Below are positions 1 through 64,000 of a stretch of DNA of 64,000 bases, one piece after another. The stretch is from Acidobacteriota bacterium. Lineage in GTDB: Bacteria > Acidobacteriota > Blastocatellia > RBC074. Every line of letters starts with the position of its first letter. The stretch's first letter is position 1. The notes beneath the pieces are model-generated. The model saw nothing but the letters and a program-made list of their open reading frames with translations. It did not search any database and was not told the DNA's origin. The stretch is taken from NCBI GenBank assembly GCA_016789605.1, contig JAEUQO010000211.1:1798-65797 (forward strand), read 5' to 3'. Both the position numbers and the translations under genes were made by a program.

Positions 1-1035
1 TCGTCCGAGCTGGCGATAGAGGCGGGCGAGTTGATATCGTTTGACGGGATCAGTGGGGTCTTTGGCGACGGCGCGCTCTAACGGAGCCAGCGCTTCGGCA
101 TCTTTGCCCTGTTTGGAAAGAATTTTGCTCAGCAAGGAATTGGCTTCACTGGATTGTGGCTGCAATTTGAGAGCTTCATCCAGCGTCAGTTTGGCGGCGT
201 CGAGGTCTCCTTCCGCTTCCTGCAAATACGCCACGAAATACAACGTCGAATAATCGCCAGCGTGACGTTTGCGTTCTTCGCTAAAAGCAGCCAGCGCCTC
301 TTTGTTGCGGCCCAGCTTCAAGTGCGCCATGCCCAGCGCGTAATGCAAGCGCGGCAAATCGGCGTTCAGTTTGGCGGCAGCGTTCAATTCTTCCAGCGCC
401 TGTTCAAATTCCAGATCACGCAAAAACGCCTGGCCTTGCAGCAAATGCAACACCGGCAAACCGGCGGGAAAGGACGCCAACCGCTCCAGCGTCGCGCGAA
501 ACCCGGCTCGTCCCAAGCGCAAATACGCCATTCCCATCTGATACAACACCGCCGGATCAGGCGGCGCAACATCCACGGTCGGTTCCAACTGCTTCAGGGC
601 GTCTTCGTCACGCCCCAACGCGGCCAACGACAATCCATAAAGCTGGCGCGCCTGCACGACATCGGGCCGCTGTTGCAGAAATCGTTCAAAGACTTCGCTG
701 GCTTTTGAAAATTGTCCGGCGCGGTAATGAGCAATGCCCAGATTGAACAAGATCGGTGTCAGTTGCGGAGCCAATTTCAACGCCGCTTCATACGCGGCCA
801 CTGACTCTTCATACTTACCCAGCCGCGCCAGCACGACGCCCAAATTCGCATGGGCTTCGACATAATCCGGTTTGGCAGCCAACGCCGCGCGGTATTCGGC
901 AGCCGCTTCGGTCAGTTTGCCTTGCTGTTGCCATTCAACAGCGCGGTTGAACCTGGCCACAGGATCAGCAGGTTGTTGCGGCGTTTGCCACACAGACAAA
1001 AGCGTTAAACTGAAGATGAGGACAAATTGCGTCAT
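1..1035 (-). CDS. TPR repeat protein, probably secreted; 3' end runs off the left window edge
   Basis: Absent from the ORF track because no stop lies in the window. My translation of the minus strand from ATG (complement of 1033-1035) gives MTQFVLIFSLTLLSVWQTPQQPADPVARFNRAVEWQQQGKLTEAAAEYRAALAAKPDYVEAHANLGVVLARLGKYEES... This is a hydrophobic N-terminus followed by repeated 34-aa TPR-type units. The frame stays open to position 1. Confidence 0.75.
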   Translation of the reverse strand, partial: MTQFVLIFSLTLLSVWQTPQQPADPVARFNRAVEWQQQGKLTEAAAEYRAALAAKPDYVEAHANLGVVLARLGKYEESVAAYEAALKLAPQLTPILFNLGIAHYRAGQFSKASEVFERFLQQRPDVVQARQLYGLSLAALGRDEDALKQLEPTVDVAPPDPAVLYQMGMAYLRLGRAGFRATLERLASFPAGLPVLHLLQGQAFLRDLEFEQALEELNAAAKLNADLPRLHYALGMAHLKLGRNKEALAAFSEERKRHAGDYSTLYFVAYLQEAEGDLDAAKLTLDEALKLQPQSSEANSLLSKILSKQGKDAEALAPLERAVAKDPTDPVKRYQLARLYRQLGR

Positions 1036-1107
1036 GACCAGAAAACATTAGCGCAAGGCGAGACGTTCACCAACCGCGCACAGCGTAGCAATAGCTTGAA
1101 CCCCGTC

Positions 1108-2115
1108 TCAACGTTTCGGAGCAGCAGCGCGTGTGCGCCAGTCTGCTTCCAGCGTTTTCAAATGCGCCGCGTCTGAGGCCTGTGGATTTGCTTTTAAGTA
1201 AGCGCGCAGCTCATCCGCCGCTTCTTTGAATTTCTCTTCCTGGGCGTAAATTTCGCCCAGATAGACGTGCGCGCGCGCAGCACTTTCCGCATTCAACTTC
1301 AGCGCCTGTTGCAAACACTGTTTGGCTTCTTCGCGACGATCGAGCGAGAGGTTGGCATATCCGAGCAGCAACAGCGTCAACGGCACGTTCGGATCAAACG
1401 CAAAAGCGCGCTCCAGGTAGGCCACCGCAGTGGGAAAGTTTTTTCGCTGTAATTCGCAATATCCCGCGCCCAACCAGGCGGGCGCGTATTTGTTATTGAG
1501 TGTCAACGCGCGCGCAAAATCTGCGCCGGCGTCAACCAGTTTGTTTTGCTGCATCAACAGATTGCCGCGTTCCGTCAGCGCCTGAAAATAATCAGGATAC
1601 GCGTCTACGGCTTGGTTGAATTGCGCCAGCGCGTCCTGTGAACGATTCTCTTTTTGCAGTTTTACGCCTTGTTCGTAAGCCTTGCGCGCAGCTTTGGGAA
1701 TGTTTTGTGCGGCTTCTGCCGCGCTCACCGTGCCGGGACGAGCGTCACGCTTTTCGCCGTGCAATGGCAACCGCAAATAGACGTTGATCTGCAACCGATT
1801 GGCAAACGAACGCGTGGTGTCTGATTCGGCAGGTTCTGAAAACTGTTCCGGGACGTCAGGATTGAGGGCGTGCACGCGATACCGCCCGGCGCTCATCCCG
1901 CGAAACTCATAGTTGCCTTCCTGATCGGTGAGCACGTCCCGTTTCAATCCGCTCATCGTTTCGATATAGACCCTAACCCGTGCCGCAGGCTGACCGTTGG
2001 GCAAACTGACGCGCCCAAAAATCAGAAAGCCGCCTTGCCCAAATGCCGCCGGTACAGCCACCACAACGGCCAACAAACAACCAGAAATAGCCAGAGCCCA
2101 AAATGATTTGCGCAT
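1108..2115 (-). CDS. secreted CarboxypepD_reg-like domain + TPR repeat protein
   Basis: ORF 1108..2154. I place the start at the internal ATG (complement of 2113-2115), which gives the signal peptide MRKSFWALAISGCLLAVVVAVPAAFGQ. A beta-sandwich segment follows (GRVSLPNGQPAARVRVYIE...DQEGNYEFRGMSAGRYRV), then TPR units. No obvious SD. Confidence 0.7.
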   Translation of the reverse strand: MRKSFWALAISGCLLAVVVAVPAAFGQGGFLIFGRVSLPNGQPAARVRVYIETMSGLKRDVLTDQEGNYEFRGMSAGRYRVHALNPDVPEQFSEPAESDTTRSFANRLQINVYLRLPLHGEKRDARPGTVSAAEAAQNIPKAARKAYEQGVKLQKENRSQDALAQFNQAVDAYPDYFQALTERGNLLMQQNKLVDAGADFARALTLNNKYAPAWLGAGYCELQRKNFPTAVAYLERAFAFDPNVPLTLLLLGYANLSLDRREEAKQCLQQALKLNAESAARAHVYLGEIYAQEEKFKEAADELRAYLKANPQASDAAHLKTLEADWRTRAAAPKR

Positions 2116-2119
2116 ACAC

Positions 2120-2161
2120 GAAAAGGAAAAACGGGGATCGCAAGGTAATTGCAATCCCCGT
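2120..2161 (-). terminator. rho-independent terminator candidate after the TonB-dependent receptor gene
   Basis: Hairpin acggggatcgcaa/ggtaa/ttgcaatccccgt at 2131-2161, with a 12-bp stem, one mismatch and a 5-nt loop. On the minus strand it is followed by TTTTCCTTTTC (complement of 2120-2130). Confidence 0.55.
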
Positions 2162-2187
2162 GCTGGTTTCAGGTGATTCAGTTCAGC

Positions 2188-5100
2188 TTAGAAGATGATC
2201 TTCACCGCCAACTGCAGATTGCGGTTGCCAGACACATAACCCGGCTGGCCGTTGAATTCACCAACGCCCTGACCAAACTGCGTGTTGCCCGGCGGACGAG
2301 CGCCACCGCGCACGTTCAGGATCGTGCTCGACGAAGCCTGTTGGAATGTGCGGTAATCCGAAAGGAAAGCCGACGCGCCATTGGTCACGGTGAAGCTGGT
2401 GTTCGGGAAGTAGGTCAACCCGGAATTGAAGCCATCAAATTGCGCGTGGTTGAAAACGTTGAACGTTTCCAAACGCAATTGGATATAGCGTTTGCCATCG
2501 CCGCCGAGGCTGACGTTTTTGAACAGCGCCAAGTCGGTGACGTTGATGCCCGGGTTGCGAATGAAAGCACGCGGTTGCGGGCCGGGGTTGAGATTCGGCA
2601 TACGCAACGCCGAGAAATCAAATCCTTTGGCAAACTCAATGCTCGGTTGCGCGTTACCCGAAATCACCGGACGCGGCCCTTCCGTCCAGGAACCGGAAAT
2701 GAACTGGTTCACGTTGATGCCTTGAATGCCAAAACCCAGTTCGCGCGGCGTACCCGACAGGAACTGCGTCACGCCGGTGAGCTGCCAGCCGTTGACCACA
2801 TTGCTGGCCAGCCAGTTTTTCGTCTTGACGGTCGGCAAATCCCAAACATAGTTGAAATTGAGCACGTGCCGACGGTCAAAGCTGAGCGTGCGGTAATCAA
2901 CACAGCGCGAGCAAACGATGTTGATAAATTCGCCTTCGACTGCTGACGCCGTTCCCAGCGCTTTCGAGAAGGTATACGCCATGCCAAAGGTGATGCCCTG
3001 GCGGAAACGACGTTGCACAGTCGCTTGCAACGAATGGTAGTTCGCCGAACCACCGAAGGTTTTCATCTGCACGGTTCCGTATCCGGGGAACGCACGCAGG
3101 AAGTCCGGTTGGAAGGCGAAGCGGCCCGTGAATTTCAACCCGGCGTCGCGGTACAACTGCGGCAGGTTCGGTTCTTCATCCGGCACCACGCCATTGGCAT
3201 AGAACGACGGGTCCTGCGCCGCTTTGGTAAAGAGAGCGCCATACGGAATGGCGTTGAGGTTGATGTCTTCCGGCAGGTGACGCGAGAGCGTGCCCACATA
3301 GTTGACGCTGACCACGGTGTCAAAACCGAGGTCTTGTTGCACGCCAAAGCTGAAGCTTTGCACGTTCGGGATGTAGCCTTCGCGATCGGCGCCGCGCACA
3401 CTGACCGTGCCGAGCGCAATCGAACCAGTGTTCTGCCCAACCGTGGCCAGGTTGCCAAAGTTGAACGTCGGGTTGACGAATGTCGGCGGTTGTTCGACCG
3501 ACGGGAAGATCACGTTGTTGCCAGACACGCGGTCGTAACCGATGCGGTATCCGCCGCGCAACACGGTTTTCTGGTTGCCGAACATGTCATACGCAAACCC
3601 GAAAGCCGGGCCCCATTGAATCCCGCGATTCTTGAAGCCGCCGCGTTCGATGCCTTTTTCCGGTTGGATCATGCCGTTGAAGTTGTCGCCGGAACCAGGA
3701 ACCACACGGTTGATCAGGAAGGCTGGCAACAACACATTCGGGTTGGCCGGGTCCACCGCGTTCGCGCCGTTGTTGGCGCGGCGATAAAGCCGGACAGCTT
3801 TGCTGCGGTCATAACGCGCCGGATCAAAGAACGCGCCTTGTAACCGTTGGTCGAATTGCGGCTGAATCCAGTTCATGCGCAAACCGTAATCCAGCGTCAG
3901 TTTGCGCGTCACTTTCCAGTTGTCTTGCAAATACCATTCGACGTTGGTCGAACGATATTGGCCTTGATAGATGCCGCGCGTCGGTTGGTTCAAGGTGTTG
4001 AACGCACCCAGCAGCGCATCGGCATAGGGGTGACCGGTGTTAGTCGGGCTGGCCAGGTTGGACGTGCCGCCCGGATTGTTGGTCGGGTTGAAAACGATGC
4101 TCATCGAGTTGCCAGCGGCCTGGTCTTTACGGCTGCGCTGGACGTAAATGCCCGCCTTCAGCGTGTGTGCGCCCCAAACCTTGCTGACGTTATCGTAAAA
4201 GTCGAACGTCGTATTCGAGTTCTTGTAGGGGAACTGCGAATACCCGTTCGAGCCGGCGAAGTTCTGGTTGGTCACACCGCCGAAGTTGATGTTGATGAAC
4301 TGCGTCGCCGGATAGGGGAATGGCGTCGCCCAATTGAAACCAAAACCGCTATAGGTCGCCGCGTTGGCATCGGTCGGGTCCAGTGTCAGGTTGTTCTGGC
4401 TGGCGCCAAACACAAATTCGTTGGTCAACGTTGGAGAAAGCGTCGTGGTCAGGTTGTAAGTACCGTTCTAGGCGGGCGCTTGTTTGAAATCGAGCACGTC
4501 CAGCGGAATCTGGTTGTTGCCGCCCGTCCAGCCCAAACCATACGGCAGGAATTGCTGGTCGGCGTCACGGGTATAGCGCACAAACGTGCGCGTGTTTTCG
4601 GTGATGTTGGCGTCCACGCGAATGCTGTATTCGCGACGCGGATAACCGGCGCTGGCTTGCGATTCGTGGTTGAACACGGGCAAGCGCGCGGAGTTATTGG
4701 CAAAGCTGGCAAACTTGCGCAGGATCGCCTGGCCATTCGGGTTGATACGGTTGGTCGGGATGACGTTGTTCGGGAACGGTTGACCGGTCAACGGATCATA
4801 CAGCGTGACGGCCTGGCCGTTGCCATTGACCAATCCGGTGAAAATGCCGTTGACTTCGTTGGCCGTCGGCACGCGCGATTGACGCGCCGCGCCCGGCAAC
4901 AACTGTTCCTGCCATTCGCGCGAAACAAACCAGAAGACTTTTTCGCGCAGCTTTTCGCTGCCCAACGGACCGAAAACGTTTTTCGGCAGCCATACCGGAC
5001 CGCTCAGGTTGAAACCCTGATAGTTGTACCGATAGAAGTTGCGCTGACGGCCTTGCGCGTTGTTGAAAAAGCTGTTGGCGTTGAACTGTTCGTGGCGGTG

Positions 5101-5895
5101 GTAGTAATACCCCGTGCCGTGGAAATCTCTGCCGCCACCTTTGGTGATGACCTTGATGTCGCCACCGGCGGAACGTCCATATTCAGCTTGATAATTTGAG
5201 GTAAGAATCTTGAATTCGGCGATGTTGTCCAGCACCAGGGCAATGTGCTGTGTGCCGTTCGATCCCGTGTCAACGTTGGTCGTGCCGTCAATCGTCAGGT
5301 TGTGCTGATTGGCGCGCGTACCGTTGATGTTGAAGCTGGAAAGTCCACCCGGGCCGGCGGTTTGTGCATTCACAAAGCTGACCACGCCCGGCGTCAGTTT
5401 GACCAGGTCGAGGTAGTTGCGTCCGTTCAATGCCAGGTTGGCTACTTGCTCGCCGCTGATGACCTGACTTTGTTCACCGCTTTCCGTCTTGATGAGCTGT
5501 TGCGCGGCATCCGCCGTGACTTCGACCGTATTGGCGATGTCACCAACTTCCAGCGCAATCACACCGGTTGACTGGCGGTCAGCGACAGCCAGGACGAGAC
5601 CGGTTTTGACGGATTTTTTGAATCCTTGCGCTTCAACCGTTACCGTATAGGTGCCCGGTTGCAACGTGGGAAACGAAAAGTTTCCGTCAGCGCTGGTCTT
5701 GGTTTCGAGTTGAAAATTCTTGCTAGGATCGCTGACAGTCACTTTGGCTCCAATGACAGCGCCGCCATTGGCATCGTGCACGATCCCGCTCAGGCTTGCG
5801 CTGGTTTGGGCGAACGCAGCGACTGCCAACAACAACGCAAGTAATCCTGCGGCCATTGGAGGCACAAAACGCCTGCTCCTTGATTCAAACCACAT
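2188..5895 (-). pseudogene. TonB-dependent receptor (signal peptide + CarboxypepD_reg + plug + beta-barrel) interrupted by one in-frame TAG at 4468-4470
   Basis: ORFs 4468..5895 and 2188..4428 share a frame. The N half has the signal MAAGLLALLLAVAAFAQ, a CarboxypepD_reg segment (GIVHDANGGAVIGAKVTVSD...GTYTVTVEAQGFK) and a plug (NGRNYLDLVKLTPGV...FNINGTRANQHNLTIDGT). The C half is barrel-like and ends AVKIIF. SD GGAGA lies 8 nt before the ATG at 5895. Confidence 0.8.
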
Positions 5896-6210
5896 AGTGA
5901 AGTCTCCGTGTCTGATGGCGTTCCGCCGCAGACGGCGGAACGTTGGGTGTTAATGGAGAGTCAACCGTTTTCCGATAACCGGCAAACGATTACACTGAAA
6001 TTGAATCGGAACGAATTATGCGTATCGAATTTTGAAGGAGTGCGATCTTTTCCCAGCGTTGACTGGCGCAGGTGAGTCAATTGGTGAATATATTTCGGGA
6101 TTTGCGCCAGCGCCGCGCATTATTGGCTGGCATTAAAAAACTGTCAAGTTGTCGGCCCGAACTAATTCAAGATAATCATCCGACCGATCATCGGTTGGAA
6201 AACACCTTTC

Positions 6211-6990
6211 ATGAAATCCAAACCCCAGAAAGAACGCCTCGACAAATTACTGGTCCAACGCGGACTGGCCGAAACGCGCGCCAAAGCACAATCGTTGATC
6301 CTGGCGGGTCAGGTCTTCAGCCAGCAACAACGCCTGGAAAAAGCCGGACAAATGGTGCCCGATGACATTCCGTTATCGCTGAAAGAAACCATGCCGTTTG
6401 TCAGTCGCGGCGGATTGAAACTCGCGGCGGCGCTTGAGCATCTTTCCCTTGAAGTCACAGGCAAACGTTGTTTGGATGTGGGCGCTTCGACAGGAGGATT
6501 TACAGATTGTCTGTTGCAACGCGGCGCAACGCGCGTCGTGGCGCTGGATGTCGGACACGGACAACTGGATTGGAAGCTGCGGCAGGATGCGCGCGTCGAA
6601 GTGCGCGAAAACGTCAATGCCCGTTATTTGACGCCCGCGGATTTTACCGAGCGCTTTGAGCTGGTCGTCGCCGACGTTTCGTTTATTTCGCTGAGCAAAA
6701 TTCTGCCGGTGATTCCGCCGTTGTGCGTGCCCGGCGCGCTTGTCGTGACGCTGATCAAACCGCAATTTGAAGTCGGACGCGCCGAAGTCGGCAAAGGCGG
6801 CATTGTGCGCGATGAAGCCGCGCAGCAGCGAGTCGTCAGCGAAATCATTGCCTGTGCGGCGTCTTTGGGAATGGAATTGTTAGGCGTATTGGATTCGCCG
6901 ATTTTGGGTGCGGATGGCAATCGCGAATTTCTCGCCGGGTTTGTCGTCAAAACGACGGACGCGTCGGCGATTACTTCTTCCGCAAATTGA
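6211..6990 (+). CDS. tlyA: TlyA family rRNA (cytidine-2'-O)-methyltransferase
   Basis: S4-like N-terminus (RLDKLLVQRGLAETRAKAQSLILAGQV), then VSRGGLKL and the FtsJ-type SAM motif LDVGASTGGFTDCLLQRGA..VVALDVGHGQL. Confidence 0.9.
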   Translation: MKSKPQKERLDKLLVQRGLAETRAKAQSLILAGQVFSQQQRLEKAGQMVPDDIPLSLKETMPFVSRGGLKLAAALEHLSLEVTGKRCLDVGASTGGFTDCLLQRGATRVVALDVGHGQLDWKLRQDARVEVRENVNARYLTPADFTERFELVVADVSFISLSKILPVIPPLCVPGALVVTLIKPQFEVGRAEVGKGGIVRDEAAQQRVVSEIIACAASLGMELLGVLDSPILGADGNREFLAGFVVKTTDASAITSSAN

Positions 6991-7966
6991 GCTGGTTGGC
7001 ATATTGCACGCGCGGCAGGCTTTCTCCGGCGCTGTCTTGCGCCGTCACGCGCAATTTCAGTGTGCGACGTTTGACGTTGGGCGGTTCGATACCCAAAAAA
7101 TAGGTGCTCTGAATGCGCTCGAAAATCGCCTGGGTCGCGGTCGGAATTTCATTTTGTGTGCGGCAAAACATGGCAATGCCACCCGACGCAGCGGCAATGC
7201 GCTCCAACCCACTTTGATAGGCCAGGTTCAGCGTATCACTGCGATAAGACAAATGCAGTATGAACAGCGGAATCGTGTAGCCCGCCAATTCTTCTCCCAG
7301 GCGGCTCATGCGTTCTTGCACGGCACGATCTGAAAACCGGCGGCTTAGGTCGCCAGAATCGCTGGCATTGATGACCGGGTTTAGATAATCCGCCCGATAA
7401 TTTCCGATGCCGCTATCGGTCACATAAAAGATACAGACGCGCACACCGGCTTTTTGCATCATCCCGGTCGCCAGTTTCGACACTGGTTCGAGCGTATCCA
7501 GCAAACCTGCCTTGCCATTCACTTTTACCGTTTGAATTTTTTCGCGGATCAACGCGCGTTGCGGTGTGGGTTCCTGCAAGACGGCCAACCCGTCTTGCGC
7601 CTGCATCACGGCCAGCCAATGGTTTTCGGCCAAACCATCCAGCGCACTGTCGAGCGCGGTGCGCGCCTGTTCGACCACCGCCAAATCCGCCACGGTATCA
7701 AACACCAGCAAAATGATGGTGGGCGTGCGCGGCCCCTGAAAACTTTTGAGCGGGACTTCTTTTTCTTCGACAAACACCTTGAACGAATCGCGCTTGCCGT
7801 CACGCCAAAACTGCTCATCCGCGTCGGTCACTGCCACGGGCAATTTGAGCAAGGTTTTGGGCGCTGCCGGTTCGGCTTTCTCTTTCTGCCCCTGACCTGA
7901 AACCACCCACACGGGCCATAAACTGAGGCTCAGCCACAAAGCGATAAAAATGCGTTTCGTTTGCAT
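6971..7966 (-). CDS. secreted VWFA-related (acidobacterial-type) domain protein
   Basis: Signal peptide MQTKRIFIALWLSLSLWPVWVVSG. The body resembles the VWFA-related Acidobacterial domain family as I recall it (..IILLVFDTVADL.., ..CIFYVTDSG..). It starts 9 bp after the stop of the upstream barrel gene. Family assignment is from memory and was not searched. Confidence 0.6.
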   Translation of the reverse strand: MQTKRIFIALWLSLSLWPVWVVSGQGQKEKAEPAAPKTLLKLPVAVTDADEQFWRDGKRDSFKVFVEEKEVPLKSFQGPRTPTIILLVFDTVADLAVVEQARTALDSALDGLAENHWLAVMQAQDGLAVLQEPTPQRALIREKIQTVKVNGKAGLLDTLEPVSKLATGMMQKAGVRVCIFYVTDSGIGNYRADYLNPVINASDSGDLSRRFSDRAVQERMSRLGEELAGYTIPLFILHLSYRSDTLNLAYQSGLERIAAASGGIAMFCRTQNEIPTATQAIFERIQSTYFLGIEPPNVKRRTLKLRVTAQDSAGESLPRVQYANQLNLRKK

Positions 7967-7975
7967 GTTGAGAAC

Positions 7976-10927
7976 TCAAAACAAGATGCGCACACCCATT
8001 TGCATGACGCGGCCGCCGGTCGAACCGATGATCTTGCCTGCGTTCAGATTCGGGCTGGAAGCCGGGCCAATGCGTACGTCCGGCATATTCCAATTGGCGT
8101 GATTGGGAAAGTTGAACGCTTCGCTGACCAGTTCCAGCGACGCGTCGGCGCTCAACTCAACCCGTTTGGTCAACGACAAATGATGAAATTGCGCTCCCGG
8201 CGCACGCAACGAAGGATGCGTGCGCGAAACATTGCCCAGACTGAAATCGTCAGGTTGGGCAAACGCGTCTGGATTGAACCATTGTTGCGCGCTGGGGTCT
8301 TCGACGTGCGGATTCACGCCCGGCACTTCGTTGACGCGCAAATGCGTCACCAATCCGCCCGTACGGTTAAACAACGGACGCAAGGTCAGCGGTAGCCCCC
8401 CGCGCCAGGTTGTCAATCCGCTCAGGCTCCAACCACCGAGCACGTTGCCAGTTACGGTGTCGTCGTTGAAAAAGCGTTTGCCTTTGCCAAACGGAAATTC
8501 ATAGGTGTAACTGACCTGCACCGAATGCGTGATGTCGTCATCGGAAATAGACCATTCTTCGGCCAGGTTGTAAGGGTCTTGCGCTGCGCCAGACGAATAA
8601 TTGTCCATCAGCTTGGCCAGCCGGTAACTGACGCGGCCAAACAATCCGCCTTTCATCCGTTGATCCAGTGTCAGGCTGAGCGCGTGGCCTTCTAAATCGC
8701 CGCCCGGATATACCCCGCCCAAATCCAGATTGCGGTATTGCGGATACGGGCGCAGCGAATTGCGAAACGCATCGTCATAAAGCTGATCGCGATACACCAG
8801 GTTTTCGAGCGGCACGGCGTTCAGGCGCACAAACCCATCCACGAATTGATGCGCGCCGGTCCAGCCGGTGTACCGCGCATCCAGCGACAACGAACGCGGC
8901 AATTCGCGTTGCAAGCTGAGCGTCCATTGCTGGTTGATCGGCAACAAACCCGACGGCTCGAAATAATCGGCGTCTATGCCGTTGGCTGCGGTCGCGTCCA
9001 GAAACGGCGGCTGGCGAAAGTTGTTTGGCAATCCATTGCGCAATTGAAACGCTGCTTGCAACTGTTCATTGGGTGAAATAAACACCGGCGTGGCATTGAA
9101 TCCATTGGTGCCGAAATGCCGCCCGGCCAGCGGCAATTCGCTATAGTTCAGACTGTAATTCGCACGTACGATGGTGTTGCGGTTATTCCACGGATTGAAC
9201 GCCATGCCCAAGGTTGGCTCCAACCGCGTTGTCACCGGTTGCAATGCGCGTCCCGCGCCATCCTGCCCAGCAAAAATCAGCGCCCCCGGTTTGCCGTTGG
9301 CAGGATTAAGGCGAGACAACGACACTGTCGCCTGGCGGTCATATTTTTCCACGCGCGGCGTACTGATTTCCGCGCTCAAGCTGAAACTGGCCGTCAGCCC
9401 CGGACGCACACGCCATTCGTCACTGACATTCACGTCAACGAAATTGTTGCGGTAATACGACGGGTGCAACACCAGCCCTTCTTCTGCGCGCGTCACCTGG
9501 CCGAGCAACAACTGGGCAAACGAATTTCCCGTGTTATTGATGCCCGGCAAGCTGGTCAACCCGGCAGAGAAGTAGAACCAGCCTGCCGGATATGACGGGC
9601 TGTATGAATTGACCTGCCGATGTTGGCCTAAAAACGTGAAACGCAACGTATGTGAGTTGTGCGTCACGGTCACGCCAGATGTAACGTTGTAAACAGCGCT
9701 GCGATCACTAAAAACGGCTGTCGCCGGTCCCAACGACAGGTAATTGCTGCTAAAGGTAAAGCGCGGAAAGTAGCCAGAAAAAACTCCGCTCAGCCCCAAC
9801 TGTTGCGGATAATTCTGCGTTTCGTCCGTTGTCAGTGATTCAGTCACGCTGTATGACGACGCCACGCGCAACGTCCAGACAATGCGGGGCGAAACGGTGT
9901 AGGTGTCTTGCACCGACAGGCTGCCATTTTCAAAGTTATAACTGGGATTGCCGGAATTGGCCGGTCCCGGAAAATATTGCGGCGACTTGCGCGCGCCTCG
10001 CGAAAGATTGAAATTGGCGCTGAACTGTTGTTTTTCCGTCAGACGATGGTCCACTTTTGCAATCACACCGTTGGCACGATTTTCAAACGGCGAATTGATC
10101 CAATAGTTGTTTTGCAAAAACGGACCGACTGAGGTGTTAGGTTTGGGATACAACGCCAACAGCGCGCGTGCAACCGGGTCCAGGCGATTAGCCGGAATGA
10201 TGTTGCCCGGAAACGGATCGCGCAAATATTGCAGATTGTCTCGCGACACGGGTTTCGCCGGATTGTAATTCGGATTTGGTCTGGTCGTCGCCGGGTCGAA
10301 AATTTGCACCGGATTTCCGGCAGTATCCACCAGATCGGAAAAATCGCCGCTGCGTTGGCGTTCGGTGGGCAAAGTAAAGAGCGCGCTTTGTGCAATGCGC
10401 TCGCGCGTGCCTTCAAACGAAGTCGTAAAAAATGTGCGCCCGCGTCCGTCATAAAGCCAGGGCAAATGAACCGGCCCGCTCACGCTGAAACCATACTGAT
10501 TGCGCCGCAACAACGATTTGTTTCCGCCGCGTTGCCGAACTTCGTGCGGTACGGCGTCAAACAAATCATTGCGCAAGTTTTCGTACAAGCGCCCGGTGTA
10601 ACGATTTTGTTTGCCGACCGCTTTCAACCGCCGCGCATCTTTACCGGCGGCATCCCCGGTGACGCTGAACTGGCCCATTTGCACGCGAAATTCGTCGAGC
10701 GCTTTTTGAAATTCGCTGGGACGTTTGGCAGACGCAGGCGTCGCGCTGGGATTAGGAGTCGGTGTTGGCGCAGGTTGTGGCGCACGTTGCCCCTGGACTG
10801 CCTGCCCCTGGACTGTCTGCCCCTGGACTGTCTGCAAGCTCAAGCCTGAAAGTCCGAGCAACAGGCACACACCAATGTGCACTGGCACGATAATGCTGCG
10901 AAGGAAAAAGTATTTTCTCGGTTTCAT
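7976..10927 (-). CDS. TonB-dependent-receptor-like outer-membrane beta-barrel protein lacking CarboxypepD_reg and plug regions
   Basis: ORF 7976..10999. I place the start at the internal ATG (10925-10927), giving MKPRKYFFLRSIIVPVHIGVCLLLGLSGLS. The protein aligns by eye to the barrel part of the 2188..5895 protein (RRNQYGFSVSGPVHLPW vs YRYNYQGFNLSGPVWLPK; DPFPGNIIPANRLDP vs QPFPNNVIPTNRINP). It ends MQMGVRILF. Confidence 0.7.
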   Translation of the reverse strand: MKPRKYFFLRSIIVPVHIGVCLLLGLSGLSLQTVQGQTVQGQAVQGQRAPQPAPTPTPNPSATPASAKRPSEFQKALDEFRVQMGQFSVTGDAAGKDARRLKAVGKQNRYTGRLYENLRNDLFDAVPHEVRQRGGNKSLLRRNQYGFSVSGPVHLPWLYDGRGRTFFTTSFEGTRERIAQSALFTLPTERQRSGDFSDLVDTAGNPVQIFDPATTRPNPNYNPAKPVSRDNLQYLRDPFPGNIIPANRLDPVARALLALYPKPNTSVGPFLQNNYWINSPFENRANGVIAKVDHRLTEKQQFSANFNLSRGARKSPQYFPGPANSGNPSYNFENGSLSVQDTYTVSPRIVWTLRVASSYSVTESLTTDETQNYPQQLGLSGVFSGYFPRFTFSSNYLSLGPATAVFSDRSAVYNVTSGVTVTHNSHTLRFTFLGQHRQVNSYSPSYPAGWFYFSAGLTSLPGINNTGNSFAQLLLGQVTRAEEGLVLHPSYYRNNFVDVNVSDEWRVRPGLTASFSLSAEISTPRVEKYDRQATVSLSRLNPANGKPGALIFAGQDGAGRALQPVTTRLEPTLGMAFNPWNNRNTIVRANYSLNYSELPLAGRHFGTNGFNATPVFISPNEQLQAAFQLRNGLPNNFRQPPFLDATAANGIDADYFEPSGLLPINQQWTLSLQRELPRSLSLDARYTGWTGAHQFVDGFVRLNAVPLENLVYRDQLYDDAFRNSLRPYPQYRNLDLGGVYPGGDLEGHALSLTLDQRMKGGLFGRVSYRLAKLMDNYSSGAAQDPYNLAEEWSISDDDITHSVQVSYTYEFPFGKGKRFFNDDTVTGNVLGGWSLSGLTTWRGGLPLTLRPLFNRTGGLVTHLRVNEVPGVNPHVEDPSAQQWFNPDAFAQPDDFSLGNVSRTHPSLRAPGAQFHHLSLTKRVELSADASLELVSEAFNFPNHANWNMPDVRIGPASSPNLNAGKIIGSTGGRVMQMGVRILF
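10789..10833. repeat. 15-bp x3 tandem repeat inside the barrel gene
   Basis: gcccctggactgcct / gcccctggactgtct / gcccctggactgtct. On the coding strand this encodes QTVQG-QTVQG-QAVQG immediately after the signal peptide. Confidence 0.9.
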
Positions 10928-11259
10928 CGGCAAAGCAAATTGTTTGAGGCGCCAGGTTCTGGCGCGGTTCATGATGACCAGCGAGCCTGGTGATCCCATC
11001 CGTTACCCCAGACGTAAGTTTGTACGACCTGGATGCGAAATTTTGCCCCATGGTCTGACCACAGACAATCGCTAGAGTTTGCCTTTGTCAGCGTGGCGAA
11101 AGAAAATGGCGTTCTCTAGTATCCGCCACCGGTTCACAGATAAACCTGAAATCGCCCTGACCGGCGATGCCGCGTCAACCATCGGGCAGCCGTTGCCCAT
11201 GAACCTTTGTCCGAACACTCGTAAGGGTAGGCAGCAATCATTGGTTCCCCAGAAACCTT

Positions 11260-12702
11260 ATGCTCAAAGAAAAAGTTTTGATCGTGGATGATGAACCGAC
11301 CATCCGTTACACGCTCAGCGAAGCGTTGCGCGGTTGGGGCTACGAAACAGCTGAGGCAGGCACAATCGCCGAAGGCCTGGAGCTGTTTGAAGCAGAACAT
11401 CCGCTGGTCGTGGTGCAAGATGTCAACTTGCCTGATGGTTCCGGCATTGATGCGCTGCACGAATACAAAACCCGGCAACCGCAAGCCGTCGTGGTGATGA
11501 TCACCGGCAATGTCCAACTCGACGACACAATTGCCGCGTTGCGCGGTGGCGCGCACGATTTCATTACCAAACCAATTCGCCTGGGTGAATTACAGGTCAC
11601 CATCCGCAACGGCATTGAAACCAGCAAACTACGCCGCGAGATCGTGCGGTTGCGACGCGAACAAAAAAACCAGGCGGGCTTTGATCAAATCATCGGCCAT
11701 TCGCCAGCCATGACCGAAATGATTTTGCTGGCACGCAAAGTCGCCGCCAGCGAAGCCTCGTCAGTGCTGTTGCAAGGCGAAAGCGGCACCGGCAAGGACG
11801 TCGTCGCCAAAGCCATCCATTACGGTTCACCGCGCGCCGAACAGCCGTTTGTCGCCGTCAACTGCGCGGCCATTCCCGGCACACTGATCGAAAGCGAATT
11901 GTTCGGTTATGAAAAAGGCGCGTTCACCGACGCCAAAGCGCGCAAGGAAGGATTGTTTGAACAAGCACAGGGCGGCACCGTCTTTTTGGACGAAATCGGC
12001 GAACTGGAATTGAGCCTGCAAGCCAAACTGTTACGCGTGCTGGAAGAAGGCACTTTTCGGCGCGTCGGCGGTCTGAAAGATTTGCCGCTGGATGTGCGCG
12101 TCATTGCCGCATCGAACCGCGACCTCAAAGCCGAAAGCGAAGCAGGCCGCTTCCGGCTGGATTTGTATTACCGCTTGTCTGTCATTCAGATTGATCTGCC
12201 GCCACTGCAAGACCGCGGCGACGACGTACTGTTGCTGGCGGGCTATTACCTGGCGCGTTTCAACGAACGGTTGCGCAAACGCGTGCGCGGTCTTTCGCCC
12301 GAAGTCGAAGCGCTCTTTCGCCGTTATCGTTGGCCCGGTAACGTACGCGAATTGCGCAACGTCATTGAGCGCGTGATGATTCTGGAAGACAGCGAATGGA
12401 TCACGCCGACCTGGTTGCCACGCGATCTGATCTTTCAAGACGCACACCTGGTGAAAGAAGAGCCAGCGCCAAGCGCCCCGCTGCCAGTTGCTGAACCGCC
12501 TGCCAGTGTGCCTGAAGCGCAAACACAGTTCACGTTGCCGACCTCGGGCATCAACCTGGAAGAAGTCGAATTGTCGCTGGTACGGCAAGCAATCGAACGC
12601 AGCGGCGGCAATCAAACACGCGCCGCAGAATTGCTTGGCATTTCGCGCGACCAATTGCGCTACCGGCTGAAAAAACTCGAAGAATCTCACACCATCGAAT
12701 AA
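11260..12702 (+). CDS. sigma-54-dependent response regulator (NtrC family: REC + AAA+ + Fis-type HTH)
   Basis: REC domain (VLIVDDEP..., [12 protein letters not shown]). Walker [15 protein letters not shown]-loop variant GAFTDA. C-terminal [28 protein letters not shown]. Confidence 0.9.
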
Positions 12703-12710
12703 TCCGCCTC

Positions 12711-12757
12711 TTCACGGACAACTTCGGACAATTTCGGAAATCTGTGGCTGCGCAGCC
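12711..12757. promoter_or_regulatory. candidate upstream activator sites for the sigma-54 promoter
   Basis: Three phased copies of a TTCGGA(C/A)A-like unit (ttcacggaca/acttcggaca/atttcggaaa, 12711-12740). These are followed by a perfect 12-bp palindrome GGCTGCGCAGCC (12746-12757), about 120 bp upstream of the -24 element. Confidence 0.4.
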
Positions 12758-12869
12758 AATTGTGGACTGTTGCGATGTCCCGCGCTCGCCTGTGGATTTT
12801 TCCCACCTCGCATTGGGTGATTTTCCCTGCCTGTGACAGCGACCCCACGCAAAATCACGACTTAGCGAC

Positions 12870-12885
12870 TGGCACATACATTGCT
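12870..12885 (+). promoter_or_regulatory. sigma-54 (RpoN) -24/-12 promoter
   Basis: TGGCACatacaTTGCT is an exact match to TGGCAC-N5-TTGCW. It lies 168 bp after the activator stop codon and about 50 bp before the USP gene start. Confidence 0.7.
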
Positions 12886-12934
12886 CTTTCATTGGGCGAA
12901 GGGGGGCGTTACCGAACTGGTAACGTACGATGTG

Positions 12935-13876
12935 ATGAAAGACAAAATGAAAATTCTGGTAGCAATAGACGGATCGGAATTTGGTCTGGCAGCCGTGGAA
13001 GAGGTTGCGCGTCAACCCTGGCCCAAAGGCACGATGGTTCGCATTCTGTCGGCGGTCGAAATTCCGATGCCAATGACCATTTATGCCATGCCGGTTCCGG
13101 GTGGCGATTTCGCGGCCTGGGAAAAAGCGTTCGAAGACCAGGCCATCGCCAACACAACGCAAGCGTTGGCGCGGTTTAGTGAATTGGCTGGCCCCGACAT
13201 CGAAGTCACCACCAAGGTCAGCAAAGGCGATCCCAAAGAAGTGTTGCCGGATGAAGCGGCCAATTGGGGCGCGGACTTATTGGTCGTCGGCACGCACGGT
13301 TATAACGTGTTTGAGCGCTTCTGGCTCGGTTCGGTCTCGCGCACAGCGGCAGCACACGCGCCCTGTTCGGTGCGGATTGCACGCAAACGCCCGGCGCCGA
13401 CAACGCCTGCGCTGAAGATTTTGCTGGCTGTGGACGGTTCGGAATGTGGCGACAAAGCGGTTGAAGAAGTGGCAGCCCGCCCCTGGCCTGCAGGCAGCGA
13501 AGTACGGTTGCTATCGGCCATTCATTTGCCGATGACGCCGACGCCTGAAACCTGGGCGTTGCCGGATAGCTATTATGCCAATCTGGAACGCGTTGGGCGC
13601 GAACACGCTGACGAAGCATTGAACCGCGCATTGGCGCGCCTGAACGAAAGCAATGCCGAACGTGAAATTCCGTTGACCATCACGCAAACAGCCGTTGTCG
13701 GTCACGCAGAGGAACTGCTGATCAGCACGGCCAAGGAATGGGGTGCGAATCTGATTGTGCTCGGTTCGCACGGATACAAAGGTTTTCGCCGCTTCTTGCT
13801 GGGTTCGGTCTCGCAAGCTGTCGCAGCGCACGCGCCGTGTTCGGTGGAAATCGTGCGGCCGCCACAAATTGCGTAA
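12935..13876 (+). CDS. tandem universal stress protein (two UspA domains)
   Basis: ORF 12881..13876, whose listed TTG start overlaps the sigma-54 promoter. I therefore start at ATG 12935 ([15 protein letters not shown]); ATG 12947 is an alternative. There are two Usp units, each ending in a G-x-H-G...GSV motif ([21 protein letters not shown]; [21 protein letters not shown]). Confidence 0.85.
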
Positions 13877-13896
13877 GCACCAACAAAGGAGGAGCT

Positions 13897-14319
13897 ATGG
13901 TTATCGGTCAACTGCCTGCTGCCGAAGCAAAAGACTTGTTGTGTGCGGGAAATCTGGGGCGGCTGGGTTGTGTCGCGGATGGTGATCCGTATGTCGTGCC
14001 GGTGAATTACTTTTGCGACGGCGAAAGCGTGTATATGCATTCGCTGCCGGGCAAGAAGATCAACGCCTTGCGCACTCACGGTCGCGGCTGCTTACAGGTA
14101 GATGAAATCAGGGATTCCTATCACTGGCGCAGTGTGCTGGCGACGGGACCATATGAAGAAGTGCACGACGAGCAGTTGCGTGAGCGCGTGCTAGCGGAAG
14201 TTTTCAAACACGTGCCGCATCTGACACCGGTCGAATCCAAAATGACCAGAGGCACGACCGAAACCATCGTGTTTCGGTTGCGCATCGAACAACTAACAGG
14301 AGTGGGGGAAAACTGGTGA
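13897..14319 (+). CDS. pyridoxamine 5'-phosphate oxidase-fold (flavin-binding, NimA-like) family protein
   Basis: ORF 13738..14319, trimmed to ATG 13897, which is preceded by AAGGAGG (13887-13893). Sequence MVIGQLPAAEAKDLLCAGNLGRLGCVADGDPYVVPVNYFCDGESVYMHS... is typical of the PNPOx-like split-barrel family. Confidence 0.8.
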   Translation: MVIGQLPAAEAKDLLCAGNLGRLGCVADGDPYVVPVNYFCDGESVYMHSLPGKKINALRTHGRGCLQVDEIRDSYHWRSVLATGPYEEVHDEQLRERVLAEVFKHVPHLTPVESKMTRGTTETIVFRLRIEQLTGVGENW

Positions 14320-14352
14320 AAAAATCTGATTTGCATCGCCGTCGCCAATAAT

Positions 14353-14378
14353 AAACAGTCAGGCGGAGACTGTTTTTC
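14353..14378 (+). terminator. rho-independent terminator after the USP/PNPOx pair
   Basis: aaacagtc-aggcgga-gactgttt: an 8-bp perfect stem with a 7-nt loop, followed by a T run. Confidence 0.6.
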
Positions 14379-14478
14379 CAGGGTTGGTTACGGTGTTGTC
14401 GCCTGGCTTGCGCGCGCTGCGCAGGCCAGGCTTTTTCTTGTTATACTCAGGCAGGCAAGCAAATTCTCGTACTGAATC

Positions 14479-16071
14479 ATGGCTATGAAAAATCCACCCG
14501 CTCCTGAAGAACCTCGCACCCCGACCGAATCGCAAATTGCCACCTCTTTGCAACAAAGCGAAGCACAACTGGCTGGCATCCTGGCGTCTGCCATGGACGC
14601 CATCATTACCATAGATGAAACCCAGCAAATCGTGCTGTTCAATGCCGCTGCGGAAAAGATGTTTCAGTGCCGCGCCGCCGACGCATTAGGACGACAGCTC
14701 GATCAGTTCATTCCGGCCCGCTACCGACAGGCGCATCGCCATCACGTCGCCTCGTTTGGTGAAACGCATGTGTCGCAACGCACGATGGGCAAACTGCGCC
14801 CGCTTTCCGGTTTGCGCGCTGACGGCGACGAATTTCCCATCGAAGCGTCGATCTCACAATTCGAGACCGACGGACAAAAACTCTTCACCGTCATCATCAG
14901 GGACATCAGCGAAAAGAAACGCCTGGAAGCACAGTTTCTGCGCGCACAACGCATGGAAAGCATCGGCACCTTGGCGGGCGGCATTGCGCACGACTTGAAC
15001 AACGTGCTGTCGCCGATTCTGACAGCGGTCGAATTGCTGCAAATGCGCTTCACCGATGAAAGCAGCCAGCGGCTGCTCAACATCCTGCACACCAATGCCG
15101 TGCGCGGCAGTGAAATGATCAAGCAGGTGTTGTCGTTTGCGCGCGGCGTCGAAGGCGCGTATACGCCGTTGCAACCTGCGCCACTGATCAAGGAAATCGT
15201 CAAGATTCTGGCTGACACGCTGCCCAAAAACATTGAAATCACGTTTTCCATCGTGCCCGGATTGTGGGATGTCACCGGCGACGCAACGCAATTGCACCAG
15301 GTGTTGATGAATCTGTGCGTCAACGCGCGCGATGCCATGCAACACGGCGGCAAGTTGCGCATCGAAGCCGAAAACATAGACATTGACGAGCATTACGCGC
15401 ACATGAACGCCGAGGCGAAACCGGGCCGCTATGTTTGCCTGACTGTCATTGATAACGGCGTGGGCATTTCGGAACAGAACCAAAGCAAGATTTTTGACCC
15501 GTTCTTTACCACCAAAGAACCTGGCCAGGGCACTGGGTTGGGACTTTCGACAGTGGCGGGCATCATGCGCAGCCACGGCGGATTCGTCACCGTTTACAGC
15601 GAACCGAATCGTGGTTCGCAATTCAAAGTCTATCTGCCCGCCAACACCACACCGCAAACCCAACAGCCGCAAACACCGCGTGCCGATTTGCCGCTGGGCA
15701 ATGGCGAACTGATTCTGGTGGTGGATGATGAAAACGCGATTCGGGAAATCGCCAAAGAAACCCTGCAATCGTTTGGCTATCGCGTGTTGACGGCCAATGA
15801 CGGCACAGAAGCGCTGGCGCTGTTTGCCCAGCACAGGAAAGAAATTCGCTGTGTCATCAGCGATATGCTGATGCCTTATATGGACGGCCCCGCCACGATT
15901 CGTGCGCTGCGCAAATTAGACCCCGCCATCAAAATCATCGCGACCAGCGGTTTGAAATCTGACACCAAAACCGCCGAAGCCGCGCAATTGGGCGTGACGA
16001 CTTTTCTGGCCAAACCTTACACCGCAGAAAAGCTGTTAAAAACGCTGGCAGCGATCTTGCGAGAACCATAA
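14479..16071 (+). CDS. hybrid sensor histidine kinase/response regulator (PAS + HisKA + HATPase_c + REC)
   Basis: PAS segment ([26 protein letters not shown]). H-box [15 protein letters not shown] box [11 protein letters not shown] boxes DNGVGI and [10 protein letters not shown]-terminal REC ([14 protein letters not shown]...[11 protein letters not shown]). Confidence 0.9.
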
Positions 16072-16254
16072 GCCGACTCCAAACAGGCTCTTACTGTTCA
16101 ATCACTTATCGGGCGGAGAAACCGAAACTCTGCCCCTTCCAGCCTGGCAAGCGTCCCCCTCGCCCCTCAAACTTTTACGTAAGTCGTGATTTCAAAATTG
16201 GCTGTGGAGCCTTACCAGGCTCCGTGCAAAAAACCGCAAAAACCAGATAAATCA

Positions 16255-16284
16255 TTGACGGATCCACAATGTCAGCAATATATT
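16255..16284 (+). promoter_or_regulatory. sigma-70-like promoter candidate (TTGACG-N18-TATATT)
   Basis: TTGACG at 16255-16260 and TATATT at 16279-16284, in an ORF-poor intergenic region. Spacing is 18 nt, at the upper limit. It would give a leader of about 255 nt before ATG 16548. Confidence 0.3.
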
Positions 16285-16547
16285 CCGCGCACCGCTTCGT
16301 TCCAAAACCTCTTAGCGGTCAACCAAAAACTAACAAGTAGAAGACTTACGCCAAATAGGTTGTGTCAGCAACCCAGCCGTCAGGGTAGAGAGATTAAGAC
16401 AAGGTATTTCCTTAACACGTGATTCGCTTCTGGTACTGTTGGTTTCGCAGAGAACGAGAGAGGGGATTTGTCAGGCGGTCAAATTTGCTTCCGGGCGCGG
16501 TTACCGGGATTCACAAACAACAAGCAGTTTGCCAATTAGGAGCTGTC

Positions 16548-17294
16548 ATGACGAACACATTGAGACTTCGTTTTTTGTGCGTAGCGATGTTACTCGGCCC
16601 TCTTACTGCTTCGCATTTTGTTAGTGCAAACCCAAACCAGCCAACCAAACGCTCAGTTGCGGTACGACGATTTCATCCCAGCGACACGCAGGCACCCGTT
16701 GTGCTCCACGATCTTACCGTGGGCGGACAGCCGCGAAAATTTGCCCTGATCGGCGGAACAGCAGAAACCGTTTCCATGGCAGTTGATCCAAACGCCGAAT
16801 TCGATGCGGACGATAATTCGTTTATCGAACAGATTCGCTTCAAAGTAACGAATCGGTCCGGCAAAACCGTGCGGTTCATCCGCTTTATTGCTCATTTCTT
16901 TACCCAAGATGGTGGCTTTCGTACTGGCAACTTTGACGCCGCTCTTTGGATAGATTACGGGCATACTCCGATGCCGAAAGAGACGCCATCCGAAATTCCG
17001 CTGCCACCGCATCATACGGCGACAATCGCCCTGGATTCCGTGCTGGATGTCTCGCTGCGCAGGTTGCGCGAAGACCTGACAAAGTTGAACGCCGACGTTG
17101 TTCGGGTCGGCATCGTGATTAACACGGTGACGTTTGAGGACGGTTCAAAGTGGTTTTATGATGCACAAACTAGTCCAGCCACAAAGATTTCAATGGTAGC
17201 CCCGAAGTCTGTAGTGGATGAATGCGCTCGCCAACCGCAAAACGGCGCACCCCGCGCAGCCTGTGCGTTGCGATACGGCCTGCAACGATGCTGA
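16548..17294 (+). CDS. hypothetical secreted protein
   Basis: ORF 16419..17294, trimmed to ATG 16548 with AGGAG at 16538-16542. Signal-like N-terminus MTNTLRLRFLCVAMLLGPLTASHFVSA. No family recognised. Confidence 0.5.
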   Translation: MTNTLRLRFLCVAMLLGPLTASHFVSANPNQPTKRSVAVRRFHPSDTQAPVVLHDLTVGGQPRKFALIGGTAETVSMAVDPNAEFDADDNSFIEQIRFKVTNRSGKTVRFIRFIAHFFTQDGGFRTGNFDAALWIDYGHTPMPKETPSEIPLPPHHTATIALDSVLDVSLRRLREDLTKLNADVVRVGIVINTVTFEDGSKWFYDAQTSPATKISMVAPKSVVDECARQPQNGAPRAACALRYGLQRC

Positions 17295-17308
17295 CCTGAA
17301 AGGATCGG

Positions 17309-18592
17309 CTACGGCCAAAACCACAAAAACAGAATGCCGACCAACAAGACTGCGCCAAAACAGGCACAAACGCGCAGAGCCAATGCGCGGTGTCCGAGCG
17401 CGACGACGGTCCCTGCCTTAAACACCAAATTCGACATCGTCGCCACGACAATCAACCGCCAGCCATAACTGGCATCCAGACGGTTTAAATTCACCAGCTG
17501 CGAAGTTGAAAGCGTGATCGCATCGACATCGGTTAACCCCGATAAGCCCGCCACAAAATACAACCCGCGATCGCCAAACGTCTCTTTGACAAACGCGACA
17601 GCAAACAAAATGCCCGCGTATAACCCGCCGAAAATCAGCGCGGATTTCAATTCCGACGGATTTTCCTGTGCGGGCATAGCGTCGGATTGCCCGCGCCACC
17701 AAACCCACAACAGCGTCACCAGCGCGACCAACGTCGCCATCATGGCGGCCAGCGGCCAAATAGCGATGCGCAAAAACGCGGGCGCGACGGTGGCGATTTC
17801 CAGACCAACGCGCACAAACACAATCGCCGAGGCGATCAAACTCACCACCGCCGCCGGGTGGCTGGCGTCGGCAACTTGCGCAGTGCGGCGCGCATAACTT
17901 ACCGTCGTCGCCGTGCTCGAAATCAATCCGCCAAGTGCGCCGCCCAACAGCAACCCTGCCTTTTCGCCAAAGAATTTGTAAACGATATAGCCGCTCAAAC
18001 TGATGCCGACGATCAGCACCACCATAAACCAGATGTTGCGCGGATTCAGCACGGCATAAGGCCCATACGTGCGATTGGGCAGCACCGGCAAAATCACCAG
18101 CGAGAGCAAGGCAAATTGCATGATGGCGCGCAAATCATTGGCGCTGAGCCGTGCCACGGCGTCGTGCAATTCGCCTTTGAAATGCAACAACACCGCAGTG
18201 CCGCCGCCGATGGCAATGGCCACCGCGCGCTGCCCCGTCACCAGATAGGCGCCGACGCCGAACATCAACAGCATGGCGACTTCGGTCGTCAGTCCGGCAT
18301 CGGGTTTGCCCGCTTCGACCTCTGCCTGTTTGCCAATCACGATCAAAGCCGCCAACGCCAAAAGCCCTGCGGCGACGACCCAACCGCCCAGGCTTTGCGC
18401 GAGCAAAGCCGAGATTGTGCCCAACAGTGTCACCAACGGAAAAGTGCGCACGCCCGCCAACTGGGAAGCCGCGCTTTCACGCTGCAAACCGACCAGCAAG
18501 CCCAGTCCCAAGGCAATACCGAGTTGTTGGAATAAGAGGGAAAGAGAGGCTTCCATTGGTGTAGTAGTGAGCGACTGCGTATTCAACGTCAA
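17309..18592 (-). CDS. MgtC/SapB family membrane protein with DUF4010-type C-terminal region
   Basis: Polytopic hydrophobic protein. The N-terminus [21 protein letters not shown] is typical of MgtC-DUF4010 proteins. The start is uncertain: TTG at 18592 or ATG at 18556. Confidence 0.7.
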
Positions 18593-18610
18593 CCGGCGGC
18601 AGTTGCGTCG

Positions 18611-19537
18611 TCAGTCAGTGCGAGAATGGGTTTCGCGATTGTGCCGCCAGGGATCATCCACTTCGACATCGCCGTGCAGCGCATCCGTCACCGGATGCAA
18701 CATATGCTGCACCGCAGACAACTGGCTGTCGGCAAAATCCCGTGGGCTGCCCCAAAATGCAATGCGCCCTTCTGCAAGCAACATGACGAACAAGTCGGAC
18801 GGCGATTCGGAATTGCTCACCAAACTCCCATCCGCAAGCACACGCCGCGCAGCCAGATAAGGAATTTCGTGCAACGCCTTGGTCACATACAGCGAAGAGA
18901 TGCCGTGCAAATCGCGCGCACGGATGATCAGGTCAAGCACCTGCTTGGCATTGATCGGATCCAATCCCGACGTCGGTTCGTCAAACAGCATGATCGGCGG
19001 CCAACCGATCAAGGCGCGCGCCAACTCCAGACGGCGCTTCATGCCGCCTGACAACTCTTCGGCCTGTTTTTCCAATTCGCCCTGCAACCCGACAAAGGTC
19101 AGCACTTCGACGACGGCGCGCTCGACGTCTTCCGCTGGCCAATCGTGATCGGTCAGCCGGTACGCGGCGTTTTCAAACACAGATTGTCCGGTAAAGAGCG
19201 CGTTTTCCTGAAAGACCATGCCCATCGCTTCGCGGCGCAAGGCAAGCAAGTCGGTCTCTTCCAATCCAACAATGCTCTTGCCATTAATCAACACATCGCC
19301 TTCGTCGGGTTGTAAAAACCCCAGCGCCAGACGCAGCAAGACCGATTTGCCCGATCGCGAATCGCCGGTAATGCAAATCATGCCGCCGCGCGGCAACGTA
19401 AAACTGACGTCACGCAACGCAGGCACATCGTCAAAACTTAGCGAAACATGGCGAAATTCAATGGCCGCCGCCGGTTCAGCGCCGCTGGTCATTTGGTTGT
19501 AATTCGGATTGTCGTTTTCGTCTGACATAGCCAGCAT
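18611..19537 (-). CDS. ABC transporter ATP-binding protein (MlaF-like), no permease gene adjacent
   Basis: Walker A GDSRSGKS, signature LSGGMKRR, Walker B IMLFDEPTSGLD. The start is ambiguous: ATG at 19537 or 19528, or TTG at 19564. Confidence 0.8.
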   Translation of the reverse strand: MLAMSDENDNPNYNQMTSGAEPAAAIEFRHVSLSFDDVPALRDVSFTLPRGGMICITGDSRSGKSVLLRLALGFLQPDEGDVLINGKSIVGLEETDLLALRREAMGMVFQENALFTGQSVFENAAYRLTDHDWPAEDVERAVVEVLTFVGLQGELEKQAEELSGGMKRRLELARALIGWPPIMLFDEPTSGLDPINAKQVLDLIIRARDLHGISSLYVTKALHEIPYLAARRVLADGSLVSNSESPSDLFVMLLAEGRIAFWGSPRDFADSQLSAVQHMLHPVTDALHGDVEVDDPWRHNRETHSRTD

Positions 19538-19595
19538 TTTGAACGCCGCGCTGGCTAATCGCAATTCAGCACACCGAGAAAACAGAGAATCGGTG

Positions 19596-20987
19596 TTAGC
19601 GCGCCTGGGCTTTTAACGCGGCAAACTGCCGACGCATTTGCGCCAGTTTGGCGGCGTAGGCTTTGTCAGCGGCAAGGTTTTGCATTTCGCGCGGGTCGCG
19701 GCGCAAATCAAAAAGTTCTTCGTATTTGAAATCCGGCCAGAAAATGTATTTTTCCTCTTTGCGCACCAACGCTTCTGACGAAGGAATGAAGTCCGTATCG
19801 CGAATGGTCGCGTGTTCGTAAAAGAATTCCGTACGCCACACAGGTTTGCGCGCCGCCAGGTACAACGGCGCAAAATCGCGTCCTTGCATTCCCGCAGGAG
19901 CGGGCAATCCGGCAAAACCGAGAATCGTCGGCGCAAGGTCCACATTCAACACCATGTCATCGTTGAGCTGCCCGCGTTTGTTTGATTTCAGGCGCGGATC
20001 GCGCACGATCAACGGCACGCGGATGGATTCTTCATACGGATACCATTTGTCTGCCAATCCATGTTCGCCGTGAAAGTACCCGTTGTCGGTCGTGAAAATG
20101 ACCAGCGTATTGTCGGCCAATCCTTGCGCAGCCAGTTCGGCCAGCACGCGCCCGGCGGTCGTATCCACTTCGGTGGCCAACCGGTAATAAGCCTTCATGT
20201 ATTGCTGGTATTTTTCGGGCGAGTCAAAACGCCAATGCCAGCGGTTGCGCCCTTCGTTTTTTTCATTGGCGATGAACGGCGGCAAGCGGCGAAAGAACTC
20301 ATCGCTCATTGTCGGCGGCACGGGAATCGTGGCGTCGCGATAAAGCGCTTCGCTTTGCGGTTGCGACAAATATTGTTTGGGATTTTGGTCTTCGGCGTGG
20401 GTGGCAAAAAACGCCAGGGTCAGACAAAACGGTTTGTCTGTCGGGCGCGTGCGCAAAAACTCCAAGGCGTCACGCTCGTTCTTTTCTGTCACGTGAATGG
20501 TCGTGCCGTCTGGCTGTTTTTGGTAATGCGTTCCGGCATACGAGCGGCCAACATCAAACTGTTCCGCCGGAAATTTGCCGTTGTGCCATTTGCCGATGTG
20601 GCCGACCCAATAACCGTTGGCGCGCAACAGTCCGGGATAGGTTTCGCGCCACGGTGTTTTGAACGCCTCAAACGCCGGATTGCCGTGACGCGACATCCAT
20701 TGTCCGGTAAACAGCGTTGCCCGGCTGACACCGCAAATCGAAGTCGTCACATACGCGCGGCGAAAGCGCACGCCTTCTTTTGCCAGTTGATCCAGGTGCG
20801 GCGTTTTGACGATGGGATTGCCTGCTGCGCCGAGCGTGTCGTGCCGCCAATCATCGGCATACAAGATCAGAATATTGGGGCGCGGTTTCGGTTGCGCCGC
20901 GCGCTGTGCATGTGCGCCTTGTCCGCCCAACAGCAAGCCCAGACACAGCACACCGCACCAACGCCAGAATCCCTGTTCACGTGTCAT
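19596..20987 (-). CDS. secreted type I sulfatase
   Basis: Signal peptide, then [13 protein letters not shown]...[15 protein letters not shown], the sulfatase N-terminal metal and FGly region. The motif is CGVSR rather than C-x-P-x-R. Confidence 0.85.
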
Positions 20988-21009
20988 CGTGTGTTTGCTC
21001 CTTGGTGGC

Positions 21010-22707
21010 TCAGACTTCGCCGCGCTTGTATTGCTCGATCAAATATTCGCTGGCGCGCATCGCCAGCGCCAAAATCGTCAAGGTCGGATTCACGCATCCG
21101 CTCGAAACAAAACAACTGCCGTCCACAACAAACAGATTTTTGACATCGTGCGCCTGATTGAATTTGTTCAGAACCGACGTTTTTGGGTTGTCGCCCATAC
21201 GCGCCGTGCCGACTTCGTGAATGCTGTGGCCGGGCGGATACATATCGCGGTTTTCTGAAATCAATTCGATGCTTGCGGCGTGAAACATCTCGTGCGCGCA
21301 TTCGATGGCGTCGCGCGTTAACTCGCGTTCGTTGTCGCCATACGCGATGTCAATTTTGAGTGAGGGAATGCCCCAGGCGTCTTTCAGGTTGGCATCTATC
21401 GCCACGTGATTTTCCCGCCGCGCCAGTACTTCGCCAAACGCGCTCATGCGCACGAAGGCCGGATGCAACGCACGCACTTCAGCTTTGAAATCAGCGCCGA
21501 ACCCGGACGTGGTTTTGGCGTGACCGGGAAAAATGCCTGCGCCGCTGCCCGCCTGATAACCAAATCGGCGAATGTATTTCTGTTGTTTCGACGCGCCGTC
21601 CAGATTGCGAAACGCGGGGATGTAGGTGCCCTGTGGACGTCCGTCTTCGTTGACGATTTCGCGGCCTTTCAACTGTTTGGCCAATCCGGTAAAGCTGACG
21701 CCCCAGGTGTGATCGTGCAGGTAATGTCCCAACACGCCGCTGGAATTGGCCACGCCGGTCGGGTAAAGGCGTGATTTGGAATTGAGCATGATGCGCGTGG
21801 ATTCGAGCGTCGAAGCGCCCAGAATCACCACCTTGCCATAGGCTTCGTAATCGCGCTTTGTTTTGCGGTCAACAAAACTGACGCCTTTGGCTTTGCCGGT
21901 TTTGGCATCGAGCAGGATTTCGCGCACCACCGCATCAGAACGCAGCGTCAAATTGCCGGTGTCGTGCGCGGGAGCCAGCAATCCCGTCGGCGAATTGAAC
22001 ATCGCGCCAACGTCACAACCTCTGCCGCACGTTCCGCAATAATGACAAGCCGCGCGATATTTGTTGTGCGCCAGTTTTTCGCTGATCACCCCGGCGCGCG
22101 TCGGAATCAACCGGCGACCGGTTTTCTCTACGCCGCGTTGCAAAAGGCGCTCACCGCACAACATCGGCTGTGGTTTCTGAAAGATGCCGTCAGGCAATTG
22201 CGGCAACCCTTCGCGCGTTCCCATAATGCCGATCAACCGGTCTACGTTGTCGTAATACGGTTTCAGGTCGTCATATGAAATCGGCCAATCGTCGCCGTAT
22301 CCGTCGTGCGAAGCCGCCTTGAAATCAAACTGGCTCAGGCGCAGCGCGACGCGTCCCCAAACCAGCGTGCGCCCGCCCACGGCACGAGCGCGCACCCAAT
22401 CAAACGGTTTGTCTTTGGGCGTGGAATAGGGATTCTCATCCAGCCGCGCATAAATGTGCGTCGTGTATCCGTCGGCGAACCCGTATTTGTAATTGTGGGC
22501 GTCGCGCGGAGAAAGACGTCCGCGATACTTTTCTTCGTACGGCCAGGCGTGCGTTTTGAAATCGTTGTACAAATCGAGCTTCGGCCCGGCTTCGAGAACC
22601 AAAACCTTCATCCCGGCTTTGGTCAACATATACGCAGCCATCCCACCGGCTGCGCCCGAACCGACAATCACGGCGTCATAAACTTTTGTCGTAGTTTTTG
22701 TTTGCAT
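21010..22707 (-). CDS. GMC family FAD-dependent oxidoreductase
   Basis: N-terminal Rossmann motif [33 protein letters not shown]. Length and C-terminal HEVGTARMG are typical of GMC oxidoreductases. Confidence 0.85.
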
Positions 22708-22749
22708 TGATGTTCTCCGGCCTCACGTCACAGGTTTCGCCCCGGCGTC

Positions 22750-24192
22750 TCACCGTGTTTTCGTCAGCTTTTTCGTTTGTCCTGGCGGCGCGAAACTCCT
22801 GGCCGCATCATCCAGCACCAAAACCCAATCCAGATTTTCTCCGGCGTCAGGCGGCGCAAACTGGCGTTGTCCGCTGTTGGGGAATTCGCCGATCAGCGTC
22901 GCTTTGCCATTGCGCGGATTGAACCACCACGCTTTGACTTTGCTGCCGGTGACGGCATCCAACCGCACCTTGAACGGACGCCCGGTCGGCACGTAAACCA
23001 GCGCATAACTGCCGACAGAATCGCGCGTCGCCACATAACGTTTCAATCCTGCCCCGGGCACAGCGCTGGGCGGATCAGCCGCGACGAGCACCGTGTCATC
23101 AGGAATGCGCGTCAGAAACGGACGTGATTCCAACAGCCAACGCGCATATTGCATTTGGCCCGCGCCGGGTTGATCAATGGCTTCGTACCAGGGCAAGAGC
23201 GGATTGTTGACCGGCGTGCGTCCCGGTTGCCACATCTGCCACACGGAATGATGCCCGTATGTGTGACCGAATGCGCCCGTGAACAAATCCCAGTACAACG
23301 GTCTTCGCACGTCTGCCGCGACGGAATGGCTTTGCTCTTTTGCCTTGAATGCAATCGGATGGTCTTCGTAAATGGGTTCACCGTCGAGCACGGGTTTGGT
23401 CGGAGCGCGGTCGTAATCTTCGCGGGTTTTGTCATAGCGCCCGTTGAATTCGGCGTTATGGCCGTTTTGACGCATGTTGAAATCCAACCACGCGTCGGCG
23501 TGAAACCACTCTGACGAACTGCGCCCGCCGTTCGGATGCCAGGTCATCAAATGCGCTCCGCCGTCACCGGCTTTCAAACCACGCGCCAGCGCGCGCACGA
23601 TTTCTTTTTGCGTGTCGGTTTCGACCGGGCGATCTCCGCCCAAAATCCAGATGAGATTGTTTTGCTGTTGATAACGACGCCCCAACCATTCGCCATAACG
23701 TTCGACATTCGCAACGGTAAACACTTCCGGGCCGACACCCCATTTCTTGTTCCATTTGTCGCCCCAGGTCGGCAAAAAGCCAATGTACAAGCCCAGCGCG
23801 TCAGCTTTTTTCACGATGTAATCCACGTGATCCCAGTAATCATTGTTTGCACCGTCTTTCACGTCGGGCCGGGTCGGATCGTTCTCCAACAAGGGACGAT
23901 GACCATACGCGTTCGGCGTATTCAATCCGTCGAGTTCGGCCAAGGCCACGGCCTGAATCACCGTGAAGCCTTTGTCGGCACGGTTTTTCAGATACCGATC
24001 TGCCTCTTCACGGTTTAGGCGATGAAACAATTCCCAGGCAGTGTCGCCCAGGTAAAAAAACGGTTTGCCGTCGGCGGTCACCAAAAAGCGTTTGTTCTCG
24101 CTGACTTTCAACGGCGGCACGGCCAGCCCGCTAACCGCCAGCAACAGCACTGACAAAATGATATTTCGAAATCGGACTCGCGATGCAGACAT
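22750..24192 (-). CDS. secreted glycoside hydrolase, DUF4038/GH140-like
   Basis: Signal peptide. [38 protein letters not shown].. matches the DUF4038 (GH140) N-terminal TIM-barrel region as I recall it. Confidence 0.75.
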
Positions 24193-24249
24193 GCAGCCCC
24201 CTCTTATCGTGTAACAAGTTGATTGGTTTTGTTGAACTGCGATCGGCGT

Positions 24250-26859
24250 CTATTGCGCCGCGCCAACCAGCACAAACGGCGCCCAATAATACGGATGCCG
24301 CCAGGCAGGCTGTGCGCCGCGCAAAAGTTCCAATTGCGCCTGGCGTAACGCATCGTCTTTGCTCAAACCTTGTTGCAAGTTCTTATAAAACGATCTCATC
24401 AACGAAGCTGTGGCGATGTCGTTGACGTTCCACAAACTGACGACCACGCTGTCAGCGCCGGCGTACAAGAACGCGCGGGTCAGTCCGATGATGCCTTCGC
24501 CGTGCAACATGCGGCCCAGCCCTGTGCCACATGCCGAAAGCGTGACCAGCGCTGCATTCAGTTTCAGGCGCATGACTTCGGCCATCTGTAACGCGCCGTC
24601 TTCTGCTTTTGCCCCGCTGGCAATCGTCGTCGGAGCCGACAACATAATGGCCGAGCGCGCCGGATACTCTTCATCCACCAAAGCGTGCGCCGCAAAATGC
24701 AGATAACGATACTGGCCGAGCGGCGCGGCTTTCACGGCGGCTTCCTGCGCCTCTTCACCAAGCAACACCTGACGTTCTGTGGCGGGAAATAACGCGGCGA
24801 TCCCGTTCACTTCCGTACGTGTATAGGGCAACTGGCGAAAATCAAAGCCGCGTTCGTCAGTGTGGGCTGCCTGGGCAGACTCGCTTCTGGCATAGACGGG
24901 ATCGCCAAATGCGATGAGACCTTTTGCTGGCGCCGCGTTTGGTCTGAGCGTTTGCAGCGCCACCAACGCCGAAGCCGACGGCGCATAGCGAAGCGCAAAT
25001 CGTTCGAGCAAAAACGCCGTTGCGCCGCGCGCGCCATTTCCCGCCAGGGTTTCAAACGGCAAATACGACAACACGCCATCAGGCACGAGGATGAGTTTGC
25101 GCGCGCCGCTCAAATGCGCTTCCAACGGCTGAAAAAGTTTTTCGTATAACGGTTTGCCCTGGCTTTTCAGCTTGGCCATTGCTTGTGCCGCAGTGGCCGA
25201 ATTGACCTTGGTCGAAATCTCCGCGCGAAACGCCGCCACGAGCGGTTCTAATTCCTTGCGCGCGGGCAATTTCACCGTCGCGAGTTTGCCCGCAGACACA
25301 ACCCAGGCAAACGAGCGCTCTTCGCCGAGGACAAATTCAAGCAAGGCTGTCTCTTTGGGCAAGGATTCCGCCGCACGTTTGAAATCAATCGGCGGCGGCG
25401 CTTTGACGCTGGCATAGCGCGGATCGGCGCGGCGCAGTGCCAACCGATACAGTTGCAACGCGTTTTCGGCGTCGGCCAATTGGCGGTTGAGCTGCGCTTC
25501 TTTTTCCGGCGCAAGTTCCGGTTGCCACAACTCGCGCTGCACTGCGGAAATTTGTTCAAAAAGCTGGTCTTCGCGTTCCTGCTGCGCGGGTGTCAATTCC
25601 AGCTCTGATTCCAACCCGGCTTCGGCCAGAACATCCAAAAAGGCGCGGGCGTGATACGACTCTGCGACGGCAAACGCTTCCTCGGTCAGCGATTGCTCAA
25701 CCAACAATGAAATCGCCCCGGCAAAAACCTGTTGGCGCGATGCGACAATGCCCGCGCGCGAGATTTCGGTTGGAATCGAAAGCGCGCGGGCGTCTTCCAG
25801 TGCCGACAGCCCGGCGCGATAGCTAAGCAAAGCCACCGCCGGTTGCCCCAACGCACGTTGCGCTTCGGCGAGCGTTGCATGCACGCGGGCTTCGAGATGT
25901 TTGTTTCCGCCCGTGCGCTGTAACACGGTGAGCGCCTGTGTCGCGGTGTTGCGCGCGCTTCCCGCCTGACCTGCTTTCAATTGTGTCGCGGCATATTCGC
26001 CCAGCACAAACGCTTCGGGTTGCGGCAATTTCATCGGGCGAATGATGCGCAAGGCCTGTTCAAACAGCTCTGCCGCCTTAGGGAGCTGGTTGAGCGCCGT
26101 CCGCGTCATGGCCAGGTGATAGAGCAATTCGGCGTACATAAATGCTCGTGGCGCAGCGGGAGCAAGCAACAACGCCCGCTCTCCGTACGCCAGAGCTTTG
26201 TCAAAATTGCCGCGCGCGTTTTCAGCCGCAACCAACCGACGCAACACAAAAAACTCTGTTTCGCGCCGGGGCAGACTTTGCGCCAGCGTTTGCGCTTGCT
26301 GCAAATATTGTGTGGCTTGCGCAAAATCGCCGGTTTCGGCAAACACGCTGCCGACTTGCGCCAAAGCGCGCGCTTCGCCGCTTTTGTCTTTGCGTTGACG
26401 AAACAACCGCAACGTTTGCTCAAAACAGAACAACGCGTCGGCATAACGTCCCGATTGCATCAACAATCCACCGGCACGGCCCAGCGCGTTGGTTTGCAAC
26501 TGGCTGATGCCCGCTTCGTCTGCGTTGCTCGAAGCAAGTTTGAACAGCCGAATGGCTTCATTCATTCGCCCGGCATGAAAGGCTGCCAGCGCGATCAGAT
26601 TGATGGCACGCGCCTGGCGCGCCTTGTCGTGACTTTCCTGGCTTAAGGTAAGCGCCTGTTTGGCAATCTGGTAGGCCTGCAAAAAGTTTTTGTTCTGTAA
26701 TTGCCGAGCGGCAGTTTTGAGCAACCGTTCAACGGCGGCAGGCTGATCTGTGTCCAAGGAGTTTGCCTTGGCGCGCCGACGGTTTTGCATCTGGGCAGAA
26801 TGCGGCAACGATAGGCAAAGCACGGCCAGCCCACAAAGCAAAAACACGATTCGCTTCAT
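24250..26859 (-). CDS. secreted TPR repeat + CHAT domain (caspase-like) protease
   Basis: Signal peptide MKRIVFLLCGLAVLCLSLPHSAQ and long TPR region. The C-terminal CHAT domain has an intact dyad context: YLHFAAHA (His) and TLSACGTG (Cys777, codon complement of 24529-24531), then SLWNVND. Confidence 0.9.
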   Translation of the reverse strand: MKRIVFLLCGLAVLCLSLPHSAQMQNRRRAKANSLDTDQPAAVERLLKTAARQLQNKNFLQAYQIAKQALTLSQESHDKARQARAINLIALAAFHAGRMNEAIRLFKLASSNADEAGISQLQTNALGRAGGLLMQSGRYADALFCFEQTLRLFRQRKDKSGEARALAQVGSVFAETGDFAQATQYLQQAQTLAQSLPRRETEFFVLRRLVAAENARGNFDKALAYGERALLLAPAAPRAFMYAELLYHLAMTRTALNQLPKAAELFEQALRIIRPMKLPQPEAFVLGEYAATQLKAGQAGSARNTATQALTVLQRTGGNKHLEARVHATLAEAQRALGQPAVALLSYRAGLSALEDARALSIPTEISRAGIVASRQQVFAGAISLLVEQSLTEEAFAVAESYHARAFLDVLAEAGLESELELTPAQQEREDQLFEQISAVQRELWQPELAPEKEAQLNRQLADAENALQLYRLALRRADPRYASVKAPPPIDFKRAAESLPKETALLEFVLGEERSFAWVVSAGKLATVKLPARKELEPLVAAFRAEISTKVNSATAAQAMAKLKSQGKPLYEKLFQPLEAHLSGARKLILVPDGVLSYLPFETLAGNGARGATAFLLERFALRYAPSASALVALQTLRPNAAPAKGLIAFGDPVYARSESAQAAHTDERGFDFRQLPYTRTEVNGIAALFPATERQVLLGEEAQEAAVKAAPLGQYRYLHFAAHALVDEEYPARSAIMLSAPTTIASGAKAEDGALQMAEVMRLKLNAALVTLSACGTGLGRMLHGEGIIGLTRAFLYAGADSVVVSLWNVNDIATASLMRSFYKNLQQGLSKDDALRQAQLELLRGAQPAWRHPYYWAPFVLVGAAQ

Positions 26860-26874
26860 CGTCGCGACTCCTGG

Positions 26875-27657
26875 TTACGGTATTTGCACTTGCAATCGGT
26901 ATTCGCCAACCGGTTCCGGTTGGCCATCACGCAGGCCGTAACACTTCACCACATATTTGCCCGGCTGTAAAAGCTTGGCGGGAATGCTGGCTGAAACTGC
27001 GCCGTTGGCGTTGGCTTTGCCGCTGGTAACGGTCGTCACCAGACGTTTGGCGCTGTCAAAAAGCTGAAAGCGAAAGCTGGAAAATGGGCTGTTTGGTTCT
27101 ACGTCCAGACGCAAGATCGCGCTGGCAGCATTGGCCGGAAGTCGCAATACCGTTCCCGCATCCTTCGCGCCGCGCTCAGAATCCAGAAACACGACGGGAG
27201 ATTTGCCAAGGGCAGCGATATCCGCCGGTGGCGGCGTCTGGGTTTTCGCCAAATTCGGTTGCGTCACTTGCGGACTTTCAGCAACCACAGGCGTACTTTC
27301 CGCCTGAGGCGTCACCGTGGGCGACGGCTTGCCCGCAATTTCTTCGGGCGAAACCGCAGGCTGTTTCAGCCACAACCAGGCAATCCCCAACGCCAGGACC
27401 ACTGCCAAGGCGGTGGCCAACACGAGCGCAGGTTTGAACCAATTCGCCCACCAGGGTTCTGCCGCAACCGCTGCCAACAAATTCTGACGCGCCGCCTGAC
27501 GCACCCCGGCCACAAAACGCGCCGTCATCTGCACCTGTGCAAAACACTCTGCGCAATCGAAGTAATGTTCCTGAAACGCACGCCGCTCGTCGGGCGAGAG
27601 TTGATGCCGCACGTAACGCTCGATGATATCGCCTTGTTGTACTTCCTGATGCGTCAT
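26875..27657 (-). CDS. zf-HC2 anti-sigma factor, single TM, extracytoplasmic beta-rich domain
   Basis: ORF 26875..27696, trimmed to ATG 27657. MTHQEVQQGDIIERYVRHQLSPDERRAFQEHYFDCAECF carries the H-x3-C-x2-C motif. TM segment ALVLATALAVVLALGIAWLWL. The stop lies 15 bp before the CHAT gene start. Confidence 0.75.
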   Translation of the reverse strand: MTHQEVQQGDIIERYVRHQLSPDERRAFQEHYFDCAECFAQVQMTARFVAGVRQAARQNLLAAVAAEPWWANWFKPALVLATALAVVLALGIAWLWLKQPAVSPEEIAGKPSPTVTPQAESTPVVAESPQVTQPNLAKTQTPPPADIAALGKSPVVFLDSERGAKDAGTVLRLPANAASAILRLDVEPNSPFSSFRFQLFDSAKRLVTTVTSGKANANGAVSASIPAKLLQPGKYVVKCYGLRDGQPEPVGEYRLQVQIP

Positions 27658-27703
27658 AGTTATTGATAAGTGCAGCGAACCGCCCGTTTGTATCAATCCT
27701 GTT

Positions 27704-28267
27704 TCAGCGTCGGGTCATTTTTTTGTAAAGCTCGCGAAAACTTTGCAGCGCACGGGATTTGATCAGCCGCACGCGCTCTTGGTTGATGCCGAGTTTGCGC
27801 GCAATTTCTTCTTTGGTCAGCTCTTCGTAATAGTACATGCGCAAAAATTGTTGCTCGCGCGGTTTGAGCTGGCGGGCAACTTCTTGCAACGCGCGGCTGG
27901 TTTCGGCGTCCAGAAATGCCTGTTCCAGCGAATCGCCCCCGGCGACATCATATTCGTAATCTTCCAGCGAATCGGCGCGGTATTTTTGCCGTATGTGCTC
28001 CCGAATGACATTCAACGTAATGCCGACAATGAATGACGGCAGCGAATCGGCGGTGCGCAATTTGCCCTGGCGCAAAGCCTGAATCACACGCAGAAAGGTT
28101 TCTGCCCGAATGTCTTCTGCATCTTCTTTGGAATGTGTTTCGCTGAGAGCGGTGAAATACACACGCGCCGAGAATTTGTCATACAGCGCGGCCTCAGCAT
28201 CGGCCTCGCCTTGCCGAATGCGGGCGACCAATTCCTGATTTGCGGGAGGTTGCGCGCTGGAATGCAT
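27704..28267 (-). CDS. ECF-type RNA polymerase sigma-70 family factor
   Basis: ORF 27704..28357, trimmed to ATG 28267. Region 2 (DAEDIRAETFLRVIQAL) and region 4 HTH (LTKEEIARKLGINQERVRLIKSRAL). Confidence 0.85.
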   Translation of the reverse strand: MHSSAQPPANQELVARIRQGEADAEAALYDKFSARVYFTALSETHSKEDAEDIRAETFLRVIQALRQGKLRTADSLPSFIVGITLNVIREHIRQKYRADSLEDYEYDVAGGDSLEQAFLDAETSRALQEVARQLKPREQQFLRMYYYEELTKEEIARKLGINQERVRLIKSRALQSFRELYKKMTRR

Positions 28268-28555
28268 ACGGGCCGGGATTCTACGCAAAGTTCTCTGTGG
28301 GCGATAGAGAGTCCACACATTTCGCGGCCCCCTCGCCAATCCCAAACGGCTCCGCACAAAAAATCAAAAAAAGAAAAAAGATTGATACACCTGACGACCT
28401 GGCTGCACTACTTGCCGAACAAACGAGCTGGCGCGATGGAGGCAGCCAGCAAAGGCCAGTTTGCTCGGCATGAGAACGCTGAGGATCGCAGGCTGTGCCG
28501 AACAACACGTAGAAAATCACCGGATCGCATCCGGACCAAAAAGGAGAATACAACG

Positions 28556-28903
28556 ATGAAAACACTGTCCACGATGCTCTTCTCGCTTACGCTTTCCCTG
28601 GCTTTGACTTTGATGGCCGTCGCCCAAACACCGGCGCCCACGCCCGGCAAACGTACGCCGCGCGCCACGCAACGGCAAGAAAACCAGCAACGCCGCATTG
28701 CCGAAGGCGTCGCTTCGGGTGAACTGAAAAAAGGTGAGGTGCGCAAGCTGGAAAAAGAGCAGAAAGAGATTCAGCAGATGAAACGCGATGCGCGCGCTGA
28801 CGGAACCGTGACCGGCGCAGAACGCAAAGAAATCCAGAAAGAGCAAAATCAAAGCAGCCGGAAAATCTATAAGGCCAAACACAACAATAAGAATCGCAAC
28901 TAG
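28556..28903 (+). CDS. small secreted K/E/Q-rich protein (115 aa), unknown function
   Basis: Internal ATG of ORF 28133..28903, preceded by AAAGGAG (28540-28546). Signal peptide MKTLSTMLFSLTLSLALTLMAVAQ. Two related charged segments follow (GELKKGEVRKLEKEQKEIQQMKRDARADG / TVTGAERKEIQKEQNQSSRKIYKAKHN). Confidence 0.55.
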   Translation: MKTLSTMLFSLTLSLALTLMAVAQTPAPTPGKRTPRATQRQENQQRRIAEGVASGELKKGEVRKLEKEQKEIQQMKRDARADGTVTGAERKEIQKEQNQSSRKIYKAKHNNKNRN

Positions 28904-28940
28904 ATCAGATTTCATTTTGGCGTACGGGTTTTGCCACAGA

Positions 28941-28997
28941 GGCACAGAGCCACAGAGGTTTCTAAGTATTTCTCTGAGCCTCCGTGGCTCTGTGGCC
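28941..28997. repeat. long imperfect inverted repeat in a convergent intergenic region (possible bidirectional terminator)
   Basis: The left arm ggcacagagccacagagg (28941-28958) pairs with cctccgtggctctgtggcc (28979-28997). The core is an 11-bp perfect match (cacagagccac). CCACAGAGG also occurs twice in direct orientation. Confidence 0.4.
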
Positions 28998-29129
28998 AAT
29001 CCGTAAAGCGGATTGAAAAACGATCTAAGCGGCGGCCTGCTTTTCTCAAAGACAAACTGCCAATCGCCTCCCGCGCCTGTTGTCAGGTGTGGGAGGCGAT
29101 TTTGTTGTCTGTGTCTCACAACCGGCCCG

Positions 29130-29660
29130 TCAATGATCAAGACGCGATGGTGGCGCACTTTGCGCGTGTTCCTGGCAAGCGCCGTTTAGCGCGGCTTCGA
29201 CCTGTGGACTGATGTGCGCTTCGGATTTACGGCTGACCAACGCCAATTCGCTGACCACCAAATAGCGGGCGCGTTCGAGCATCTGCTTTTCGCGAAATGA
29301 CAGCGGTTTGAGCTGGTTCAAATACGTCAGCGTCTTTAGCACTTCGGCGATGGCAAACAGGTTGCCGCTGCGCATGGCGTCAGAAAATTCCTTGAAACGA
29401 TCTTTCCAATCGGTCGGCGGCACGGGGAAATCCTGCGCCAGCAAGCGCAACAAATCGCTGCATTGCCGCGCGGCAATCGGTTTGCGCAATCCGATCCCAT
29501 CTGCATTTTGCGTTGGCACCAACACCAGCGAGTTGTTGAATTGCAAACGCAACAGATAAAACTCTTGCGGCGCTCCATTGATTTGGCGGGATTCGATTTG
29601 TTCGACGATGGCAACGCCTTGCGTGGGATAAACGACCTTTTGCCCCTGTTTGAAAATCAC
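29130..29660 (-). CDS. carD: CarD/CdnL family transcriptional regulator
   Basis: MIFKQGQKVVYPTQGVAIVEQIESRQINGAPQEFYLLRL is the CarD_CdnL_TRCF N-terminal domain. GTG start with AAGGAGG 5 nt upstream. Confidence 0.9.
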   Translation of the reverse strand: MIFKQGQKVVYPTQGVAIVEQIESRQINGAPQEFYLLRLQFNNSLVLVPTQNADGIGLRKPIAARQCSDLLRLLAQDFPVPPTDWKDRFKEFSDAMRSGNLFAIAEVLKTLTYLNQLKPLSFREKQMLERARYLVVSELALVSRKSEAHISPQVEAALNGACQEHAQSAPPSRLDH

Positions 29661-29832
29661 ATCGTCCTCCTTTCGTCCGTGTGACGGTGCGTTAGGTGTG
29701 GACCAGCCTTGCTGGCTGGCGAAATCACTGTGAGGGATATGCGCTCAGAAGTGGTAAAAGTCTAACACCGTGGGCAAGGGAACACCAAAGTTTGCGGCTC
29801 GCCCGGCGGCCAGATTCAGCGGCAGGAGGATT

Positions 29833-29861
29833 TTGACGAAGCCTGACTTTCATTGGATACT
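29833..29861 (+). promoter_or_regulatory. sigma-70-like promoter candidate (TTGACG-N17-GATACT)
   Basis: TTGACG at 29833-29838 and GATACT at 29856-29861, about 70 nt upstream of the ATG at 29933. Confidence 0.3.
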
Positions 29862-29932
29862 GGCGCTGCAATTCCCACAATCACATGGCAGCAAAATCTT
29901 GACTCGAAACGAACAAAGGACGGTGAACAGTC

Positions 29933-31402
29933 ATGGCGGATCCGATTCTCCTCGCCAAAGATACAGATGACATTTATTTGTTACCCAAGATGGCCAATCG
30001 GCACGGGTTGATTGCGGGCGCAACCGGCACAGGCAAAAGCGTTACGTTGCGCGTGCTGGCAGAACAGTTCAGCCTGCTCGGCATTCCCGTCTTTATGGCT
30101 GACGTAAAAGGCGACCTGGCCGGCATTTGCCAGTCTGGCGGCGACAATCCGAAAGTGGCCGAACGTGCGCAATGGTTTAGCTTTCAGGATTTTCCGTATG
30201 CGGCGTTCCCCGTCATGTTTTGGGATGTTTTCGGCGAACAGGGACATCCGCTTCGTTCGACCATTTCTGAAATGGGGCCGCTGCTTTTGGGACGCGTCTT
30301 GAATTTGAACGACACGCAAAGCGGCGTGTTGTCGTTGGTTTTCAAAGTGGCAGACGACAACGGCATGTTGCTGCTCGATCTGAAGGATTTGCGCGCGATG
30401 TTGGCCCACGTTGCCGAAAACGCCAAATCGTTGACCATCGAATATGGCAACGTTTCAGCAGCCAGTGTCGGCGCGATTCAGCGGCGCTTGCTGGAAATCG
30501 AGCAACAAGGCGGCGACGCGTTTTTTGGCGAACCGTCGCTCAATATCGAAGACCTGATGCAAACCGATGATCACGGTCGCGGCGTGGTCAACATCCTGGC
30601 CGCAGACCGATTGATGCAAGCGCCCAAACTGTATGCCACCTTCTTGCTGTGGCTGTTGTCCGAGCTGTACGAAAACCTGCCCGAAGTCGGCGACCTGGAA
30701 AAACCAAAGATGGTGTTTTTCTTCGACGAAGCGCACTTGCTGTTTGACGACGCGCCGGACGCGCTGTTGCAGAAAATCGAACAGGTCGTGCGCCTGATTC
30801 GCTCAAAAGGCGTCGGCGTTTATTTTGTCAGCCAGAATCCGACGGACGTTCCTGATGTCGTGCTTAGTCAGTTGGGCAACCGTGTGCAACACGCGTTGCG
30901 CGCGTTTACGCCGCGCGATCAAAAAGCGGTCAAAACGGCGGCGACGACGTTTCGCGCCAATCCTGATCTGGATGTCGAAAAAGCGATCACGGAACTTGGC
31001 GTCGGCGAAGCGCTGGTTTCGGTGCTGGATGAAAAAGGCACGCCGGGCATCGTACGTCGCGCGCTTATTGCACCGCCGCACAGTCGTCTGGGCGCAATCA
31101 CCGCCGATGAACGTCAGCGCACGATTCGCTCGTCAGTCATTTATGGTCATTACGAAAGCGCCGTGGATCGCGAATCAGCTTATGAATTGCTGAAAGAGCG
31201 GCGGGCGCAAGCGCAAGAAGTCAGCCAACAACAGCAAGCCCCGGCGCGCGAAGAATCTTCGCCGCTGATGGACGCAGCGGGCGACATTCTCGGTTCGTTT
31301 GCCAAAAGCGCGGCGCGTTCCGTGGGCACATCGCTGGGACGACAAATTATGCGCGGTGTGCTCGGTTCGCTGTTTGGCGGCACCAGCAGCAGACGGCGCT
31401 AA
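29933..31402 (+). CDS. DUF853 / HerA-like P-loop ATPase (YjgR family)
   Basis: [32 protein letters not shown] (Walker A) and [11 protein letters not shown] (Walker B). Length and layout are typical of DUF853. Confidence 0.85.
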
Positions 31403-31423
31403 CGTCACAGACATCACCACCTG

Positions 31424-31464
31424 AAAAAAGGCGCAAAGGGAATCGTTCCCTCTGCGCCTTTTTT
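31424..31464. terminator. bidirectional rho-independent terminator between convergent genes
   Basis: AAAAAA-ggcgcaaagggaa-tcg-ttccctctgcgcc-TTTTTT: a 13-bp stem with one mismatch, an A run upstream and a T run downstream. Confidence 0.75.
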
Positions 31465-31495
31465 GTGTCTCTTGGCAAACTGATCAATCACTGGC

Positions 31496-32953
31496 TTACC
31501 ACAAACCCAGTTTCTTCCACTTTTCGTTCACGAGCTGTTTCACCTCGTCGCTGGTATTGTTTTCGCGCGGCCAGCGGCGGGCAAAACCTTCGTTTTTCCA
31601 TTTGCGCGTGCCATCAATGCCCATCTTCGACCCGAAACCTTGTTCGCGTGACGCATGATCGAGCACGTCAATCGGCCCCAGGGTAAATTGAATGTCGCGC
31701 TCAGGATCAATGTTGTTGAGCACTTTCCAAACGACTGCCGACGGATTTTGCACGTCAACGTCTTCATCCACCACGACAATGCATTTGGTGAACATCGCCT
31801 GTCCCAATCCCCAGATGGCGTTCATGATTTTGCGCGCATGCCCCGGATATTGTTTGCGTATCGAAACCAGCATCAGGTTATGAAAAACGCCTTCAAACGG
31901 TAACGCCATATCCACGATTTCGGGAAACTGGCGCTTGAGCACGGGCAAGGTAATGCGCGTGATTGCCCAGCCCATCCAGCAATCTTCCATCGGCGGGCGT
32001 CCGACAATCGTCGTTTGATAGATTGGATTCTTGCGATGCGTGACAGTCGTCACATGAAAGACGGGATAGGGTTCTTCGAGTGTGTAAAAGCCCGTGTGGT
32101 CGCCAAATGGGCCTTCGACACGGCGTTCAGAAGGATCAACATAACCTTCCAGCACGATTTCAGCGCTGGCGGGCACTTCCAAATCCACCGACACGCATTT
32201 GACCATCTCGATGGGTTTCTGACGGATGAAGCTGGCAAAAATCATTTCATCCAGATCATCCGGCAACGGCAACGTCGCGGCAAAATTCGTAATCGGTTCG
32301 GCCCCGATGGCGACGGCGACTTCCATCCGTTCGACGCCGCGCTTTTCCTGATCGCGATGATGCGCCGCGCCGTGTTTGTGAATTTGCCAGTGCATGCCGG
32401 TCGTCTGTTCGTCATAAACCTGCATGCGATACATGCCGCAGTTGCGTTTGCCCGTGCGCGGATTTTTGGTGAACACCATCGGAAACGTGATGAACCGCCC
32501 ACCGTCGGCTTCCCAACATTTCAAAATCGGAAAATCGAAGAGTGAAAACTCGCCCGCGCGTTTGACGACTTCCTGACACGGTCCGGTTTTGACATCGCGC
32601 GGAAAGTATTTGCCCAATTCTGCCAGTTTGGGCAGCATTTTGACCTTTTCCAGCAATCCTTCGGGCGATTTGAAATCCAGCCATTCGGTCAAGCGCGCGG
32701 CGACGTCTTCGACGTTGTCCACTTCCAACGCGATTTCCATGCGACGACGGCTGCCCAACGCGTTGATCAGCACGGGAACTTTGCCGCCATCCACATTTTC
32801 AAACAGCAACGCTTTGTTGTGTTCTTTGGCTTTCGACACGCGATCGGTGATTTCGGTGATTTCCTGATCGCTGGAAACGGGCGTTGAGATACGTTTCAGT
32901 TCTTTGTTTTTTTCCAACGCTTTGATGAATTCGCGCAGGTCAGCATAAGCCAT
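31496..32953 (-). CDS. UbiD family (prenylated-FMN dependent) decarboxylase
   Basis: MAYADLREFIKALEKNKELKRISTPVSSDQEITEITDRV... and the overall 485-aa layout are typical of UbiD / menaquinone-biosynthesis decarboxylases. Confidence 0.9.
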   Translation of the reverse strand: MAYADLREFIKALEKNKELKRISTPVSSDQEITEITDRVSKAKEHNKALLFENVDGGKVPVLINALGSRRRMEIALEVDNVEDVAARLTEWLDFKSPEGLLEKVKMLPKLAELGKYFPRDVKTGPCQEVVKRAGEFSLFDFPILKCWEADGGRFITFPMVFTKNPRTGKRNCGMYRMQVYDEQTTGMHWQIHKHGAAHHRDQEKRGVERMEVAVAIGAEPITNFAATLPLPDDLDEMIFASFIRQKPIEMVKCVSVDLEVPASAEIVLEGYVDPSERRVEGPFGDHTGFYTLEEPYPVFHVTTVTHRKNPIYQTTIVGRPPMEDCWMGWAITRITLPVLKRQFPEIVDMALPFEGVFHNLMLVSIRKQYPGHARKIMNAIWGLGQAMFTKCIVVVDEDVDVQNPSAVVWKVLNNIDPERDIQFTLGPIDVLDHASREQGFGSKMGIDGTRKWKNEGFARRWPRENNTSDEVKQLVNEKWKKLGLW

Positions 32954-33257
32954 AAAGTTCTCCAGAAGCTCCAGAAAATAAAGACGATCGGTTCGTTCAG
33001 AAACAGCGGAGGGAATCGCCTAAAGCCGGATGGTAACAACCGAGGTTAAAGGTGACAAGCGCAAGACTTGTCAGCGTTCTCACAGTTGTTTGAAAAAACC
33101 TGCGACTTGCTTGGGCGAACTCTATCGCCTCGCCTCCGTATGTTTACAAGAAAGAATGCGGTCTAACGCCGCAAACGAATAAACACGGCGGCCAGCCAGC
33201 GTGATTTTCAACGCGGGCAGAGCCGACGACGAATGAATCTAGGAGAAGGTAGTCCCC

Positions 33258-34889
33258 ATGAATAGACGTATTACGTTATTGCTTTTACTTGTTGCAGTTG
33301 TATTGCCAGTGTGTGGACAACAAGTGCCCACACGCCCCGGCAAAACGCCCGTCCTGGTCAGCGCCAGTGGATATACAAGCGGCGCAGCAAGCTCAGAATC
33401 CTATCTCAATTCTGTTCTGCCGCGTTCGGCCCTGAGCGCAAACGGACGTTTTGTGGTGTTTCAAAGCGATGCGCCTGATCTAATCGCCGATTTGCGTGAT
33501 GGCAACGGCGCACCGGATGTTTTCTTGCGCGACCGGCAAACCAATCAATCCAAACTGATCAGCGTCAACCGCGACGGCAATGCCAGCGGCAATGGAAGTT
33601 CAAGCACGCCCTTTCTGAGCGCTGACGGACGCTTTGTCGCGTTTGAAAGTTCGGCCAACGATTTGGTGGCGAATGACGACAACGGCTTGAAAGACATTTT
33701 CGTGCGTGATGCGCAAACCGGCGTCACGCAATTGGTTACGGTCAATACTTCAGGCGCGGCAAGCCGTGGCGGCGTTTTGTTTGTGTGGCTTTATGGCCTG
33801 AGCGCGGACGGGCGTTTTGTGCTGTTTACCACCGAAGCACAGGATTTGGTGGACAACGATAAGAACGATTCGGCGGATTTGTATGTGCGTGATCTGGTTG
33901 CAGGCAAAACGATGCTGGTCAGCGTCAACGTCAACGGACAAGCCAGCGGCAATCGTTCTTCACTAACCAGCGGCGGATTTTTCAGCTTTGATCCGGTGCT
34001 TAGCGCCAACGGGCGTTTTGTCGCATTTGTCAGTTATGTCAACGACCTGACAGAAAACGATCAGGTCTGTTATGGAGATTGTGACGGCACCAATGGATTC
34101 TCTGACATTTTCGTGCGCGATCTGGTCAGCGGCAGCACGACACTGATCAGCGTCAATGCCCGAGGCAACAACAGCGGCAATCAACCTTCAGTAGACCCAA
34201 CCATCAGCGCCGACGGACGCCGCGTGGCGTTTCGTAGCTTTGCCACTGATCTGGTGACCAATGACCATACGCCACAAGCCGACATTTATGTCCGCGATCT
34301 GACGGCGCAAACGACGACGTTGGCAAGCGTGAATCTGACCGGCGACAACGGCGGCACCAACGGACGCGGAACGGGGTTGAACGCGCAAAATCCGTTGCTT
34401 AGCCCGGATGGCCGTTATGTCGCGTTTAGCAGCGCTGCGGTGGACCTGGCCCCCAACAAAACCTCTCCCGCAGGACAGGATTTGTTTGTGCGTGATTTGA
34501 CGTTGGGAATCACAACCTTGGCGAGTGTAAATCTGGCCGGCAAGGAAAGTGGCGGATTCAATGCCGTGGCAGCAGCGTTCAGCGCCGATGGCCGCTGGCT
34601 GGTGTTTCGCAGCGCTGCGCCCGATCTGGCTCCGAACGATTTCAACCAAACGGATGATGTGTTTGTCCGTGATGTGACCGCCGGGCAAACGCGCCTGGTC
34701 AGCGTCAATCGCTGGGGACAAAGCGCAACAGGACGTTCGTTGACGGCTGACATCAGCGCAGACGGTTCGGCCATCGCGTTTGACAGCGATGCGCCGGACA
34801 TCGCGCCAGACGATCACAACCGTTCAGCGGATGTGTTCGTATTTGCGCGTGTCCGGCTGTCGCGATCACAATTGACAGACAAAAAGTAA
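33258..34889 (+). CDS. secreted beta-propeller-like protein with about 8 PD40/TolB-type repeats
   Basis: Signal peptide. There are eight 55-65-aa repeats of the form (L/I)SADGRFVAF.S.A.DL..ND.N...D(I/V)FVRD...G.T.L(V/I)SVN..G. AGGAGA SD lies before the ATG at 33258. Confidence 0.75.
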   Translation: MNRRITLLLLLVAVVLPVCGQQVPTRPGKTPVLVSASGYTSGAASSESYLNSVLPRSALSANGRFVVFQSDAPDLIADLRDGNGAPDVFLRDRQTNQSKLISVNRDGNASGNGSSSTPFLSADGRFVAFESSANDLVANDDNGLKDIFVRDAQTGVTQLVTVNTSGAASRGGVLFVWLYGLSADGRFVLFTTEAQDLVDNDKNDSADLYVRDLVAGKTMLVSVNVNGQASGNRSSLTSGGFFSFDPVLSANGRFVAFVSYVNDLTENDQVCYGDCDGTNGFSDIFVRDLVSGSTTLISVNARGNNSGNQPSVDPTISADGRRVAFRSFATDLVTNDHTPQADIYVRDLTAQTTTLASVNLTGDNGGTNGRGTGLNAQNPLLSPDGRYVAFSSAAVDLAPNKTSPAGQDLFVRDLTLGITTLASVNLAGKESGGFNAVAAAFSADGRWLVFRSAAPDLAPNDFNQTDDVFVRDVTAGQTRLVSVNRWGQSATGRSLTADISADGSAIAFDSDAPDIAPDDHNRSADVFVFARVRLSRSQLTDKK

Positions 34890-34949
34890 AGAACGACTAC
34901 AGGCGATTTCGCTGTGTATACACGGTGGCATCCGGCGCTTTGGCAAAGC

Positions 34950-35576
34950 TTACGGGTGCCACTTGTGATACTCGTACAGCGGTTCGACCTGTTTGCTCAA
35001 TCGTTCGTAATCTTCTGGATGATCAATGTCTTCCAACACGGCGGCGGCGTTCACCGGCACTTCCAGCCAATCGTTGCGGTGAGCATTGATAAACGCGCGC
35101 AATCCGTCTTCGCTGTCGTCGTCGAGTTGCATGATCTCTTCGACATAGTTGGTGCTGATAATAACCGGATGCCCGTGTTTCCCCTGATGCGTAGGAATCA
35201 CAATGCCCTTGTCGCCGCTGCTGTACGCGTCAATCAGCGCATTGATGATTTCCGCCTTGACCATCGGTTGATCCACCAAGGCCAGCAAAAACGCATCCGA
35301 ATTTGGTCCAAGCATCGCCAAGCCCGTTTTGACCGACGTCAGCATGCCTTTTTGATAATCTTCGTTGATGCCGTATTGCACACCGGTGCCCGCCAGACGA
35401 GGGCGAATTTCGGCTTCGCGATGTCCCAGCACAACGTAAATGTCAGCCAGTTGCGAATTGCGCATCTGATGCACGCATTCGCCAATTACCGTGCGTTTGC
35501 CCCACTTCAGCAACGGTTTGAATGCGCCCTGCATCCGTTTGGATTCCCCAGCAGCCAAAAGAATTCCTGAAATCAT
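34950..35576 (-). CDS. MobA/MocA-like nucleotidyltransferase (molybdenum cofactor cytidylyl/guanylyltransferase family)
   Basis: MISGILLAAGESKRMQGAFKPLLKWGKRTVI is the NTP_transf_3 N-terminal motif. Confidence 0.7.
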   Translation of the reverse strand: MISGILLAAGESKRMQGAFKPLLKWGKRTVIGECVHQMRNSQLADIYVVLGHREAEIRPRLAGTGVQYGINEDYQKGMLTSVKTGLAMLGPNSDAFLLALVDQPMVKAEIINALIDAYSSGDKGIVIPTHQGKHGHPVIISTNYVEEIMQLDDDSEDGLRAFINAHRNDWLEVPVNAAAVLEDIDHPEDYERLSKQVEPLYEYHKWHP

Positions 35577-35716
35577 GATGATTTGCAGCCTCCTGATAGT
35601 ATTTCGATATGGGATTGCGAGGAGTTAGGCCATAGCTTGCCCGAAGCACGGCCAGCAATCAAGATCGCGCCTGCCCGCCATCCACATTCACGCTGATTGA
35701 TCTGGCCTGCAACCGA

Positions 35717-36847
35717 TCAATCCTGTTGTTGTTTGAAGAATTGCTCGAACGGCGTGTTGAAATTGTTCTGCCGCACGGAAGGTTTGCGCGGTGAAGCGTG
35801 CGCGTTTTCAGGTTGTGCGGTTGCCGTCGCGGCAACTTGCGCCGCAGGAATTTCTGGCGGCGAAACCACCACCGCCGATTCTGCGGCTGCCGGTTCCGAC
35901 AAGGTGCGCACGCGATAAATCGGACGCTCGAACATGGGTGAAATGCGCGTCCAATCCCCGGCGGTTTGCGGTTCGGCGATCAATCGTTGCATCGCCTCGA
36001 CTTTGGAATCGAGATCGTCCAGATAGGCCAGCAACAACGCTTCGGGCGTGCTCGGCAATTTGGGCGACCCGTATTCGAGTTTGCCGTGATGCGCCAGCAG
36101 CATGTGCAACAAATGCAGGCGCAGCGTTTCCGGAAAATCCGGAATCCGGCTGATGTGATCGGAAACCATCATCGTTTCCATCACCAGATGACCAATCATC
36201 TGCCCTTCGTCGGTGTATCCGAAGGCACGCTCGTAACTGAGTTCGTCAATCTTGCCGAAATCGTGCAACACCGCGCCCGTGACCAACAGATCAATATCTA
36301 TGCCTTCGTAATGCCCGCCGACTTTGCGGCACAGATTCACCAGCGACAACGAATGCTCTAACAGTCCTCCCAGATACGGGTGGTGCATTGTTTTGGCAGC
36401 CGGGGCGCGTTTGAATTTTTGCGCGGTGTTTTCGTCGGCAAAAATGTTTTGCAGCAACTGGCGCAAATAGGGATTCTTAAATTCCGCCACGATGCTCAGC
36501 AGTTCGGCGAACATCTGCTCTACATCATATTTGGTCGTGGGGAAGTAATGGGCGAGATCAATTTCCCGATCCTGGCAGGGACGAATGCGGTGAATCGAAA
36601 GCTGCAAATGATTACGGTACAGATTGACCTGACCGCGCACAAACACGACGTCGTCTTTGTCGAAAGTATCAATGGTGTCTTCGAAATTGTCCCACCATTG
36701 CCCGACGATGTCGCCCGTTTTGTCGCCAAAGGTGATCAGCGCGAACTGCCCGCCAGTTTTCTTGCTGCGCAGTTCTTTGGTTTTGACCAAAAACGTAGTG
36801 CTGATGGTCTGGTTAGCGACGAGGTCACGGACGAAGATTTTTTCCAT
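35717..36847 (-). CDS. OB-fold + HD domain protein (YhaM-like 3'-5' exoribonuclease family)
   Basis: ORF trimmed to ATG 36847 (MEKIFVRDL...). The OB-fold segment is KKTGGQFALITFGDKTGDIVGQWWD. The HD region is LLEHSLSL...GAVLHDFGKI. A low-complexity Pro/Ala-rich tail follows. Confidence 0.75.
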   Translation of the reverse strand: MEKIFVRDLVANQTISTTFLVKTKELRSKKTGGQFALITFGDKTGDIVGQWWDNFEDTIDTFDKDDVVFVRGQVNLYRNHLQLSIHRIRPCQDREIDLAHYFPTTKYDVEQMFAELLSIVAEFKNPYLRQLLQNIFADENTAQKFKRAPAAKTMHHPYLGGLLEHSLSLVNLCRKVGGHYEGIDIDLLVTGAVLHDFGKIDELSYERAFGYTDEGQMIGHLVMETMMVSDHISRIPDFPETLRLHLLHMLLAHHGKLEYGSPKLPSTPEALLLAYLDDLDSKVEAMQRLIAEPQTAGDWTRISPMFERPIYRVRTLSEPAAAESAVVVSPPEIPAAQVAATATAQPENAHASPRKPSVRQNNFNTPFEQFFKQQQD

Positions 36848-36943
36848 ATGGGACCTGCGAGATAGGCAAACCGAATCAGCGAAAAACCAGCATCGCCAGG
36901 TGCGGGATTGCACCTGGCGATGCTGGTTTACGGCTTTCGGCGC

Positions 36944-38080
36944 TTAAGGCTTGTTGCTGGCAGCAGCTTTCTCTGCTTCAGCAGCCTTCTTCTTCTCTTC
37001 TTTCTCTTTCTTCTTCTTGGTTTTGGCGTTTTCTTCCGAATACGGCGTGCGTTTGATTTGCGCCGATTTCACCTTGCTGCCTTCAAATTGGAAGCGCGGG
37101 TCAATTTCGATAAACGCTTCGTCACGCAATTTGGTGAGGAAGGTTTCGATTTGCGCTTCGGCTTTCTGGCCGACGATGAAACGTCCCACAGCATCCTGCA
37201 CCTTTTCATCCTCAAAAGGCACGACCTTGGGCTCTTTCCGTTCATCCACGCGGAAGATGTAATAGCCGTTTTCCAGTTTGATGGGTTCGCTCACGTCGCC
37301 GATCTTGGCGTTTTCCAGCGCCTCTTTCACTTCCGGCGCGAGATCGGTAATTTTGATGGTAGCATCCAGTTTGCCGCCGTCTTTGCCGATCGCTTCCTCC
37401 GAATAGCGTTTGGCCAGCGAAGGAAAATCAGTCACGCCGCCTTTGGCCTGAGTCGCAACGTCTTTGGCGCGCGCCAAAGACTGTGCGGCATCTTTGCCCA
37501 AGGCGATGAAAATGCGGCTGAGTTTGACTTCGCCCGGTTCGGTGAAATATTGCAGGTTCTTATCGTAAGCCTCGCGCTTTTCCTTTTCCGTCACCGAACG
37601 ATAAATCTTGCCATAGACTTCCTGGCCGATGACCTGATCGCGCGAGAAATTCTCGGTCAGAACTTTACGCACTTCTTCGATGTCATATCCGGCTTCGCGC
37701 ATTTTCTGGCCCAAACATTCCAGCGATTCGCAATTGTTCTCTTTCATCAAGCGCAACAACTGCTGGTTGACCTGGGGTTCGACGTTGATCGAAAGGTCTT
37801 TGGCGCGTTGCGCCAGCAACTGGTTGTTGATCAGGTCGTCCAGAATTCTGGGCTTCCATTCGTTGAATTTCTTTTCCAGCTCATCGCCCTTCAAGCCCTG
37901 CTTTTTCATTTCTTCCAGGGCTTCGCGCTGCGCCGCTTCATACGTCGAACGCATAATCACGCCGGCGTTGACGCGGGCAATCACTTCATCAATCGGTTTT
38001 TCTTCGCCGCTTTGGGCGTAAACGGCGCTGGCGCTAAACAGCGCGACTCCCAGCAAAAAGCCTAACTTGAGCAACTTCAT
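36944..38080 (-). CDS. SurA-like periplasmic chaperone / PpiC-type peptidyl-prolyl isomerase
   Basis: ATG at 38080 with GAGGAG 7 nt upstream. Signal peptide MKLLKLGFLLGVALFSASAVYA, SurA_N-like region, then a parvulin-like segment (VKLSRIFIAL...GGKLD...ENGYYIFRV). K/E-rich tail. Confidence 0.8.
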   Translation of the reverse strand: MKLLKLGFLLGVALFSASAVYAQSGEEKPIDEVIARVNAGVIMRSTYEAAQREALEEMKKQGLKGDELEKKFNEWKPRILDDLINNQLLAQRAKDLSINVEPQVNQQLLRLMKENNCESLECLGQKMREAGYDIEEVRKVLTENFSRDQVIGQEVYGKIYRSVTEKEKREAYDKNLQYFTEPGEVKLSRIFIALGKDAAQSLARAKDVATQAKGGVTDFPSLAKRYSEEAIGKDGGKLDATIKITDLAPEVKEALENAKIGDVSEPIKLENGYYIFRVDERKEPKVVPFEDEKVQDAVGRFIVGQKAEAQIETFLTKLRDEAFIEIDPRFQFEGSKVKSAQIKRTPYSEENAKTKKKKEKEEKKKAAEAEKAAASNKP

Positions 38081-38277
38081 ACACAATCTCCTCAGTCGGT
38101 CCCCAGAAGGTTCTGGCAGTGTTCGAAATCGGTGTTTTTACAATGACTTAGCCAGGCAGCACTCCCTTTCAGCAGGAAGCCAAACAGGCCAGCAAGGTTG
38201 CGGCTTGCTGCTTCTGGCACACCGTATTTGTTCGCGAGTTTCGTAAATCAGAACGCCTTCAACGGCCGGGCTTGCGC

Positions 38278-39282
38278 TTAGGATTTCGGTCCCAGGCTGC
38301 CGGTGTAATTAAAGCCCAGTTTCTCGCGGTGGACGACGATCTTGGCTTCGCCCAGCACCCGTTTGTTGAAGTCGTCAATCAGCGATTGATTCTTTTCGCT
38401 GAGCAATTTGTCTTCGATCTCTTTGCGCACTTTTTCCAGCGGCAGCGGTTCGGCGCGCTGTTCCAGTTTGAACAAATGAAACCCGTAACTGGATTTGACC
38501 ACCCGGCTGATCGAACCGACTTTCAGCGGCGTGATCGCTTGTTCGAGCGCGGGCGGCAATTGTTGCGCTTCGTAATAAATCAAACCGCCGTTGGCGGCGG
38601 TCGGCGCTTCGGAATGTTCCTTGGCCAACACGGCAAAATCTTGCGGCTTGGCCAGCGCCTGACGATAGAGTTTCTGGGCGTCGGCGTCTTCGTGCACGCG
38701 AATCTCGCGCACATAAAACCCGTTTTTGCCCTGATACTGTTCGCTGTTTTTGTTGTAGTACGCCTCGACCTCTTGCGGCGTCACCTGAACGTCTTTGAGC
38801 ACTTCGGTCTTGTAAAACTTCAGCGACAACAGGTCGTTAAAGATTTCCACGCGCCGTTCGCTGCTTTCGAGCGTCGCCTCATTCTGTGCTGCGCCTTCAC
38901 CGCCGCTTGCGCCAGCGGCTGCGGCATTGCCGCCGCTGGTTTGTTTGTGCTGCGCTTCGAGCGCATTACGGATTTCGTCATCCGTCGGCTCGATGTTCTT
39001 TTTCATCGCCTCTTGGACGATCAATTGCCGTTGGACAAATTCGTCAAACAACCGGCTGCGCAGTTGGTCATTGTCCGCCTGGCTTTGCGTGTTTTGCACA
39101 AAATCAGACAGGCGCGCTTTCATAAAGCGTTCAAACGCCGCCTGGCGTTCGGGCGTACCGTTGATTTCGACGATGACCGGCGATTTGTCGTCGGCTGAAC
39201 CGCCCGGCGTTTTGGAAGAACGGCAGGACAGCAGCAAGCCACTCAACAGCAAAATGGCGAAAACCGAAAGTTTGATGCGCAT
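38278..39282 (-). CDS. SurA/PrsA-like PpiC-type peptidyl-prolyl isomerase, probable lipoprotein
   Basis: Start taken at ATG 39282, giving MRIKLSVFAILLLSGLLLSCRSS (lipobox-like LLSC). The parvulin segment is FYVREIRVH...NGGLIYYEAQQL...SSYGFHLFKL. Confidence 0.75.
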   Translation of the reverse strand: MRIKLSVFAILLLSGLLLSCRSSKTPGGSADDKSPVIVEINGTPERQAAFERFMKARLSDFVQNTQSQADNDQLRSRLFDEFVQRQLIVQEAMKKNIEPTDDEIRNALEAQHKQTSGGNAAAAGASGGEGAAQNEATLESSERRVEIFNDLLSLKFYKTEVLKDVQVTPQEVEAYYNKNSEQYQGKNGFYVREIRVHEDADAQKLYRQALAKPQDFAVLAKEHSEAPTAANGGLIYYEAQQLPPALEQAITPLKVGSISRVVKSSYGFHLFKLEQRAEPLPLEKVRKEIEDKLLSEKNQSLIDDFNKRVLGEAKIVVHREKLGFNYTGSLGPKS

Positions 39283-39419
39283 AGGAATGATGGAAACCAC
39301 TTAAACCAACGTTGATTGTACGATGCGGAGTCTGGCGCTCGCAAGAAGACACGGGTTGGCGCAGCGCGCCATTTCGGGGGCCGATTTTGCCCTGGCAGGT
39401 CGCCGGGCGCGGGGCAAGG

Positions 39420-40529
39420 TCATTCGTAGCTGGTCTGGTTGCGCGATTTTTCGCGGTGTCGCGCAAAGGCAAGTTCGATCAACTGATCCAGCAAATCGGC
39501 GTAGCGAATGCCGCTGACTTCCCACAGCTTCGGATACATGCTGATCGAAGTGAACCCGGGCATGGTGTTGATTTCGTTGACCAGCAAGCGGCCCGCATCT
39601 TTTTCCAGAAAAAAGTCCACGCGCGCCAATCCGGCGCCATCAATGGCTTGAAACGCGCGTACGGCCAGTTGCTGTATTTCCGCCGTGAGTTCGGGGCTGA
39701 TTTCCGCCGGCAACACCAAACGCGCGCCTTTGTCGTCAACGTATTTCGCTTTGTAATCATAAAACGCCGCCGTTTGCGGGACGATTTCGCCGGGCAAACT
39801 GGCTTGCGGATTATCGTTGCCGAGCACGCTGACTTCGATTTCGCGCGCATCCACGCCGCGCTCCACAATCAGTTTGCGGTCGAATTTTGCCGCCAGACGA
39901 ATGGCCTCGCCCAAACTTTTGGCGTCTGTGGCTTTGGAAATGCCGACCGACGAGCCCAGATTGGCCGGTTTGACGAAACAGGGAAATCCGAGTTCCGCCG
40001 CAATTTGCGTTTCGATCAGCAGCGGATCGGCTTCCCATTGTGTGCGCAAAAAGTGCACGAATTCGACAATCGGCAAGCCCGCTTCACGAAACAACCGTTT
40101 CATGATGACCTTGTCCATGCCCGCGGACGAAGCCAGCACTCCGCACCCGACGTAAGGCACATCGGCCATTTCCAGCAATCCCTGAATGGTGCCGTCTTCG
40201 CCATAGGTGCCGTGCAGGACCGGAATCACCACATCAAGTTTGCCGCGTTCGTCTGCGGCCTGTTTTCCACTGACATAGGTCAGCCCGCGTTCGGTCGGAT
40301 CGCCCAAAATGGCAACATGTTGGTCGGCTTGCGCCAGGACGGCGCTGGGCAACAAGCGCGTCGCTTCGCTGGAAGAAAGCCAGCGGCCTTCTTTGGTAAT
40401 GGCAATTGGCACCACTTCGTATTTCGCGCGGTCGAGCGCATTGATGATGGATTCCGCCGACCGCAATGACACTTCGTGTTCGCCGGAACGCCCGCCGAAA
40501 ATGACGCCCACTTTAAGCTTGTTGTCCAA
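39420..40529 (-). CDS. ddl: D-alanine--D-alanine ligase
   Basis: [25 protein letters not shown]..., the ATP-grasp body, and ..[13 protein letters not shown] start with GAGGAG 5 nt upstream. Confidence 0.95.
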
Positions 40530-40647
40530 ACGATCTCCTCAAACGGTAAGAAAGAGCAACCACCAAAACCGCGCCCAGCGCGAAACGAAACCTGCGCATT
40601 CGTGTCGTGCGTTCTGTGCGGTTGGTGGTTTCCACCCCTTTTCGCCC

Positions 40648-41565
40648 TTACATAATTTTTTTGCCGAACGCTGACAAAATCAGTTGCACGCCCAATTCGG
40701 CAGTCTTGTTTGCCACGTCAAACACCGGGTTCACTTCGGTCAATTCAAACGACAACATCTTGCCCGAATCGGCCACCTTTTCCATGGCCAGGTGGCTTTC
40801 GCGATAGGTCGGCCCACCGGGAACCGGAGTACCGACGCCGGGCGCGAAATCCGGGTCAACAAAATCCATGTCCATCGTGACGTGAAAACCCGCCGTGCGT
40901 CGCGCTGCCAACCACATGGCTTCATCCATCACGGCGCTCATCCCGCGTTCATCCAGTTCGCGCATGGTCACCACACGAATGCCGGAAGCTTTGAGCGCGA
41001 CGGCTTCTTCCGGGTCAACGCTGCGCGCGCCGATCAACACACAATCTTCGGGATGAACCTTGGGCGCGAAACCGCCGATGTGCGTCAGCTCTTGTGCGCC
41101 GTGTCCCAAAATCGCCGCGAACGGCATGCCGTGAATGTTCCCCGACGGTGAGGTTTCGGGCGTATTCATATCGCCGTGCGCATCAAACCAAATGACGCCC
41201 ACGCGTTGTTCCCGTTTACGATGATAGGCCGCCAACCCCGACACACTGCCGATGGCAATCGAATGATCGCCGCCCAACACAATCGGAATTGAACCGTGTT
41301 CGAGTGCGGCTTCGACCTGTTCGGCCAGCGTCTGACAAGCTGCGGTGATTTCGGGCAGGTACTTCGCCTTGCTGTCGGTGACGGGCATCATCTCTGGATT
41401 ACGCACAGGAATGTTGCCCGCGTCCAAGACTTCATAGCCGAGCGTTTCCAGCCGTTCGTTCAAATCAGCCACGCGCACGGCTGACGGTCCCATATCAACA
41501 CCGCGCCGGTCAGCACCCAGGTCCATCAATACGCCGATGATCGTCGCCTTTTTTCTCACGTTCAT
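40648..41565 (-). CDS. rocF: arginase family protein
   Basis: Ureohydrolase motifs [31 protein letters not shown] and [16 protein letters not shown]. Start taken at ATG 41565 with GGGAGA upstream; GTG at 41571 is an alternative. Confidence 0.9.
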
Positions 41566-41580
41566 AACCACTCTCCCTGC

Positions 41581-42345
41581 TTACGGCTGCCATTTCACAG
41601 CCTTGATCAAGGTAAACACACGGTCGTGTTTGCTGCGCTGTCGTAAAGCGCGAAACATGATCTGGCTGAAGCCCGCCGTTTTCATCATTTCCATCATGTC
41701 TTCTGTTGGATAAAACTTCGCTTCGGCTTCGTATGGGTCTCGTTTGATGTGCAGGTAATAGTTGCGGCGCATCGAAAGCAACAACGGATGACGCGGAATT
41801 TCGGGCGCAAGTTCGTCGGCAATCAGCAAACGTCCGCCCGGCGCAAGCACGCGATAGGCTTCGGCCAGGAATTTTTCGCCCGGCAAGCGATGAAACGCCA
41901 TCGCGGAAGTCACCAGATCAAAACTGTTGTCTTCAAACAGCAGCTTTTCTATTGGCATCACGCGCCATTCAATGCGCATGCCGACTTTGGCGGATTGTCC
42001 GGCCAGTCGCGCTTCTTCGCTTTCTTCGCGGGTGGCGCTCACGCCGATGATTTTGCCTTTTTCGCCAATCTTGCCCACGAATTGGCGCGCTATCACGCCC
42101 GTACCGGTCGGCACGTCAAGCACGCGCATACCGGGAAACGGTTCAGCCGCTTCGATGATCTGGTTGATGGTGGTCTGGTAATCCAGTCCGGTGCGGCGGC
42201 GAAAGTCCTGCGCAATGCGCTCTTCAAATTCGCTCAGCCAGGCGCCGATGATTGTACGCGGCTGTGAAGGCTGTGCCGGTTTCGGCGCAGCGTTTTCCGC
42301 CTGCCGTTCCCCAGCCAGATTTGTCGCATCTTCTCTTCGAGTCAT
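41581..42345 (-). CDS. class I SAM-dependent methyltransferase
   Basis: Motif [16 protein letters not shown], post-I and Methyltransf_11-like layout, N-terminal charged extension. Confidence 0.8.
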
Positions 42346-42438
42346 GGGGCAAAGTCCTCAAGATTCGAGCTGTCAAACTGGGGGAAGATTACAAAGCAAA
42401 CGAAACCTATGGCCGTGGCTGTCAAACAGCCAACCGCC

Positions 42439-43752
42439 TTATGGTTTCAACCGATACAGCATGCGGGGGAATGGAATCGTTTCGCGCACGTGTTCGATGC
42501 CGCAAATCCAGGTCACGCAGCGTTCGATGCCCATGCCAAATCCGCCGTGCGGAACGCTGCCGTATTTGCGCAAGTCCAGATACCAGTCAAACGCCTCTTC
42601 GGGCAGTTCGTGTGCGGCGAGTTGTTTCAGCAAGTAATCCAGCGACGACGAACGTTCGCCGCCACCGATGATTTCGCCGTACCCTTCGGGCGCAAGCACG
42701 TCCACGCACAACGCCAGGTCGGGGCGCTCCGGATCCGGTTCCATGTAAAACGCTTTGACCGCCGCCGGGTAACGATGCACCAACACCGGTTTGTCGAATT
42801 GTGACGAGATATAGGTTTCGTCCGGCGCGCCCAGATCGCCGCCCCATTCAAAGCGGTTTTCCAGTTTTCCTTCGGCGTGCGCCTGTTGCAGCATCTTGAC
42901 CGCATCGTCATATTGCAGGCGCGGAAACGGCGGCACCAGGTTGGCCAATTTGCTGACGTCGCGCTCGAGCACTTTCAATTCTTCCTGCCGGTTTTCGAGC
43001 ACGCGACCAACCACGAAGCTCAAAAAGTTTTCGGCCAGTTCCATCACGTCGTTCAGCTTGGCATAGGCGACTTCCGGTTCGACCATCCAGAATTCGGTCA
43101 GGTGGCGACGGGTTTTTGATTTCTCTGCGCGGAAGGTCGGTCCGAAGCAATAGACTTTGCCAAAGGCAGCGGCGGTCGCTTCGTTGTACAACTGACCCGA
43201 TTGCGAGAGGTATGCTTTTTCGTCGTCGAAGTAATCCACTTCAAACAGAGTGGTCGTGCCTTCGCAGGCGGCGGGCGTGAAAATCGGCGTATCACACAAG
43301 GTGAAGCCATTCGAATCAAAGAAATCGCGCACGGCTTTGATGATTTCGTGGCGCACGCGCAAGATCGCGTGTTGCCGCCGTGAGCGCAACCACAAATGAC
43401 GGTGATCCATCAGGAATTCGACGCCGTGCTCTTTGGGCGTAATCGGATATTCGTGCGTCAGGTGCACGATTTCCAGCGTCTTGATGTCCAATTCGTAAAC
43501 GCCGGGCTTTTTGGGATGTTCGCGCGGCACGCCGGTCACAATGAGCGAGGATTCCTGGGTGATTTTCTCGGCGTTTTCCCAGGTCGCTTCGTCCACGTCT
43601 TTTTTCGAGACCACGGTTTGAATGAGACCTGAGCCATCGCGGAGCTCCAGAAAACCGAGTTTGCCGCTCGACCGTTTGTTATAAAGCCAGCCTTTGATGG
43701 TGACCTCTTCGCCGAGGTGTTTGCCAATTTCTGCGATATACGTTTGCTTCAT
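42439..43752 (-). CDS. asnS: asparagine--tRNA ligase
   Basis: 437 aa. N-terminal OB ([26 protein letters not shown]) and class II motifs ([21 protein letters not shown]; [11 protein letters not shown]). Length fits AsnRS better than AspRS. Confidence 0.85.
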
Positions 43753-44291
43753 AAAAACACCAGGTACGGAACCGGAACGTGTTCCGTCAACCAGACTCCA
43801 TTGGTAGAAAGATAAAACACAAACCCATCGTGCTGCATCTGTGCCGCATGGACTTGCAAGACAACCGGTTTGCCATAACGCTGCCCGACAGAGCGGGCAA
43901 TTTCGCGGTCGGCGGAAAGATGCACGTGATGCCGTTGGCCTTTGATCAACCCTTGCGCCTGAATCGAAGCCAGAAAGCGTTCGGCGGTGCCGTGAAAGAG
44001 CGTCTCGGGCGGAACGGCCGGTTCATAGCCCAATTCGACCGCCACGGAATGGCCTTGATTGGCGCGGATCAATTGGCCGTCTGCGCTAAACGAAAACCGC
44101 TGTTTGTCGTTGTTGGCAACCACCTGCTGAAGTTCTGCGCGCGAAAATTTCAGGTCTTGCCGGTCAGCGGCGGCCAGCAAGTCGGCGACAGAAACCCAGC
44201 CAGCGTCGTTCAATTTCAAACCGACAGTTTCCGGCTGGTGTCGCAAAACCAAACTCAGAAACTTGCTGATTTTGACTTCTCGCCTGGTCAT
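43749..44291 (-). CDS. kptA: RNA 2'-phosphotransferase (Tpt1/KptA family)
   Basis: [33 protein letters not shown]...RANQGHS...LFHGT match the KptA family. There are ATGA overlaps at both ends. Confidence 0.9.
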
Positions 44292-45058
44292 GACGATTTG
44301 CCGTAAAGCCGATGAGCTTCTTTCATCGTCAGATGCCGCACACGCAATGAGCCATCGCCGAGTTTTTCCGCACCAAGCGGATCGAGATAAAACTGCCGTC
44401 CGCCCAATTTCACTGCCGGGTCAATTCCGTAAACGCCGATGTTGAATGTGAAAGCTCCGTCGCTGATGGCCTTGAACCAGTGAACGTTGTCCTTTTCGTC
44501 AGAGATGGTTGTCACTTCGCCAAGCTTCAGCGCACGGTCAAGCGTCGGTTTGATAATCAAATGCTCCGGCTCGTCGCGCAGCCGGTCGTAATGCCAGCCG
44601 TGAAGTTCGCCACCAATCGGCATGTGCATTGAAGTCATGTTGCGATGGCAATGCGGCACGATGGCGCGATCTTTTTTCAGGCCATAGATGAAAGTCGAAA
44701 AGCTCAGTTCTTTGGGCAATCCGGCGGCGCGGGGCGGTTTTGTCGCGACGACGCCTTCGTGATCGTCTGGGAATTTGATGGTCTTGCTCAGCCGCTCGAA
44801 GTCAATGTCACGCAGCAGGTCTTTCAGTTCTACGCGCGCAAACAGCTCATCCAGTTTGCGCTGCCATTCAATCTGTTTGTTTTTTTGCTCGGCCAGCGCA
44901 CGGCTGATTTCTTCCACTTCTGCCAGCCAGTGTTTGACGATGGGCGCAACGCCCCTGGCCAACGCATCGCCGCGACTGAGTGTTTCGACCAGCGAAAAGG
45001 CCATTAGCGAACCGAGCATTTGAGTCGTGAAGTTTCTTCGAGAAATTGTTTCCATCAT
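44288..45058 (-). CDS. Tat-signal hypothetical protein, possibly cupin-like
   Basis: [24 protein letters not shown] is a twin-arginine-type signal. The C-terminal His-rich beta region ([24 protein letters not shown]) hints at a cupin fold. No family recognised. Confidence 0.6.
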
Positions 45059-46146
45059 CGTTCTGTTGCCGTCGTTCTGTTCGCGTTTTCCAATGCCGCA
45101 CGAAGCGCAGGATATTCCTTCATTCCCGGTTTGCCCATTGCGCGCAACACCGTGGCCACCGCCGGTGCAATGTATTTTTCGTACACTTCATAACGACCAA
45201 CCACGGCGCTTTGATAGGAAAACGTGCCCGTCGCTTTCAGTTGCCGCTGTATCGTCATCAGGTGAAATTCAAACCGCAGCTCTTCGCTATCAATCACCGG
45301 CAATCCATGCCGCACGCGCATCTGCTGAAAGTAATCCTGTTTGGCCTCGACCCAGGATTCATCTGCCGGTTGCAACCGGCGCTCGACCAGCAGCGGCACC
45401 AGATCATAGGTCGCCGGTCCCATACGCGCATCTTGATGATCAATCACGCGCAATTCGCCGCGCGCATCCACCATCAAATTCATTGCGTGATAATCGCGAT
45501 GCGTCAGCACACGCGGACGCGCAGCCAATTCGGCGGCAATCGTTTGCAAATCGCGTTTGATGGCAGCCGCCTCTTCTTCACTCAAAACCTGCTGCCGGTA
45601 GCTGCCGAAATAATGCGCAAAGAAATAGTTTAATTCCCAGGCCAGCTTGTCTTCATCAAATGCCAGACGACTCGACACCGAGTTCATATCATAAGCCAAT
45701 GGCGTGACAGCCTGAATGCGCGCGATCAGTTCAATGGCGCGATTGAGCATTTCATCGGCGGCGTGGTCATTAGCTTCGGCCAGCCATTTGGCCAGACTGG
45801 TATCGCCCAGGTCTTCTTGCAGGATAATGCCTTCTTCGCCCGCCACATCAATCACTTTGGGAACGGGCAAAGCGGCCTGTTCAAACAGGCGGGTCACATC
45901 GAGGTAGGAATTATCCTGGGGCGCAAACGGCGCAGGGTACAAACTGATGATGCAGGTTTGCGCAGGACGTGCAACATCGGCCACGCGATAATATTTGCGC
46001 GTCGAAGCGTCAGGCGTCAGCGCGTCGAGTGTCACGGCTTCGAACGGAATGCCCATATAACGAGCGGTGTAATTGATCACGCGCCGTTCGCTGAGTCCGC
46101 CAGTGCTTTGCATCGCAATCGGATTGGGGCTAGGTGAAGTTGTCAT
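45055..46146 (-). CDS. aminoglycoside-phosphotransferase-fold kinase (AmgK-like anomeric sugar kinase family candidate)
   Basis: [41 protein letters not shown] is the APH/COG3178-type catalytic and DFG-like region. Confidence 0.7.
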
Positions 46147-46348
46147 CGCCGGTGTCTCTGTCTGTCTTTTTTTTGATATGAGCGGCTGACGGGAGGATCA
46201 GAGCTGATAGCTCAGGCTCGAAGGTGAGCGATTGCCAAAGGGGAAGGTCAGCGAAGAGGGAGCCGTTCGCCGTTCATCTCTCCATCACCCGCACGAAAAC
46301 AATTGTGACCACTTGTCGCTGCAAATGCGACGGCGGATGGTAGCATCC

Positions 46349-47335
46349 CTAAAATGGCACGACAAGCAGGTCTCCCACGACAGTGCCCGGCAGCGCTTTT
46401 TCGGGGCGTTCGCTCAGCGGCGCGGCGGCGGCAGGCACAATCACGCTACGCTGAAACTCTGCCCCAGCGGGTATCACAACGTCATCACCGACAATACATT
46501 CGGTCAACCGAGCGCCGCTTTCCACACGCACACGCCGCCACAACACCGAGCGGGTAAGTTCTGCGCCAGCAGCAATTTCGCAACCTTCATCCCAAATCGC
46601 GGCCTGTCCCTGCCGCGCCAGAAATGCCAGGCTGATTTCCAGATAGCGGGCAATGGTGCTCAATTCATACCAGGCGCTGTCAGCCAACGCGACGTGCGCG
46701 GCAATCACTTTGCCGTCCGCCATCGCTTGCGGATAAACATCGCGCACAGAATCTGAAAACACGCCTCGCGGAATGTAAGCAAAAATGCCCGGCTCCATCA
46801 GATGAATGCCTGTGAACATCAACGGCGCAGCTTGCCCGGCGTCTGCCGTCGGCGCGGGAAAACCGCCAAACTTTTCGATGCGTCCATCAGCGGTCACCAG
46901 CACTTCGCTAAACCGTTCGCGTTTTGCATTGGGTTTTAGCACCAACGTCGCCAATGCGTTTCGCTGGCGATGCGTTGCCAGAGCAGACGCCAAATCAATG
47001 TCTGTGATGATCTTGCCGTTCACGACGATGAAGGTGTCCGTGCCGAGCAAATCGCGCACGGCATCCAGCGCCCCCGACGTGCCAAGGATTTCCGGCTCTT
47101 CGACCGAATAATGAATGCGCACACCATATTGGCTGCCATCGCCGATTTGTTCGCGCACCGAAGCTGGTTCGTGATGCAAATTGATGATCACGTCCGTGAT
47201 GCCGTATTGCCGTAAATACTCGATGGTATAGGCAATCAATGGACGGTTGAGAAATGGAATGGCCGGTTTGGTGCGGCTGACAGTCAGCGGCCACAACCGC
47301 GTGCCAAACCCGGCGGCGAGAATCATTGCTTTCAT
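46349..47335 (-). CDS. sugar-1-phosphate nucleotidylyltransferase with C-terminal left-handed beta-helix
   Basis: [34 protein letters not shown] is the NTP_transferase signature. The C-terminal third has hexapeptide-like periodicity. Confidence 0.8.
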
Positions 47336-47379
47336 AACGTGAAGGTTGTTGGTTGCGGTTTGGCGACGTCACCAAGTCG

Positions 47380-47961
47380 TCAAAACACCATATCGCCAAA
47401 CGGTTTGCCCTGTTGCTGACAATAAGCGGCCTGCAACGCCAGATAACTGTCCAAAATGTATTCTTGCGGCGTAACGCCGAGCAACGTTACGGCTTGGGTG
47501 ATGGCGTCTTCCGTGCCTTCGAGTTCGACAAAATTGCCGATAGGCGTTTCGTCAAACATCACCTGCAGGCTGACGCCCGCTGGCAACAACGCCCGGTAAA
47601 CCGTGCGGTATTTCTGATACCGAAACCAGGAGCGATAGCCCAATCGTTCAAGCAACGCGACCAAACTTTCCGGGTCAGCGACGCCGGTTTCGATTTCCAA
47701 GCGCAATTTGAATTGCGAAGCAGGCGCGCTGGGCGGCGCTTTTTCTTTATAGGTCAGCGTGCCTTTGCCTGCGACGGAACGCACACGCAAGATCGCCGCT
47801 TTGGCGCTCAAGGTTTGCGCTTGCGTATCGAATAACCAGTTGTCTTCAAAATGCCTGGGCGTTTCGCTTTCCAGCCGCAAGCCCGCCCGCACAAACGCCG
47901 CCAAATCATCGCAGCGCAATTTGACTTCGATTTCCTGGTGACGTGTCTCTGGGGTCTGCAT
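47380..47961 (-). CDS. CYTH domain protein (class IV adenylate cyclase / triphosphate tunnel metalloenzyme family)
   Basis: The N-terminal EIEVKLR motif (ExExK) and the roughly 190-aa size are typical of CYTH. Confidence 0.7.
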   Translation of the reverse strand: MQTPETRHQEIEVKLRCDDLAAFVRAGLRLESETPRHFEDNWLFDTQAQTLSAKAAILRVRSVAGKGTLTYKEKAPPSAPASQFKLRLEIETGVADPESLVALLERLGYRSWFRYQKYRTVYRALLPAGVSLQVMFDETPIGNFVELEGTEDAITQAVTLLGVTPQEYILDSYLALQAAYCQQQGKPFGDMVF

Positions 47962-48005
47962 TTTGGCGATGGGGAAGCGTTCAGTGAAGGAGTCGTGTTG
48001 CGTCG

Positions 48006-48605
48006 TCAGGCGACTTGTCCGGCGCGATACGCAGGATTGAGTTCAAAGGTGCCGGGCGCAACCTTGCGAAAACGCTTGCTGCGGCTTAAGGAAACCGCCA
48101 GCGTAATCAATTGGTGCTGACCGCGAAATTCAAACCCGCCTTCGGCCATGCGGCGATAGATTTCGCTGACGTGCAAGGCGCGGTCGGCTTCGCGCAGAAC
48201 GATCGTGGCCGCTTGAGGAATGCGAAAATCATTGAACCGCACATTGCTGCTTTCTTCATTCTGGCGCAGCTTGGCGACTTCGGCTTCGATTTCGGCCTCT
48301 GCCTCTGCCAGCGAAACGCCGTACGTCGGATCGTCATAGGGCAACAACGGTGAAGAATAGGAGGTGCGTTCAGGTAACGGCGCGGGCGGAGGTGTCAGCG
48401 AGCCAGTCTGGCGGTCGCCGGGGAAAAGCACACGGCGCAACGCGTTTTCTGTCTGTTCGATGACGGCATCAAACGACGCGAGTTGCGCGCGCAAAATGTC
48501 TGCTTCTTCTTCGATTTGCCGCAGCCGGGCCTGAATTTTCCGCTTCGCTTCGCGGTTTTCGCTGAGCGACCGTTGCAGTGCGGCAATGGCGGTATCGTCT
48601 ATCAT
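48006..48605 (-). CDS. hypothetical coiled-coil protein with C-terminal HARE-HTH-like winged helix
   Basis: Heptad-rich N-terminus. The C-terminus ATIVLREADRALHVSEIYRRMAEGGFEF....TLAVSLSRSKRFRKVAPGTFEL resembles the HARE-HTH pattern. Assignment is by recall only. Confidence 0.5.
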   Translation of the reverse strand: MIDDTAIAALQRSLSENREAKRKIQARLRQIEEEADILRAQLASFDAVIEQTENALRRVLFPGDRQTGSLTPPPAPLPERTSYSSPLLPYDDPTYGVSLAEAEAEIEAEVAKLRQNEESSNVRFNDFRIPQAATIVLREADRALHVSEIYRRMAEGGFEFRGQHQLITLAVSLSRSKRFRKVAPGTFELNPAYRAGQVA

Positions 48606-48683
48606 AACGAGAGCGGCACGACGAACACGATGCGGAATTTACCAGCCACCGCCACGCCATAGACGCGGGCCAATCAGGAAAGA

Positions 48684-49700
48684 TTACCGATCACGTTCGA
48701 CAATGAATTGAGCAATGTCCGTCAGCGCCCGCCGATACGGATTGTCCGGGAAGATCAGCAGGGCTTCCTGAGCGCGCGCGGCATAGGCATAAGCTTCGTT
48801 ACGCGCCCGATCCAGTTCACCATATTCATCCAAAATTGCCAAGACTTCTTTCGCGCGCCGGGTTTCGCCCGCAGGCTCATCCATCGCCGCGCGCACAATC
48901 GGCGCAAACTCCGGATTTTGCCGCAGCAAACGGATCAGCGGCAACGTGACTTTACCTTCGCGCAAATCATTGAGCACGGGTTTACCGAGCTTGCTCATGT
49001 CTGACGTGAAATCGAGCAGGTCATCCACGAGCTGAAAGGCAATGCCGAGATTCAATCCATACGACGCCAGAGCATCGCGCTCTTCTTCGGTGGCGCCGCG
49101 CATAATGCCGCCCACGCGCGAACTGGCGCTGAACAAAAAGCCGGTTTTGCGGCTGACGATATCCAGATGTTGCTCTTCGGTAATTTTGATGTTGCCGATC
49201 AGAGTCAGTTGGATCAATTCGCCTTCGGTCATCTTGCGCGTGGCTTCGGTCAGCGCGTCCAGCACCGCCAGGCTGCGCTGCTGCAAGGCCGTCTCAAAGG
49301 CGGTCATGTACAGCCAGTCTCCCATCAGAACGGCTGTTTCGTTGCCCCATTGCGAAGACACCGCCTGTCGGCCCCGGCGCGTTTCTGCGCCGTCAATCAC
49401 GTCGTCGTGCACCAGCGTCGCGGTGTGCAGAAACTCCATCACCGTCGCCATCTTGATGACGTCGTGATCAACCTCTTCGCCAAAAATTTTCGCCGCCAGG
49501 ATCAGCAAAGCCGGGCGAACGCGTTTGCCGCCCGTCTGATGCAGATAGCGGCCAATGTGCGCAATAATCTGAATGTTGGTGCGCGCTTGATGCTCGAACT
49601 CTTCCTCGACCGCCTGCATTTCGCGGTGAATCAGGCGGAAGATCTGCTGGGCAGTGACCTGCGCCGAGCGTGAGGGAGTTGCGGAAACAATCTGTGCCAT
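48684..49700 (-). CDS. ispB: polyprenyl diphosphate synthase (IspB-like)
   Basis: First and second Asp-rich motifs LVHDDVIDGAETRRGR and FQLVDDLLD. Confidence 0.9.
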   Translation of the reverse strand: MAQIVSATPSRSAQVTAQQIFRLIHREMQAVEEEFEHQARTNIQIIAHIGRYLHQTGGKRVRPALLILAAKIFGEEVDHDVIKMATVMEFLHTATLVHDDVIDGAETRRGRQAVSSQWGNETAVLMGDWLYMTAFETALQQRSLAVLDALTEATRKMTEGELIQLTLIGNIKITEEQHLDIVSRKTGFLFSASSRVGGIMRGATEEERDALASYGLNLGIAFQLVDDLLDFTSDMSKLGKPVLNDLREGKVTLPLIRLLRQNPEFAPIVRAAMDEPAGETRRAKEVLAILDEYGELDRARNEAYAYAARAQEALLIFPDNPYRRALTDIAQFIVERDR

Positions 49701-49781
49701 AGTCTTGCGTGTTCAAGTGCTGAGTGCCGAGTGCTGGGCGGTCTTCACCATCCCTGCGGAATGCACTCTGCGCCCTACACT

Positions 49782-50282
49782 CTAGTTGGATCGGTAATTT
49801 GTAAACTGCATATCAATGTCAAAATCGTGCGCACGCAAGGCGGCGATCACTTCTTGCAAAATATCGCGATCCCGGCCTGCCACACGAACCAGGTCGCCCT
49901 GGATCGAAGCCTGCACCTTGAGTTTCGTATCTTTAATGAATTTGACGATCTCTTTGGCTTTGTCCTGCGGAATGCCTTGTTGCAAGGTCAGGCGTTGGCG
50001 CACTGTTCCGCCCAGCGCCTGCTCAACCTTGCCATACGTCAATCCTTTGAGCGGCACGCCCCGTTTGACAAACTTCGTTTGCAGGATGTCGTTCAGACTT
50101 TTCAGCTTATATTCATCGTCCGAAGTCAAAATGATGGCGTCCTCGCCCTCCAGCTCGATATTGCTCTTGCTGCCTTTGAAATCAAAACGCGTCTGGACTT
50201 CCTTCAGCGCCTGATTGATGGAGTTGACGACTTCGGCGTGCTCAATGTTGGAAACAATGTCGAATGTATTCTGCTGCGCCAT
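49782..50282 (-). CDS. yajQ: YajQ family (UPF0234) nucleotide / c-di-GMP-binding protein
   Basis: [32 protein letters not shown] is the YajQ N-terminal signature. 166 aa. Confidence 0.9.
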
Positions 50283-50581
50283 ATTTCACAAACCCAGCCA
50301 CAGCGATCCACAAGTCAGGCGCGTATCGCAGCCAAACTAGCGGGACTGAAAATCTGAACCAGGGAAGCGACTTCCCGTCACTGTCAAGCGATTAATAAGG
50401 GGAAACTGTTGCCCGCCCGTGAAAGTTTGATCAAATAAGTATCACGAACGAGAATCGCTGTGTGCTGCCTTTGACCCGTGTTTGTTTGCACTAGAATTGT
50501 CTGGGCTTTTGCTTAGACAGGCGCGCAGTTGTACCCTGACGTTTGCGCCCTTGTCAATCCGCGCCAAAATGCGACGGCTTT

Positions 50582-51400
50582 TCAGCCAAGCCGAAAAAGC
50601 CGCCTGAAATTGGCGCTGGTCACCTGAGCGATCTCCTCTGTGCTCACACCTTTGACTTCTGCCAGGCGTTCCGCCGTGTGTACGACAAATGCCGGTTCGT
50701 TGCGTTTGCCGCGATGCGGCAGCGGAGCCAGATACGGACAATCTGTTTCGATCAAAAGCCGGTCGAGCGGCACCGACCGGGCCACATCGCGTAAATCCTC
50801 CGCCGTTTTGAAGGTCAAAATCCCCGAAAATGAAATGTGAAATCCCATCGCCAGGGCTTCGTCGGCGAGCGCCTGCGTACTGGTAAAACAATGGATGATG
50901 CCACCGATTTCGCCGCCGCCGTTGGCAAACCAGGTGTCACGCAAAATCTGGCAGGTGTCGTCTTCGGCTTCACGCGTGTGAATAATCACCGGCAAACGAC
51001 GCTCAAGCGCCAATTCCAATTGTCGGCGAAAGACCTGACGCTGCACTTCGCGCGGACTGTGGTCGTAATGGTAATCCAGCCCGATTTCGCCCCAGCCAAT
51101 AATCTTTTCCTGCTGGCTCAAACCGAGCAAGGTTTGTTCTAACGCGTCGTCATACAAACTGGCTTCGTGCGGATGAACGCCGATTGCGCCATAAATGAAC
51201 GGGTATTCCTGTACCAGTTTCAACCCCTTGGGCAAGGAGCCTTCGGCGACATCGCTGCCGCAAATTTCCAGCATCAGTTCGATGCCTGCGGCGCGCGCGC
51301 GCGCAATCACTTCCGCGCGGTCTGTGTCGTATTTCGGAACGTCCAGATGAGCGTGAGAATCAATCCACGTCGTAGCGGTCATAGCGGTCGTAGCGGTCAT
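50582..51400 (-). CDS. tatD: TatD family metal-dependent hydrolase
   Basis: WIDSHAHLD, ..IGEIGLDYHY.., ..VIIHTREA.., ..ETDCPYLAP. Start taken at ATG 51400 (AAGGAG 14 nt upstream); ATG 51382 is an in-frame alternative created by an 18-bp duplication. Confidence 0.9.
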   Translation of the reverse strand: MTATTAMTATTWIDSHAHLDVPKYDTDRAEVIARARAAGIELMLEICGSDVAEGSLPKGLKLVQEYPFIYGAIGVHPHEASLYDDALEQTLLGLSQQEKIIGWGEIGLDYHYDHSPREVQRQVFRRQLELALERRLPVIIHTREAEDDTCQILRDTWFANGGGEIGGIIHCFTSTQALADEALAMGFHISFSGILTFKTAEDLRDVARSVPLDRLLIETDCPYLAPLPHRGKRNEPAFVVHTAERLAEVKGVSTEEIAQVTSANFRRLFRLG

Positions 51401-51568
51401 GATGTTTGGTCTTACTCCTTCTCTGCGCACTTAAAATGCGTCGCGGGATTTTTGCTGAATCAACCGCCGTTGTCCATTGGCCGCGATTTCGGTGATCCGC
51501 AACGATAGGCGCAGCGGAACTTTTTGCCAGGCGGTTTTCGTATTTGTGCAGTGTAGGAGGAACGCGAA

Positions 51569-51790
51569 ATGAAAAATCCTGGCACCGCAGCAATCTTGAG
51601 TTTTGTCATTCCCGGCGTCGGACAAATTTATAACGGCGCAATCTGGCGCGGCATTTTCTGGCTGATCATCACGCCCGGATTCTGGTTGGGCACGGGCGGA
51701 TTGTTAGGCTGGGTTTGCCATCTGATCGCCGCCTGGACGGCATATAACTACGCGCAAAAACAGCAGGGATTGTTACTGAGCGGGAGGTAA
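51569..51790 (+). CDS. small two-TM membrane protein (73 aa)
   Basis: TAGGAGG lies 8 nt before the ATG. The product MKNPGTAAILSFVIPGVGQIYNGAIWRGIFWLIITPGFWL.. has the SxxIPGxGQxYNG pattern common in small TM2-like membrane proteins. Confidence 0.6.
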   Translation: MKNPGTAAILSFVIPGVGQIYNGAIWRGIFWLIITPGFWLGTGGLLGWVCHLIAAWTAYNYAQKQQGLLLSGR

Positions 51791-51805
51791 GCTCCCGCTC
51801 AGTAA
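51773..51805. terminator. perfect 14-bp hairpin between convergent genes (bidirectional terminator candidate)
   Basis: ttactgagcgggag-gtaag-ctcccgctcagtaa. The loop contains the TAA stop (51788-51790) of the small membrane protein gene. Confidence 0.65.
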
Positions 51806-51819
51806 CGCCAAGTTACTCC

Positions 51820-54800
51820 TCAGTTCGTCTTGCCTAAAATCACCGTTGGGGCGTTGTGCTTTTTCAACGGGTCATTCACTTTCGGCAATTGTTCGCGGAT
51901 GTATTTTTCAGCCGCGGCAATGCCCGTCTGAAACTCCGGTTGGATTTCATCAAAATATTCTCGCTGCGCCTGTGTCGGTGCAGCGTTCACGCCTTGAATC
52001 GTGCCGAAAAGCGAAGAGAGTTTTTCGCTGATGCGCGAAACGCCTCCGCGACCGCCTTCCTGATCGCCGCCCGTACGCCCTGACAACTTGGCAATTTCCG
52101 CATCGATCTGTTTGATCGAATCGGCGATGCCGGTCGTCAGTTCTTTGGGTGCATCAGGCATTTGCGCTTTGACGGTGCGTTCGATTTGCTGCAACTGCTC
52201 TTTGGCGTTGTCGAACGTGCGCAAAGTCAGATTCACTTTCGTGATCATCTCTTGCAGCTTCAGCGAAAGATCATATTGCGACTGCAATTCCGCCGCCGTC
52301 ACTTTCACAGTCGGGTCAACGCCGACTTGCACTTTCTTCTCTTGCGCTTTGTCGCCAATCAACAACTTGACGGTATAAGTTCCCGGCAATGCCGCCGGCC
52401 CGCGCGGACTGAAACCAAACCCGCCAAATTGCTGTAACTGTTCGGGCGTCAATTCGCGGCGCGCTTTTGGTCCTTCTGTCGCCAAGTCCCACGTGGCGCG
52501 GTTGAAGCCTTGTTCTTTGGGAATCTGCGCGATTTCGCGCACGACTTTTCCGGCAGAATCCAGGATTTGAATCTTGGCCGTGGTTTTGGCGTCCAGCTTT
52601 TCTTTCAGATAGTAGGTAATCATTGCGCCGCTTGGCGGATTCGGTCCGGTGAACGGTTTGTCGCCGATCCCATACCGCGTAAAGCGCGTGGTGAACCGAA
52701 ACGCCGGTCGCACATCAAACAACGTGGCATCTTTGGCGGCGATGTCGGCGTTCATCTGCTGAATGGCTGTCGCATCGTCCAGAATCCAGAATCCGCGTCC
52801 GTGGGTGGCCAGAATCAAATCGTTTTCGCGCGGGTGCACGAAAATGTCGTGCACGGCAACTCGCGGCAGGTTCTTCAAGCCCAAATCCACCCAGGTTTTG
52901 CCGCCGTCATAGGTACCATAAAGCCCAAGCTCGGTTCCGGCATACAGCAAGTTGGGATTTTTCGGGTCTTCTTTCAAAACGTGCACATAACCGCTCGCGG
53001 GCAAATTCCCCGTGATGTTGGTAAAGGTTTTGCCGCCGTCCGTCGTTTTGTACACGTGCGGTTTGAAATCGTCGAACATATGCCGATCAAACGAAATGTA
53101 CGCGACATCGGCATTCGTCGCCGAAGGCTCAACGTGCGAAACCGGCGAATTGGCCGGTACGCCCGACACATTTTTGGTTACGTTCGACCAGTTTTTGCCG
53201 CCATCGGTTGTCACCTGCACATTGCCGTCATCGGTGCCCGCCCAAATCACACCGGCTTTGGCGGGCGACTCATTCACGCTGATGATCGTGCAGTGATATT
53301 CCGCCGAAGTATTTTCTGGCGCGACCGGACCGCCCGCATCCTTGAGTTTGTTGGGATCGTTGGTGGTCAGATCACCGCTGATCTTTTCCCAGGTTTTGCC
53401 GAAATCCGGCGATTTGAACAGGATGTTGCCGCCCATATAAATCGTCGTCTTGCTGTGCGGCGAAAACACCAACGGCGTATTCCAGTTAAAACGATATTTC
53501 TGATTTGCCGCCGGGCCGCCACCGCCACCGGCATACGGGCGAATGGATTGCTGTTCGCGTGTGCGCATGTCCGTCAGCGTGATGTTTCCGCCTTGTGACA
53601 GCGACAAATACAGCTCAGGGTCGTCAGGGTGATTCATCACCTTGAACCCATCACCGAAAGCCGTCATACGCCAATCGTCATTCAAGATGCCTTCGGGTTC
53701 GCGCGTGCGGCTGGGGCCGGTCCAACTGCCGTTGTCTTGCATGCCGCCCATCACGTAATAGAACGGTTGCCGGTTGTCGGCATACACGTGATAGGGCTGC
53801 GCAATCGGTAAGTTATTGATGTATTCCCAGGATTCGCCTTGATCGGTCGAAACCGCCACACCGCCATCCTGCCCAACCCACAACCGTTTCGGATTTAGCG
53901 GATCAATCCACATGGCGTGGTAATCAATGTGCACTTTGGGAGCGATGCTGCGATAGGTGCGCCCGCCGTCAATCGAAACAAACAGCGGCGAAGCCACGGC
54001 ATAAACGCGGTTTTCGTTTTGCGGGTCAACGCGCACGTCGGTGTAATAAAAACCGCGCCCGACAATGTTGGACTGGCGGTAAACATTGCGGAACGTGTCG
54101 CCTTTGTCATCGGAACGGAACATCGCGCCTTCTTTGGTTTCCGCAATGACATAGACGATGCCCGGATTGCTGGGCGCGACTTTGACGCCAATGCGGCCCA
54201 TTAATTTTGGCAATCCATTCGCCAGTTTGGCCCAGGTGCGCCCGCCGTCAATCGAACGAAAAACACCGCCTTTTTCGCTGCCACTGACAAACGTCCAGGG
54301 TTTGCGCTCAAACCGCCAGACGCCTGCATAAAGGATGTTGGGATTTTGCGGATCAATTTCCAGATCGCTGATGCCGTGTTCAGCATCCACAAACAAAGTC
54401 TTCGTCCAGGTTTTGCCGCCGTCGCTCGTCATAAACACGCCGCGCTCTTCGTTCGGGCCAAAAATGTGGCCGAGCGCACCGACATACACGATATTCGGAT
54501 TGGTCGGATGGATCACGATGCGGGTGATGTACATCGTGTCTTTTAGTCCCACGTGTTGCCAGGTTTTGCCGCCATCGGTGGATTTGTAAACGCCGTCGCC
54601 GTACGACACGCTGTTGCGCGGATTGCCTTCGCCAGTGCCGACCCAAACCACGTCGGGGTTGTTCGGTTCGAGCGCGACATCACCGATAGAAAGCGTTCCT
54701 TGCCGTTCAAAAATTGGCTTCCAGGTGACGCCGCCATTGGTCGTTTTCCACAATCCGCCAGACGCAGACGCGACATAGACGATGTTCGGATTGCCGGGCA

Positions 54801-55074
54801 CGCCTTCGACATCGGCTACGCGCCCGTCAAAGATCGCCGGGCCGATGCTGCGCCATTCCAGGCGCGCAAAGGTCTTGTCGTTAACCTCGCCATTGGCTGC
54901 CGCAGTAAGTGCAGCATCACTGTTTGCCGAAACCAGGCCGACATACCCGAACAACACAATTGCGCACGCCGACAACAACAATGCACGCCGGGACGAAAAA
55001 AGACGACGTAGCAACACGACGACACCTCCTGAATTTGGTTGAATAGATTTTCTTCGGTTTGTGCGGAAGACCAT
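51820..55074 (-). CDS. secreted BNR/Asp-box repeat, sortilin (VPS10)-like beta-propeller protein
   Basis: Many Asp-box motifs (WKTTNGGVTW, YKSTDGGKTW, TSDGGKTW, RSIDGGRTW, VSIDGGRTY, TTDGGKNW, KTTDGGKTF) in a 1084-aa protein with an N-terminal hydrophobic segment. Confidence 0.8.
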   Translation of the reverse strand: MVFRTNRRKSIQPNSGGVVVLLRRLFSSRRALLLSACAIVLFGYVGLVSANSDAALTAAANGEVNDKTFARLEWRSIGPAIFDGRVADVEGVPGNPNIVYVASASGGLWKTTNGGVTWKPIFERQGTLSIGDVALEPNNPDVVWVGTGEGNPRNSVSYGDGVYKSTDGGKTWQHVGLKDTMYITRIVIHPTNPNIVYVGALGHIFGPNEERGVFMTSDGGKTWTKTLFVDAEHGISDLEIDPQNPNILYAGVWRFERKPWTFVSGSEKGGVFRSIDGGRTWAKLANGLPKLMGRIGVKVAPSNPGIVYVIAETKEGAMFRSDDKGDTFRNVYRQSNIVGRGFYYTDVRVDPQNENRVYAVASPLFVSIDGGRTYRSIAPKVHIDYHAMWIDPLNPKRLWVGQDGGVAVSTDQGESWEYINNLPIAQPYHVYADNRQPFYYVMGGMQDNGSWTGPSRTREPEGILNDDWRMTAFGDGFKVMNHPDDPELYLSLSQGGNITLTDMRTREQQSIRPYAGGGGGPAANQKYRFNWNTPLVFSPHSKTTIYMGGNILFKSPDFGKTWEKISGDLTTNDPNKLKDAGGPVAPENTSAEYHCTIISVNESPAKAGVIWAGTDDGNVQVTTDGGKNWSNVTKNVSGVPANSPVSHVEPSATNADVAYISFDRHMFDDFKPHVYKTTDGGKTFTNITGNLPASGYVHVLKEDPKNPNLLYAGTELGLYGTYDGGKTWVDLGLKNLPRVAVHDIFVHPRENDLILATHGRGFWILDDATAIQQMNADIAAKDATLFDVRPAFRFTTRFTRYGIGDKPFTGPNPPSGAMITYYLKEKLDAKTTAKIQILDSAGKVVREIAQIPKEQGFNRATWDLATEGPKARRELTPEQLQQFGGFGFSPRGPAALPGTYTVKLLIGDKAQEKKVQVGVDPTVKVTAAELQSQYDLSLKLQEMITKVNLTLRTFDNAKEQLQQIERTVKAQMPDAPKELTTGIADSIKQIDAEIAKLSGRTGGDQEGGRGGVSRISEKLSSLFGTIQGVNAAPTQAQREYFDEIQPEFQTGIAAAEKYIREQLPKVNDPLKKHNAPTVILGKTN

Positions 55075-55356
55075 GACTCTGCCACGACTCGGAATGAACG
55101 ATCACAGAAAGACAGCGGCGAATCTACTGTGCGCGATAGTACTTCGTCAAATTTGCGTCGCAGCCTGCTAGCTAGCCGCCGCAAACGTGCGAGATTTTCT
55201 CGACCAATCCCGTCGGCAATTAATCATTAATCCTTGCATCGGCAAGCAACGTAACGGCGGCGCGTGCAATCAGTACAGCGCGCCTGAAATTCTGAAGTCA
55301 TTGCAATCACAATCCATTGATCGCGTTGCGATCTGTTGGAGGAGGTACGAGCCAAC

Positions 55357-55869
55357 ATGCCCCCGATGTTATCCGCCCCTGGCCTGCGCGTTTGGAAAAA
55401 GCTGTTTTTCTGGCGCAAGCAAACACAAACTCCCTACCACCCGACGCTGCAATTGCAACGCGTGTCGTTGCAATACCTGGTCGAAAATCTCAACCTCAAT
55501 CTGACTGTCAGCGAACGGCATCAATTGCTGGCCACAATTGATAGCTGGATGCGCGCCCACGCCGATGTCGTGCGCGAAGACGGCGACGCCTGGTCTGCTG
55601 AGTGCCTGGACAAAGTACGCAGCAAGATTTTCCGGCGCGTGCCGTTGACGTCAGATTCATGGCAACGACTCTTGCATCAGTTACCAGCAGAAACGTCCGG
55701 CCAACAACCAGCCCAACCACAAACTCAACAACCAGTCCAAGCTCAGGCACAACAACCTGTACAACGGTCGGCACAGCGCCCTTTGCCGCCGCGTCCGGCT
55801 CCGCGTCGCAAAAAGTGGTGGCAAACGCTCGGACTGCCTTGGTTGCGTTCGACCCGCACCAGCAACTAA
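55357..55869 (+). CDS. hypothetical protein with Q/P-rich C-terminus
   Basis: ORF 55336..55869. ATG 55357 lies 10 nt after GGAGGAGG (55339-55346). No family recognised. Contains the low-complexity QQPAQPQTQQPVQAQAQQPVQ. Confidence 0.4.
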   Translation: MPPMLSAPGLRVWKKLFFWRKQTQTPYHPTLQLQRVSLQYLVENLNLNLTVSERHQLLATIDSWMRAHADVVREDGDAWSAECLDKVRSKIFRRVPLTSDSWQRLLHQLPAETSGQQPAQPQTQQPVQAQAQQPVQRSAQRPLPPRPAPRRKKWWQTLGLPWLRSTRTSN

Positions 55870-55992
55870 CCACAAGAATGCGTTTCACCTTGGCAGCTTG
55901 ACTAACCCGCAAGCGGCGCTAACAATGCGCCCGCTCGCAATTCAAACGTCGTTTCCGACCAAACAACATTTCATTTTCGACAGGTGAGGCGC

Positions 55993-57318
55993 ATGCAGAA
56001 CGATCGTCGCGATTTTCTGAAAGCTTCCGTCGCCGCGGGATTGTTTCCTGCGCTCGTCGGCGCACAAGCCAAAGACAAAAAATACCGTACGGCCCTGATT
56101 GGCACTGGCTGGTGGGGAATGAACATCCTGCGTGAAGCCATGGCGGCAGGCGAATCTAAAGTCGTGGCGCTGTGTGACGTGGATGAAAACATGCTCAATC
56201 CCGCCGCCGCCGAAGTGCAGAAATTGTCAGGCGATCAACCCAAACTGTATCGCGATTACCGCGCAATGCTGGCCAAGGAAAAACCTGACATTTGTATCGT
56301 CGGCACACCTGATCACTGGCACGCGCTGTGTATGATCGAAGCCGTCAAAGTCGGCGCGCACGTATACGTCGAAAAACCCATCAGCCACACCATTCGCGAA
56401 GGCCGTGCGATGGTCAATGCCGCGCGCGCCGCTAATCGCATCGTGCAAGTCGGCACACATCGTCGCATTTCGCCGCACAATGTTTCAGGCCGCGAATTCA
56501 TCAGATCGGGCAAGCTGGGCAAAATCGGAATGGTGCGCTGTTTTGTGCTTTATGGTGGCGGGCCGGAAAAACCCGAACCCAACACCGAAGCCCCCAAAGG
56601 GTTGGATTGGGACATGTGGTGTGGGCCTGCGCCATTGCGGGCATTCAACAAAAAGATTCATACGCGCGGCTTTCGCAACTTTCTGGAATATGCCAACGGC
56701 ACGCTGGGCGATTGGGGCATACACTGGCTGGATCAAATCCTGTGGATTACGGGCGAGAAATATCCGAAGCGAATTTTTTCAACCGGCGGACGGCCGATTG
56801 CCGGTCCCATCATCAACACGCCAGCGGCGCAAACCACCAACGCGCCCGATCACCAGGTCGCGGTCTATGAATTCGACCAATTCACCGTCAACTGGGAACA
56901 TCGCCGCTTCGGCGGCAACAACGCCGAAAAGACGCATCCGCAACAAGCCGTTGGTTGTTACTTTTACGGGACGGGCGGCACTTTCCACATGGGCTGGCTG
57001 GACGGTTGGACGTTTTACCCGGCCAACGCCAAAGACCCTGTCATTCACGAAGACGCCAAGCTGAATATGCCCGACAACCAGAACATCAAACAGCTCTGGG
57101 CCGATTTTCTCGACGCAATCAAAACGGGCCGCAAACCGGTCAGCGACATCGAAGAAGCCTATTACTCAACCAATGTCGCCTTGCTGGGCATGTTGTCCAT
57201 GAAACTGGGCCGCAGCCTGCAATGGGACGGCGCCAAAGAACTCATCGTCGGCGACCCGGAAGCCAACAAACACCTGAGCCGCACATATCGCGGCACCTGG
57301 CAATATCCGAAAGCCTAA
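55993..57318 (+). CDS. Tat-exported Gfo/Idh/MocA family oxidoreductase
   Basis: MQNDRRDFLKASVAAGLFPALVGAQA is a twin-arginine signal. Rossmann motif YRTALIGTGWWGMN. GTG at 55984 is an alternative start. Confidence 0.9.
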   Translation: MQNDRRDFLKASVAAGLFPALVGAQAKDKKYRTALIGTGWWGMNILREAMAAGESKVVALCDVDENMLNPAAAEVQKLSGDQPKLYRDYRAMLAKEKPDICIVGTPDHWHALCMIEAVKVGAHVYVEKPISHTIREGRAMVNAARAANRIVQVGTHRRISPHNVSGREFIRSGKLGKIGMVRCFVLYGGGPEKPEPNTEAPKGLDWDMWCGPAPLRAFNKKIHTRGFRNFLEYANGTLGDWGIHWLDQILWITGEKYPKRIFSTGGRPIAGPIINTPAAQTTNAPDHQVAVYEFDQFTVNWEHRRFGGNNAEKTHPQQAVGCYFYGTGGTFHMGWLDGWTFYPANAKDPVIHEDAKLNMPDNQNIKQLWADFLDAIKTGRKPVSDIEEAYYSTNVALLGMLSMKLGRSLQWDGAKELIVGDPEANKHLSRTYRGTWQYPKA

Positions 57319-57344
57319 CCATTGTGCTTGCCATTCGCACGATA

Positions 57345-59936
57345 TCAATTGCTAATCGTGCCTTGTTGTACGACGCCGCCTTTTTGAATAACGGCCACTT
57401 CAATGCTGAAGTAGAAAGGGCATATCTCGCTAATGCGCGTTTCGTGACCGCGTAACATTCCCTGAATGGCTCGTTTGGGGATGAAGAGCACGCGGGTGAT
57501 ATCTGAACCAAATGGTATTTCTTCAATCGGTTTCATCGCCTGTGAAACGATGTTCTGGCGATGTGTTTCCTTCAAACTTGGGAAAAGCCGATCGGCGGCG
57601 GGCAGCAGTAAATTGGTATACTTGTCCAGAAATAGTTGGAAACCTGTCGGTTCGGCATCACCAACAGGAACTGCCGACGCCAACGACGCTGCGGTGCCAA
57701 AGGCATTCAGGATTTTAAAGACGATGGCTCTGACGCTGCGCTCATCCCGTCGATCCACAGTATTGACCATCATCTCGAAGGTATATGGCCGATACGTAAC
57801 CACACCGGTACAGAACGGTTCGTTGCTATCTCGGCTTTGTGTTAACAGACCTCGACTCGGCAATTGCGTTGACTGAAACGTATTGGCAATGTGGTAGAAG
57901 TCATCGCGCCTCATCAAATGCCATTTGCTGTCATTCACAGGCAACCCTGATTCGCTTAATTCGGCCAGCAACTGATACAACGTCGAGCGCGCCTCTGTAC
58001 CGCGCATGATTTCTAATTTGATTGCGCTCAATTCGTCCTGTGCCTTATTAGCGGCCACGCGCGAAAGGCGCGCCGCACGCTCGGCAACATTGATCTTATC
58101 TTTCACATCCTGAGTTTGATCAGTTTTGACTTCGTAAAGCAAATTCTGCAACTCATGTTCGTCTGCCAAGGCTTTCTTTTCGGCTTCACGCAACTGGGCA
58201 ATCGCCTCGTTGATCCTCTTCTGGTATTCGTCGAATTTGGCTAAATCGCTTTTGCTCTGAGCAGTGGCGATCCCCTTCACTTTTTCCTTTCGTAACTTCG
58301 CCTGATCGTTCGCGGCAAGTGGATCCCAAACAAACGGAAGCTCGCTTTTCAACTTAGGGTTGAATTTCTTCTCTAACCCGACAGCGATCTCAACCGAAGC
58401 GCTATATGCCAGGATCGAAGAGCCGATATATTGCTTACCGTCATCCTCTTTCAGGTTATTAAAAAGCCGCACGGTCAACACATAGTTCTCGTCACTTGTC
58501 ACCCTGCCATACAGATCGCTTGCCATCCGCTCATCCATTACGTTGAGTTTGACTTTGAGGGGGGCAAACTTACTCACAGCGGCCAGGCGAACAGGGAGTT
58601 TGGCCAGAATCGGCTGATTACTAAGGTAGGCAGTAACTTTGACAACAATTTGAGGAGGACGAAGATGACGAACTGTCGTCCCATCGGTATTACGGGATTC
58701 GATTTCGGTGGGTAATGGATCCCGCCAGTAAATCGTGAGTTGATTTCCCTCTGCGGCCAGCGTGACCCATTTTTCATCTTGCTCTTTATTTTCCAACTCG
58801 AACTGTACGATGACGTCTGGTTGAGGGACGCCTTGCTTGTTCCGCACCTGAGCAGTCGTCGTGATGTTTCCGTTGGGCAAGATGGGAGCCACGATTGGCG
58901 GCGAAAAAGTGATGTAACCTTCGCGTCGAAGAATGGTAAACGGCAGAGTTTTACTCACTGGTGTGAGGCCCCCTTGCACTACTGTAAAAGTAAGCTTGGC
59001 TGGTTTAGTTGTCGGCGGGCTTTCTTCTCTAGGCCAATGCAATGCCTCGACTTTCACGACGTCCCCTATAAGTTCGGCGTGTAGAAGTGGCTGATCATTA
59101 TCGAGTTTTACGTCTCGTAAATCCTTTATCAATGGAAGCAAGTTTGCCCCCTTCTTCAATAGGATTTTGAAGTTTGGTAATTTATCGCCTTCAATAAGTT
59201 GTGGTGTGGCAAGGTCGACAAAGGCAATTTCGTCAGGTTTGGCCAGTACCCGAATTTTGAAAGCAGCCACTGGCATGGTTTGCAGCGTATCAAACTTCAG
59301 ATCAATTTGTGCCTCGCTATCGCTCTGTACCCCTGAAGCTATGAGCTTGTCACCGCTGCTTCGAACGATATTCGGATGACGGCTCTCGGCTTTCCCCGCC
59401 ACCGCAGCCCCATTAATCATTGTGCTGACGTCAATCTTCCGCTCCTCTCCTTCACTAAGATAAACAGTATCTTCCGGGCGCAACGTTTTCGTTTCGCCCA
59501 ATTTACTCAAAAGCACTGTCAATTCCAGGTTCGGTTTGATTTTGATGGCAATCTTATCGCTTTCAAATTGTCTCCCGTCTGTGTGCGTGTACTTGAGTTT
59601 TATCTCTTTTCGTAGCTCGCTCGCTCGATACTTAAAACCTGTATTGTTTTTCAAAACCCAGGCCTGATCACTCAGCACAACTTCCAATAAATCGTCCGTT
59701 AGGCTCAGACCGGTTGTTATCGGTGTAGCTACATCTCCCACCAAGAACTTCGGCGCCAACTTCTCGCCTTTGTTGAATTCCAACGTAATTTCTTTGGGCA
59801 GATCAGTTAGCTTGCCGCTGGATTGTGCTCGCCCCCAGGTCTTTTCTGGGGTTACGCTTATGGCAAGTAAAAAAGCCAGTAAGAACAAACTGCTGCAAAG
59901 TCTTGAGAAAAAGAACGGGAACCGGGAAGTCTTCAT
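57345..59936 (-). CDS. orphan 863-aa secreted protein (beta-rich N-terminal two thirds, central coiled coil, unknown C-terminal domain)
   Basis: ORF 57345..59993, trimmed to ATG 59936 with AAAGGAG upstream. Signal MKTSRFPFFFSRLCSSLFLLAFLLAISV. Coiled-coil stretch KFDEYQKRINEAIAQLREAEKKALADEHELQNLLYEV. AT-richer codon usage than the rest of the window. No family recognised. Confidence 0.6.
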   Translation of the reverse strand: MKTSRFPFFFSRLCSSLFLLAFLLAISVTPEKTWGRAQSSGKLTDLPKEITLEFNKGEKLAPKFLVGDVATPITTGLSLTDDLLEVVLSDQAWVLKNNTGFKYRASELRKEIKLKYTHTDGRQFESDKIAIKIKPNLELTVLLSKLGETKTLRPEDTVYLSEGEERKIDVSTMINGAAVAGKAESRHPNIVRSSGDKLIASGVQSDSEAQIDLKFDTLQTMPVAAFKIRVLAKPDEIAFVDLATPQLIEGDKLPNFKILLKKGANLLPLIKDLRDVKLDNDQPLLHAELIGDVVKVEALHWPREESPPTTKPAKLTFTVVQGGLTPVSKTLPFTILRREGYITFSPPIVAPILPNGNITTTAQVRNKQGVPQPDVIVQFELENKEQDEKWVTLAAEGNQLTIYWRDPLPTEIESRNTDGTTVRHLRPPQIVVKVTAYLSNQPILAKLPVRLAAVSKFAPLKVKLNVMDERMASDLYGRVTSDENYVLTVRLFNNLKEDDGKQYIGSSILAYSASVEIAVGLEKKFNPKLKSELPFVWDPLAANDQAKLRKEKVKGIATAQSKSDLAKFDEYQKRINEAIAQLREAEKKALADEHELQNLLYEVKTDQTQDVKDKINVAERAARLSRVAANKAQDELSAIKLEIMRGTEARSTLYQLLAELSESGLPVNDSKWHLMRRDDFYHIANTFQSTQLPSRGLLTQSRDSNEPFCTGVVTYRPYTFEMMVNTVDRRDERSVRAIVFKILNAFGTAASLASAVPVGDAEPTGFQLFLDKYTNLLLPAADRLFPSLKETHRQNIVSQAMKPIEEIPFGSDITRVLFIPKRAIQGMLRGHETRISEICPFYFSIEVAVIQKGGVVQQGTISN

Positions 59937-60098
59937 TTCTGCTTCTCCTTTGGGATGGCCAGCCTGCCGTATCAAGTTTCCTACTCTGCGCAAGACCTAT
60001 TTCCTGCTAGAAGTATGTGCTCACCTTATGTCTTCTCTCACGAGGAAAAATTTCAAGCACTAGCTCAATTTTTATTATCACAGTTAAAAGCCCCTCCA

Positions 60099-60126
60099 TT
60101 GCGTCTGAAAGACCAATGTTTATAAT
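60099..60126 (+). promoter_or_regulatory. sigma-70-like promoter candidate (TTGCGT-N16-TATAAT)
   Basis: TTGCGT at 60099-60104 and a consensus TATAAT at 60121-60126, in the divergent intergenic region upstream of the sigma-like gene. Confidence 0.35.
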
Positions 60127-60246
60127 GGCGGAGGGCGCTGCTTGTTACCGATAACACAAGCTGACAGCTGAGACTTTTCACTAACAGGTGTCCGAATAGT
60201 GCCCCCCATTCTCCCAAACCCATTCACAGGAAGTGCTTCACCGTAT

Positions 60247-60861
60247 ATGAAAGGCTGGGAATTGACGGCGGAGGGCTTCGATCTTTTCCTCAATTGGCTG
60301 TCTGCTGATCGGGAACAGGCTGGAAGGAAGTTCGAAGCGCTCAGGCGAAGGTTGGTCACATTCTTTGATGCGCGCGGTTGCCTGGACGCGGAAGGGTTGG
60401 CAGATAAGACCATAGATCGGCTGGTCCGCAAATTACCCACCCTCACACCTGAATTTCTTGCCTCGTTTACCGAAACGACCACCGCTGCTAAAGATTCACA
60501 TGCCGCTTACTGCTACCGGTTCGCGCATTACATCCACCTGGAATACTTGCAAAACATACGAACTGAAGAAGGGCTGCTGACGGAAATTGCCCCGCTGGCC
60601 GTAGTAGAGGCGGATGAGCAAGATGCCGAAGAATCTCGCTTTAATTGTCTGGATCATTGCCTGGAAACCCTACCTCGCGAGAAGCGGGAACTGCTGCTGC
60701 TTTATTTCGAAAAGGAAAAGCAGGCTAAGGTGGAGCACCATAAACGGCTGGCTGACCATTTCGGTCTTTCGCTCAATGCCTTGCGCCTGCAAATTCACCG
60801 CCTGACCCACAAACTCTACGATTGCATCACCGCCTGCCAAACGCAGGAAACAAACGCCTGA
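60247..60861 (+). CDS. divergent ECF-like sigma-70 family protein
   Basis: ORF 60199..60861 (GTG). I prefer ATG 60247, but this is uncertain. FDLFLNWLSADREQAGRKFEALRRRLVTFFDARGCLDAEGLADKTIDRLVRKL resembles the region-2-like N-terminus of a sigma-70-like family I recall from Acidobacteria and Planctomycetes. Region 4: LPREKRELLLLYF...LADHFGLSLNALRLQIHRLTHKL. Confidence 0.65.
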   Translation: MKGWELTAEGFDLFLNWLSADREQAGRKFEALRRRLVTFFDARGCLDAEGLADKTIDRLVRKLPTLTPEFLASFTETTTAAKDSHAAYCYRFAHYIHLEYLQNIRTEEGLLTEIAPLAVVEADEQDAEESRFNCLDHCLETLPREKRELLLLYFEKEKQAKVEHHKRLADHFGLSLNALRLQIHRLTHKLYDCITACQTQETNA

Positions 60862-60924
60862 AATTTTTTGCGCGCGGAGCCGACATAAAGCGCCAGTGCA
60901 AAAACGTCTTTCAGCGAGGACGTG

Positions 60925-63900
60925 ATGATTTCACACACAGAAGAAGAAAAACTGATTCGACGTTACCTGCTGGGGCAAACGACGCCAGAGGAACGACAAA
61001 AAGTGGAAGAAGGTCTGTTTAGCGAAGGGATATCTATCAATAGCCTGCATTTTGGCGAAGAGGAATTGGATTACGCCGAACTCTTTCGCCTGCTTGAACA
61101 TGAACTGATTGCCGATTACGCACGCGGAGCACTGACGGCAGAAGAGCAATCGCTCTTTGAAAAACATTTTTTGTGTACGCCCAAACGGCGAGAAAAATTG
61201 TCGTTGGCCCAATCAGTCGTGTCTTATGCCGAAACAAAGAAAAAGGCTGCCGATCCGATTCTGACGCCAACGCCTGCCAGAATTGAAGAGCGTTTGTCTG
61301 ATCGAACTGGTGGTCGCCCTCTCTCCGTTCCGCCTTCTTGGGAAAATCCTCGTTGGTGGCGAACACTTTTTTTGCCCGGTTGGAAACTTACTGCGTATGC
61401 TGCCCTAATTGCGGGTGTCATCCTTGGTGTCTTGTATCTACAAACGAAAGAATCATCTGTAAGCCACGCCCTGGCGGCGCTTAACCAAGCGTATCAACGC
61501 GAGCGTCCGCTAGAAACTCGGGTCTCTGGGGTCAACTATGCCCCTGCTGCCCGCACCCGTAGCCTTTCCACAAATGGGGCGGAACAGAGCGGTGTGGCCA
61601 AAGTTGATTATGTTGCGCGCGATCGCGCGGCAAGATTACTTTTGGACGCAGTTGCGGAAAGACCTGATTCTGTGTCGCATCACGCGCTAGGCCGTTTTTA
61701 CCTGCTTAATAAAGAGCTTGATAAGGCGTCAGACCAACTTGAAAGTGCGCTGAAACTTGCGCCGAATGACGCGTTGACGCATAACGATCTGGCACTGGTA
61801 TTGCTCGAAAAAGGGCTTTTAGCGGGCCAAAAAGACCCGCCAGCAAATAGTCTAGAGCTATTCGCGGCAAGTCTGGAGCAGCTTAATACCGCACTGAAGC
61901 TTGCCCCCAAATTACCTGAAGCACTGTTTAACCGCGCCATTGTTTATCAACATCTTTCTTTGCCGCAAAATGCGATATCCGATTGGCAAACTTATCTTTC
62001 TGTTGATGGCACGTCTCCCTGGGCGAAAGAGGCCCAAACCAGACTGAAGGAATTGCAAGAACAGCAACAACGCCGCGCACAAACACGTAGTGAGTTGTTC
62101 CCTGAATTTCTGCAAGCGGATAAAGCGGCCAATGAGGAGCTTGCCTGGCAGCTTTTTGCCAGAGCCAGATCGCGAACAGGCAATCTGATCACCGAACAAT
62201 TACTGGATGAATGGTTCGACAAGGCAAAGGACAAAAGTAAATTAAGCGAACTAGATTCTTTACCGATTCTGGAATCGGCCGGCGAGCGCGAGCGTCGTCG
62301 CGTAGATGATCATTTCACAGCCGACCTCGTTCATTTCTATAAAACATTCGCAAGGGCTCAGCCAAACACGCGGTTTGAAAAATTGACGACTGCCCGACAC
62401 CTTGTGCGACAGGCTCGTGCTGAATTCAATGCGAGTAGATTTGCGTCAGCAGCCCGGCTATTCGGGCAAGCCGCCGCTAGCTATCAGGCCTTGGGAAATC
62501 AGCCTGAAATGATGTTGGCGCAATGCTGGTCAGCACATAGCCTATTACGCTTACCCGACCTCAAGCAGAGCCTTTTACTTTACCAGTCCTTGCTCCCTGC
62601 TTGCTCACAATATCGCTATCGCTGGCTGCAGTCACAAATCCTTAATGCCATTGCCGACAATCAAAGCTCGCGTAGCCAATATTCCCAGGCTTTGGACTAC
62701 GCTGATCAATCGCGCGCCATCGCCCTCAAGATAGAAGATACCGCAGGAGCACTCAGGAATTTGCAATTTGGGTTGTCTATGAAATTGCAGTTTGGCAATT
62801 ATCGCGATTCATTGACATACTCTGCACAAGCTTTTGAGTTGGCTCAAAATACTATTGGCGAACCACGCCAGCTATGGCATCTCTATTTCGAAAACGCACT
62901 GAATTTCCTACAGCTCGATCTCCCAACTGCAGCTCTCAGCTTCCAACACGAAGCCCTGCGCCTTGCTCTGGCAAGTAACTGGCCGCTGATTATCTGCCGG
63001 TCGTATATGCGGCTAGGAATGTTGTATGACCGGCTTGAGGACTACCAACAATCCTTGAAGTACCTGCAGCTTGCCTTGGCCGAAGGGCAAAAAATCCCTC
63101 TGACGGAAGGGCAGATAGACCTCACATCCCACACTTGGTTGCAATTAGGCCTCGTGCACCTTCGGCACAATGCTCCCCAACAGGCACTCTCTTGCTTTGA
63201 ACAGGCAAGCAGTCAATTTACACAAATTCATATCCCTTACGAACTGTATTGTGCGCGCAAAGGCAGATCACAGGCATTGTTACAGTTGGGCCGCGACCAA
63301 GAAGCCGGGCAAGAGCTGGCACAAGCCTTGCAGCTATACGAATTGCATCGCCAGACCATTGTGGAAGAAAGTCATCGCGTCAGCTTCTTCGACCTTGAGC
63401 AAGATATTTACGAACTGGCCACCGAATTTGCCTTTACCAAATCACACGATCAACGCCAAGCGTTTTCTTACGCGGAAGCTTCTCGTGCCCGTTCACTACT
63501 GGATTTGCAGCAAGGCGAAATACAGTTGATCCAACACGAAGGCCAGCCTGATATACGCCTTGCGACGTTTGCTCAGCCTTTATCATTTTCCGATATCCAA
63601 CAACGCTTACCGGCGGAAACTCAAATTGTACTTTACGCTACGCTCAAAAACAGGCTTCTCATCTGGCTTGTTTCCAACACTTCTTTTCAAGCTGTGGAAA
63701 TGCCGATCTCTCAGGCAGAACTTCGGCAGAAAGTAGCGCTTTTCCGGCAAAGGATTGCAGTAGCCTCCGAGAGAATAAGCCCCTCTGACGACGCACTGGG
63801 CAAGGAACTGTACAACCTGTTGATAACCCCCATCGCGGCTGCGCTTAATCCCCAAAAGCTGGTATGCATTGTGCCGGACGATTGCTTGCACGAACTCTCT

Positions 63901-64000
63901 TTTGCAGCACTCGTTTCTCCATCCCAGAACTGCTATTTAATTGACCAGTATGTGCTGACGTGGGCACCGAGCGCGTCCTTGTTCGTCTTGCGTGGGGGCC
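60925..64000 (+). CDS. fusion protein: anti-sigma-like N-terminus + one TM helix + TPR region + start of CHAT domain (3' end off window)
   Basis: Absent from the ORF track because there is no stop before the window end. My translation from ATG 60925 (GAGGA 4 nt upstream) is open to 63999. It contains a degenerate zf-HC2-type motif (LIADYARGALTAEEQSLFEKHFLCTPKRREKL), a TM helix WKLTAYAALIAGVILGVLYL (61381-61440) and TPR-like helices. The last roughly 130 aa align by eye with the pre-CHAT/CHAT start of the 24250..26859 protein (KLVCIVPDDCLHELSFAALV vs KLILVPDGVLSYLPFETLA). Confidence 0.7.
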   Translation, partial: MISHTEEEKLIRRYLLGQTTPEERQKVEEGLFSEGISINSLHFGEEELDYAELFRLLEHELIADYARGALTAEEQSLFEKHFLCTPKRREKLSLAQSVVSYAETKKKAADPILTPTPARIEERLSDRTGGRPLSVPPSWENPRWWRTLFLPGWKLTAYAALIAGVILGVLYLQTKESSVSHALAALNQAYQRERPLETRVSGVNYAPAARTRSLSTNGAEQSGVAKVDYVARDRAARLLLDAVAERPDSVSHHALGRFYLLNKELDKASDQLESALKLAPNDALTHNDLALVLLEKGLLAGQKDPPANSLELFAASLEQLNTALKLAPKLPEALFNRAIVYQHLSLPQNAISDWQTYLSVDGTSPWAKEAQTRLKELQEQQQRRAQTRSELFPEFLQADKAANEELAWQLFARARSRTGNLITEQLLDEWFDKAKDKSKLSELDSLPILESAGERERRRVDDHFTADLVHFYKTFARAQPNTRFEKLTTARHLVRQARAEFNASRFASAARLFGQAAASYQALGNQPEMMLAQCWSAHSLLRLPDLKQSLLLYQSLLPACSQYRYRWLQSQILNAIADNQSSRSQYSQALDYADQSRAIALKIEDTAGALRNLQFGLSMKLQFGNYRDSLTYSAQAFELAQNTIGEPRQLWHLYFENALNFLQLDLPTAALSFQHEALRLALASNWPLIICRSYMRLGMLYDRLEDYQQSLKYLQLALAEGQKIPLTEGQIDLTSHTWLQLGLVHLRHNAPQQALSCFEQASSQFTQIHIPYELYCARKGRSQALLQLGRDQEAGQELAQALQLYELHRQTIVEESHRVSFFDLEQDIYELATEFAFTKSHDQRQAFSYAEASRARSLLDLQQGEIQLIQHEGQPDIRLATFAQPLSFSDIQQRLPAETQIVLYATLKNRLLIWLVSNTSFQAVEMPISQAELRQKVALFRQRIAVASERISPSDDALGKELYNLLITPIAAALNPQKLVCIVPDDCLHELSFAALVSPSQNCYLIDQYVLTWAPSASLFVLRGG

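Follow-up and report, generated by a model that had tools for sequence, protein, structure and literature searches.

A protease module fused to a membrane anti-sigma factor is a published model for DdvA/DdvS of Myxococcus xanthus (PMC6061681, 2018; PMC11506125, 2024). In this system, for which cryo-EM structures are available (8ROT/8RW5), the N-terminal domain of DdvA binds DdvS, the TPR-CHAT part is periplasmic, and DdvA without TPR-CHAT undergoes RseP-dependent degradation (PMC11506125). A self-contained, caspase-like sigma-release switch was proposed for DdvA in both 2018 and 2024 (PMC6061681; PMC11506125) and is still unproven, CHAT self-cleavage included. Dyad mutants lack a phenotype, and the structure captures the dyad in a resting geometry with an incomplete active site (PMC11506125). 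DdvA controls a CBASS/CRISPR island, but its authors note that not all DdvA-like pairs of myxobacteria have defence systems nearby; a subset does (PMC11506125).

Here we describe an acidobacterial locus, located at the end of the 64,000-nucleotide stretch of DNA analysed (the window), that we consider very likely to encode a cognate ECF-type sigma/anti-sigma pair of the DdvS/DdvA kind. The first-pass annotation had read it as a candidate self-contained sigma-release switch, and was right about the anatomy (sigma, anti-sigma, TM helix, TPR and CHAT); its strong claim to novelty fails, however, as a sigma factor with a membrane anti-sigma factor carrying a TPR-CHAT outer part is already known from DdvA/DdvS. 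What is new is a large family in Blastocatellia/Pyrinomonadaceae, groups that the narrow published range of DdvA does not include. Its anti-sigma domain is duplicated and of a non-zinc type, its sigma factors form a divergent family, its relatives include naturally split, domain-swapped and sigma-less forms, and a gene of ~300 aa almost always adjoins.

The sigma gene and its 1245-residue neighbour

The first gene of the pair (60247..60861, plus strand) encodes a divergent ECF-type sigma factor of 204 aa, and three public contigs carry a gene call with an identical product. Matches to NCBIfam (TIGR02989, E 4.7e-13; TIGR02937 sigma70-ECF, E 7.5e-6) fall under the curated cut-offs, as does that to Pfam Sigma70_r4_2 (E 2e-4) under its gathering score; a profile of 37 homologues (A4) matches ECF sigma structures from sigma2 to sigma4, including RpoE (2Q1Z, E 7e-6) and M. 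tuberculosis SigE (E 2e-5). A search for an ECF-type promoter motif 5' of the sigma genes found none. We identify this sigma factor as the cognate partner of the anti-sigma factor encoded downstream, to which it presumably binds.

That downstream gene begins 63 nt later, as the earlier annotation had noted, with an ATG at 60925 preceded at a distance of 4 nt by a Shine-Dalgarno-like GAGGA (60916..60920), and remains open for 1025 codons up to the window end (60925..64000, plus strand). It was indeed overlooked by the ORF list, solely because reading frames running off the source go unlisted there. Contig L001, 99.66% identical to the window over 9177 nt with zero indels, supplies the missing 3' end, giving a complete protein of 1245 aa (L001 6102-9839; P0001) in which a tandem anti-sigma domain without zinc, a TM helix, a helical scaffold with TPRs and a CHAT domain follow one another. 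About 45 CHAT-bearing full-length homologues are each roughly 1200 aa long.

The body of the protein, from about aa 230 to 865 (61612..63519), is a predicted periplasmic helical scaffold and TPR superhelix; the proposed TPR-like helices are borne out by matches to Pfam TPR families with E-values between 1e-14 and 1e-8, and the region is all-helical in the structure model. Beta-strands of the model start at aa 867, where the N-terminal part of the CHAT fold (aa 867-1025, 63523..64000) begins. Pfam CHAT matches P0001 at aa 957-1244 (E 1.7e-65), covering model positions 2-288 of 289, which places the domain start at window position 63793; zero Pfam CHAT matches were obtained within the 1025-codon part inside the window. 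The suggestion that the ORF end begins a CHAT domain aligning with the protease at 24250..26859 held (BLASTP, 31% identity, E 7e-48), and the sequence past 64000 revealed an intact C-terminus with the catalytic dyad, His1101/Cys1154. All 38 homologues, which share 30-50% identity, keep both residues and their flanking motifs HxAxH and LSAC unchanged.

The protein resembles DdvA in fold and in sequence. The structure model used is that of P0003, a homologue 49% identical to the window protein (pLDDT 88.9, pTM 0.80); Foldseek placed DdvA 8RW5/8ROT first (E 3e-20, TM 0.71/0.69, about 1080 columns), followed by Csx29, with separases also matched. DdvA (8ROT_B) was likewise the best match in a single-sequence PDB search (E 9e-8), with the catalytic His and Cys motifs aligned. 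The family profile found DdvA at E 2e-16, ranked below generic TPR proteins, in an alignment covering the TM-proximal scaffold, where aa 306-384 align with DdvA 209-287, a stretch of scaffold that runs into the beginning of the 'midrib' helix alpha12. The analogy drawn earlier with Craspase is correct (PMC10028731) but more distant, Csx29 ranking next in structure behind the two DdvA entries (TM 0.46 vs 0.7).

A duplicated anti-sigma domain and the predicted topology

The ~110-aa N-terminal domain is a class I anti-sigma domain in duplicated, zinc-less form. Its first motif (aa 6-32, IRRYLLG...VEEGLF; 60940..61020) forms a helix pair in AlphaFold (6-15 and 21-32, pLDDT >90) with Y14, L15 and L16 almost invariant across the family, and in shorter relatives it exceeds the Pfam zf-HC2 gathering score (24.9 bits in P0170, 34.5 bits in P0183). 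The second (aa 50-109, 61072..61251) is a three-helix core with no zinc ligands; it matches Pfam zf-HC2 at aa 59-81 (E 0.0066), and the family HMM aligns it, together with the TM helix, to the ZAS anti-sigma factor elsewhere in the window (26875-27714, minus strand; E 1.7e-9), pairing 'HYFDCAEC' of the latter with 'NFLSTPERR' of the fused protein. The domain is recognised by NCBIfam NF052375 'antisigma' (E 8.7e-7) and PRK13920 (E 1.9e-5); Foldseek with this small domain put the anti-sigma factors RslA, RskA and ChrR on top at probability 0.95 with non-significant E-values. Across all of 1444 representative clusters the anti-sigma domain is N-terminal, some exceeding the Pfam zf-HC2 threshold. 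The two N-terminal motifs of the first-pass annotation, one of them read as a degenerate H-x3-C-x2-C, are present and conserved family-wide. The His of 'EKHFLC' is variable across the family and CxxC is absent, for which reason we regard the domain as zinc-less, in contrast to the DdvA ZASD, which is defined by its zinc ligands.

A disordered cytoplasmic linker (aa 110-151, 61252..61377; pLDDT <60), variable in length and sequence across the family, leads into a single TM helix at aa 152-174 (61378..61446). Its position agrees with the helix first placed at 61381-61440 (aa 153-172): the Kyte-Doolittle profile peaks at 1.81 over aa 154-173, the sole hydrophobic segment of the fused protein, and the AlphaFold helix spans aa 152-174. 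The hydrophobic stretch is kept in 38/38 homologues (KD >=1.6 in 33), whose flanks carry a net charge of +2.2 upstream and -0.1, about neutral, downstream, so that by the positive-inside rule the N-terminus is predicted to lie inside. The remaining ~1070 aa (juxtamembrane segment, scaffold, TPR and CHAT) would then be periplasmic. With CHAT and the sigma-binding domain on opposite sides of the membrane, as predicted, CHAT would be unable to cut the sigma-binding part directly; it could take part only as a 'site-1' protease on the periplasmic side, with an intramembrane protease acting after it.

Just beyond the helix, on the predicted periplasmic side, lies a conserved motif, ALNxAYxxxRPxExR(I/V)(S/T)GxxYAP (aa 183-207, 61471..61545), with L186, R194 and R199 invariant and A189 and Y190 nearly so, which is non-helical yet confidently modelled in P0003. 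We regard this segment as a candidate site of cleavage or docking. Searches returned no PDB match for it, DdvA included, and a counterpart is not detectable in DdvA; it is retained by relatives that have no sigma gene, and so is not peculiar to sigma release.

Family variants and the proposed release of the sigma factor

We collected 80 related acidobacterial loci (best genome loci), 72 of them with enough upstream sequence to judge. Of these 72, 62 encode the N-terminal anti-sigma domain, and all but one of them (61) have the sigma gene directly 5'; none of the 10 loci without the domain has it there (Fisher p about 1e-10, computed on the raw count of 60/62). In two loci (L029, L031) the N-terminal domain is swapped for one of the H-x3-C-x2-C type, and a different sigma gene stands alongside. 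Four others (L035, L056, L072, L074) have a natural split into two genes, one for the anti-sigma domain, TM helix and scaffold and the other for a TM helix, scaffold, TPR and CHAT. This strict co-occurrence, with split and fused forms in one family, upholds the earlier view that the sigma/anti-sigma/CHAT association is functional, and the three-gene module elsewhere in the window (below) points the same way. The upstream gene 57345..59936, suggested to belong to the regulon, received no support from synteny.

With DdvA as published precedent, we favour, on balance, the following explanation as a whole. At rest, the ~110-aa domain would hold the sigma factor at the inner membrane face, with the periplasmic TPR-CHAT body serving as sensor of a signal that is probably a protein. 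Proteolysis would remove the bulky periplasmic part, most likely by CHAT itself, which would make a 'site-1' cut in trans, in the juxtamembrane or scaffold region of a partner chain; an RseP-type intramembrane protease would next cut the TM helix, and degradation of the cytoplasmic fragment would free the sigma factor. That CHAT makes the site-1 cut in its own anti-sigma factor we put forward more tentatively.

It is possible, though we think it rather doubtful, that CHAT in the same pair processes another periplasmic or exported substrate, with release brought about by a conventional site-1 protease or a ligand-induced conformational change of the TPR body; the fusion would then do no more than make transcription follow the protease module's state. 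Seven relatives (L053, L057, L073, L083, L084, L085, L087) possess the same TM-TPR-CHAT body with neither anti-sigma domain nor sigma gene, which implies a sigma-independent function of that body. Furthermore, an orphan gene of ~300 aa follows the CHAT gene in 69/80 loci, sigma-less ones included, and the silent dyad mutants of DdvA fit this reading as well (PMC11506125). However, most of these ~300-aa partners have no signal peptide or TM segment, making them poor candidates for a periplasmic substrate, and the split forms keep a copy of the scaffold on the anti-sigma half, as trans pairing with the CHAT half requires.

That the pair is an anti-phage alarm, its periplasmic TPR-CHAT sensing a phage-derived protein and turning on defence genes, appears unlikely. 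Its closest structural relative, DdvA, does control a defence island, and the CHAT region has a weak PADLOC match to BovA (E 2.4e-7); yet PADLOC returned no matches for the sigma, upstream or downstream genes, zero defence or cas genes lie within about 8 kb in L001, L004, L006 and L007, the myxobacterial pairs are themselves only partly defence-associated, and the two copies of the locus in several genomes better fit general envelope signalling. Less credible still is a pseudo-protease, in which CHAT has no catalytic part and serves an ordinary TPR-type anti-sigma factor as sensor or scaffold: the resting dyad and incomplete active site of DdvA would suit it, but the invariant dyad and flanking motifs and the end-to-end Pfam CHAT match speak against it. 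Finally, an assembly or frameshift artefact joining two genes can practically be dismissed, for despite a minority of relatives with two ORFs (the four split loci) or broken frames (L042, L052, L075, L088), the identical unbroken ORF occurs in the independent assemblies L001 and L002 and a single full-length ORF in most of the 80 loci (8 broken or split, 5 cut by contig ends), and genuine split forms are built differently, with a TM helix and scaffold copy in each half.

A three-gene module in the same window

As the first reading proposed, the triad occurs twice in 64 kb, once fused and once as three genes, the latter on the minus strand. This second module consists of a canonical ECF sigma factor (27704..28357; Pfam Sigma70_r2 E 1e-8, Sigma70_r4 E 6e-14), a zinc-type (HYFDCAEC) TM anti-sigma factor (26875..27696; passing the Pfam zf-HC2 gathering score, E 3.9e-5) and an exported TPR-CHAT protease (24250..26859; Pfam CHAT E 1.2e-80) with a signal peptide (hydrophobic leader, aa 1-23). 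The anti-sigma factor has its TM segment at aa 84-115 and is homologous to the second motif and TM helix of the fused protein. The sigma factors of the two triads, previously described as non-homologous, prove to be distant homologues, with the A4 profile matching the canonical one at E 2.5e-10.

Architecture of the fused protein

The locus at the end of the window, in which a sigma gene is followed by a single gene for an anti-sigma domain, TM helix, TPR region and CHAT domain, is most likely a switch of the DdvA type. The first-pass annotation had described this combination of sigma factor and fusion protein, and we confirm it here. The fused gene (60925..64000, plus strand) starts at an ATG with GAGGA 4 nt before it, and its translation is open for 1025 uninterrupted codons up to the window end; it is missing from the ORF list because ORFs that run off the source go unlisted. 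The complete gene is present on a related public contig, L001, which matches the window at 99.66% identity across 9177 nt with 31 mismatches and no indels, and its product (P0001) is 1245 aa long. The same continuous ORF occurs on L001, on L002 and in most of the best 80 of at least 552 related loci, which argues against the concern, raised with the original observation, that a frameshift had joined two genes.

P0001 matches Pfam CHAT from aa 957 to aa 1244 (E 1.7e-65; positions 2-288 of the 289 in the profile), and the window therefore contains the first ~70 residues of the domain. A structural model of P0003, a 49%-identical homologue, places the first strands of the CHAT fold from about aa 867, inside the window, with helices between the early strands. 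The catalytic dyad, which the first-pass annotation had left for confirmation beyond the window end, is found there as His1101 (motif HIAAHA) and Cys1154 (motif LSAC), both read from the 99% identical P0001 on L001; the two residues are invariant across 38 homologues at 30-50% identity. Together, sequence and model suggest that the CHAT domain of the fused protein is complete.

The sole hydrophobic segment (aa 154-173) is conserved, and the charges flanking it follow the positive-inside pattern across 38 homologues; sequence and model alike predict a single TM helix with the N-terminus inside and the TPR-CHAT body outside the cytoplasm. This body, predicted to be periplasmic, consists in order of a juxtamembrane motif, ~630 aa of helical repeats and the CHAT domain. 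The juxtamembrane motif, ALNxAYxxxRPxExR(I/V)(S/T)GxxYAP (aa 183-207, window 61471-61545, plus strand; R194 and R199 invariant), is non-helical yet confident in the model and is retained by relatives that have no sigma gene; a profile of the motif found no match in the PDB, and no counterpart in DdvA was detected.

On the predicted cytoplasmic side, a helix-turn-helix motif occurs twice within aa 1-110, as YLLG...E...E and as DYA.G.L...E...FE..F, and both copies are conserved family-wide. The second copy matches Pfam zf-HC2 weakly (E 0.0066) and two NCBIfam anti-sigma models (E 8.7e-7 and 1.9e-5), and the family HMM aligns it, together with the TM helix, to the zinc-type anti-sigma factor on the minus strand of the window (26875-27714; E 1.7e-9). 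In the alignment of these two anti-sigma factors, HYFDCAEC of the zinc-type protein stands opposite NFLSTPERR of the fused protein, and the zinc ligands have therefore been lost in the latter. Family-wide, no zinc motif of the CHCC or H-x3-C-x2-C kind was found, the consensus being FExxFLxTPxRR with no conserved His and no CxxC; the sequence HFLC, considered as a zinc-binding anti-sigma (ZAS) motif, was ruled out since its residues are not conserved in the 38-homologue alignment. An AlphaFold model of the first 175 aa of the window protein (pLDDT 81) consists of five confidently predicted helices, a linker that is disordered and, at 152-174, the TM helix; its top Foldseek matches are the anti-sigma factors RslA, RskA and ChrR (probability at most 0.95, target TM-scores of 0.6-0.68), although with a domain of this small size the E-values do not reach significance. 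Among 1.84 billion representative proteins, searched exhaustively, the N-terminal domain occurs in 1444 clusters, and in all 150 of the matches listed from these clusters it starts within the first ~50 residues. Its carriers are ~1200-aa CHAT proteins as well as many proteins of 250-400 aa, in some of which motif 1 or motif 2 scores above the threshold of Pfam zf-HC2. An insert of ~11-15 aa between the two motifs (aa 34-48, window 61024-61068, plus strand), modelled at lower confidence, occurs in the window protein and its two nearest relatives as well as in the sub-clade P0004-P0006, and is absent from the other homologues.

The sigma factor and its association with the fusion

Ending 63 nt 5' of the fused gene, the 204-aa sigma ORF (60247..60861, plus strand) has an identical product in the gene calls of three independent public contigs, L001 among them. 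Single-model searches recover it below their cut-offs: Sigma70_r4_2 of Pfam at E 2e-4 (21.3 bits, cut-off 25.7), TIGR02937 at E 7.5e-6 (25.7 bits, cut-off 42.9) and TIGR02989 at E 4.7e-13 (49.4 bits, cut-off 124.6), with no match to Pfam Sigma70_r2. A family profile was needed to place it, as a PDB search with the single sequence gave only spurious DNA-ligase matches. The profile of 37 homologues matches RpoE (2Q1Z, E 7e-6, positions 45-179) and Mycobacterium tuberculosis SigE (E 2e-5), spanning sigma2 to sigma4, and it also matches the canonical ECF sigma factor of the three-gene module elsewhere in the window (27704-28363; E 2.5e-10). Judged from its sequence, 60247..60861 is a divergent ECF-type sigma factor that is not unrelated to the sigma factor of the three-gene module; the earlier view of the two as non-homologous does not hold. 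Two of its cysteines, C138 (in CLDHCLE) and C193 (in CITAC), are invariant in the 37 homologues and could give the sigma factor a redox or metal site of its own. A k-mer enrichment upstream of 61 sigma genes yielded no ECF-type promoter motif and only TTGACT/TATAAT-like words, and a promoter consensus scan of window 59800-61000 stayed at chance level.

Taken singly, the sequence and structure scores for an anti-sigma domain are weak, and it is the co-occurrence with a sigma gene that carries the case. Relatives were collected by scanning species-representative genomes with a 10-sequence query, which gave at least 552 confirmed relatives, of which the best 80 were examined. Nearly all of these 80 loci belong to Pyrinomonadaceae, Blastocatellia or unclassified Acidobacteriota MAGs; at most of them residues 1-1244 are covered, and two copies are present in several genomes. 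Synteny was counted at the 72 of the best 80 loci with sufficient upstream sequence: a sigma gene lies directly upstream, on the same strand, at 61 of the 62 loci with the tandem N-terminal domain and at 0 of the 10 loci without it (Fisher p = 1.2e-10, computed on a count of 60/62 in which L051 was not scored as positive, against 0/10). A sigma/anti-sigma relationship between the upstream sigma factor and the fused protein is thereby well supported.

Variant architectures and neighbouring genes

Several arrangements depart from the fused form. At two loci (L029, 3214-7543, and L031, 2951-7276), the same TM-TPR-CHAT body carries a swapped N-terminal domain with HCIRCAEC (H-x3-C-x2-C), and the sigma factor upstream is of a different family (Sigma70_r2 E 8e-5); it appears that the anti-sigma domain was exchanged along with its sigma partner. 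At four others (L035, L056, L072 and L074), the protein is naturally split, in the order sigma gene, anti-sigma gene and separate CHAT gene. The first split gene encodes 320-390 aa (family-profile positions 1-340) with the anti-sigma domain, TM helix and first scaffold/TPR portion, ending about at the 'midrib' helix by alignment with DdvA; the second (profile positions 104-1203) contains a TM helix and a scaffold copy of its own ahead of TPR and CHAT, and the juxtamembrane and scaffold region is duplicated, one copy per gene. Among the ten sigma-less loci, seven (L053, L057, L073, L083, L084, L085 and L087) encode a protein that starts at the TM anchor. At four MAG loci (L042, L052, L075 and L088), the CHAT gene is fragmented, its 2-5 ORFs overlapping or lying next to each other with no duplicated region, and these loci are either frameshifted pseudogenes or assembly errors.

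The window itself holds a further version as three separate genes on the minus strand: a canonical ECF sigma factor (27704-28357), the zinc-type anti-sigma factor with HYFDCAEC and a TM segment (26875-27696), and a TPR-CHAT protein that begins with a signal peptide (24250-26859), whose CHAT domain is 31% identical to that of the fused protein (E 7e-48). Both modules are predicted to place a CHAT protease outside the cytoplasm, beside the extracytoplasmic part of a TM anti-sigma factor, and the presence of a fused and a three-gene version in one window allows them to be compared directly within one organism.

Downstream of the CHAT gene, on the same strand, a gene for an orphan protein of ~300 aa is found at 69 of the best 80 loci, including swapped and sigma-less ones. 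Its position on L001 is 9868-10842, which corresponds to about window position 64691 onward, just past the window end; it is also found among L009-L088. The gene on the other side, divergent from the sigma gene (57345-59936, minus strand), encodes a protein of 863 aa that starts with a signal peptide and has no match in Pfam, NCBIfam or PADLOC. As a conserved target of the switch it was ruled out: the nearest upstream ORFs of 58 loci fall mostly into singleton clusters, and pairwise BLASTP among the upstream genes of four loci gave one weak domain match only. The equivalent position in related loci is occupied by a different gene, either for a He_PIG-domain protein or for a DUF4831 lipoprotein, so that 57345-59936 does not belong to the conserved module. 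Within about 8 kb, the gene lists of L001, L004, L006 and L007 include no cas or CBASS families, and PADLOC returned nothing on the neighbouring genes.

Relation to DdvA and to other known systems

To our knowledge, DdvA is the only anti-sigma factor with a TPR-CHAT body characterised so far. This TM protein of Myxococcus xanthus has a periplasmic TPR-CHAT region of ~900 residues and controls the ECF sigma factor DdvS (PMC6061681). Cryo-EM (8ROT, 8RW5) and NMR (8RLZ) showed a dimer of scaffold, TPR and CHAT with the His-Cys dyad in a resting state, and an anti-sigma domain that binds both sigma2 and sigma4 and is built as a three-helix bundle with CHCC-bound zinc; without TPR-CHAT, DdvA undergoes degradation dependent on RseP, the intramembrane protease (PMC11506125). 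The authors proposed, explicitly as unproven, that CHAT cleaves the linker of the partner chain in trans and so acts as a built-in site-1 protease, the enzyme that removes the periplasmic part (PMC11506125).

DdvA is the best PDB sequence match of P0001 (E 9e-8, with the catalytic His and Cys motifs aligned) and the best non-generic sequence match of the family profile (E 2e-16), which also aligns the TM-proximal scaffold. With the P0003 model (pLDDT 88.9, pTM 0.80), Foldseek ranks DdvA first (8RW5/8ROT, E 3e-20, TM-scores 0.71/0.69) over about 1080 columns at 16% identity, ahead of Csx29 (0.46) and separases. The two systems share the gene order of sigma before anti-sigma, and the two proteins share a cytoplasmic anti-sigma domain, one TM helix, a scaffold, a TPR superhelix and a CHAT His-Cys dyad. 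First-pass interpretation of the locus as a protease fused to its own anti-sigma factor is partly supported, and was largely anticipated in the literature by the mechanism proposed for DdvA (PMC11506125).

Set against DdvA, the acidobacterial family is distinct in several respects. The fused protein, at 1245 aa compared with 991 aa, is ~250 aa longer; it matches Pfam CHAT over the whole model and carries the juxtamembrane motif, whereas DdvA reportedly lacks three CHAT helices and has its active site completed by the dimer partner. Where DdvA has the zinc bundle, the fused protein has two zf-HC2-like motifs in tandem and no zinc ligands, and its sigma partner, unlike DdvS, is divergent, with a sigma2 region that Pfam does not recognise. 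Unlike DdvA/DdvS, it is almost always followed by the ~300-aa orphan gene and has no CBASS or CRISPR genes nearby, an adjacency that is itself not universal among DdvA-like pairs (PMC11506125). What is new relative to DdvA is the duplicated zinc-less anti-sigma domain, the divergent sigma family, the larger body, the partner gene and the lack of a defence-island context. DdvA-like proteins have been reported only in Myxococcota and one Comamonas, from a search in which the zinc-binding motif was a criterion (PMC11506125); the hosts here, Blastocatellia/Pyrinomonadaceae of the Acidobacteriota, lie outside that range, and the broad distribution of the family contradicts it. The same design as DdvA, with a different anti-sigma domain and a different sigma family, is present in a large family of soil Acidobacteriota.

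Other systems are more distant. The parallel to type III-E CRISPR Craspase drawn in the first-pass annotation is real, in that Cas7-11 acts there with the TPR-CHAT protein Csx29, whose cleavage target, Csx30, is bound to an ECF sigma factor (PMC10028731; 8EEY, 8EEX), and both systems tie a TPR-CHAT protease to the control of an ECF-type sigma; the relationship is more remote than that to DdvA, as Csx29 is the next structural match after the two DdvA entries and is matched weakly by its NCBIfam model (E 1e-7). Craspase is cytoplasmic, RNA-guided and CRISPR-associated, with protease and sigma-binding protein as separate polypeptides, whereas the fused protein lacks cas context and has an N-in TM helix and a CHAT domain predicted to be periplasmic; the surrounding gene lists of L001, L004, L006 and L007 hold neither Cas7-11/gRAMP nor other cas genes. 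Classical single-pass anti-sigma factors that are subject to regulated intramembrane proteolysis (RseA/DegS/RseP, RsiW and RslA, the last being the top structural match of the N-terminal domain) resemble the family in having a class I-like anti-sigma domain at the N-terminus and, joined to it by one TM helix, a bulky extracytoplasmic domain to be removed, but those systems employ a separate site-1 enzyme where here the protease domain lies within the anti-sigma factor, and the anti-sigma domain is duplicated here, unlike theirs. ECF54, in which an ECF sigma gene is likewise associated with a gene for a CHAT protein, was ruled out as the relevant group: it is actinobacterial, has CHAT, subtilase or carboxypeptidase genes nearby and no anti-sigma factor (PMC8999054; PMC7826278), whereas here an anti-sigma domain is fused to CHAT and the relatives are Acidobacteriota.

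A putative built-in site-1 protease

In the proposed switch, the cytoplasmic tandem anti-sigma domain would sequester the sigma factor and the periplasmic TPR-CHAT body would sense a signal; proteolysis would then remove the periplasmic body, an intramembrane cut of the TM helix would follow, and the sigma factor would be released. We infer that CHAT may act as the site-1 protease of its own anti-sigma factor. This role is favoured because the dyad is invariant, because each half of the split forms retains a copy of the scaffold, and because the CHAT protein of the three-gene module is predicted to be secreted. The main rival explanation is that CHAT has another substrate and not its own anti-sigma factor, which would fit the existence of sigma-less relatives and the ubiquity of the ~300-aa partner.

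A wider evolutionary reading would take a membrane-anchored TPR-CHAT protease and the ~300-aa partner, in Blastocatellia/Pyrinomonadaceae, as an ancestral module of the envelope that became linked to transcription repeatedly, by way of exchangeable anti-sigma domains at the N-terminus; these would be either the zinc-less tandem with the divergent sigma family or an H-x3-C-x2-C domain with another sigma factor. In the split forms, the anti-sigma half could pair with the CHAT-bearing half through the duplicated scaffolds, and such pairing, if true, would amount to natural evidence for trans cleavage of the partner chain by CHAT. The joint reading, from the ancestral TPR-CHAT/~300-aa module through repeated anti-sigma wiring and the fused, split and sigma-less forms to trans pairing of split halves, is tentative, and we regard it as somewhat doubtful as a whole. 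If true, it would make the caspase-like CHAT a general class of self-contained site-1 protease for regulated intramembrane proteolysis.

The family offers natural 'experiments' in the form of split genes that share a scaffold, domain-swapped versions and sigma-less versions, and these variants are tractable constructs for the study of CHAT trans-cleavage. It further points to the unstudied ~300-aa partner protein. This family has no Pfam, NCBIfam, PADLOC or PDB profile match, and a word-indexed search with the protein retrieved itself alone. Signal peptides and TM segments are absent from most members, and in an alignment of the family, G42, H66 and C315 (numbered as in P0119, its first row) are invariant.
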